This document shows positions 1 to 54,497 of a DNA stretch of 54,497 bases, piece by piece. How positions within the stretch are numbered: the first letter of the stretch is position 1; each line of letters begins with the position of its first letter. Under the pieces are notes generated by a model. That model did not search any database. It had not been told where the DNA came from and saw only the letters and a program-made list of their open reading frames with translations. Source of the stretch: Octopus sinensis (taxonomy: Eukaryota). The stretch lies in contig NW_021833824.1 of NCBI RefSeq assembly GCF_006345805.1, positions 1 through 54,497 of the forward strand, given 5' to 3'. Both the position numbers and the translations under genes were made by a program.

Positions 1-193
1 GAGGGGACAAACAAGGACAGACATAGGTATTAAGTCGATTCACTCGACTCCAGTGCGTAACTGGTACTTAATTATCGACCACGAAAGGATGAAAGGCAAA
101 GTCGACCTCGGCGGAATTTGAACTCACAACGTAACGCAGAGGAAATACCACGAAGCATTTCCCTCAGCGTGTTAACGCTTCAGCCAACTCGCC
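1..193 (-). mobile_element. SINE family A, partial copy with Tx1-like tail
   Basis: Minus strand reads GGCGAGTTGGCTGAAGCGTTAACACG...GAGTTCAAATTCCGCCGAGGTCGACTTTGCCTTTCATCC (pol III B-box-like GTTCAAATTCC); many similar copies in the window. Confidence 0.8.
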
Positions 194-244
194 TTGTGCC
201 AAAATTTGAAACCGATATATTATTCTGTACCAAGAGAAGGTGCA

Positions 245-497
245 TGCAAGAGAAGGTTGGCTCAGAATCGGAAGGTCGTAAGTTCGACTTCCAGGGCGCG
301 TTGACTCCTTGTGCAAGACATATTTCACGATGATCCGGTCCAGTCAACCGGCAAAAATGAGTAATACCGTTTTTTTCAAAGAGCCAACTTTGTCACATTC
401 TGTGTCACTCTGTATTTCCATGAGAACTACGATTTCGGTACATGTATCTGTAGAGTTCTGAGCCACTTGCTCGTTGATTTAACGAGTAGGCTGTCCC
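245..497 (+). mobile_element. Degenerate SINE: family E head/core with family B tail
   Basis: Core resembles 2100-2237(-); 3' part resembles the tail of the SINE B copies (TTGTCAC...GAGAACTACG...AGCCACTTG...GGCTGT). Confidence 0.6.
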
Positions 498-984
498 ATA
501 CATACATACATACATACATACATACATACATACATACATACATACATACATACATACATACATACATACATACATACTCCACTAGTTACTCCTTAGGTTG
601 AAGATACCTTCGTTAAACGAATGTTATATTGTTATGGAGTAATTATTACTTCCGAGGTTCTGCTAGCTAGGAAACATATGTAGCCTGGATTTTACCTGCT
701 CATTCCTTCAATTTGGACTTTTATTCATATTCATAGCGAACTTAGATGATAACCATGAACTATAAAATAGCTTTTTTCAGCTTATCGAACCACGATATGG
801 GAAAAACCTACAACCATCTAAACCAACAAATCATTATTGCTCCTGGACGTTTTTCCTTTTATACGTACCATGGACTTTTCGAAGCTTACTAACTTCCTAA
901 ACTTAGATTATGAGTATGTATGTATGTATGTATGTATGTATGTATGTATGTATGTATGTATGTATGTATGTATGTATGTATGTA
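498..984. repeat. (CATA)n and (TATG)n microsatellites in opposite orientation flanking a ~335-bp insert
   Basis: Direct reading: (CATA)n 498-576, (TATG)n 914-984. Confidence 0.9.
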
Positions 985-1002
985 TATTATTTATAATTTA
1001 TA

Positions 1003-1138
1003 AGCCTACTACTTATTCTATCGGTCTTTTTTGCCGAACCGCTAATTTACGGGAACGTAAACACACCAACATCAGTTGTCAAGCGATACTAGGGGAGATA
1101 AACACAGACACACATACACACACACGCACACACATACA

Positions 1139-1196
<58 letters not shown>

Positions 1197-1332
1197 CGAT
1201 GGGTTTCTTCCAGTTTCCGTCTACCAAATTTGCTCACAATGCTTTGGTCGACCCGAGGCTATAATAGTAAACACTTGCCCAAGGTGCCACGCAGTGGGAG
1301 TGAACCCGGAACCATGTGGTTGGGAAGCAAAG
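1003..1332 (-). mobile_element. SINE family C with internal microsatellite
   Basis: Reverse complement of the 11388-11790 type (CACTGCGTGGCACCTTGGGCAAGTG; internal TA/TG tract). Confidence 0.8.
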
Positions 1333-1994
1333 TTGTTTATAACTTCGGCAAAATAATTATTTGGTGATGTGTATTGATGTCTGCAAACAGATTATAACAG
1401 CCAGAGGCAAAACGATGGCTTGAATTTCATTCTTAATATGTTCCGTCAGATTTGATCGTGAATATGACAATCTTTGTTATCTTTCGTAATTAAAGAAAAT
1501 CTTCACCTTTCAGACGAATATGTATTCATAACACAATCAATTCATTAGTGAAAGGAGACTCGTGTTACATTCATTAGTCCGTATTGCCTGTGAATGTCAG
1601 AATGATGGCGAAACACCGAATGCCCCAGACTCCCCTGACGCTAGCGTACTAAATGTGATATCAACACGTGTTCGTCTACATGAAGAAGTGGTTCTCCAGA
1701 GGCAAAACACTCCAGAGATTACAATATTCATTTTTAAAATCTGCTGTGATGTATGAAGAACACAAAATATACCATGCAAACACATAAACATACATATATC
1801 ATATGTATACATACATATATATATGATTTATATATATATATATATAATATATATATATATAAAACTTAGATATGGTCCGACCAATGATTGGTCCAGGCCA
1901 TGTCTAACTTAATAGCATGGTCCATTCAAGTAGTGAGTTTTTGTTGGGTGAGTTGTATCCAATTATGTATGTATGTATATCTGAATAATAAATA

Positions 1995-2237
1995 GGCCTT
2001 TTCAAGCCTAGCCAGGCTCATGAGCCCAGTTTCCCGGTTCCAGTGGTGTATGTGTTCCCCAGCTGGACTGGATGCCAGTCCATCGCAGCGTTACTCATTT
2101 TTGCCACCTGGGTGGACTGGAGCAACATGAAATGATATGTGTTGCTCAAGAACACAACGCGTCGCCCAATCCAGGAATCGAAACCGGAATCTTACGATCA
2201 TGATGCTGACACCTAACCACTAAGCCACGCGCCTCCA
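1995..2237 (-). mobile_element. tRNA-derived SINE family E with V-domain-like tail
   Basis: Head GGAGGCGCGTGGCTTAGTGGTTAGG...GGTTTCGATTCC (A/B boxes); CTGCGATGGACTGGCATCC resembles the V-SINE motif. Confidence 0.7.
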
Positions 2238-2241
2238 TTAT

Positions 2242-2329
<88 letters not shown>

Positions 2330-2391
2330 TATATATATATATATATATATATAGATATATATATATTATAATATATATATATATATATATT

Positions 2392-2860
2392 TAAGTTTTT
2401 AATTAATTATTAATTAGAATTGTGAGTACACGAATACGAGCGTCGCTACAAATAACAGTGGAAAAATAATAAAAAAAATAAGCTACAATTTCAGTGAAAA
2501 TACAACAGGCTGACGAAAATCGAGGAACGAGTAACATGTAGCTTACCATTGCGGCTGAAGGACGCAAATGAGGATCACAGATATCCCTATATCACATGAT
2601 TTCGAACTTTGAGATATTTCCCTTAATTCTCATCAGCAGGTTCGTTGTTAGCCAAGGGTTAAACTTCAGTGAAATGGTGGCTTTTATTTGAGTATTTTTT
2701 TACCCTTATTTCTAGCAACCCTGATACTTCGTGTGCCATCAATCATACTTACTAATTAATTATAAATTTATCAATCTGCCTTTTTGGCTTTAATGCTTGC
2801 TGTCCCCTTATATTACTGTTGTTATTACTTATTATTATTATTAATAATAATAATATCTTT
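2392..2860 (-). mobile_element. Foldback Penelope-type pLTR relic with central hammerhead
   Basis: Imperfect inverted arms 2392-2496 and 2667-2770, HHR between them, flanked by (TA)n. Confidence 0.65.
2586..2640 (-). ncRNA. Type I hammerhead ribozyme motif, intact core
   Basis: Minus strand: CCTG-CTGATGA-GAATT...AGTTC-GAAA-TCA-TG-TGA-TA-TAGG; stems I, II and III all pair; AUA triplet. Confidence 0.75.
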
Positions 2861-2903
2861 ATATATTTACATATATATGTATACATATACATACGTATAT
2901 ATA

Positions 2904-2945
<42 letters not shown>

Positions 2946-3006
2946 GCATTTATACAAATATATATATGCATCTAATTAAATATATACACCCATATACCTA
3001 TATATA

Positions 3007-3044
<38 letters not shown>

Positions 3045-3344
3045 AGTAAAAAGTGAAAAAACTACAGAAGGCTTAAATGTTAAAAAATATATATTTGCGT
3101 CAATATGTCTGAAGAATATTTAAAAAAATTTTTCTCTTATAATGACATAGTTTAGAAGAAAGACCGGTTTCGCGTTTAGCTTTTCAAATTTCTTGCGACG
3201 TTATGTTTATGTTGAACAGAGTTATCGTTATGTTTTGTTCAAAAGAGTTTCTAATAAGGGGAGGTAATGAGTGATTTCTTCCGGTGTAAGGGAGATAATC
3301 GCTTAAAAATTTGTTTCCTTTCCCTTGGTGTGAATTTCTCTGTA

Positions 3345-4628
3345 TCAGTATGTTGGGATGGTTAGTCTGGGCTTGTACTTTTCAATGAAGAATGTTTCCT
3401 TGTTTAGTCTAATTTGTGTTGATGATCCGATAGCACATTGGTAAAATGGAAAGATTAAAAATTGTGGTAGTAGTTGCTTTGCGCATTTCTCAATGTGCTC
3501 ACTAAAAGGTATCATTCTGTATTCTGGGAATGCAATCTGTTGTCGATGCAGTGTGCATCTACGTCTGAGTGATAGTCCCGTGGATCCCACGTAGTCGGGT
3601 GGCAGCCCCCCGAGCATTTTATGACATAAATTATGTTTTCAGAGGCACAAGTAAGTTAGATTTGATCTTAAATTTCTGTCCCTCTTTAAAGAGGAATTCT
3701 GATCCTTCTAGCAGGTTTGGACATGTTGCACAGTTCGATCTACCACATTTTTTTTTTGCTTTTGCATCCGTAATTTCAGAAGACAATTTTGCCTTTGTGA
3801 GAATCTTTTTAGTGATTTAGGTTGTTTGTAGCTTTTAATGATTTGGTGTATGTTTAGAATTTCCTTTAATTTGGGGTCCTTATGAAGTATTGGTAAATTC
3901 TGGGTGATGATGGTGAAGGCTTCTTTGTTTCTGGGGTTGTATGTAGATATGTAAGGTAGTATTTTCGGGGAAGGTGTGTTGTTGTGTTGAACTTTTCTTA
4001 AAGTTTCTATGTTGATTTCTGTTGCACGTCTGATCGCATCCTCTATGAGTTGAGCTGGGTAATGTCTGTCAATTAGGGTGTTTTTGAGTTCTTGCAGTCT
4101 AAAGTTCCTGGTATTTTGTTCTGACACTATTGTGCATATCCTTCTTGCAAGGTTGAAGGGGATGTTGTTTTAGTATGGTCTTGGGTGGCTGAATTAAAAA
4201 GAAGGTATTGTTTGGCGTCTGTGCCTTTGTAAAAAATGTCTGTTCTATTTTAAGGTTAATTTTTTTAATTAGTATATCCAAGAATGGGAGCTCCTTTTGG
4301 TTGTATTCCATTGTGAACTGTATATTTGGGTTTATGCTGTTCAATAGGTTTTTAAATTTTAGGAGTTTATCTGTGTTTTCATTCCAGAGTATAAACCAAT
4401 CGTCTAAGAATCGTTTCCAATTCTCTTTTATGTATTGAGAAAGGGGGTTTCCAAAGATTGATAAAGATTCCTGGTAAATGATTATTTCCATGTAGCCCAT
4501 TGTTAGGTTCGCAATGACTGGTGCTGCCCTTGTACCCATAGCAATTCCGGATTTTTGACGGTAAAATGTATTGTCTAACATGAATTGGTTATTGTTTAGG
4601 ATGAATTCAATTGATTTAGTAATGAATT
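3345..4628 (-). pseudogene. Penelope RT / GIY-YIG endonuclease ORF, frameshifted and 5'-truncated
   Basis: ORFs 4099-4647 (RT; its apparent N-terminus comes from the inverted arm), 3708-4127 (linker, LPYISTYNP) and 3345-3617 (YVGSTGLSLRRR...KETFFIEKYKP). Confidence 0.9.
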
Positions 4629-4782
4629 CTGATACAGAGAAATTCACACCAAGGGAAAGGAAAAAATTTTTAAGCGATTATCTCCCTTACACCGGAAGAA
4701 ATCACTCATTACCTCCCCTTATTTAGAACTCTTTTGAACATAAACATAACGATAACTCTGTTCAACATAAACATAACGTCGC

Positions 4783-4821
4783 AAGAAATTTGAAAAGCTA
4801 AACGCGAAACCGGTCTTTCTT
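4783..4821 (+). ncRNA. Minimal hammerhead-like motif in the pLTR; mirror copy at 3156-3194(-)
   Basis: AAGAAA-T-TTGAAAA-GC-TAAAC-GC-GAAA-CCGG-TC-TTTCTT: U3/A8 core, palindromic mini stem III, one extra nt before the core. Confidence 0.55.
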
Positions 4822-4998
4822 CTAAACTATGTCATTATAAGAGAAAAATTTTTTTTAATATTCTTCAGACATATTGACGCAATATATATTTTTAACATTT
4901 AAGCCTTCTGTAGTTTTTTCACTTTTTACTATTTTCTATATATTCAACCACGTACTTTCACAAACCAACTTTCTTATCTATATATATATATATATATA

Positions 4999-5222
4999 CA
5001 ATTCATAAATGAGGGCAAAGGAAAAAAATTCTAATGCCAAATATGCCGAAAAATTGGACATATTGTCCATTAACCATATAATTTTTTCACAATACTTTGC
5101 CCTCATTTATGAATTGTTAATAAATTTAACCGTTAAAGGTATTTTTTAATATGCTGGCCATTGATAAAAATTTTTTCGAGAAGATATTTTTTTTTTCGAA
5201 AAGAATTTTATCCTCACATTTG

Positions 5223-5223
<1 letters not shown>
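4999..5223 (+). mobile_element. Short Penelope-type 3' end with inverted 5' piece, same family as the 46.3-47.5 kb array
   Basis: 22-bp perfect inverted repeat 4999-5020/5095-5116; both halves align to the 478-bp monomer (GGCATATTTGGCATTAGAA, TAATATGCTGGCCATTGATA). Confidence 0.75.
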
Positions 5224-5260
<37 letters not shown>

Positions 5261-5762
5261 GCCAGCAGTGGTGCCCCAGCATGGCCGCGGCCTTCGGGCT
5301 AAAACATTTTTAAGGATTTAAGGATTTTATATATACATTTATATATATATATATAGAGAGAGAGAGGGGGGAGAGAGACAGACAGACAAACTGACCGATA
5401 GACAGACAGATAAGCTATCGATAAACGGAATTTATGTGGAAACAGAAAGTAATATATGTATATACACACACATACACACACACATATATATGATTATGAA
5501 TAGGTTTGAAACGAATTTTTTCTACTCGTGGGAAAATATAGTGAACAATTTAAGAAGAAAAATGCATTAACGTTTTTGTTGAACAAAATATATATATTTA
5601 TATTTTTATGATATAAATCATCTACATGGTTGACTGGTTTCCCTTGTGTTAATCATGGCTAATCACGGGTATTTATCTATCTACCTCTCTATCTATCTAT
5701 CTATCTATCTCTCTATATATATGTGTGTGTGTGTGTGTGTGTATACATACATACATGCATAT

Positions 5763-5996
5763 ATTTCTTTATTGCCCACAAGGGGCTAAACATAGAGGGG
5801 ACCAGCAAGGACAGACAAAGGGATTAAGTCGATTACATCGACCCCCACAGTGCAAAACTGGTACTTTATTTATCGACCCTGAAAGGATGAAAGGTAAAGT
5901 TGACCTCGGCGGAATTTGAACTCAGAACGTAGCGACAGACGAAATACCGCTAAGCATTTCACCCGGCGCACTAACGAGTCTGCCAGCACGCCGCCT
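5763..5996 (-). mobile_element. SINE family A, full copy with Tx1-like tail
   Basis: Head to CCCTTGTGGGCAATAAAGAAAT tail, in TA-rich context. Confidence 0.85.
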
Positions 5997-6729
5997 TTAT
6001 ATATACATACATGTATATATTTATAGGTGCAGGTGTGTCAGTGTGGTAAGTAACTTGCTCCCTAACCTCATGGTTCTAGGTTCAGTCCTACAGTGTGTTA
6101 TCTTGGGCAAATGTCTTCTACTATATATGTATTCTGAAGTGAAGGCAGCATGACAATAAGGAGTACAACCTAAAGACAAAAGTTAAAACAAGAACAGAAA
6201 CCAGATTCCAGTAATAGACAGTGGAAGAAAGGTCCCTTCGGTTACTGAAATGACTATCCTTCTGAAAAATAAGTATTTTTATTGGCGTCGGTCAAAAATT
6301 TGTTGCAGCTGTTTGATCGAGACATAGAAAGAAAAGAAAAAGATTCTGCAGTGTGCTGTTCCTCTAAACCATTTAATCGGCTTTTCCTTATTCAGAGCCT
6401 CTAAAACAACTTTCTTTCTTTTACCTTCTTTTTCTTGCTGAACCACAGAAAATACAGCTTTGCTTCTCAAATAAAACGTTATGGCGCAAATACCTCCAGG
6501 AAAGAGGACTTAAGGCCAACCTTTTATAATATTACAGCAGATCTATGTGATTGGTCTACTTTTGTCCCTTTTCAACGAAGATCTGCCGCAATTGACCCTG
6601 TACTATTTTAGTAACTTCAAGTGACAAGATCATAATAGAAATGTATTCCCAGGTATAAGCTTTGACTTGATGCTTCAGCTTCAAATAACAGACGCATAAA
6701 CAAAAACTACGTTATTAATTTCAAAATAT

Positions 6730-7541
6730 TCTTTTCTACTCTAGGCACATGGCCCAAATTTTGGGGTGGGAGCCAGTCGATTAGATCGATCCCAGTACGC
6801 AACAGGTACTTAATTTATCGACCCTGATAGGATGAAAGGCAAAGTCGGCCTCGGCGGAATTTGAACTCAGAACGTAAAGACAGACGAAATACTGCAAAGC
6901 ATTTCGCCCATCGTGCTAACGTTTCTTATTTCTTTATTGCCCACGAGGGGCTAAAGACAGAAGGACAAACAAGAACTGATTAATTCGATTACATCGACCC
7001 CAGTGCGAAACTGGTACTTAATTTATCGACCCCGAAAGGATGAAAGGCCAAGTCGACCTCGGCGGAATTTGAACTCAGAACGTAAAGACAGACGAAATAC
7101 CTATTTCTTTACTACTCACAAGGGGCTGAACACAGAGAGGACAAATAAGGACAGAGAAACAGATTAAGTCGATTACACCGACCCCAGTGCGTAACTGGTA
7201 CTTAATTTATCGACCCCGAAAGGATGACAGACAAAGTCGACCTCGGCGGAACTCACAACGTAACGACAGACGAATTACAGCCACGCATTTCATCCGGTGT
7301 GCTAACGTTTGTGCCAGCTCGCCGCCTTTTTCTCTCTTTAAGTCGATCATATCGACCCCAGTGCGCAACTGGTACTTAATTTATCGACTCTGAAATGATG
7401 AAAGGCAAAGTCGACCTCGGCAGAATTTGAACTAAGAACGTAAAGACAGACGAAATACGGCTACGCATTTCGTCCGGGCGTGCTAACGTTTCTGCCAGCT
7501 CGATGCTTTCGGCGTGTTAAAGTTTCTGCCTGCTCGCCGCC
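6730..7541 (-). mobile_element. Nested/tandem array of SINE A (about 4 units)
   Basis: Four GTCG(A/G)CCTCGGC cores; tail-to-head junctions near 6922 and 7100. Confidence 0.85.
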
Positions 7542-8223
7542 TTATTAATTTTAAAGTATTAATTGGTCCGAGTGAGCCTGTCTCTTAATGATAAAATTAA
7601 TCGTGGACAACAGAGTACATATAGTTTTTCGCTGACTTGAGCAATCAAGTAGCGGTTAAGTTTGTTGTGGGCTACATCAAGCAAGAACCCTATATTTTGT
7701 TTCTTCATTGATTCAGACGGCCAAGAATAAGCTCTTTCATTGGCCAAACGCAACCGCGCATAGGTCCCCTTATCAGGACCATCGATTATTTAGAGGCTTC
7801 CTCGCTGACATGCATAAATAGAAAGCGAACGTGATATGTGATACATGACGTATAATTGATAATAACTGAGTCAGAGGAAGGTCAAATATTATTTGAAGTA
7901 AAGTAGTTAAATTGTGGCTGACAATGGAAGAGCCGGTAACAACGTAGAGAAGCCATAGTGAAAATGTGATAGGAATGACCAATAAAAAGATTATACTGTC
8001 TGCGTAAATGTAAGGATAAAAGTAATTTATAATGTCAGCATGATAAGAATTTTTGATTGGCTTGTGTATGTGTGCAAGTGCATGCACGTGTATATGTGTC
8101 TGTGTGTGCATGCGCACAAACACGAAGATACAAGTACACACATAAACACACCGACCGGAAGATATATATATGTATGTGTATGAGGGCGTATTTGTGTACG
8201 TAATGGTATGTGCGTTCGAGCGA

Positions 8224-8270
<47 letters not shown>

Positions 8271-8312
8271 CTCGAGAATACACACACACACATGTATGTA
8301 CATACACATAAG

Positions 8313-8361
<49 letters not shown>

Positions 8362-8625
8362 CGCGCATACATGTATATATGCGCACTAAACATGTATGTT
8401 TAATATATACATATATATATATATACATATATGTACATATACATATATAAAATACAAACATACAGATATACATATATACGTATATACATACATATATATA
8501 TATATTACGCATATACATAGCTACAAACACAATACCTGCATATATATACTACTTACACATACATACGTAATATATATATATATATTATATAATATATATA
8601 TATATATAATATATATATACATATG

Positions 8626-8664
<39 letters not shown>

Positions 8665-9109
8665 ATATATATACACGCATATGTTTGTACACACGTGTAT
8701 ATACATATATGTAAACATATGTATGTGTGTATGTATGTATGTATACACATTAACACATACAGACATATACACCTGCATACACTGACTTGCATACACCTAC
8801 TTTCACTTTCAAATATTCATAGAATCGTATCACAGGGATGTATCTTTATCAACGTTCTTAACATTATTAACAACGTCGACGACCACGAGCTGAGCCAGCC
8901 AGCAAGCAGTCATTATAGCAACAATGAAGATGAAGGTTAAATGTCCCAAGTTATAAAACGGGAAGCCAGACGAGATTACATAAAACGTACTGAACTGATA
9001 GTAATGAGGATTTCATAAATGGCGTACATACTACGTGGCCTAGCCTCGCAGAATGACATCTGTATGTATCTAATCAAGCATTTTGATGGAGAGCCAACGG
9101 CGGCAGCAT

Positions 9110-9416
9110 GTAGAGAGACGGAGAGACGGAGAGAGTGCGGAGAGAAACGGAGAGGGACGGAGAGGGATAGAGAGGGACGGGAAGGGACAGAGAGATGGAA
9201 AGTGCTTGAGATAAAGAAACGGAGTGGGATGGGAGGTTGAGTGGAGAGGAGGGGAGAGACAGGGAGAGTAATGAGAGAGAGTTTTAGAAAGGAGGGAAGA
9301 GAAGTATGAGAGAGAGTGAGTGATAGAGAGAAACAAAGGTAAAAAAATGTAGGAAAAGAGAGGATTGTGGACATGAAGAGAGAGAAAGATATATGTGTGT
9401 TTGTTGTGTGTGTGTG

Positions 9417-9455
<39 letters not shown>

Positions 9456-9462
9456 GTGTATG

Positions 9463-9499
<37 letters not shown>

Positions 9500-9501
9500 A
9501 C

Positions 9502-9542
<41 letters not shown>

Positions 9543-10040
9543 ATGAAACAGGCTGCCTGACAGACAGGATAAGAGAATGGAGAAGAAAGTGAGAAGTACG
9601 ATGTAGACAGAGTGAGATGTATATGAAGGAAGGCAATTAGAGAGAGTGACAGACAAAAAGACAGACAGACAGAGGGAAGGTGAGAGAGCTACCTACGGAA
9701 ATAGAGAAAGAGAAAACTATACAGAATTAGAGAATTAGAGAGACTTTTCACTGAGAGAGAATAAGAGGGTGCTGTGAAGAAAGGGAGAGACAGAGAAAGA
9801 GAGAATGGGAGAAGGGAGAGACGGATATAGGAAGAGAGTTACAAAGAAGGAAAATAACAGGTCGAGAGAAACAAAGGTAGAGAAATAAAAAGAGCGCTGT
9901 ACACATAAAGCAGGAGAGATATACAAAAAGAAATAGAGAGGGAGAGGACAATTGAGAGAAATAGAGAGAAAGTAAGAGAGGGAAAAATGAAGATAGATAC
10001 GTAGACAGATGTTGGGATGGGTAGAGGGGTTAGAGGCCAA
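9110..10040. repeat. Purine-rich (GA) low-complexity tract with TG/TA microsatellites
   Basis: Direct reading; a similar tract lies at about 13680-14620. Confidence 0.8.
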
Positions 10041-10438
10041 ATGTCTTCATTCAGCAATTTTATTCTTACAGAAAATATTTAAATTCAAAGACATTTAAAT
10101 CGAGGTTTCTGCGTTGCATTATTAACGACGGGACTAAGCTGTATTTTTTTGTATTGACATTTTCTCCGATTTTATCGTATGTTAATGAAAGTGCAATTGT
10201 CTTCCAAAACACCGAATACGCACGCACATATACATACATACAATTAGATGTGCACATACATATGTATATGGAGCTAAATATGTTATGTTATGTAGGTATG
10301 TATGTATGTATGTATGTATTCATGCATACATTCATACAACCTTAGATATGTGATGTATTAGAAGTACACTCGTTATATACATAGATGTATGTATATATGA
10401 GCATACTCACACACATACATAGAGCCGCCCTATTTAAT

Positions 10439-10545
10439 TCCATAGCGGCTACCTCTGATGAGCGCAAGGTTACATAATCGGAATGTTACCTAACATTCCA
10501 TTAGACCCCTAGTGCGAACCGATTTGTAAGATTGACCGTAATGGA
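10439..10545 (+). ncRNA. Type I hammerhead motif with long stem II and one core substitution
   Basis: CTGATGA-GCGC...GTGC-GAAC (GAAA expected)...GTA; inner hairpin GGAATGTTA/TAACATTCC; extended stem I TCCATAGCGG/CCGTAATGGA. Confidence 0.6.
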
Positions 10546-10668
10546 TATATATAATACTGTACACTTCGATTAACATACATAATACATATATATAATGTGA
10601 AGTATATTTGCCACTTAAATGTGGCTAGCCACTAAGGGTAGATGCTACTGTAGCTTGTAGCCCCAGAA

Positions 10669-11090
10669 AAACATCGCAGATGTGCGTGCAGCTGTGAGTA
10701 GAAATCGTCGAATCACTATCAGTGAGTTATCACAGGATGTGCAACTTAGTTACGGTTTAGATCAGTCCATTATCACTGAAGATTAGGGTACGGGATGCGT
10801 GTCTACCAAGTTTATGCCAAAACTGGTTTCAGCTGACTGAAAAGAGAAACGGATTTCAGTTGCTCACGATCTCCTTGATTGGGTCAAGAACGAAGAAAAC
10901 TTTTTGAAAACTTTGCGTAGGCCCCTGAGCAGGTGTCGCCAAGCTTTTGGCAAAATTTGATGCAGATTCTCTGCTCAACGAGGATGCTGAAAAGTTCCTG
11001 GCGTTGGGTAAAAGAAAATACAGGAAGACCGGTTAATTATGATTTTATTTAACGTATTCTCCTCTCAGATTCACACACTTATTGCAGTTT
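10669..11090. mobile_element. Rearranged mariner transposase remnant
   Basis: + strand VRAAVSRNRRITISELSQDV...KFMPKL...ENFLKT with stops; - strand N-terminal EQRICIKFCQKLG and C-terminal NKCVNLRGEYVK*. Confidence 0.8.
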
Positions 11091-11179
11091 TTCTTCAGTT
11101 ACGATCGTGATCCGAATACCCAACCACTAAGCCATGCGCCTTGACTGTTACTCTTCCATTACTGAACAGTTTCAAAAGC

Positions 11180-11378
11180 AGCGAGCTGACAGAGTCGTTA
11201 GCACGCTGGGGCGAAATGATTAGCGGTATTTCGTCTGTCTTTAAGTTCTGAGTTTAAATTCCGCCGAGATCGACATTGCTCTTTCATCCTTTCCAAGTCG
11301 ATTTGCGTACTGGGGTCGATCTAATCGACTGGCCCCTTTCTCCAAAAATTTCGGGCCTTGTGTCAGAGTAGAAAAAAT
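11180..11378 (+). mobile_element. SINE family A, short-tail form
   Basis: GCGAGCTGACAGAGTCGTTAGCACG ... GGGCCTTGTGTCAGAGTAGAAAA. Confidence 0.8.
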
Positions 11379-11387
11379 TACTGAACA

Positions 11388-11790
11388 GGCGCAGGAGTGG
11401 CTGTGTGGTATCTTGCTTACCAGCCACATGGTTTTGGGTTCCGTCTTACTGCGTGGCACCTTGGGCAAGTGTCTCCAACTATAGCCTCGGGCCGACCAAA
11501 GCCTTGTGAGTGGATTTGGGAGATGGAAACTGCAAGAAGCCCGTCGTATATATGTATGTATATATATATGTATGTGTCTGTATATGTTTGTGTGTCTGTG
11601 TCTGTCCTCCAACATCGCTTGACAACCGATGCTGGTGTGTTTACGTCCCCGTAACTTAGCGGTTCGGCAAAAAGAAAGCGATAGAATAAGTACTAGGCTT
11701 ACAAAGAATAAGTCCTGGGGTCGATTTGCTCGACTAAAGGCGGTGCTCCAGCATGACCGCAGTCAAATGACTGAAACAAGTAAAAGAGAT
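11388..11790 (+). mobile_element. SINE family C, full length
   Basis: GGCGCAGGAGTGGCTGTGTGG head, CORE-like ACCTTGGGCAAGT, internal TA/TG tract, tail AATGACTGAAACAAGTAAAAGA. Confidence 0.85.
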
Positions 11791-12413
11791 AGAGTTTCAC
11801 GATCTTGTATGGTTCAATCAATAACCATAGGCCTAACTATTTGCGTACTTTGCTATTTTTCAAAGGAACGGATTTATGTGTGGTGCGCACATAAACAACC
11901 ATCAAGGGAGGTAGCTACTTATACACGGCTCTGTATTTTATACTTTGTTTCTAGCAATCACCAGGCAGATTTTACAACAAATTGCCTGAAGATAATACGT
12001 AACACATTTTTGTTGTACTGTTACATACTGCGATGATTGTTATACACAAAACCATTAACTGGACATGTTACTTAGATCATGAACCAGCAGGGATATAGAT
12101 GTAAATTTAATTTAGGAATAAAAAAGTAGTAGTTGTTGTTATTGTTGTTGTTTTTATAGTAGGAGGTGGCGTGGTGGTAGTGATGCTGGTGACGATGGTG
12201 ATGTTAGTGCTTGTGGTGGTGTTGTTGTTGGTAGTGATGTTGGAGTGGTGGTGATGTTAGTGTTAGTGGTGGTAGTTTTAGCAATAGTTGTGTTAGTGGT
12301 GGTGGTGGTGGTGGTGGTGGTGGAGGTGATGGTAGTGGTGGTAGTTGTAGTGGTAGCAGTAAAGTAGACGGTAAAAATAAGTCGTCATAGCGTAGGTGTT
12401 ATTGGTGATGGTT

Positions 12414-12536
<123 letters not shown>

Positions 12537-12548
12537 GAGTAGTAGTAG

Positions 12549-12868
12549 AAAACGAAGCTCAAAAAGTGTGACGTCGACTTCACTAACTGGGAGGAAACGG
12601 CAAAAAACAGACCACTCTGGAAAACCACCATCCATGAGGGAACGGCGACTTTCGAGTCGAAAAGGTCTGCAGAGCTGGAGGAGAAAAGACGACGACGGAA
12701 GGAGCGCCAACAACAACCACGTGCGACTCTCCCTTCCGGCACTAGATGTCCGCACTGCGACCGATCTTTTCAAGCAAGAATTTGTCTTATCGGTCACCTA
12801 CGGACTCACCAGTAAATTTGCGCGAAGACCGTCATCCTCGACCTTGAGGGATTGCCATCATCATCATC

Positions 12869-12869
<1 letters not shown>
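12549..12869 (+). mobile_element. 5'-truncated RTE-clade LINE 3' end within (TAG)n
   Basis: Frame 12549-12815: KTKLKKCDVDFTNWEETAKNRPLWKTTIHEG...CPHCDRSFQARICLIGHLRTHQ* (terminal C2H2 finger seen in RTE ORFs), short 3' UTR, (TCA)n tail. Confidence 0.8.
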
Positions 12870-12903
<34 letters not shown>

Positions 12904-14096
12904 CAGCAGCAGCTTTTTGATGTTGGGAGAAATGGTGTTGTCAGCAGTAATGTTGGCAGTAGCAGTAGTAGTAGTAATGGTAGTAATGTTGGAAGCAGTA
13001 GTGGTGGTGGTAGGAATAGTAGTAGTAGTAGTAGTAGTATAGTAGTAGTAGTAGTAGTATAGTAGTAGTAGTAGTAGCAGCAGCAGCAGGAACAACAACA
13101 GCAGTAGAAGCAGAAAAAATATAACGATGAAGACGAAAGTTCTATTTCATTTATATTTCCTTTTATTCTGTTTGTTTTGTTTTGATTTTTTTAGTTTTTT
13201 TGGGGGGTTTTATTTGTTTTTTCAACCAAAATGTATTTCTTTAACTGAAAATTGCTTTGATTTCGATCGAACTCTCTTAGATCAAAAAGAAGCGTCAAAA
13301 ACATAAATAAAAATAAATGAATGAGAAATGTTACAGACAAAAAGAAGATGTAAAAAAATTTTTAGGTTTTTTTTTTCTTTTGTTTTTGCTCTTTTTTTTA
13401 TTTTGAAAAGTTTCAACATTTTTGAAAGATATAACTTGATTTGATTGGATAACGATTGATTTGTAGTGAGGCTGATATTGATTTTTTTATTTCATTTTAT
13501 ATGTTATTGCTATATTTTAAGTGTGTTTTTGAAGGATCGGTAAGTAACGAGAAAATGAAATAATAATAACAATTATTACGACGACGACGACGGCGGTGGT
13601 GGCTGCAGCGATGATGACGACGACGATGACAACGGGAGACATGTTTTAGGTGAGAAGTGAGAAAACAGTAAATTATCACTTAAGAATGAGAATAGAGAGA
13701 GGGAGAGAGATGGGGGAAGCGTGGGCGTTAGAGAATGTGTAAGACTGAAAAAAGTAACGAGTGTGTGATAGAGAAAAAGAGAGAATGGGAGAATAAAGAA
13801 TAGCATCGGAAAGTTATCAACTGAGGGAGAGAAAGTCCAAGTGTGAATGTAGGCGGCGAGACAAAAAGATAGAATGTCAGTGAGTGAGATACAGAGGTAA
13901 AAACAGATACAATTAGGGATAAAGGGGGACAGACAGAGACAAACAGACAGACACACAGACGGACAGGTAAAGCTGCTTCAGACAGGTGGATGGGAGAAAT
14001 AAACCGGGAGAGAGGAGAATGAGAAAAGAATATGAAATAAAAGGAGAGAGAAAGAGAGAGGCAGGGGTGAAAAGAAAGAGATAGAGGTGAAGAGGC

Positions 14097-14133
<37 letters not shown>

Positions 14134-14679
14134 AATAGGCAAGTAGACAGATACAGACGGAGGACAAGATGTAGGAGACGGGTGGATGAGAGAAACAGAG
14201 ACAGTGGGGAGAAATGAATAGCGAATATGAAAGAAAGGAGGAGAGAGAGGAAAGGAGAAAGAGAGAGGTGAAGAGAAAGAGAGATAGGCAGTCAGACAGA
14301 GACACGGGAAGAGAAAAGAATGTATGAGAGAGGCGGCCGGAAAAGATTGAAGAGAGAACATCAGTAAAACAAATCGGAAGAAAGAAAAGGAGAGATGTAT
14401 AGAGAGAAAATGAGATTAAGCGATGGAAAGAGAATGAAAGAGAGGCGAGAAAATTATTCGAAGAGGCAGAGACAAAAAAGTAAAATAAGTGAGAGGGTAG
14501 AGAAAAGAAGAAATTGTAATACGTAGCGTGGGGTTAGGAGAGACTGTGGGATTAAGTGAGAAAGATTGGGAGGCAGAGAAGAATCATTAAGGGAAAGAAA
14601 GACATAATGAGAAAGAAAAATTTTTTTAAACTAAATGAAAAGTAGAAAAATTGACAGGTGCAAATATGGATAAATATTG

Positions 14680-14880
14680 ATTTCAAATTTTGGCACAAGA
14701 TCAGCAATTTCTAAGGAATGAATTACATCGACCCTAACGCTCAACTGGTGCTTATTTTATAGACTCTCTTAGGATGAATGGCTAAGTCGACCTCTGCAGA
14801 ATTTAAACTCAGAACGTAAAAACAGACGAAATACTGCTAAGTACTTTGCCCGGCGTTCCGACGATACTTACAGCTCGCGC
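14680..14880 (-). mobile_element. SINE family A, diverged
   Basis: AAGTCGACCTC...AACTCAGAACGTAAAAACAGACGAAATAC similarity. Confidence 0.7.
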
Positions 14881-15118
14881 TGAACAACTAGATTGCGGAG
14901 ACTTAAAGAAACCAACAGTCGTCGTCAAGAGGTTGTGAGGAAAAACCAGAAACAGACACACACACACGCTCATGTATATATATATGTATATATATATAGA
15001 CATATATATATACACACATATATATATATATGCATATATTACACACACATATATATATATACACACATATATATATATATACACACACATATATATATAT
15101 ACATATATATATATATAT

Positions 15119-15157
<39 letters not shown>

Positions 15158-15176
15158 TACATAATATAATATATAT

Positions 15177-15217
<41 letters not shown>

Positions 15218-15268
15218 CATATTTATACATATATATACATATATATACATATATATACATATATATAC

Positions 15269-15445
<177 letters not shown>

Positions 15446-15460
15446 ATATGTATATATATA

Positions 15461-15690
15461 TCAGGTTGAGTAAAAAGTAAACAACGTTTTGAACCTTGAA
15501 GAGTTTGTACCGGATTTTTGAAGATTTATGAAATTTTAAAAACATTTCTTTGAAATTGTCTGATAATACAGACATAGACTTGCCCAAATGCATCCATAAA
15601 TTAATATCGATATTTTTTTCACCGTTGTTACAATCATCTGAAATGGAACTGTCAAAGCGCGATATTCAAGCAATTTTGCTATATCAACGA
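15461..15690 (+). mobile_element. Mariner 5' end (TIR and transposase start)
   Basis: TA-TCAGGTTGAGTAAAAAGT terminus; ATG reading [14 protein letters not shown], like mariner N-termini. Confidence 0.6.
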
Positions 15691-15895
15691 AACGTAAAAA
15701 TATATAAATCTCCATGAATTGTTTTGTCGAATAAATCGACCCCAGTGCTCCCTTTTAGTCTTGAATTATTTCTATCCTTCACTTTTTCTGGGGGCATAAC
15801 CAAACTAACACCGGTTGTAAAGCCGTAGCGTGGCAAAGAAAAACACTACAACACGCGCACATACACAAGCAAAAGTTTCCGTCAAACAAATTCAC

Positions 15896-16036
15896 TAAGT
15901 AGCTTGCTTACGAAGCACATGGTTCCGAGTTCAGTCCCACTGCGTGGCACCTTGGGCAAGTGTCTTCTGCTATAGCCTTGGGCCAACATAAGCCTTGTGA
16001 GTGGATTTGGTAGACAGAAACTAAAAGAAGCCCGTC

Positions 16037-16106
<70 letters not shown>

Positions 16107-16316
16107 GTGTGTGTGTGTGTGTGTGTCTGTGTTTCTCCCCCAACATCGCTTGACAACCGATGCTGGTGTGTTTACGTACCCGTAACTTAATGGTCCGGCA
16201 AAAGAGACCGATAGAATAAGTACTATGCTTACGAAGAATAAGTCCTGGGGGTCGATTTGCTCGACTAAAGGCGGTGCTCCAGCATGGCCACAGTCAAATG
16301 ACTGAAACAAGTAAAG
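15896..16316 (+). mobile_element. SINE family C with expanded internal microsatellite
   Basis: Colinear with 11388-11790. Confidence 0.85.
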
Positions 16317-16786
16317 GATTAATCCATCGTTCAGTCCGGGACTACAATAGAAGTAATCCAGGGTACAACGCCAAGGAACCGAACCTAAAACCGGGTGGTT
16401 GCAAGGCGAACTTCTAAACTGCACAGCAATACTGCATCTATCTTCTAAGCACTAAAATTTTGCAGCAAATGATTTTTAAACGAATTTTGATAAACAATTA
16501 TTATGTAAAATAATTTTGTTAAAACAATTTAATACATAATTTAATATGTAAAGCTTTTGCGAGACCTTCGTAAAACATTTTGCAATGATGTCACAAATTT
16601 TATTGTTTATTCGGAGTACATTAATACGCATCCTCTCCTTCCCTCTATCTCTCTCTCTCTCCATATATGCTTTTATACGTTTATATATATAGTGACAGAG
16701 AGGGCAAGGCGGAGGAGAGAAATAGATTGAATGAGAGTGAAAGAGAGTGAAACATAAACTCATAGAAGATGGACAGACAGATGAAT

Positions 16787-16853
<67 letters not shown>

Positions 16854-17464
16854 GAGAAATCGACCGGCTAATTCGTAGATTACACGTACAATCTGTAAGT
16901 GGAGCAGTAAAAATATACAAGACTTTTCTCAAGTTCCAAATGTAATTTCATCTGTGTGCTAACTACATCCCTTGTATGTTTGTTGGAAACCGGCTCCCTC
17001 CTCAGGGGAAGATTTATAATAATTGAAAAATAGAAGAGACATACATACATACATACATACATACATACATACATACATACATACATACATACATACATAC
17101 ATACATACGTACGTAGATTGCAGAACGAAATGGAATCAGTGCAGTTTCAAATTACCAATTTGTCTTTCGCTCATCTTACGTACGGGACCCGAAACCCTGA
17201 TCGTACGGCAAAACCCCATTTTCATTTTTTTTTTCTCAAAACAAACACACACACACACGTGTATCACAGACACGTTCTCTTTCTCTCCCCAATCGCATAC
17301 ACGCGCGCCTGCATGCGCAGATGTACACAGAGGGCCGGCGCTGACACAAGCACCAACATTTACGGACTCCCACAGATCTGTGCGGGGTCTGTTGGTGTAC
17401 AGGTACCGATCAGATCTACATGCGCACACTCACACACACACACACGCATGCGCATACACACACA

Positions 17465-17496
<32 letters not shown>

Positions 17497-17654
17497 ATAT
17501 GTCAGTGCAATTATCTCGTCAATATTGCCACTTTAGTTATTGAGATGTGTCAATAAGACTCTGAGTAAGCTGAGACTTCAACTGGTTAATTGAGTGTAAT
17601 ATATATAGCATATAGAAGATTGATGGAGGCTGTATCATAATGAGACTGGACTGC

Positions 17655-18920
17655 GCGGTGGTGGTGGTGGTGGTGGTGGTGGTGGTATGGTGGTGGTGGT
17701 GGTGGTGGTGTGGTGGTGGTGGTGGTGGTGGTGGTATGGTGGTGGTGGTGTGTGGTGGTGGTTGGTGGTGGTTGGTGGTGGTGGTGGTGGTGGTGTGGTG
17801 GAGGAGGAGGTGGTGGTGGTGGTGGTGGTGGTGGTGGTGGAGGATTTGGTGGTGGTGGTGGTGGTGGTGGTGGTTTTGGTGGTGGTGGTGGTGGTGGTGG
17901 TGGCGGTGGTGGCGGTGATGTTGCTAGTGCTGGGGGCGCTGGGGGGGTCCTGGTGGTGGTATCAAGAGCGGTGGAGAAGACGGTGGTTTTGGTGGTGATG
18001 GTAAGTAAGGTGGCAGTTGTGTAAATGGTGGTGGTCGTCGTGGTGGCGGCGCTGTAGGTATGGGTGTTGGTAGTTCTGGTGACGACGGCGGCGGCGCCAG
18101 CGGTGGCATAGGTGTGACATCAGTGAAGGCGGTGGAGTAGGGAGGGGATCTTGGTGGGGCGGGGTTGTGATGCTTGTGGTGTCGGTGGAAGGATTTGAGA
18201 AGGACGGTAACGATGATGATGATCATTGCCATATTGGTGATGAGGAGGGTGGCGGCAGTGGCGACGACGACGATGATGATGAGGAGGAGGAGGAGGAAGA
18301 TGATCGATGTCTCCATCAAGCCAATCAATATTATCATTGTCAGTCGCAACATTATCGGTATCAATGTCATTGGTCTCATTATACACGTTGCTCACCTTCT
18401 GCTAATTATCGGCCTCGTTATCATCGACGTCATTATCACCGTCATTACCATCACCATCATCATCATCATCATCATCATCATTATCATCATCATCATCATC
18501 ATCATCATCGATATTACCACCTCACTACCAACACCATCGCCTCATTCCCACCACCACCACCATCGTCATCATCATCATCATCATCGTCGTCGTCATCTTT
18601 GTTGCCATCATCACCGCCTGACCACCACCACCACCACCACTATCAACACCATTATTTTAATCATCAGCACGAAATCCTAAACACCGCAATCATCATCATC
18701 ATCATCATCGTCGTCGTCGTTGTCGTCATCATCATCAACATCATCATCATCGCCACTTTACCACAACGACCACCATCATCATTATTATGATTACCATCCT
18801 CCTCGTCCCCATCATCCTCGTCCCCATCCTCCTCGTCCACATCATCATCATCATCATCATCATCATCGTCGTCGTTGTATTCGTCGTTGTCGTCGCCGTC
18901 ATCAACATCATCATCATCAT
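17655..18920. repeat. Compound trinucleotide field (GGT/GAT switching to CAT/CAC)
   Basis: Direct reading. Confidence 0.9.
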
Positions 18921-19142
18921 TTAGGAAATCTTAAAAATACAATCATAGCCTTTTATATTTCTAATGCTTCAATGCCTACAATCATATTTTGATGTGTAAA
19001 TTTTGTTTTTCTCCCCGCCCCCCACCGCAACGTCGTTTAAAACATACACACTCACTCAATTAATGGGCTTAACGCATATGTCAATAAACAAATGAATAAA
19101 TAATAAAATAAATTAATTAACAGGTAGACAGACAGACAGATG

Positions 19143-19236
<94 letters not shown>

Positions 19237-19340
19237 CAGACAGATAGATAGACAGACAGGCAGGCGGACAGAGAGCCAGAGACAGACAGACAGTCAGACT
19301 GACAGACAGACAGACAGGCAGACAGACAGACAGACAGACC

Positions 19341-19426
<86 letters not shown>

Positions 19427-19799
19427 CGCATATACCTATGCTTCTTTGTTTGTGCTTGGCCCCTATCACTGTTTGACAAACGTTATTGCTTTATTTGCGT
19501 CACTTAGTGGTTCGGTATAGTAGACTGATGGAATAAGCACAAGGCTTTAACAAAAATTAAGTACTAGGTTGGATTTTTTTCGACTAAACTTATTCGAGGC
19601 GATGTTCCAGAATGGCCGCAGCCCAATGACTGAAGTAAAAGAAGATAACTAAATGATAAATCTATAATACTTCTATGCCTTCCTCACTGTTTGGTTTTTA
19701 ATATGCTCGAAACACGGACCCTAAATTTTGAAGAATTAGGGCAAGTGCTGGAAACGGTCACCCAGTGAGATTGTTGTTTTTGTTATTCTTGTTATGGTT

Positions 19800-19918
19800 A
19801 TTAATGATGATGATGATGATGATGATGATGATGGTGATGTTGGTGATGGTGGTGATGGTGGTGATGGTGATGATGATGATGATTATGATGATGATGGCAG
19901 TGATGATGATGATGGCAG

Positions 19919-19950
<32 letters not shown>

Positions 19951-20385
19951 GTGATGTTGGTGATGGTGGTGATGGTGATGATGATGATGGTGGTGGTGGT
20001 GGTGGTGCTGATGATGATGATTATGACGACGACGACGACGACGATGATGATGATGATGGTGGTGATGATGATGATGATGATGATGACGACGACGACGACG
20101 ACGATGACGACGATGAAAGATGGTGATGACGACGATGATGTGGATGGTGAGGAGGGTGATGAAGGTAAGAAGGATAAAGAGCAGCAGAAGCAGCAGGGGG
20201 AAGAGAAGAAAGAGCCAGGGGAGGAGGAGGAGGAAGAGCAGAAGGAAGAGCAGGAGGAGCAGGAGGATGAGAAGGAAGAGCAGAAGAAAGAGCAGGAAGA
20301 GCAGGAGGAGGAGAAGAAGAGAGAGCAGGAGGAGGATTAGGACGAGAAGGACGATGACGATGATGATGAGAATGATAATGATGTT
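19800..20385. repeat. (GAT)n/(GAG)n trinucleotide field
   Basis: Direct reading. Confidence 0.9.
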
Positions 20386-20493
20386 GCGCTGTGAGAAAGG
20401 TCATAGAAAACCGCTCACAGTTCTCTTTTTCTGTCCCCAAACCTTATGTTCCTTTATTTGGCGCTTTTGAAGTATAGACCGATGTACTCTATA

Positions 20494-20888
20494 TTGGAAG
20501 CACTCCGTCGGTTACGACGACGAGGGTTCCGGTTGATCCGATCAACGGAACAGCCTGCTCGTGAAATTAACGTGCAAGTGGTTGAGCACTCCACAGACAC
20601 GTGTACCCTTAACGTAGTTCTCGGGGATATTCAGCGTGACACAGATAGTGACAAGGCCGGCCCTTTTGAAATACAGGTACAACAGAAACAGGAAGTAAGA
20701 GTGAGAGTGAGAGAAAGTTGTGGTGAAAGAGTACAGCAGGGATCACCACCACCCCCTGCCGGAGCCTCGTGGAGCTTTTTTAGGTGTTTTCGCTCAGTAA
20801 ACACTCACAACGCCCGGTCTGGGAATCGAAACCGCGATCCTACGACCGCGAGTCCGCTGCCCTAACCACTGGGCCATTGCACTTCCAC
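20494..20888 (-). mobile_element. SINE family B (tRNA-Arg-like head)
   Basis: Head ...CAATGGCCCAGTGGTTAGGGCAGCGGACTCGCGG...GGTTTCGATTCC; tail CGTAACCGACGGAGTGCTTCC; flanking ACTCTATA duplication. Confidence 0.85.
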
Positions 20889-21057
20889 ACTCTATACTTA
20901 ACATTAAGTTAACACATGGCAGCACATGGATCTCGCTGATTCTCTTTCTTCTCTTTTCTGTTTTAAAATCCGTGCCAACCAGGAACATTGTATTGCTTTT
21001 TTTTCTATCCCTCGCTGTAACCACAATTTATTTTAAGTATCCCATCTCCCCTTGCAC

Positions 21058-21302
21058 CAGTGGTTCTCAACCTGGGTCCATATGGCTCCTGAGCGTTCAT
21101 ATAAGATTTTAGGGGTCCTTAAAATAAAATAGTAAATTGGGAACCAAGTGGCTGTGTGGTAAGTAGCTTGCTAACCAACCACATGGTTCCGGGTTCAGTC
21201 CCACTGCGTGGCATCTTGGGCAAGTGTCTTCTGCTATAGCCCGGGCCGACCAATGCCTTGTGAGTAGATTTGGTAGACGGAAACTGAAAGAAGCGTGTCG
21301 TA

Positions 21303-21387
<85 letters not shown>

Positions 21388-21833
21388 ATGTGTTTGTGTG
21401 TCTGTGTGTGTCCCCCTAGCATTGCTTGACAACCGATGCTGGTGTGTTTACGTCCCCGTCACCTAGCGGTTCGGCAAAAGAGACCGATAGAATAAGTACT
21501 GGGCTTACAAAGAGGCGGTGCTTCAGCATGGCCACAGTCAAATGACTGAAACAAGTAAAAGAGTAAAAGAGTAATAGTATTTTAAGGGCTCCTGAAAAAA
21601 ATTCCTTTAGATGTATGTGTTAGCATCTATTGCAAGAAACAGCTAGGTTTCTTTCTCTAAAATTTTACATAATTCAACCTACACAAGTTAATGTGTGAAA
21701 AACAAAATAGGAATTTTGAAAGATGCTTCTATAAAACTAGTTTTTAAACATCGAATAGCTATGGAGGGGGGTCCACCAGAACAAAATACTAATGAAAGGG
21801 GTCTATAGATAAAAAAATAGTTGATAACCCCAG
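21058..21833 (+). mobile_element. hAT-type non-autonomous element with nested SINE C (21148-21572)
   Basis: Ends CAGTGGTTCTCAAC and GTTGATAACCCCAG; internal GGGGTCC motifs; no clear TSD. Confidence 0.65.
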
Positions 21834-21889
21834 TTGGGTTTCAAGCCAAAACTCAAGGAGCGATGCCGAATTCTGTACTATATTAATTC

Positions 21890-22750
21890 TCTAAATATCC
21901 CAGAATATCTTCGCCATTTCACCCTTGTTCCTATATACAAATTCTTACTATACGAAGGTGCATTCCAGAAGTTTGGAAACTATTTTTCGAGTAATTTATT
22001 AATTCCAAAGAAATACAAAAAACACTGATTCCTTGCAGAGTAGGGTCCTCTTACTTCAATGCACTTATTGTTGTACTCCAGCCATTTCGTGAAGGCCCCA
22101 TAAACAACTTCCAAAATATCTTCACTATTTCATCCCTATTTCTATATGCAAATTCTTAATATACGAAGATGCATTCCAGAAGTTTGGAGATTATTTTCGT
22201 GAGAGACATTTATTAATTCCAAAGAAATACAAAACATTGATTTCCCATAAAGGCCCCATAAAGAACTTCCAAAATATCCCAAAATATCTTCGCCATTTTA
22301 CGCCTATTCCTATATAAAAATTCTTAATATACGAAGATGCATTCCAGAAGTTTGGAGATTATTTTTGTGAGAGACATCTATTAATTCCAAAGAAATACAA
22401 AACCCTGCTTTCCCATAAATGCCCCATAAAGAACTTCCAAAATATCCCAAAATATCTTCGCCATTTCACCCCTATTCCTATATGCAAATTCTTAATATAC
22501 GAAGGTGCATTCCAGAAGTTTCGAGATTGTTTTTCGTGAGAGACATTTATTAATTCCAAAGAAATACAAAACACTGATTTCCCATAAATGCCCCATAAAG
22601 AACTTCCAAAATATCCCAAAATATCTTTGCCATTTCACCCCATGTTCCTATATACAAATTTTTAATATATGAAGGTGCATTCCAGAAGTTTCGAGATTTT
22701 TTTTCGTGAGAGACATCTATTAATTCCAAAGAAATACAAAACACTGATTT
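21890..22750. repeat. Five-copy tandem repeat of a mariner TIR plus flank
   Basis: TA(C/T)GAAG(G/A)TGCATTCCAGAAG at 21951, 22162, 22330, 22498 and 22668 (spacings 211, 168, 168, 170). Confidence 0.85.
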
Positions 22751-23636
22751 CTTTCGGAGTAGGGTCCTCTGACTTCAATGCATTTATTGTCGTTCTCGTA
22801 CTCCAGCCACTTCGTGAAGGCCCTATGAAGAACTTCCAAACCGAATGTGTTTGAGAACCTTATCAAGAAGAACCTTATTCTTCGTCTTCAAAATGAATGG
22901 CCCTTATGTTCTCCATCAGCTTGGGGAACAACCAAAAGTCATAATGAGCATGGTCTGGATTGTAGAGAGAGTAGTGAGGAACAGTTTCGATACCCGTCTC
23001 TGTCAAGTCGTTCATTACCAGGATAGAATTGCAAGTAGTGTTTAGTTGTGTTCCCACAACTGTCTCCTACAATTCGGAATAACAAAATTGGCAGGTCAGC
23101 TTATTAGGTATATCATAATGATATACTAATAGTCTAATATACTAATATATAGTATGGCTGGATGGAAGCACTCCGTCGGTTACGACGACGAGGGTTCCGG
23201 TTGATCCGAATCAACGGAACAGCCTGCTCGTGAAATTAACGTGTAAGTGGCTGAGCACTCCACAGACACGTGTACCCTTAACGTAGTTCTCGGGGATATT
23301 CAGCGTGACACAAAGGGTGACAAGGCCGGCCCTTTGAAATACAGGTACAACAGAAACAGGAAGTAAGAGTGAGAGAAAGTTGTGGTGAAAGAGTACAGCA
23401 GGGATCACCACCATCCTCTGCCGAAGCCTCGTGGAGCTTTAGGTGTTTTCGCTCAATAAACACTCACAACGCCCGGTCTGGGAATCGAAACCGGGTTCCT
23501 ATGACCGCGAGTCCGCTGCCTTAACCACTGGGCCATTGCGCCTCCACAATATATAGTATATAGTCTAATATACAAATATAAGACTAATAGTCTTATAAAA
23601 TACAAAGTCTCAAAACTTCTGGAATATACTACGTTT
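22668..23636 (-). mobile_element. Internally deleted mariner with SINE B insertion
   Basis: YNPDHAHYDFWLFPKL (degenerate YSPDLAPxDFWLFPKL motif); opposite TIR-like AAACTTCTGGAATATACTACGT near 23610-23636. Confidence 0.75.
23163..23547 (-). mobile_element. SINE family B
   Basis: Near-identical to 20494-20888; AATATATAGTAT on both sides. Confidence 0.88.
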
Positions 23637-24505
23637 ATTCTTTTCGCTTTCTTTCCCATGAGACTACAGGCATTTTCTTATTATTGAAGGTTCCTATCAA
23701 TAATGAGCATCTAATCCATCGTGCTTTGTTTCTCATTTTAGTGTTATTGCCATTAAATTAAAAATTATCTGACACCGTAATTGTATTTCTTTGTAACGAT
23801 ACCAACATTGTTTATTTAGTGATTTCTACATTTTGAATTATTAAACGAGATGGGAACGTCTCGCTGTTATAATCACACTATCAGGAAATACAATTATATG
23901 TATATATGTATATGTATTCGTTGATGGTGAGACAGATTTCATCAAAAGTCATTAATGTCTCCAGTCAGTTTCATATCATCTGGGATAATATTTACATTTC
24001 AACGAAATATTTGCTTTCTTAGGCTGTCTTTGGACAGCTGAAATAGCTCTCAGATCCAGTAAATAACCACAATTGGTTTTCGGGTCCTTCGATTGACCAA
24101 TATTTTCCTCAGTACTGACCATTCCTCCTACTTATGTCGCCTAAAGAACAAGTTTAACGTAGAACGCATTTAACAGCATCGACGTTTCCACATGGACTCG
24201 AGAACGGTTGTGTTGTAAAGAAGTTTGGTTCGTAATCACGCGGTGATTGGTTCGATCTACTGGGCATCATCTTGTGCAGATGTCATATTCTATAATCCTG
24301 GATTCACTATCTTGTGGGAGAAATTGTAAAAAGAGATGACCGCCGTAAAGATATGTATATGCGTGTGTTTATGTATATACGTGTGTATGTATACATACAC
24401 ACACATATATATATGCATATATGTACGTATGTATATATATGTAAGAACATATACACACATACACACGCACACACGCATACATACATGCGTACATATATAT
24501 GTATA

Positions 24506-24541
<36 letters not shown>

Positions 24542-25051
24542 CCGTTCTGTCTGTGTGTGTGTCTTCTCGGATCTCGGGCATCCTCCATCCGATTGCGCTC
24601 AAATTTGATATGTAGATACCGACGGTATCAGAGCGTGTATAAGTCTAGAAAAAATTACAAAAATCGATTCCAGGTGGGAATGCGATTGATAAAGCCGTTA
24701 ACCTGTACATAACTGCACCTTCCATTTTTTGTTGTTTTTGTACTGCTTAAAGGCACGTTTCTTTCCTGCCAAGCTTACTGTTTAAACCATGTTTGTGTTC
24801 TCCCAGTCAACAGCCTTATCATTACTGGTACTTTAAACTCTTCGGTTGCATATTTGTGTGAATAAAATCGCTTTTCTTTGGAATAGAAAAGTCTATCTTT
24901 ATTTCTTCTTTTGCTAGTGTCTCAAATTTAGGTTAAATCAGTATTTCTCAAAGGGGAGGTCTATGAGACGGTCGGATAAGTTGTTTTGAGAAAATTTGGT
25001 TTAAATGTTTGATAACTCAGCACCGTCCATTTGACGGGGACGTTTTGCTCG
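24506..25051 (+). mobile_element. Non-autonomous Helitron-like element
   Basis: 5' TC-(TA)n-AAATCCGTTCTGTCTGTGTG; 3' hairpin CCGTC-CATTT-GACGG followed by CTCG-T (CTRR-like end). Confidence 0.65.
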
Positions 25052-25082
25052 TATACATATAAAAATATATATATATATATAT

Positions 25083-25593
25083 ATAATCAATATTGAAGGA
25101 AAAGAAAATGGAGAAAAAATGGATATATGAATAATTTATTTGTATGTTATAAAACGTTGAAAATTTCTTTTTAAAATCATACCAGTACAAATATATTGAT
25201 TACAAGTTGTAAAGCTCGGCAAAAATAAAATAAAAGGGTTATTGTGAAGAAGATCTATACGGAGTACACTCTGTATGCATCCTTCAAACGAAAAATGATA
25301 ACCTAAGTTTTATAAGCTCATAATGACCCTGAAGAAGTCCTACCCCATATAGTTAGAATATGATACCTTTCTTAACATTTAACCAAATGCTTAGAAATTC
25401 TGTTCAACTAGAGGATAGTACTGAAACATATGTGTAGGTTCTTTTATTTTTTTTTCAAGCTTTACAACTTGTAATCAATTTATTTGAACTGTTATTTTTT
25501 TTAAAGAAATATTCTACATTGTATAACATACACATTAATAATTCATAAATCCATTTTGTTCTTCGTTTTCTTTTCCTCCAATATTGATAATAT
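25083..25593 (+). mobile_element. Foldback Penelope-type pLTR relic with central hammerhead
   Basis: Inverted arms 25083-25216 and 25458-25593, TA flanks. Confidence 0.7.
25325..25440 (+). ncRNA. Type I hammerhead motif with large stem II insert
   Basis: GACC-CTGAAGA-AGT...ACT-GAAA-CA-TATG-TG-TA-GGTT; intact core, GUA triplet. Confidence 0.65.
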
Positions 25594-26704
25594 ATATAAT
25601 TGCAATAATCTCTATCATATACCAGTGACTTTCGCATTATATCATAGAGATTAGCCAGTGGAATAACTTGGATTATATATATGTGTGTGTGAGAGAGTGA
25701 GAGGCAGTGTGTTTGTGAGTATGTGTGTATACCCCGGGCTTCCACACGGTTTCTGTGTATCAAATCTACTCCCAAGATATTAGTCGGACCGGGGCTATAG
25801 CAGAAGACACTGGCTGAAGGTGTCGTGCAGTAAGACTGAACCCGAAACCATGTAGTTACAAAATGAGTTTCTTAACTGCACAGCCATATCAATATCATAT
25901 CAAATGATTAGGTGGAGTAAGATAGTTAATGGGTGAATTATTTTACAGCCCTCAGAAGATTGAAATACAAAGCTGAGTTTCTTAGGGTTTGAACTCAGAA
26001 TGTAAAGAACCACTGCAAATACACCAGGGAATATTGTCCGAAACTCAAAAGACCCTGGCAATCCATCGTCATTAACGTCATAGAACTATCAATTTACTCA
26101 GTGAAGAGGGCAATGTTGATTTTCTAATATTAGATTTTCGTCTAGACAAGTTTTATTTTACGGCAATTAACGGAGGTCATAAAATGAAAATAACTTCAGA
26201 CTATGTCTGATAACTTTTGTTAATAGGATTATATCAATGGTGAGGATTAGTGAATTGACAGGATTTGAGGACGAAAAGTTTATTTTGCTCCATATAGTTA
26301 TATCTCTTTGTTTTCTGTAGGCGGTTTTGTTTCTTTAGTATGTATATGACAACTGTGTACTAGTCGAATTCTAAAAGTTATGCCTTTACTGTCTTCAGTA
26401 AAGGAATTATATATCTGGATATTGTAATCCTAGATACGCTTCGTTTTAAAAAGAAAAAAAGTGATATTTGAACGAGTAGAACGCCTACAATATTATGTAT
26501 GCTTAGCGGAGCTAGACAATAACATTGGCAATGATGTTAGACTCGTAGATAATACATATCACTTAAATTCAATTCGAGTTTATAATGATTTATTAAGCGT
26601 TTGATTGATGACTGGCTGGTAGAATGTCAAACAAGATACTGAACTGAGAAGACTTGTTCTTTTAAGAAGTCTATCATATAAACATCAACGGTTGCTACGA
26701 ATTT

Positions 26705-27015
26705 GGAGGCGTATGGCCTAATGGTTAAGGAGCTGCATTCACGACCGTAAGATTGTGCTGTTTCGTTTCCCCGACCGGGCGGTGCGTTATGTACTTGAAC
26801 AAAGCGTTTTTTTATTTTATTTTTCACGTTGCTCCAGTCCAATGCTCCGCGACACACTGGGGTGCCACGAGACGATGCTAGGTGTGCGGAATGCAACCTC
26901 AATATAATTTTCCCCCTATACTTTTAATTCAGGTGTGCCGCCGAATTTTGAATAACTTAAGTGTACTGCAAGTGAAACAATGTTGCGTAGCACTGTTCTG
27001 GTCCACTCAGCTGTA
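26705..27015 (+). mobile_element. SINE E interrupted by a hAT-like fragment (about 26861-26995)
   Basis: GGAGGCGTATGGCCTAATGGTTAAGG head; insert with GGTGTGCCG motifs ending ATGTTGCGTAGCACTG. Confidence 0.55.
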
Positions 27016-27220
27016 CGTGAGTTCCAGCAATGACTGAAAAGTTAACTGACCTCTGGACATCTACGGGGGTAGCAGCGAATGTTGTAATTTCTATTCCTTA
27101 TCCAATCACGGTTTATCAAAACCTACTTCATTTAATATATCCCCCTATTTTCCTATTTTTAAGGAAATAGGACGATGGTGATTTCAGGGAGACTTGATTA
27201 CTTTGGCTCATTAATATCGA

Positions 27221-27580
27221 CTAGATGAACCCGTGAATTTTTCACGGAATTAATGGTAAATTTATAGGAATATTTCTGAAAATTATACCCAAAAGCTGTG
27301 AAAGTGCAGCCTGTGTTGTGTCTGTATCAAAAGATAGTAGCTCCTTTTTTAATCATTCAAAAGTGAAGGTAATTGAAATACGATAATTAGTTCATGCACT
27401 TTATTAGACCCTTTATATATTTTATGCACGATTTTATAGACTTAATACACAACACTCTCCATCTTTCTCTCTCACTCTTCGAATTACCCTTTTTTTTTCG
27501 CTCTTTGTTTTCCCTTCAACTAATCACATCAAAGCGTTACAGAAGGGCTAAGTAACGGAGTAAAAAAATTAATTTTAAGA
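27221..27580 (-). mobile_element. Helitron-like 3' end fragment
   Basis: Minus strand hairpin CCGTGAA-AAA-TTCACGG followed by CTAG-T; far boundary uncertain. Confidence 0.55.
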
Positions 27581-27593
27581 AAAATTACACAGA

Positions 27594-28036
27594 AGTGGCT
27601 GTGTGGTAAGTAGCTTGCTTACCAACCACATGGTTCCGGGTTCTGTCCCACTGCGTGGCACCTTGGGCAAGTGTCTTCTACTATCGCCTCGGGATTTGGT
27701 AGACGGAAATTGAAAGAAGCCCGTCGTATATATGTTTTCTATTCCTGAGCGCCATACTAATACAATAGTTTGTTTGTACTCCACCTGCCTTCGTATTTTG
27801 TTTATTTTTGTAAAGCTTCCTGTTATATATGTATGTGTGTCTTTCTTTGTCCCCCCAACATCGCTTGACTACCGATGCTGGTGTGTTTACGTCCCCATAA
27901 TTTAGCTGTTCGGCAAAAAGAGACCGATAGAATAAGTACCAGTCTTACAAAGAATAAGTCCTGGGGGTCGATTTTCTCGACTAAAGGCTGTGCTCCAGCA
28001 TGGCCACAGTAAAATGACTGAAACCAGTAAAAGAGT
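27594..28036 (+). mobile_element. SINE C with a ~90-bp foreign insert (27733-27825) in its internal TA tract
   Basis: Insert resembles 41140-41215. Confidence 0.75.
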
Positions 28037-28769
28037 AATTCACTCACCACTACTTCTCCCCCTCCCCATCCCATCTCATCCACTTTTAATGTTCTTGACC
28101 TTTAGGTTCTTCTCATCTATTCAAGGCACCGTGCAAATGTACAGTTTGAGCAGATCTTGTATTCATACAACAAACCTACTAGCATAATTAAGTCTAACAC
28201 TTTCTGTAATAAACACAAATATTTCGAAGCCATTACGCGTTGTAAATATTTCACTAAAAATTTTATTATAAATGTTTTCAGTTAAAATTACTATAAATTT
28301 ACTGTTAAATTGAATTCAATAGAAATAAAATTCTCATTATCTTAAGATACAGAATAATAATTTTATTTTAGTTTTGTATTTAAATTTTTAAAGAGAAAAT
28401 ATGGCAGCTTATTAAAAAAATCATATGTGACCAGCTAAGGTACTTCAAAGTTGATTTAAGTAAATTGGTAATTTTTTTTTCCTAATTGCTGAGTAACTCT
28501 CAATATAATGTTTCTTTGTAAGTAACTATTAATTTTGATTTTTGAATATTTATAAAAAAAAATTATACGATATACGTAATGCAATAAAGACGGGGGAAAA
28601 GTCACACTAATGCTGAATACAGAGAAAATATTAATACGAAAACGATGTTTATAGAAGCGAAAATGGAAAATAAATATAATCAAACGCCACAATGTCATAA
28701 GGTTGATTGAATTTAAGATATTCTACTATAAAAAATTAAATATTTTAAAACCAAAATCAAGTATTAGAA

Positions 28770-29240
28770 AACAAATATTTCAATGATAATATTTTATAAA
28801 CTTAATTGAATCAGCTTCAATCGTTCTTAGTCTTTTGTTTTATTAATATTTTTAGTTTAACATAATCTTTTGGAAAGAAAACATGGCCCAGAATATAAAA
28901 TACGTAGCTTTTTACCTTTCTTTCTTCTTCCATATTTGTTTTGTCATTGGACTGCAGTCATGCTGAGAAACGACTTTGAAGTGTTTAGTCGAACAAATTG
29001 ACCCCAGGACTCTTAAATATTACACAACAAATATTTCATCAGGAATGTTTTATAACCTAATTAAATCAACTTCAACCTTTTCTCGATAATTTCTTTTAGT
29101 GTCAATTTTTGGAAAGAAAATATGGCCCGGAATAAAAGAACTTATAGAATTTTTTACATTTGTTTCTTTCTATTTGAGTCACTCATTAGACTGCAGCCAT
29201 GTTAAAAAGTTTGATAGAACAAATCGACCCCCGTACTATT
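28770..29240. repeat. Old ~255-bp tandem duplication including a SINE C tail
   Basis: ACAAATATTTCA...TTTTGGAAAGAAAA(C/T)ATGGCCC...GACTGCAG...GAACAAAT occurs twice. Confidence 0.65.
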
Positions 29241-29521
29241 TTTCTTTTTCTTTTCTTTTTTAAGTCTGGTACTTATTCTATCGATCGCTTTGCCGAAACG
29301 CTATGTTACGGTAACGTAAACCTAGGAATTGCAAAGCGAGCTGTGCCTTCACCATTCTGTAAATCTTTAATTCTTTCACAAACATCGGAGCTCAAAGCGC
29401 TAGACACGAACGCACGTTCGTCAGATAGTTGTGATCCATGAACAGTTTTGAGTAGGAACCGAAAAGAGAACTATGAACACGCGATGTCATGTGCACATTG
29501 AATTCGTAACATGCAAGAGAA

Positions 29522-30124
29522 GAATCTTTTATACTCTAGGCACAAGGCCCGAAATTTTTGTGGGGGAGGGGCAGTCGATTAGATCAACCCCAGTATGCAA
29601 CTGGTACTTAATTTATCAACCCCGAAAGGATGAAAGGCAAAGTCAACCTCGGTAGAATTTGAACTCAGAACGTAAAGACAGACGAAATACCTATTTCTTT
29701 ACTACCCACAAGGGGCTAAACATAGAGCGGACAAGCAAGGACAGACCAAGGGATTACGTCGATTACATCGACCCAGTGCGTAACTGGTACTTATTTAATC
29801 GACCCTGAAAGGATGAAAGACAAAGTCGACCTCGGCGGAATTTGAACTCAGAACGTAACTGCAGACGAAATACCGCTAAGCATTTCGCCAAGTGTGCTAA
29901 CGTTTCTTATTTCTTTATTGCCCACAAGGGGGCTAAACATAGAGGGGACAGACAAGGACATGCAAAGGGATTAAGTCGATTATATCTGGTACTTATTTAA
30001 TCGAGCCCGAAAGGATGTAAGGCAAAGTCGATCCCGGCGGAATTTGAACTCAGAACGTAACGGCAGACGAAATACTGCAAAGCATTTCACCCTGCGTGCT
30101 AACGTTTCTGCCAGCTCACCGCCT
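29522..30124 (-). mobile_element. Nested SINE A trimer
   Basis: Three cores; junctions near 29690 (site 2) and 29903 (site 1). Confidence 0.85.
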
Positions 30125-30729
30125 TCGGAAGAGAGGAATAAAACAAGTTATATGATTATATGCATGCCACGTCTGACACTTCTATCCCGCAGCTTTGCTG
30201 CAATTTTCTTTTTACAAATGCAGCCGATGTACAGTCCAAACCAAATGGATATATCCTATGACTGATATCCATTTATAAACATTGCATAACTTCAATATCT
30301 TGAGTCACGTTAGTTCAGTACTTCTACTTCCTTGCTACTCTTACGCTTCTAATGCCGATACATGTTATTTCCTAAACATCGGCAAACTAATATACTTCCT
30401 ATTATTTATTTACATGCCTCACAGCAATCCTAAAACTTAGGACCCTACCGAACCTTGGCCTCAGTGTAGAAAAGTTGTACCTCAGGCGGAACAACGAAAG
30501 CAAATTGCCAGCTTAGCGCTACATCAGTCTATTACATCAATTTGGCTCAAGGGTTAATATACTTAGACTGATATCGTTGTATTTGTTTACACAAGCTTCA
30601 ACCACTTTCGACTTCATACTTTATTGATAATATGGATCTTCTCTGTGTATCATCTATCTGTATCAATCCTTTTCTCTCTCTCACTATCTCTCTTCCACCT
30701 GTCTGTCATACACAATCACATTTTACATG

Positions 30730-30813
<84 letters not shown>

Positions 30814-31079
30814 TATATATAAAGACAGAGAGAGAGAGAGAGAGAAATAGATACCGAGAGAGACAATAGATAGAGAGAGATATAATAGTAATTGATTAAG
30901 TGATCAGAAGTAACTAATCGATATATATCCAATAGTCAAAATATTACACACACACACGGAATTAGAAAATCAGGGAGTCGAACAAAAGTACCTTGTGACA
31001 TTTCGCTCAGTAACAGTAAACTATCTTTGCGCCAGCTCGACTTTGCTTTGGCCAAAGACCATTGAATTGAACCACATAA

Positions 31080-31135
<56 letters not shown>

Positions 31136-31594
31136 TTTATTACTATATTTATCTATATTATATTGGTGTAGCTCGGTGCGATCCCCAAAACTGGTATTGC
31201 CAGCTGGCATCGGTACCATGCAGTTGAACTGAAACCAATGTGGTTGATAAACAAACTTCTTACCACTCAGACACACCTGCGCCTATATGACCGGTCAGAA
31301 TGAAAAATAATTAGACATTTGGTACAACTCTCCGTCAGTCTAAATACCTAATATTAATCAACAAACATTTCCCTACTGACCATATATAATACAGACTGTT
31401 TGTCAAGAAGATATATAAAAGCAAACCACAGTTTCATAAAAAAACTAAAACAAACATGTCATAACTATGAATTTCATATGTAGAAAGCTATGCAACATAC
31501 CCGAAAATAGCTGAAATTGCACTGAATCGAATCAATGCTCGTTAAGCAGAGTGCCAAAAACAAAGAAACAGTTTTTAAAACAACACTACTGTAA

Positions 31595-31650
<56 letters not shown>

Positions 31651-31677
31651 TAATAATAATAATAACAATAATAATAA

Positions 31678-31730
<53 letters not shown>

Positions 31731-31737
31731 AGAAGTA

Positions 31738-31784
<47 letters not shown>

Positions 31785-31829
31785 AGAAGAAGAAGAAGAA
31801 GAAGAAGAAGAAGAAGAAGAAGAAGAAGA

Positions 31830-31887
<58 letters not shown>

Positions 31888-31895
31888 TAATAATA

Positions 31896-31945
<50 letters not shown>

Positions 31946-32204
31946 ATTTGCAAACATTGCCACGAAACAAGGTAGACATGAGAGCAAACATTTTAATTAA
32001 GATTTTTCATCTTCGACGTCATCATGGTCATAATCAAAACAACATTTCTCATCATCATGATCATCACCATCATCGTCATTAACATCATCATCGTCATTAA
32101 CATCGTCATCATTATCATCGTTGCCACCACGACTTCCATCATAATAATCGTCATTACAACGTTGGTATTGACGATGATTGTGTAATCATCGTCATCGTTA
32201 TCAA

Positions 32205-32241
<37 letters not shown>

Positions 32242-32675
32242 TTCATCATCATCTTCGTGTTCACCATCGTCATTATCACCATCATCACCACAACCACGAT
32301 TAACCCACTCCATTTCCATTATCATAATTATCGTTATCTACTTGCTATCGATTGTCATCATGTTAGTGATGATTGTAATGATGATGATTATGATACTTGC
32401 ATGCCTTAAAGAGAAGAACAATAAGAAGGAGTAAGAGGAAGAGGAGTAAAGATGATGATGATGAGGAGGAGGATGGTGGAAATGATGATTGTAATGAAGA
32501 TGGTGTCTACATATCAGTAATAGTTTTTGTTTAGTTGTTACCTCAATAGTAGCAGCAGTAGTGGTGGTAGCAGCAGCAGTAGCCACAGTAGCATCAGACC
32601 AGTAGCAGCTATAGTAGTAGTAGTAGTAGTAGTAGCAACAGTAGCAGCAGTAGTAGTAGTAGTTGCTGTAGTAGT

Positions 32676-32713
<38 letters not shown>

Positions 32714-32983
32714 TTGTAGTTGTTGTTGTTGTAGCAGCAACAACAGCAGCAGCAGCAGCAGCCGTTCAAGAATTTGGACCTGGAGATCTCCATTTCCAGC
32801 GACTTCGAGGGCCACCTCCCAGTGGTGTTGGAGGACGTCAACGAATAGCCCTCGACTACAACAAGACGACCAAAGTTTTTTTTTCCCCAAGGTTTGGGGT
32901 CACCTGCCCCTAAGCCCTAGACCATCACCTAATCACCCTTACCCGTCTTGTTGCTTAACAACAACAGCAACAACAGCAGCAGC

Positions 32984-33072
<89 letters not shown>

Positions 33073-33087
33073 CAGCAGCAGCAGCAG

Positions 33088-33480
33088 CTGTTGTTTAGTC
33101 TCAAGTCAGTCTCGATCTAGTAAGACAATGACGAATGACATTCCGGGTGCAACTACCCAGTAATTATCTAATGTCACCCTTCAAAAGCAGTGGGGCGCGG
33201 GGTGTTATTGGAGGGACAATCGGCTGCTATTTCGAGCATGTCGAGAGTCGATGAGAAGGCTTTCCTTATTCTTCAAGAAAGAACGCAACTCGTAATTCAG
33301 TTGGAGATCTCAGTTCTTCAATTGTCGGTTCCATTTATTCTCCTTGATTCTTATAACCATCAATATTAGCAAGTGTTATTATTGTTGTTGATGTTGGAGT
33401 TGTTGTTCTTGTGCTGTTGACGTTGTCGCCATTGGTGATGTTAATGTTGGTTCGTAATGGGGTTCAATGATGATGATGAA

Positions 33481-33511
<31 letters not shown>

Positions 33512-34790
33512 GCGACGACAACAAGGATTAAGAAAATTTAGAGGATGAGAGGAGGAGGAGGTAGAGGAGAAAGAGGTAGTACAGTAGAAAGAGATGGTCG
33601 TGGTGGAGGTAGTTAGTGGTAGGAAAATGAGGAAGGAGAGGAGGAAGAGTAGGAAGAAAGAGAGGAGGAAGAGGAGGGGAGGGGTGGGAGTCGTCGTCGT
33701 CGTCGTGGTGGAGGAGGAGGTGGGCGGAGAAGAAAGGGAAAAGGACGAGAAAGGAGGAAAATCCTTCCAAAGATGGTAATAATGGTGATGAAGGGAAGAT
33801 GACGCCGACGACGACGGCGATGATGATGATGAGGAGGAGGAGGAGGAGGAAAAGGAGAAGGAGGGGATGCAGAGGGAGAGGGTAGGAAGAGAAGAAAAAT
33901 GAGGTAGAAGGAAAGGAGGAAAAAGGAGGGGAAGGAAGACAAGAAAGAAGTGGAGGTGGAGGTGGAGGAAGAGTAGGTGGAGAAGGGGGATAAAGAGAAA
34001 CAAGAAAGAGAAGGGATGTTTACAATGCTAATCACGATGATGATGACGACGATGACGACAGCGACGATATCAAAGAACATCTTTAGACGCAAGAATCCGA
34101 GGTGGATGGAGAGAAGGGATAGAAAGGTAATAATGGTAATGACAGCGATGGCGCCGCCGCCGCCGCCGATGATAACGATGATGATGATGATGATGATGAC
34201 GACGACGACAACGACGACGACGATGATGATGATAACGATGATGATGATAAATGATGATGATGGTGGAGGTGGTGGTATTTAACCCACAGCTCAGCTCTAA
34301 TCAACCGTTTCTAAGATCAAAGGCTTTCCATTTATGATCATTTTCGTTGTCCTTGTGTAGCTAAGGATGCGTTATTCAATGTAACTTCTCATTTCCTTTT
34401 CCCTCCTTTTTTTCCTCTTCTTATAAAATTGATAGGTTATGATTTCGAAGGTACTTTCAGCTGCTATTTCTAGCTAATCTAATGACCACATAGAAGATTT
34501 TTGATTAGTTCAAGCAAGGTTAATTACATATTGTGCTATAGAAGTCTCTAATTCACACATATCCTCTGATGTGTTGCGTCATATTTTGATTGCACTAAAA
34601 ATGTCAAAGTGACATGATTATATACCACATAAGTGTGATGTGATTGATGAATGATCAATAAGGACGGTGTGAGTTGAGGGAGATTTCGCTGTTACTTCTA
34701 GCAGGTCAAGTGACTCGAATTGAATGGTTCAAGCAAGGTTAATTACAGATATTGTTATGCAGCATCTAATAAATCGCATATTCTGTGTTC
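33088..34790. mobile_element. Degenerate dispersed repeat D, copies at about 33088-33270, 34275-34520 and 34660-34730; related sequence at 54130-54360
   Basis: Shared GCTGCTATTTC(T/G)AGC-type motif and TTTAA/TTTAG...TCAG starts. Confidence 0.5.
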
Positions 34791-35724
34791 TGTATATTAG
34801 TGATATTGGCGGCGGTGGCAGAGGCGACGGCGGCGGTGGAAAAGGCGACGGTGGCGCTGGTGGAGGAGGAGGAGGAAGGGGGAGGGGAAGCGGTGGAAGA
34901 GGAGGCATGGAGGGGGGAGGAGTGGAAGAGGAGGTGGTGAAGGAGAAGGTGGAAGCGGAGGCGGTGGAGGAGGAGGTGGAAGAGGAGGCGGTGGAGGATG
35001 AGGAGGAGGAGAAGAAGGAGGAGGAGGCGGTGGGATAGGAGGAGGAGGAGGAGGTGAAGGAGGAGGAGGAGGAGGTGAAGGAGGAGGAGGAGGAGGCGAT
35101 GGTGGTGGTGATTGTGGTGATTGTGGTGGTGGTTTTGGTGATGGTGATTGTGGTGGTGGCGATGGTGGAGGTCGGGGTGGTGGCGGTGACGGTGGTGGTG
35201 GGAGAAGGTAGTGGTGGTGTCGGTGGTGACGCTGACGGACGTTGATAAAGGGAAGCTTATACGGTTCAATATTTTGTTGCTGGTGTTGTTGCTATTGTTG
35301 TTGTTGTTGTTGCTGTTGTTGTTGTTGTCAATGTTGTTCACGATAAGGAGGACGATGATGGTGTCGATGTGCATCATGGTAATGATACTATTGATGATGA
35401 TGATGATGATCATGATGATGGAGAGGAGGAGGAGGACGACGACGACGATGACGATGACGACGACGATGATGATGATGATGATGATGATGATGGTGATGAT
35501 GATGGTGACGACAACAACGAAGACGACGATGATGATCATCATCATCATAGCGGTGATGATGATGATGATCATCATCATAACGATGATGACAACAATGATG
35601 ATGATGATGATGACGATGATGACGACGGTAATATTGACGAAAAAGAGGATAAAAGGGTAAAGAGCCCCACCCCTTCGGTCATGAATGACAATGGGATTGC
35701 ACTTAAAAAGTTCCACCACCCCCA

Positions 35725-36003
35725 CTCGAGGCAACAGTCCGAGCAAGGTTGTTTATGGAAGACCAGCAATCCAGCCTCTCTCCTCTCCACACCACTGATG
35801 TTGTCCAAAGGAAAAGGCAAAGGGGCCGATACAGCTTGGCACCAGGAACATCACAACTCATTTCTTCAGCTGAGTGAACTGGAGCAATGTGAAATAAAGT
35901 GTCTTGCTCAAGAACACAACACGCAACCCGGTATGGGTATTGAACTCACTACCTCATGATTGCGAACCCGACGCCCAAACCACTGGGCCACGCGTCTTCA
36001 CAA
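35725..36003 (-). mobile_element. SINE E head/core with a different tail
   Basis: GCGTGGCCCAGTGG...GAGTTCAATACC...TTCTTGAGCAAGACAC...GCTCCAGTTCACTCAGCTG. Confidence 0.7.
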
Positions 36004-36276
36004 CATGGTGAAGATAATGATAATGACGATGATGGTGATAATGATAACGACAATACGACAATGATGATGATGACGACGACGACGATGATGATAAGGAGAG
36101 GATGATAATGGTGGTGGTGGTGGTGGTGGTGGTGATGGTGATGATGATGCTGGTGGTGATGATGTTGATAGTGATGATGAGGATGGTGATGATTATGATG
36201 GTGATGATGATGATGATGATGATGATGAAGGTGGTGGTGGTGGTGATGATGATGATGATGATGATGAAGGTGGTGG

Positions 36277-36319
<43 letters not shown>

Positions 36320-36516
36320 GATGATGATGATGATGATGATGATATGATGATGATGAAGACGAAGATGATGATTGTGATGATTATGATGATGATGATGATT
36401 ATGTTGATAATGATGATGATGACGAAGACGAAGACGAAGACGATGATGATGATGACGATGATGATGATGAAGACGAAGACGAAGACGACGACGATGATGA
36501 TGATGATGAAGACGAA

Positions 36517-36548
<32 letters not shown>

Positions 36549-36772
36549 CGATGATGGAAAGTCTTAATTAGAATGTTTGCTTTCGTGTCTACCTAGCTTC
36601 CAAGCAATATGTCTGCAAATATTTTTGTTACTATTGTTGCAGCGATTATTCCTGTTGTTGTTCTTGTTCTTGTGGTTTGTAATCGATACTTTGGTCGATA
36701 GTGTGATTGCTGTTACTGTTGGTATTCCTGTTGGTATTATTGACTCTTTAGTTATTCGTATCATCACACTGG

Positions 36773-36813
<41 letters not shown>

Positions 36814-39047
36814 GCTGTTGTCGGTGTTGTTGTCGATGTTGTTGTTGATGTTTGACGTACTGTTTGCTCCTGTTTGTGATTTCTCCAACTGTTATCAAAG
36901 CTGTTTGGGGGTGGTTAGTGGTAGGGGGTTGTGTGTTGGTTTTGGTGAAATTGGTAACGGTGGCGGCGGCGATGCTAGTGGCGGCGGCGGCGGTGCTGGT
37001 GATGGTGAGGTGGCGGCGGCGGTGCTGGTGAAGGTGGGGTGGCGGCGGCGGTGCTGGTGGTGCTGGTGGTTGTGGTGGTGGTGGTGGTGGTGGTGGTGGT
37101 AATGGTGGTGGCGGTGGCGGCGGTGGTGACGGTGTTGGTGGTGGTGGCGTAGGCGGCGGTGGTGTTGGTGGTGGTGGTGGTCGACGTCGTCGTCGTGGTG
37201 CTGGCGGAGGCGGCGGAGGCGGCGGAGGCGGCGGAGGCGGCGGAGGCGGCGGAGGCGGCGGAGGCGGCGGAGGTTTTGGTGGGGTGGCGGCGGCGGTGGC
37301 GGCGCTGGTGATAGTGTTGGTGGTGGTGGTGGTGGAAGTGGTAATTTGGTGGCGGTGGTGGTAATGGTGGTGGCGGTGGCGGCGGTGGTGACGGTGTTGG
37401 TGGTGGTGGCGTAGGCGGCGGTGGTGTTGTGGTGGTGGTGGTGGGTGGTGGTGGTAATGGTGGTGGCGGTGGCGGCGGTGGTGACGGTGTTGGTGGTGGT
37501 GGTGGCGTAGGCGGCGGTGGTGGTGTGTGGTGGTGGTGGTGGTGGTCGACGTCGTCGTCGTGGTGCTGGCGGAGGCGGCGGAGGCGGCGGAGGCGGCGGA
37601 GGCGGCGGAGGCGGCGGAGGCGGCGGAGGCGGCGGAGGTTTTGGTGGGGTGGCGGCGGCGGTGGTGGCGCTGGTGGCGCTGGTGATAGTGTTGGTGGTGG
37701 TGGTGGTGGTGGAAGTGGTAATTTGGTGGCGGTGGTGGTAATGGTGGTGGCGGTGGCGGCGGTGGTGACGGTGTTGGTGGTGGTGGCGTAGGCGGCGGTG
37801 GTGTTGGTGGTGGTGGTGGTCGACGTCGCCGTCGTCGTCGTCGTCGTGGTGCTGGTGGTGGCGGCGGAGGCGGCGGATGTGGCGGCGGAGGCGGCGGAGG
37901 CGGCGGAGGCGGCGGAGGCGGCGGTGGTTTTGGTGTGGTGGCGGCGGCGGTGGTGGCGCTGGTGATAGTGTTGGTGGTGGTGGTGGTGGAAGTGGTAATT
38001 TGGTGGCGGTGGCGGCGGCGGTGGTGGCGTAGGCGGCGGTGGTGGCGTAGGCGGCGGTGGTGGCGTAGGCGGCGGTGGTGGCGTAGGCGGCGGTGGTGGC
38101 GTAGGCGGCGGTGGTGGCGTAGGCGGCGGTGGTGGTGGTGGTGATGGTGGTGGTGGTAATGGTGGTGGTGGTAATGGTGGTGGTGGTGTTAATGGTAGTG
38201 GTGGTGGTGGTGGCGCTGGTGGCGCTGGTGGCGCTGGTGACGGTGTTGGTGGTGATGGCGTAGGCGGTGATGGTGGTGGTGGTGGTGGTGGCGGTGGTGG
38301 TAGTGGTGGTGGTGGTGGTGATGGTAATGCTGGTAAAGGTGTTGGTTGTGTTGAGTGTGGTGATGATGTTATAGGTGATGGTATAGATAGTGAGAGTAGT
38401 TGAGTTGGTGGTGCGAGCGATGGAGTAATTGTGGTACTGGTAGTGGTGATGATGTCGGTGGTGCTGCTGGTAATGGTGGTGATGGTGGTGATGGTGCCGT
38501 TGCTGGTGCTGGTGGTGATGGCGTTAGTTGCGATGGTTGTAGTGCTGGAGAATGTGTTAATTGTGATGAGTGTGGTAGTGATGGTATGGGTGATGGTATG
38601 GATAACGAGGATGGTTGAGAAGGTTGTATGAGTGATGGAGTAATGGTGGAGGTGGTGGTGCTGGTGGTGGTAGTATGTATGGGGATGATGGTTGTGATGG
38701 TGGTAGTGGTTGAGGTGGTAGCGTGGGTGATGGTATAATTGTGGTCCTGCCGCATTTGTTGCGAATAATGTTTATAGTATGGGTGGTAGTGATGGTGAAT
38801 GTAATAGCATGCTAGTTTTGGTTGTTAGTGGTAAGGATGGTGGGGTAGGTTGTGACGGTGGTCGTGGTAGTCGTAATGGTGGTTGGTTGTTACATAACAT
38901 GATAGAAGCAGTTCCACACTGAAAACATTCTGTCTGTCTGTCTGTCTATCTGCCCTGTCTGTCTTGGAGACAAAAAGATATTTCTGACACAGCACGGTCA
39001 TTACCACCGCAGTAACAATAACAGCAACAATAACAACAAAAATCGAA

Positions 39048-39089
<42 letters not shown>

Positions 39090-39241
39090 TTGACGATGAT
39101 GACGATGATGACGATGATGACGATGATGACGATGATGATGATCGTGATGATGATGATCCTTTCTACTCAAGTTTGTGAAGGACCTAGTCGATTGCATTGA
39201 ACCCAGTACTTAAATGGTAATAATAATAATAATAATAATAA

Positions 39242-39344
<103 letters not shown>

Positions 39345-39347
39345 AGT

Positions 39348-40185
39348 GAGTTCATTTATTTGCCACAAGGGCGAAGGATTAAGGGGACAATACGGAGACA
39401 GACATAAAGTGTGGGGGCTTACATAGAATAATGAAATGATAAAAAAAAATAAAGAGCAAGTTTACACGGTATGCACTGAAAAAGAAGGGACATATGAATA
39501 GCATACAAAGGTGAAAAGGAAAAAAAGGAAAATGGTGGGGTGGATGATAGACATGGGGTCCTCCTGACACAGAACGCCTCTAGGGATAACCGAGGAACCC
39601 CACTGTCTGAGATTTCTCTGAAATCCTAAGAGTAAGTGCCCTCCCCAATTCCTTCTTTCCGATTCGCAGGTCTACACTTAGTGAGGCACCATCCACTCTT
39701 GCCATTTTCGCAACTTTCACTCACCTTTCAATAAACTCACTCGAGGACAGCACTTCCCCCTCCACTCTCAATTTCCTTTTCGAGTAAAACTTGAAAAATC
39801 AAGTGAGTGCTCTACTAAATGGCAATGTATCTGTCCTCATGCCTTTCAGCCTTGTCCACCAAATAACCTCTTTCGCCACAACTACCTGGTAAAGGAAAAT
39901 TGCCTTGCCTGCCTGATTGAAGACGGGCGGCGGTGCGATCATCACTACAGACTCGAACGACAGACGGTTCAGTCCCACACGTGTCAGCAGCTATTCGACA
40001 TAACCCCAGAAGTCAGCAATGCCCGGACACTGAACTAGGGTGTGCAGATCGGTTCCGTCTGTCTGACAGCACATCCGTGCCCGAAGAGTTTATCTCGAAT
40101 CGGCAGCGCCTCCTGGTAGCACTGCCAGGCCAAGGACATCTGGAAATTATCCATGACAGTTTCCGACCGGAAAGTCCACAGGTTT
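39348..40185 (-). mobile_element. Tx1/L1-like LINE 3' fragment (ORF2 C-terminus and 3' UTR)
   Basis: DNFQMSLAWQCYQEALPIRDKLFGHG (zf-RVT-like) and VVVAKEVIWWTRLKG; ends CCCTTGTGGCAAATAAATGAA. Confidence 0.72.
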
Positions 40186-41059
40186 GCTTGTCAGTTGTTT
40201 GACCTTAACCAGTTGAGCATGTTCTTTGGTGGCTGACGATACGTGCAGCTCTGATCACGAACAGAAGTAGTAGGGGAACATCATAGCCATGTGCCGAGAG
40301 GGGTGTTTCGTTCAACTTCTTTAAACAACCCTTAATAAAGGACCATTTGAGCTGGATGGGCTACTCGACCTGAAGAAAATTCTAACTGGGCCCCAATGCA
40401 AGGTCATGCGCTGTTTATCTTGATATGAGATCACCATGTCACTGAGCTTCACCTCCGCTCATTGTTCATCCGCTTCTATTCTTTACCTGACGATGTAATA
40501 GTTACTGGAAGGAGATATTTGAGCTTCATGCTAGTCGATTTCTGGAACTGAGGGCTATGCTAGCATTTCGGCCATCCTCAGAGCTGAGACTGGAAGTGAA
40601 ATCAGTGATACAGCTCGTGTTGCTCTGAAAACAAAAACTTTGGGGTCAGCTGTTTTACTGGCTCTGCTATTCTCTGTTTCTCTGCGGTTTTTTTTCTCAG
40701 TTTTTTCTAAACAGGTCCTCATATGCACACTTACTTGTACATGACTAGTATTTAGGCTTTCTTCTTTGCATTACTAGTCGCATGGCCTTTTCTTCCGCGC
40801 TGTCGACGAGAAACCACACCGAGAAAATGTTCCGTAGTCTTCGGACGCCATTAGGTCCGGTATACGTATTATGACACATTTGTTGTTCTAGTTACCTCTG
40901 AACTAGCTAGCTGCCCTGTTGTGCCACAAGGGAGACGGTGGGTAAGAGGAAAGTAGTTACCGGCATCCTTCACCTTGTTCTTCGTACGCATATTCCCAAA
41001 TATTGAATATCTATGAGCAGGGCGCTTGCTCACAAATACACATACATGTATAAATGTGT

Positions 41060-41215
41060 ATATCTCCCTGTTTCTTTCTGAGTTCCTTTCTGTGGAAGAG
41101 CGTAAGCTCGAAACCTTAAAGACTTTTTTCATTTCCCGAAATTTAAACTAATACATCTGTTTGTTGTTTACACCACATGTCTTCGTCTTTTGTTTTTTGT
41201 GAATTCTCCCTGTAT
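41060..41215 (+). mobile_element. Probable Penelope pLTR 3' fragment with HHR-like variant
   Basis: CTGTGGAA-GAGC-GTAA-GCTC-GAAAC motif; T-rich end followed by TA/CA repeats; homologous to 27733-27825. Confidence 0.5.
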
Positions 41216-41923
41216 ACACACACACACGTATATATATATATATATATAGTATGAAAATTTTGGGTGTGTGGTAGCGATTGTGTGTGTATACAGAGTATTT
41301 CGATCTCAAAAGGGAAAATTGCATAAACGTCAGAAAATAATATTTTCATAAACTTTTTAATAACTTTGCTTGAAGCGCCAATCAATTCTTGCCTAATTAG
41401 TATGAAATTACAAAATTTTATTTGAGAATTTAATATTAAAATATAATTAAACTTAATTTATCAATTCTGTAGAAAAATAAACAAGGAATATTCATAGTCA
41501 CGCGGTATTCAGTCAAGGGTAGCCGAAGGAAATTTTTAAGTAGGCACCAGATCAGCAAGAAATAATAGCCAAATTTCTCTCAAGTTACAATCTTTGGTAT
41601 TAGAAGAGGAAAGATTTATTAGAAAATGCGGTCCTGTGTCAGAATTAAAAAATAATACGAGATGGACACGGATGGAACATCATTGATCAATAGGTTTTTT
41701 GGACTATAGGTGCTCTGAGACATGCAGCAAAGAAAACAAAAATGGTAGCGAAAACATCGTGAAGTAGGAGCATGAATAAGAGATTGTTCCTTCAGGACTT
41801 TGATATAAAAAGTCAAACAAGCACTCCGTCGGTTACGACGACGAGTATTTCAGTTAATCCGAACAACGGAATAGCCTGCTCGTGAGATTAACGCACACGT
41901 GGCTGAGTGCTCCACAGACACGT

Positions 41924-42190
41924 AATACGAGGTACAAAGACTTAATAAAGGAACATGGAGTGGATACATTAAGGGACACACCTTATAAATGATGAAAGGA
42001 AGAAATGGAGCTGCTTGGTGAGGCAAGTACTCCATTTTCATATTCATTTCATTGTTATCATGCATGTAAAACATGCATTTTTAATTTTAATTTTTATGTT
42101 TATTTATTTGTCTGTGTTATTTTTGTATGTCCCCACATGCGTTGTACTAATATCTGTGTATACCCTTTATTGGAAATAAAGAAATAAGAA
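41924..42190 (+). mobile_element. 3' part of a second ORF1-only element, preceded by a SINE B tail (41819-41923, minus strand)
   Basis: NTRYKDLIKEHGVDTLRDTPYK* plus 3' UTR homologous to 44020-44286. Confidence 0.75.
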
Positions 42191-42324
42191 TCGTTAGCAC
42201 GCCGAACGAAAGAGTCGTGTCTTTTTCCTTAGTAAGAGTCTACTGTAAAATTTGTGTTGTTTTGTGCTGTTTTGCAGCGGTTTTCTGGTGGTGCTTTCTC
42301 TCCGCTTTAGAGTTAACCGTCACA

Positions 42325-44076
42325 ATGGCAAAGAATATGTTTTATTCGGACCTTAGTGGTTCGGAATTGTCCTCTTCGGAGGAAGAACTTATAATGGCTG
42401 CAGGTAGGATGGATAAATGCTTGAGGGAAAAGAGTGTTGCAGAAGTGACGGAGGAAAAAAAAAAGTGATCGACTTGACAAATATAGAAAAGGATGGAAGA
42501 ATGGCCCATAGAGTGGGGTGGCGTTAAGTTGCCACCACCCCAGAAGGTATTGGATGAAATTAACAGGAAAACCTTAGTTTATAAGGTATACTATGTAAAA
42601 GAGAGGAACATAGAACACGTGAAAGCTGAAGAAATAGAGAAGGCTTTAAGTACGGTATGGCAAGATATAACATATCTTGCAAGAGGCAATAAATATGGAA
42701 CAATTGTGGTCCATTTTAGGACAGAAGACATAGCAAGGAAACATGCCACAACTACAGTGAAAGCAGATAAAGTGGTCCTTCTACCCACTTACCTTGGAAG
42801 AAGGACTTCCAAGATTAGGGTAGAAGAAATCCCGCCGGACATAGATGTGGCTTGGGTTGTTGCGGCTCTCCTTCTTGATAGTAAGGAGGAAATAGCCGCC
42901 GTCCTCCAAGCCACAGAAATAGAAGGGGCGACGTGGAAAGGAAAGACGTTAGACCTTATTGTCCAAGCCGAAATGGAAACCTTGGTAAAGACGGTGACGG
43001 TCGGTTATACGATTCTGAGAGTGTGGGTGGAGGGAAGAATCCCTCGTTGTTTTAAGTGTGGCCAGAAGGGTCACATTAGGGCATACTGCCCTATACAAAA
43101 AAGAACAATTTAGGAAAAAGAAGAAAAAGAGCCGGAGAAAAAAAAACAAGAGGAAACACAAAAGGACGAAAAGGAAAAGGAAGAATTATGGACATTAGCC
43201 GAAGGAAGAAGGAAAAAGAGGAAGAAAAGACAGTGTAAAATGGAACCCCAAACCATCCCCACCCCACCCATATCCTCTCAGTCCCACCCTCTCCCCGCAA
43301 ACACCAAATCCACCTATTCCCATCCTTTACAAAGCAAAAAAGGAAAGAAGGCAAACAAACAATCCAAGATATACAAAACCCCACTCCCCGTGAAAATAGT
43401 TACGCGTGTATGTTAAGGGAAGAAGCAGAAAAGGAACGGATTAACGAGGTTAAAGAATGGAGGACGGCAAAAATTGCTAATGTGGAAGGCTGCACAAACA
43501 TTGTTGGATGGCGCATCATGTGTGTGCTAGTTTCTCAAAGTCAAAAAGATGTTATAACAAAATATAAAAAAAGGAAATAAATGTTGGGGGTTAAACGCGG
43601 ACATCAAAAGGGCACCGGACAATGTGAGGTATTGGAAGCACTCCGTCGGTTACGACGACGAGGGTTCCGGTTGATCCGAATCAACGGAACAGCCTGCTCG
43701 TGAAATTAACGTGTAAGTGGCTGAGCACTCCACAGACACGTGCAACCTTAACGTAGTTCTCGGGGATATTCAGCGTGACACAGAGAGTGACAAGGCCGGC
43801 CCTTTGAAATACAGGTACAACAGAAACAGGAAGTAAGAGTGAGAGAAAGTTGTGGTGAAGGAGTACAGCAGGGATCGCCTCCATCCCCTGCCGGAGCCTC
43901 GTGGACCTTTTAGGTGTTTTCGCTCAATAAACACTCACAACGCCCGGTCTGGGAATCGAAACCGCGATCCTACGACCGCGAGTCCGCTGCCCTAACCACT
44001 GGGCCATTGCGCCTCCTCTAATGTGAGGTATAAAGAACTCATAAAGGAGTACGGACAGGACATCATGAAGGCCTGA
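42325..44076 (+). pseudogene. LINE ORF1 (gag-like CCHC zinc knuckle), frameshifted and SINE-interrupted
   Basis: ORF 42493-43113 contains CFKCGQKGHIRAYC; after removing SINE B the frame reads DIKRAPDNVRYKELIKEYGQDIMKA*. Confidence 0.75.
43633..44016 (-). mobile_element. SINE family B with 12-bp TSD
   Basis: AATGTGAGGTAT at 43621-43632 and 44020-44031. Confidence 0.9.
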
Positions 44077-44286
44077 CCGTATAAAGGATGAAAGGAAGTA
44101 AATGGTACTGCTTGAGTGGGGCATGTCGCTCATTTTCATTATCATTTTAATTGCATCATTCATGCATATCATACGTTTACTTTTGATTTTTTTGTTTTAT
44201 TTATTTGTTCGTTTTTATATATCCCCACATGTGTTTTGTATTGTCCCCTCTTTGTTGGCCCCTTGTGGGCAATTAAAATTAAAGAA

Positions 44287-44900
44287 TCGTTAGCACGCTG
44301 GGCGGAATGCTTAGCGACATTTCGTCTGTCTTTACGTTCTGAGTTCAAATTCCTCCGAGGTCGACTTTGCCTTTCATCATTTCGAGGTCCATAAAATAAG
44401 TACCAGTTACGCACTGGGGTTGATATAATCGACTTAATCCGTTTGTCTGTCCTTGTTTGTCCTCTCTGTGTTTAGCCCCTTGTGGGTAGTAAAGAAATAG
44501 GTATTTTGTCTACCGTTACGTTCTGAGTTCAAATTCCGCCTAGGTCGACTTTGCCTTTCATCATTTAGGGGTCGATAAAATAAGTATTAGTTCAGTACTG
44601 GGCTCGATGCAATCGACTTAACCCCACCCCTGAAATTCCTAGCCTTGTGTCAAAATTTGAAATCAATTTAAAGGGCTACTAATGTGACGCGCTAGCAGAA
44701 TCGTTAGCATGCCGGGCGGAATGCTTAGCGACATTTCGTACTCCCTTTACGTTCTGAGTTCAAATTCCGCCGAGGTCGACTTTGCCTTTTAACCATCAGG
44801 ATGAATAAAATAGGTATCAGTTGTGTATTGGGGTCGATGTAATCGACTTAACTCATTCAAAGTAATTGTTGGCCGTGTGCCAAACTTTCAAATTAATATA
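44287..44900 (+). mobile_element. SINE A cluster (three cores)
   Basis: GAGTTCAAATTC...GGTCGACTTTGCC three times; site-2 junction near 44500. Confidence 0.85.
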
Positions 44901-45151
44901 AAGGGCTACCACAATGACAGAACCCCCGATGAACCAACTTACCAACACGATTGCAGTTTCTCATTAAGACAGCCATTGATTAAATAACCAGCATTTCAAG
45001 ATATATTCATTAACAGAAAATTTGTTCGCCACACCCCAAGCGAAAGGAGAAGTAATTTATTTAATTAATACTTGTTTATGTTTCTTCCAACATTTCTGCG
45101 GTTTTCATTTACCAAATCAATTCTTAAGGGATATTAGTCGGTCTGCAACAA

Positions 45152-45341
45152 TATTCTTTTCTACTCTAGGAACAAGGCCCGAAATTTTGGGGGAGGGGGC
45201 CAGTCGATTAAATCAACCCCAGTACGCAATTGGTACTTAATTTATCAAAACCGAAAGGATGAAAGGCAAAGTCGACCTCGGCGGAATTTGAACTCAGAAC
45301 GTAAAGACAGACGTCCTAACGTTTCTGCCAGCTCGCTGCCT
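45152..45341 (-). mobile_element. SINE family A
   Basis: Short-tail form with a small internal deletion. Confidence 0.8.
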
Positions 45342-45869
45342 TGGTCTGCAACTATATGAGAAAACACTTAGCCAAGATGCCGTGCAGTAGGATTGAACCT
45401 GTATACATGCCAATCATGAAGCTAGGTTTGCAACAATACGAAATTTTATATACTTTTGCTGATTCTTTTGTTTTGCTATTTATTCTCTTTTTGTGTATGG
45501 TTCTTAGATTTTAATATTTTCGTTTCGTTTCGGGTTGTGAATTTTTATCATTTTTCTGAGTTTTTTTTTTTTCTTTTTTTTATCATCAATTTCTTGTCTG
45601 AACAGATGTTTTATTTATTTTCTGGGATATTTATATTTATTTATTTTGTTTAGCATTTTGTTCCTGGATATTTCTAACAACGAAATATTCGGCTAATTAA
45701 TTATAGCAAACTTTCAAGCTCATCAAGTTTACAATATTTAATTACCAACAGGAGGCGATGGTTCGGGAAGAAAAATCGATAGAACAACATCGGATTAAAT
45801 AGCCTGCAGTATTCGATAACATTTCTATAAGTTCTGAGATCAAATCCAGCTGAGGTCTCCCTTAATAAT

Positions 45870-46262
45870 TATTTCAAATTTTTGCCTCAAGGACAGCTTT
45901 ATGGAGGTGGAAATGTGTCGATTACATTGACCCCAGTGTTCAACTGGTATTTATTTTATAGGCCCCGAAAGAATGAAAACCAAAGTCGACCTCGGCGGAA
46001 TTTGAACTCAGAATGTAGTAGTAGACGAAATAATTATTTCTTTACTACCCACAAGGGGCTAAACACAGAGAGGACAAACAAGGACAGACAAACGGATTAA
46101 GTCGATTACATCGACCCCAGTGCGTAACTGGTACTTATTTAATCGACCCCGAAAGGATGAAAGGCAAAGTCGACCTCGGCAGAATTTGAACCCAGAACGT
46201 AGCGGCAGACGAAATAACGTTAAGCATTTCGCCCGGCGGGTTAACGATCCTTCCGGTTCGCT
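45870..46262 (-). mobile_element. SINE A dimer abutting the HHR array
   Basis: Two cores; site-2 junction near 46032. Confidence 0.8.
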
Positions 46263-46730
46263 GACGAGGAGAAAATTCTTATGAATTAACTCTAAAATCG
46301 GGGCCGATGCGATAATAACGGAATTTTTTAGAAATTTCTGTCGGCTTACTTCGAGACACGTGCTTATAGTGATGAATTATATGGTTATTGACGATTTAAG
46401 TCTATTTTCGGCATATTTGGCATTAGAATTTTTTCTTTTGCCCTTGTTTTTAAGTTGTTTATAAATTTAACCTTTAAAGGTATTTTCTAATATGCTGGCC
46501 ATTGATAGAATTTATTTCGAAAAATTTTATCCTATTTTAGATGTAAATTTAATACTATTCAATTCCGGACTTTCACACTCTATGAGAATTTTCAGTCCGA
46601 TCACACGTGTCTCGGAGTGTGCAATAGAATTTCTATTTTGGATACATTTGGGGTACTTAAGTGTACTCATGACTTAGTGTTTGCTTCTTCCATGGGTATA
46701 AGTAAGTATTTCATTTATTTATTACCGTAT

Positions 46731-46791
46731 TTATCGCTGACGAGGAGAAAATTTTTATGAATTAACTCTGAAATCGGAGCCGATGCGATAA
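46731..46791 (+). ncRNA. Hammerhead motif, monomer 2 (G at cleavage position 17)
   Basis: TTATCG-CTGACGA-GGAG...CTCT-GAAA-TCGG-AG-CCGA-TG-CGATAA. Confidence 0.75.
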
Positions 46792-47208
46792 TAATGGAAT
46801 TTTTTAGAAATTTCTGTCGGTTTACTTCGAGACACGCGCTTATAGTGATGAATTATATGGTTATTGACGATTTAAGTCTATTTTCAGCATATTTGGCATT
46901 AGAATTTTTTTTCTTTTGCCCTTGTTTATAAGTTGTTTATAAATTTAACCTTTAAAGGTAATTTTTAATATGCTGGCCATTGATAGAATTTATTTCGAAA
47001 AATTTTATCCTATTTTAGATGTAAATTTAATACTATTCAATTCCGGACTTTCACACTCTATGAGAATTTTCAGTCCGATCACACGTGTCTCGGAGTGTGC
47101 AATAGAATTTCTATTTTGGATACATTTGGGGTACTTAAGTGTACTCATGACTTAGTGTTTGCTTCTTCCATGGGTATAAGTAAGTATTTCATTTATTTAT
47201 TACCGTAT

Positions 47209-47269
47209 TTATCGCTGACGAGGAGAAAATTTTTATGAATTAACTCTGAAATCGGGGCCGATACGATAA
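47209..47269 (+). ncRNA. Type I hammerhead ribozyme, monomer 3 (intact)
   Basis: TTATCG-CTGACGA-GGAG...CTCT-GAAA-TCGG-GG-CCGA-TA-CGATAA; predicted cleavage after A47263. Confidence 0.88.
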
Positions 47270-47954
47270 TAACGGAATTTTTTAGAAATTTCTGTCGGTT
47301 TACTTCGAGACACGTGCTTATAGTGATGAATTATATGGTTATTGACGATTTAAGTCTATTTTCGGCATATTTGGCATCAGAATTGTTTTCTTTTGCCCTT
47401 GTTTTTAAGTTGTTTATAAATTTAACCTTTAAAGGTAATTTTTAATATGCTGGCCATTGATAGAATGTTATCCTATATTAGATGTATATATACATATATA
47501 TATATATGTTCCTTCTCGTGATATATTAGCAACACAAATATTCGCTCATTTAATAGTTTAGTGAAACACAATTATTCATATTAAGGTATCTGTATAAAAT
47601 TAAACATCTACATGCGTTAAACAAGTTTCTCTATGTTCCTAGTCAAGTATGATATGTTAAATATTAGTTAAATATAACATGTTCCTTGTCAATATACTTG
47701 AATTTTTTCATAGCTGAAGATAGATGGATATTTCATGAGAAGCTCTTGGATTTCAAATGGCTTGAGAGGACTAACGACCTATGGATAAATGGCAAATAAC
47801 ACTTCGTAAATTTTGTACAAAATCGACTCTCCCCTTCCCAGTATTTCAGGCCTTGCGCCTATAAAAGAAAGGATTATTATGATTATATCCATCTGAGGTC
47901 GAACTTTGCTTTTCATCCAAATAAATGCCAGGCAAGTACTAAGATTGATATAAT

Positions 47955-48588
47955 AGTTTCAAATTTTGACACGAGGCCCGCAATTTTAAGAGAAAGGGTT
48001 AGTCCAGTAGTTCCCAAACTATTCACGACCAAGAATCCCTTTTATTTAAATTATTTTTCCCACGGACCCCTTTAAATAATGCTTATTCTTATATATATAT
48101 ATATCTATATATATATAAGAAATTTTGAATTTAGTTCACGGACTCCCAATACTATATTTGCGAACCGCCAGGAGTTTGAGGACTACAGGCTGGGAACCAC
48201 GGGGTTAGTCGATTACTTAAACCCCAGTGCTCAATAGGTACTTGCTTTGTTGACCCCCAGAAAGATGGAAGGTAAAATCGATCTCGGTGGAACTTGAACT
48301 CAGAACGTAAAACCGGAAGAAATACCTCTAATCGTTTTATCCGAGGTGCTAACGATTCTTATTCCTTTATTGCCCACAAGAGGCTAAACATAGAGGGGAC
48401 AAACAAGGACAGATAAAGGGGTTAAGTCGATTACATCGACCCAAGTGCGTATCTGGTACTTAATTTATCGACCCCGAATGGATGAAAGGCAAAGTCGACC
48501 TCGGCGGAATTTGAACCCAGAACGTAGCAGCGGACGGAATACCGCTAAGCATTTCGCCCGGCGTGCTAACGTTTTTGCCAGCCCGCCG
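47955..48588 (-). mobile_element. SINE A dimer interrupted by a hAT MITE
   Basis: Site-1 junction near 48356. Confidence 0.8.
48005..48202. mobile_element. hAT-type MITE with 8-bp TSD
   Basis: TIRs CAGTAGTTCCCA and TGGGAACCACGG; GGTTAGTC at 47997-48004 and 48203-48210. Confidence 0.88.
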
Positions 48589-49190
48589 CGTTTAATGTTA
48601 GTATTATCGATTGTCTTTCTACCCGAATTTGTGGCTGTATACTTATATTAGTCATCATTGTTTAATTACTGCCAACTTTCTTAATTAGATTCTAGTAAGA
48701 CAAAACTACTAAAGAAAGACAAATTACAAAATCAAACGCAAATCAAAGATCGTTTTTGTTGTATGATGAATGGTAACTAACTGCTATCAAATAAATGGCT
48801 GATTTCGATTGTTTTATATTCATTTACTTCATTTATTCTTTTATTAGTTTATTTGTTTCAGCTTTTGGAGTGCGGCCATACTGGCGCCGTGCCATGAATC
48901 AAATCGACCCAGGTACTAATTTATTTTTGCAAACTTGGTTCTTATTTTATTGGGTTGTATTTGCTTAAGGGTTATATTATGGGGACGTAAACAAATCAAC
49001 GTCAGTTGTCAAACGGTGAGACACAAATAAAACAGACACGTACACACAGGCATGCACGCTCGCGCATATTTTCTCATCGTCAGGAAGATAAAATAGAAGA
49101 CACTTGCTCGAGATGCAGCGGTGTGGGTCTCAACCCAGAACTACGTGGATGTGAAGGGCATATCTTAAAAACAGAGCTACACGGGCATCA

Positions 49191-49266
<76 letters not shown>

Positions 49267-49270
<4 letters not shown>

Positions 49271-49555
49271 AGGCGCAATGGCCTAGTGGTTAGGGCAGCG
49301 GACTCGCAGTTTCGATTCTCAGACCGGGCGTTGTGAGTGTTTATTGAGTGAAAACACCTTAAAAGCTCCACGAGGTTCCGGCAGGGGGTTGTGGCGATCC
49401 CTGCTGTACTCTTTCGCCACAACATTCTCTCACTCTTTCTTCTGTTGGCGTGCTCGCTTAGCGTCATTTGAAGGCTAAAAAACAATGCGAAGCGCATTGT
49501 GACCAGCGATGTGTAGAAACATCTGATAGCCTGGTCGGTCACGGTGATCACGGTG

Positions 49556-49558
<3 letters not shown>
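49267..49558 (+). mobile_element. SINE B head with an alternative tail
   Basis: GGAGGCGCAATGGCCTAGTGG head; tail ends GGTCACGGTGATCACGGTGATA. Confidence 0.75.
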
Positions 49559-49586
<28 letters not shown>

Positions 49587-49603
49587 CATATATGTATGTA
49601 TGC

Positions 49604-49636
<33 letters not shown>

Positions 49637-49699
49637 TGTATGTATGTATGTATGTATGTATGTATGTATGTATGTATGTATGTATGTATATGTGTGTGT

Positions 49700-50310
49700 G
49701 TTTTGCAAAGACCTTGCACATCCAGGTGCTACCAATCGAAAGCTCCGCATACTGGATGCCAGCAAGTGTACGGGGTCATCAGGAGAGAATGCGCGCCGTT
49801 TCGGCGCCTACCTCTCGACGGTATCATTGCGCACCGTCCCTGAAATGAGGACCCGCTTGCTAGATAACTGGTTATCAGATATAGCTCAATATTCTTCTAG
49901 CCATTACTCATCCTCTCTTTTTAACCAAATCTAGTAGCTTGCTTTTTACACTATTGTTTGGATATCACTCATGGGTGGTGTTTGTTTTACGATGAGTTAT
50001 GCCTAACGATAATAGTCGCCTCATACTGTGTCCAACGAATCCTTTACATCTGACTTCGATTGGAAAATGATCTGCCTTCCAGCCTGCGTCTTCACATTCC
50101 TCTAGGAGGTTTACATAACGGTCAATCCTTCGAGCCCGAGCAGTGTCCATGTTATCTTCATGTCATCTTCATGCAACCGCCATATGTCGGTGTGTAAGTG
50201 AAGACAAGATGCCATTAGTCTCTGCTTCTGCTTTCCACTTCTTGGCTGTTTTTACATCTTGTGGATTACGTCCGATTTTCATATCATTTTTATATGGAAA
50301 CGAGTTGGGT
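49700..50310 (-). mobile_element. Hero/NeSL-type RLE LINE 3' fragment
   Basis: EDNMDTARARRIDRYVNLLEECEDAGWKADHFPIEVRCKGFVG (RLE motif, cf. PxEVGCRGF), KASY*IWLKR, 3' UTR ending at (CA)n. Confidence 0.78.
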
Positions 50311-50369
50311 TAACAATCCGGAAAAGTAGTTATGAGATGCACTATTATAAAATTTGTTGAAACGAGATG

Positions 50370-50765
50370 GACAGACGCAAGCTTGGCTGTGTTGTTAAGA
50401 GGGTTGCTTCGCATCTGCCTGGTTTCGGGTTCAGTCCCACTGGGCAAGTTTTTTCTACTTTATCCCCGATCCAACCAATTATTTTGTGTGCGAATTTGGT
50501 GGGCGAAAACTGTGTTGAAGCAAGTCGTATATGTGATTGTGTCTCTGTGTGTGTATTTGTATTTGTCTTTCATACCCTCATCTTGACGACCCATGTTGGT
50601 TTGTGCTCGTCCCCGTAACTTAGCGTTTCGACAAAAGACGCGATAGAATAAGTACCAGACTTTTTTTTTAAACTCCCTCAAGCAATTTTGCTCGACTAAA
50701 CCTTTCAAGGCGATACTGTTGTATGGCCGCAGTCCAATGACTATAACATGCTAAAGATAAGAAAA
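50370..50765 (+). mobile_element. Diverged SINE C
   Basis: GGGTTCAGTCCCACTGGGCAAG...CGTCCCCGTAACTTAGCG...GATAGAATAAGTACCAG. Confidence 0.7.
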
Positions 50766-50809
50766 ACAAACCAAAATTCTAAGCTACGCGGAGTACTCCT
50801 TTATAATGT

Positions 50810-51095
50810 TTGTTCCTTCTCGAGCCACGCCTGGGTCATAGTGCCGGTTTCCCGGTTTCTTTGGCGTATAGGTTTCCCACCTGGACGGGACGTCAGTCCG
50901 TCGCAGGTGAGCTGCAACATACAGGAGGAAAGAATGAGAGCAAGTTGTGGCGAAAGAGTCAGCAGAGGTTCGCCATTACCGCGTGGAGCTTAGGTGTTTC
51001 GCTCATAAACACACACATCGCCCAGTTTGAGATTCCAGCCCGCGATCCCTCGACCGCGAGTCCGCTGCTCTAACCACTAGAGCTATGTGCCTCCA
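50810..51095 (-). mobile_element. SINE B head with V-domain-like tail
   Basis: Head like family B; tail CCTGCGACGGACTGACGTCCCGTCCAGG like 1995-2090. Confidence 0.7.
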
Positions 51096-51674
51096 CTACA
51101 CCTTTGTAATGGGTATTAGGAATATCAAAATGCGTTATGAATCTGGAAAAGTAATTGTGAGGTGAGCTATTACAGAATTTGCCGAAACAGAACATAAAAT
51201 TAGGAATAATTCTAACAAATAAAATATAGCATAGTGCAGAGAAAAGCGAACATGAAACAAGTTTAAGGTTCCATGTTGCTGAATGGTTCCAAATACATTA
51301 TGCAAGTATTTCCAACCGAATGTGGACATTAAGGCTTCACAGCAAAGCCTCACAGCATTTTAATGGTCGTGTATACCTTTCTATCTAGCGAATACAACGA
51401 GGAAAAGATGTGGAGGAATTTGTATCGTGATTGAGAAAGTAAACAATTGAGGAACAAATGAATACAGCGAGAAAAGGGCGTGCTTGTATTTCAAAGTGAC
51501 TGCTAAGAAAAGATTGAATCACATGATTTATAAAAATTGTTATCCTGGAAAAGAAGCAGTTAGTAAATATGATTTCGAATGTGTGTATATGTGTGTGTGC
51601 GCGCGCGTACGTCTGTGTGTGTGCGTGTATATATACATATATATATATAAACGACACGCATCTATTTCCAAATA

Positions 51675-51675
51675 C

Positions 51676-51762
<87 letters not shown>

Positions 51763-52580
51763 ATATATAATATAGATATAAATATAGATATAGATATGTA
51801 TAGATATGTATATATATTCACATATATTTACATATATATACATATATATACATATATATATTTACATATATATATATATACATATATATATACAGATATA
51901 TATATACATATATGTATATATATACATATATGTATATATATACATATATATATTTACATATATATATATATATATTTACATATATATATACATATATATA
52001 TATGTGTAATATATATATATAATATAGATATAAATATAGATATAAATATAGATATAAATATAGATATAAATATAGATATAAATATAGATATAGATATGTA
52101 TATATATTCACATATATTTACATATATATATATTACATATATATATTTACATATATATACACACATATATATACCTATATACATATATACACATATATAT
52201 GTGTGTACACACACACACACATATGTAAATATTTATACACATGCATATGGATATACTTGTATGTCTGTATGTTCGTATAAACAACGTAACATGGAATAAA
52301 AAAAGATTATAGGAATTTTCAAAGGAGCAAAGTTATTAGAATTTTCAAACCGACACAAACTAATTATAGAATATAGGATACATCAGCAACGAACCGCGAC
52401 AAACAATAACACAGCATTCACCCGAGGTAATACATATAACAACCAGATCGATCGATTTTATTCTCATCCACCCCCTCCAAAAAGACTGGATCATATGATC
52501 ATAATGCTTTGCAAAGAAACAGTAAATATGGCTAGGAAACGATAATAATAATAATAACAATAACAATGATTATGATGATG

Positions 52581-52625
<45 letters not shown>

Positions 52626-52669
52626 TAATATAATAATAATGATAGTAACAATATGAAGAAAGAAGGAAA

Positions 52670-52755
<86 letters not shown>

Positions 52756-52820
52756 TAATAATAATATGAAAAAGAATGATATGAAGAATAAGGAAAATAT
52801 CAATAATAATAATAATAATA

Positions 52821-52856
<36 letters not shown>

Positions 52857-53051
52857 TGAAGAAGAAAGAAGGAAAATAAAAATAATAACAATAATAATAA
52901 TAAAATAATAATGATAATAATAATAATAATAATAATATTAATTATAATAATAATAATATAATAATAATAATAGTATAATAATAATAACAATAATAATAAT
53001 AATAATAGTAATAATAATAATAATAATAATAATATGAAGAAGAAGAAGGAA

Positions 53052-53103
<52 letters not shown>

Positions 53104-53134
53104 TAATAATAATAATATGAAGAAGAAGAAGGAA

Positions 53135-53225
<91 letters not shown>

Positions 53226-53528
53226 TTGATAGTGATAAGGCAATTACATGGCATAAGATTATAGGAATTTTTCTAAAACAACAAAGAGGTGAAAAAACAA
53301 AAATCATGAGAATTTTCAATCGCAATACATAAAACTAAAATTCTAGGGGTCTTTTTTTGGTTTATTTTCCCTCCATATGTAGATAGATATAGCTACTGAT
53401 CACGAACATGTAACAATGACAATAAACATTTAAATATCAAAGCCTAAACAGTCAAGAAGAAAGAGGTAGAATTCAAGAATAAAATAGGATTTTGAAACAA
53501 AAAAAAAATTGTGGTGTTAGTAGTAGTA

Positions 53529-53568
<40 letters not shown>

Positions 53569-53995
53569 TGTTGTAGTAGTAGTTGAATTCACTCTAACAG
53601 AACAACGGTGTGTAAAACACAGATAGGAGGGAATTCACATCATCGTCATCATCATTGTCATAATTACTACTACTACTACTACTACCACCACCACACCGAC
53701 CACCACCCCACCACTACTACTACCACTAACACTACATATACCACACTACTACACACTACCACTACTACTACTACTACCTCTACTACCACCACTACCACTA
53801 CTACTACTACTACCTCTACTACCACTACTACTACCACTACTACTATTACCACTACTACTACTACTACTGCTACTACTACTACCACTACTACTACCACTAC
53901 TACTACCACTACTACTACCACTACTACTACTACCACTACCACTACTACTACCACTACTACTACCACTACCACTACTACTACTACTACTACTACTT
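51675..53995. repeat. TA-rich, (AAT)n, (TAG)n and (ACT/ACC)n microsatellite fields
   Basis: Direct reading; includes a 12-bp minisatellite (ATATAGATATAA)n at about 52022-52092. Confidence 0.9.
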
Positions 53996-54497
53996 CTGAG
54001 GTGGGTGAGCTGGCGGAATCGTTATCGCTTAGAAGAAAATGCTTAGCAGCGTTTCTTCGGGGTCTTTACGCTCTGATTTCAAAAGCTTTTCATCATTTCG
54101 GTGTCAATTAGTAAGCATCACATTCCTCGTAACAGTTTCTAGACACCCAATATTTCCGTGGACACCCTATGTAGTCCCTAGCATATCGAAGGACCGCATC
54201 AGATGTCGACTTCAAAGTGCTCCTCGGCTGCTATTTCTAGCATATCGAGAGGCGCCCTCCTCGGTTGCTATTTCTAGTTTATTTAGGTTTTTGTTGTTTT
54301 TTGTCGTCGTTGTTATTGTCGTTCTTTTGTTGTTTAACCGAGGTCAGTTCTGTTCTAGTTAACCTAGTATTGTTTTTGTTGTTGCTTTTGCCGTGATTTA
54401 ACTGATGGTCAACGATTAGTGCTGTTACTGTTGTGTTGTTGACCCACCAGATTTAATACTACACTTTCTGATGTTGTATCTGTCGTTGTTTAGAACA

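What the first reader, a model, noticed from the sequence alone, without database searches (positions are those of the whole stretch)
42212..44286. ORF1-only (HAL1-like) retroelement
Removing SINE B (clean 12-bp TSD) joins ORF1 into DIKRAPDNVRYKELIKEYGQDIMKA*, followed directly by a 3' UTR and tail: about 1.7 kb with no ORF2. The adjacent diverged copy (41924-42190) has the same ORF-end-to-UTR arrangement with protein-level conservation (NTRYKDLIKEHG vs NVRYKELIKEYG), so this looks like family architecture rather than a one-off deletion. HAL1 elements are the known precedent; a Tx1-related, site-specific mollusc version would be notable.
Basis: partly seen in the sequence, partly recalled or inferred. 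Interest (0 to 1): 0.8.

Follow-up and report, generated by a model that had tools for sequence, protein, structure and literature searches.

The report
Half-LINE that lands inside octopus SINEs
In an octopus genome, a decayed jumping gene that encodes only a predicted RNA-binding protein and no copying enzyme sits at one fixed spot inside an abundant short repeat whose variants share its tail, so it likely borrows the enzyme of a site-specific partner that has not yet been found.

Summary
A minus-strand SINE with a 12-bp TSD interrupts a 1,680-nt element (42205-44283) that has one ORF and no endonuclease or RT. The ORF has four frameshifts and two premature stops. It is a type I LINE ORF1: two predicted RRMs, one CCHC knuckle and a C-terminal motif shared with full-length octopod homologues. 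In four sequencing runs, 13 of 32 listed contigs from other loci run from this ORF end into the 3' UTR, and the 14 upstream loose ends lack the SINE, so the layout is family-wide at its 3' end. The terminal codons are under purifying selection (dN/dS 0.17, 21 codons). It works like HAL1 but is not HAL1. The partner LINE and the Tx1 assignment are untested. This scan noted the same kind of system on another piece of this genome (e1-8665859).

The parts
42205..44283 (+). Full-length decayed ORF1-only element (copy 2); 1,680 nt without SINE B and one TSD copy
42188..42204 (+). Left copy of the target, GAATCGTTAGCACGC(CG), matching the SINE A head from about nt 16; TSD or inherited tag
44284..44300 (+). 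Right copy of the target (15 nt identical, then TG for CG), continuing into the SINE A body
42205..42324 (+). 5' UTR, 120 nt, with T runs
   Evidence: sequence
42325..43110 (+). ORF1 N-terminal part: start codon 42325, two compensating frameshifts (about 42465 and 42520), two predicted RRMs (about 42530-43030), CCHC knuckle at 43048
   Evidence: P0036/P0016 match across frames; Pfam zf-CCHC; model pLDDT 89.8; RRM fold matches
43111..43632 (+). In-frame TAG, low-complexity K/E/P-rich linker and first part of the C-terminal domain, frameshifts near 43395 and 43572
   Evidence: P0011 aligns across the stop and linker
43633..44019 (-). SINE B insertion, with 12-bp TSD at 43621-43632 and 44020-44031
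44020..44091 (+). ORF1 end with the motif YKELIKEYGQDI (44029); TGA at 44074 probably premature, likely true stop at 44089
44092..44283 (+). 3' UTR; the last about 46 nt (tail type 1) are shared with SINE A variants
   Evidence: 31-37 identical positions of 46 against five SINE A tails
41924..42187 (+). Copy 1: ORF end, 3' UTR and tail of a second subfamily, head-to-tail with copy 2; its 5' boundary is unresolved
41819..41923 (-). 3' fragment of a more diverged SINE B copy (about 87% to the other three), at the same codon position as in copy 2; not present in other copies of the subfamily
44284..44680 (+). Host SINE A array: body, tail type 2 (about 44440-44500) joined to site 2 (GGTATT), second body, standard end

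Best explanation
This is a decayed copy of a multi-copy octopus retroelement that encodes only a LINE ORF1 protein (two predicted RNA-binding domains and a zinc knuckle) and sits at a fixed site in the head of an abundant SINE, and it likely moved by borrowing the endonuclease and reverse transcriptase of a site-specific, probably Tx1-type, partner LINE. Shown: single ORF without EN or RT; ORF end running straight into the UTR at several other loci; the same 15-17 nt of SINE head at both ends; a 3' tail shared with SINE variants found at the same site. Inferred: (1) the family arose by loss of ORF2 from an autonomous LINE and kept ORF1 under selection; (2) it is transcribed by Pol II, since T runs in the 5' UTR would stop Pol III; (3) its own ORF1p packages the RNA and helps it capture partner ORF2p, which recognises the tail, nicks the SINE head and primes reverse transcription there; (4) each insertion leaves two copies of the target, so later insertions build head-to-tail arrays, as with copies 1 and 2; (5) SINE A variants that picked up the tail use the same enzyme and land in their own head, giving the dimers and trimers in this window.
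For: Type I ORF1: zf-CCHC, confident two-RRM model, RRM matches (35 hits at E<=0.001, best Z 10.1, rmsd 2.5, 83 aligned). 476 homologues at E<=0.001; 8 of 10 looked up are named octopod proteins; 0 of 18 scanned carry EN or RT. A 12-column profile from 7 homologue C-termini ranks 44029 joint first of 64,598 stop-free 12-mers in the window; the motif also appears in an unguided whole-protein alignment. 13 of 32 listed contigs, other than the locus itself, bridge the stop with 31 nt or more on each side (71 laid, 39 not shown; at least four distinct start types). All 14 loose ends before 41926-41932 lack SINE B and read, by eye, like NADIKRAPDN. Most copies have T at 41967, giving the motif's final Ile. 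dN/dS 0.17, Fisher P 0.006, 21 codons. Tail 1 is followed by site 1 in 3 of 4 SINE copies and both element copies; tail 2 is followed by site 2 in 4 of 4 (P 0.029 for SINEs alone, one tail-1 copy without a target left out). Two trimers have the tails in opposite orders. Precedent: Tx1-Mar and SINEU share a transposon target with two sites used by different families (PMC4494074); L1-Tx1 families are recently active in O. vulgaris (PMC13282606).
Against: No partner LINE was found, so trans-mobilisation and clade are inferred. Only 30 nt upstream of the other copies' ORF ends are visible, so none is shown to carry RRMs. An HMM of the whole C-terminal domain does not score the window peptide above shuffles (score -0.2), the pairwise match to P0002 is not significant (414 of 2,000 shuffles), the motif region was chosen after I had seen the peptide, and copy 1's own 12-mer ranks only 155th. 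The link from knuckle to terminal peptide crosses a stop and two frameshifts. No 5' half of a SINE A head was found within 2.7 kb upstream of copy 2, and similarity upstream of copy 1's SINE B fragment is weak (5-28 of 300 shuffles reach it; local alignment 313 of 500).
Confidence: 0.7

Rival explanations
1. The element is an ORF1-only, SINE-targeting family as above, but the 15-17 nt at its 5' end is a tag carried in the RNA from an earlier landing site and is not a fresh target-site duplication. Each copy then brings its own landing pad. This idea comes from earlier scan notes e1-8665938 and e1-8665859 and is compatible with the best explanation.
For: The left junction matches the SINE head consensus for 17 nt (CG kept) while the right copy has TG. 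Seamless SINE A dimers lack an internal head, which implies 5' joining by homology. No upstream SINE 5' half was found.
Against: A TSD with one later CpG change explains the same letters. One full-length copy cannot separate the two.
Confidence: 0.25
2. This is an internally deleted relic of an ordinary two-ORF LINE, and the terminal peptide is the end of ORF2 fused behind ORF1, either once here or in a few short-lived lineages.
For: The whole-domain HMM is not significant. Frame continuity needs two frameshifts. Other copies are seen only at their 3' ends and could be 5'-truncated autonomous elements. Purifying selection on the last codons would also fit an ORF2 end.
Against: The terminal 12-mer is joint best in the window for a profile built from ORF1 C-termini. 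It lies about 194 codons after the knuckle, similar to about 220-350 residues in homologues. No Pfam family matched 43239-43577 at E<=1.
Confidence: 0.13
3. There is no site-specific targeting. Tail plus SINE body is a composite 3' end, and element-SINE and SINE-SINE multimers spread as ready-made units.
For: Tail-site pairs could be inherited subfamily structures, so the junctions need not be independent events. One tail-1 copy (5777) has no target after it.
Against: The target also stands at the element's 5' end, between two copies only about 72% alike. Trimers occur in both tail orders, which fits sequential insertion.
Confidence: 0.1

Closest known systems
HAL1 (half-L1) of mammals (PMC5753468, passages; Bao and Jurka 2010 not held)
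   Same: Non-autonomous LINE derivative encoding only ORF1p, then a 3' UTR.
   Different: HAL1 derives from L1, whose mammalian ORF1 is type II (coiled coil, one RRM, CTD; PMC5203782, passages). This ORF1 has two predicted RRMs and a CCHC knuckle, and the element sits at a fixed site in a SINE.
HeT-A (Jockey clade) and Ag-Sponge (CR1 clade) (PMC5786205, passages)
   Same: ORF1-only elements whose protein is thought to multimerise with the partner's proteins; HeT-A forms head-to-tail arrays at a fixed target (recalled).
   Different: Other clades and hosts. HeT-A targets telomeres. That review lists ORF1-only elements from L1, Jockey and CR1, not Tx1.
Tx1-Mar and SINEU of crocodilians (PMC4494074, parts 1 and 3 of 5 and passages)
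   Same: A LINE and its non-autonomous passengers prefer another mobile element as target, insert in tandem, and different families use two sites in the target.
   Different: There the target is a Mariner DNA transposon and the passengers are non-coding. Here the target is a SINE head, one passenger encodes ORF1 and another is the target SINE itself.

Membership tests
HAL1 | Encodes ORF1 only, no EN or RT | tested here: met
   for this copy
HAL1 | Mammalian L1-type (type II, Transposase_22) ORF1 | tested here: not met
   No such Pfam match at E<=1; CCHC knuckle and two predicted RRMs present
ORF1-only non-autonomous LINEs (HAL1, HeT-A, Ag-Sponge kind) | ORF1 end followed directly by 3' UTR in several independent copies | tested here: met
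   13 of 32 listed contigs from other loci bridge ORF end and UTR; only 3' parts seen
ORF1-only non-autonomous LINEs (HAL1, HeT-A, Ag-Sponge kind) | Terminal peptide belongs to ORF1, not ORF2 | tested here: inconclusive
   12-mer profile joint rank 1 of 64,598; whole-domain HMM not significant
ORF1-only non-autonomous LINEs (HAL1, HeT-A, Ag-Sponge kind) | ORF1 under purifying selection | tested here: met
   dN/dS 0.17 on the last 21 codons only
ORF1-only non-autonomous LINEs (HAL1, HeT-A, Ag-Sponge kind) | Autonomous partner with homologous ORF1 and shared 3' end | not testable with these tools
   No genome held; locus searches found nothing
Tx1 clade | RT phylogeny and APE endonuclease | not testable with these tools
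   The element has no ORF2
Tx1 clade | Type I ORF1 (RRM plus CCHC) | tested here: met
   not exclusive to Tx1 (PMC5203782, passages)
Tx1 clade | Target-sequence preference with duplicated target | tested here: met
   Same 15-17 nt at both ends; same site used by 3 of 4 tail-1 SINE copies; one window only
SINE | Non-coding, small-RNA-derived head | tested here: not met
   About 450-codon ORF1; no tRNA gene or convincing Rfam match

The most novel reading that the evidence does not exclude
Octopods carry a three-member parasite system centred on one SINE. A Tx1-type LINE targets the SINE's promoter region, and its ORF1-only derivative forms a long-lived family under selection. The SINE has captured at least two versions of the LINE tail, each tied to its own site, so it inserts into its own head and builds multimers. 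This would be the first ORF1-only family outside L1, Jockey and CR1, and the first SINE made self-targeting by its own parasite.
Probability: 0.4. Interest if true: 0.75.

Novelty: new variant of a known kind. Interest (0 to 1): 0.58.

Why it matters
It would add a fourth independent origin of ORF1-only retroelements and give a natural test of why such elements keep ORF1 under selection. It would explain the multimeric structure of a dominant octopus SINE by targeted insertion. Two tail types tied to two sites 32 nt apart make the link between 3' tail recognition and target choice directly testable once the partner LINEs are found.

Tried and rejected
No whole genome was available. The first read-laying was swamped by SINE contigs, so no joint across SINE B could be seen; its depths are not copy numbers and I do not use them as such. 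No RNA holder was listed, which says nothing about expression. The search for longer proteins returned only P0002 (weak evidence). Locus searches in metagenome, prokaryote and viral collections found no relative. The C-terminal read-through matched no stored homologue by phmmer (best E 0.034), pairwise alignment or a whole-domain HMM. The homologue P0047 folded poorly in its C-terminal domain (pLDDT mostly under 50); the Atlas named no family for it; one more homologue of that domain was found. The tail forms no significant structure (z -0.05 to -1.24 and +0.84). Rfam gave one chance-level hit and ARAGORN no tRNA. Extension of copy 1 upstream of its SINE B fragment was inconclusive. Earlier scan notes gave no sequence look-alikes and nothing near this place. 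Eight literature searches listed no paper whose title, abstract start or passages read describe an ORF1-only or SINE-targeting LINE in cephalopods. Repbase, Dfam, Bao and Jurka 2010, the Zenodo library and the supplement of PMC13282606 (listed, not read) were not seen and may hold such a family.

Full report
Setting. The window is repeat-rich animal DNA. The ORF's closest database relatives are Octopus bimaculoides proteins, and 8 of 10 homologues looked up are named Octopus or Argonauta proteins. No assembly was available, so family-level evidence comes from protein searches and from contigs of public sequencing runs.

Observation. SINE B occupies 43633-44019 on the minus strand, between two copies of AATGTGAGGTAT, the only repeat of 7 nt or more between the flanks. 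Removing it leaves 1,680 nt with no EN or RT motif in six frames. The ORF starts at 42325; homologues P0036 and P0016 match it across two compensating frameshifts near 42465 and 42520. There is a TAG at 43111, across which P0011 aligns, and further frameshifts near 43395 and 43572. The copy is therefore dead. The TGA at 44074 is probably premature: copies 1 and 2 align without gaps to PYK, and relatives of copy 1 read Trp then a stop at 41993.

The protein. Residues encoded by 42487-43110 match Pfam zf-CCHC. With a 67-sequence alignment the model has mean pLDDT 89.8 and two alpha/beta domains before the knuckle. Foldseek's best hits are tandem-RRM proteins and VIA-align gives the La RRM at Z 10.1, rmsd 2.5, 83 aligned. 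The Atlas returned eukaryotic CCHC clusters and the ZCCHC3 RNA-binding domains at 0.90-0.92. This is a type I ORF1 as defined in PMC5203782 (passages), which that paper calls consistent with Tx1 in non-mammalian animals but which also occurs in plant L1s and Jockey-superfamily elements. A full search found 476 homologues at E<=0.001; none of 18 scanned has EN or RT.

Is the terminal peptide ORF1? Seven long homologues end in a domain with a YxxLKExFPxDV-like motif, visible in an unguided alignment. An ungapped 12-column profile built from these seven alone ranks YKELIKEYGQDI at 44029 joint first of 64,598 stop-free 12-mers in the window; copy 1's version ranks 155th, although most of its relatives have the final Ile. 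I chose that region after seeing the peptide. A 20-column profile ranked the SINE-interrupted site ninth, and an HMM of the whole domain did not score the read-through above shuffles. The assignment is likely, not proven.

Is the layout family-wide? Contigs of four runs were laid on 41900-42150 at 80% likeness or more (71 laid, 32 listed). Thirteen listed contigs, other than the locus itself, bridge the stop codon with at least 31 nt on each side, and they fall into at least four start types; some are probably the same locus in different runs. Only one contig per run, the locus itself, carries the SINE B fragment. All 14 loose ends before 41926-41932 translate by eye to peptides such as YANLKKLTDS, DIKKSPYSLK and ANLKELPDSK, homologous to NADIKRAPDN in copy 2. 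This confirms the join across SINE B independently. One diverged contig type departs at 41964; no listed loose end departs at the stop. Limits: only 30 loose letters are shown, coverage past 42070 was masked, and relatives under 80% alike are invisible. Between copies 1 and 2, 21 terminal codons have 7.5 synonymous changes at 11.5 sites and 11.5 replacement changes at 51.5 sites (dN/dS 0.17, Fisher P 0.006). The UTRs share 138 identities with 47 mismatches.

Both ends of copy 2 abut GAATCGTTAGCACGC (42188 and 44284), which begins about 16 nt into the head of the abundant SINE A. That position falls in an A-box-like motif, with a B-box-like motif downstream; both labels rest on recalled consensus, and ARAGORN and Rfam found nothing. 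Loose ends before 44283 in four runs show the normal upstream head sequence. The element's last 46 nt match tails on SINE A variants at 31-37 positions. There are two tail types. Type 1, the element's, is followed by this site in 3 of 4 SINE copies (29906, 48358, 6925; not 5777). Type 2 is followed by a site 32 nt further on in 4 of 4 (44501, 29688, 7098, 46031) (Fisher P 0.029, or 0.008 with the two element copies, the 5777 copy left out). The trimers at about 30124-29541 and 7327-6763 have the tails in opposite orders, which fits sequential insertion better than spread of one fixed multimer.

Mechanism. Shown: ORF1 only, ORF end to UTR at several loci, duplicated target, shared tail. Inferred: origin by loss of ORF2; Pol II transcription, since T runs in the 120-nt 5' UTR would stop Pol III; ORF1p kept because it packages its own RNA and helps capture partner ORF2p, as proposed for HeT-A, HAL1 and Ag-Sponge (PMC5786205, passages); target-primed reverse transcription at the SINE head by a partner that recognises the tail; array growth because each event leaves two target copies. 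L1-Tx1 is a plausible partner clade: 13 recently active families are reported in O. vulgaris (PMC13282606, parts 1-2 of 3 read), and Tx1 families often target repeats (PMC4494074, parts 1 and 3 of 5 and passages). No partner was seen here.

Loose ends. Copy 1 has no recognisable left boundary: no 5' half of a SINE A head lies in 39500-42200, and similarity upstream of its SINE B fragment is weak. Both copies carry SINE B at the same codon, but the fragment in copy 1 is only about 87% like the other three SINE B copies, which are 97-100% alike over that stretch. This suggests two separate insertions and is unexplained.

Comparison and novelty. It works like HAL1 but fails the HAL1 test on ORF1 type. 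The closest ecological precedent is Tx1-Mar with SINEU. Eight literature searches and passages of PMC5753468, PMC4758252, PMC11203168, PMC9115989 and PMC8967140 showed no ORF1-only or SINE-targeting LINE in cephalopods. Repbase, Dfam and the O. vulgaris library were not seen. An earlier unchecked note of this scan (e1-8665859) describes the same kind of system on another piece of this genome. I had stated this reading before seeing it and do not count it as support. Verdict: new variant of a known kind, interest 0.58.

Noticed in passing
window 41819-41923 and 43633-44019: SINE B sits at the same codon boundary in both tandem copies, but the two SINE B sequences differ by about 13% and the first has no TSD; possibly an insertion hotspot.
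   Followed up: partly
window 30124-29541 (-), 7327-6763 (-), 48590-48207 (-), 46252-45859 (-), 44284-44680 (+): SINE A multimers with two tail types, each followed by its own site in the SINE head; trimers in both orders.
   Followed up: partly
window 3711-4677 (-): Frameshifted ORF pieces with RT-like motifs (GIAMG, RFLDD); by eye a decayed Penelope-like element.
   Followed up: no
window 12549-12812 (+): ORF fragment ending in a C2H2-like motif next to trinucleotide repeats; by eye the 3' end of an RTE-type LINE.
   Followed up: no
window 22111-22751 and 46258-47471: Tandem arrays: 168-bp unit x3.8 (92% matches) and 478-bp unit x2.5 (97%); the second abuts a SINE A head.
   Followed up: no
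proteins P0036, P0029, P0084: Predicted proteins that join this ORF1 to a C2H2 zinc-finger array (P0036), LDL-receptor repeats (P0029) or an unassigned region (P0084); probably prediction chimeras, possibly exonisation.
   Followed up: no
proteins P0002, P0047, P0077, P0007, P0018, P0026, P0150: A shared C-terminal domain of this ORF1 family has no Pfam family and no named Atlas match.
   Followed up: partly
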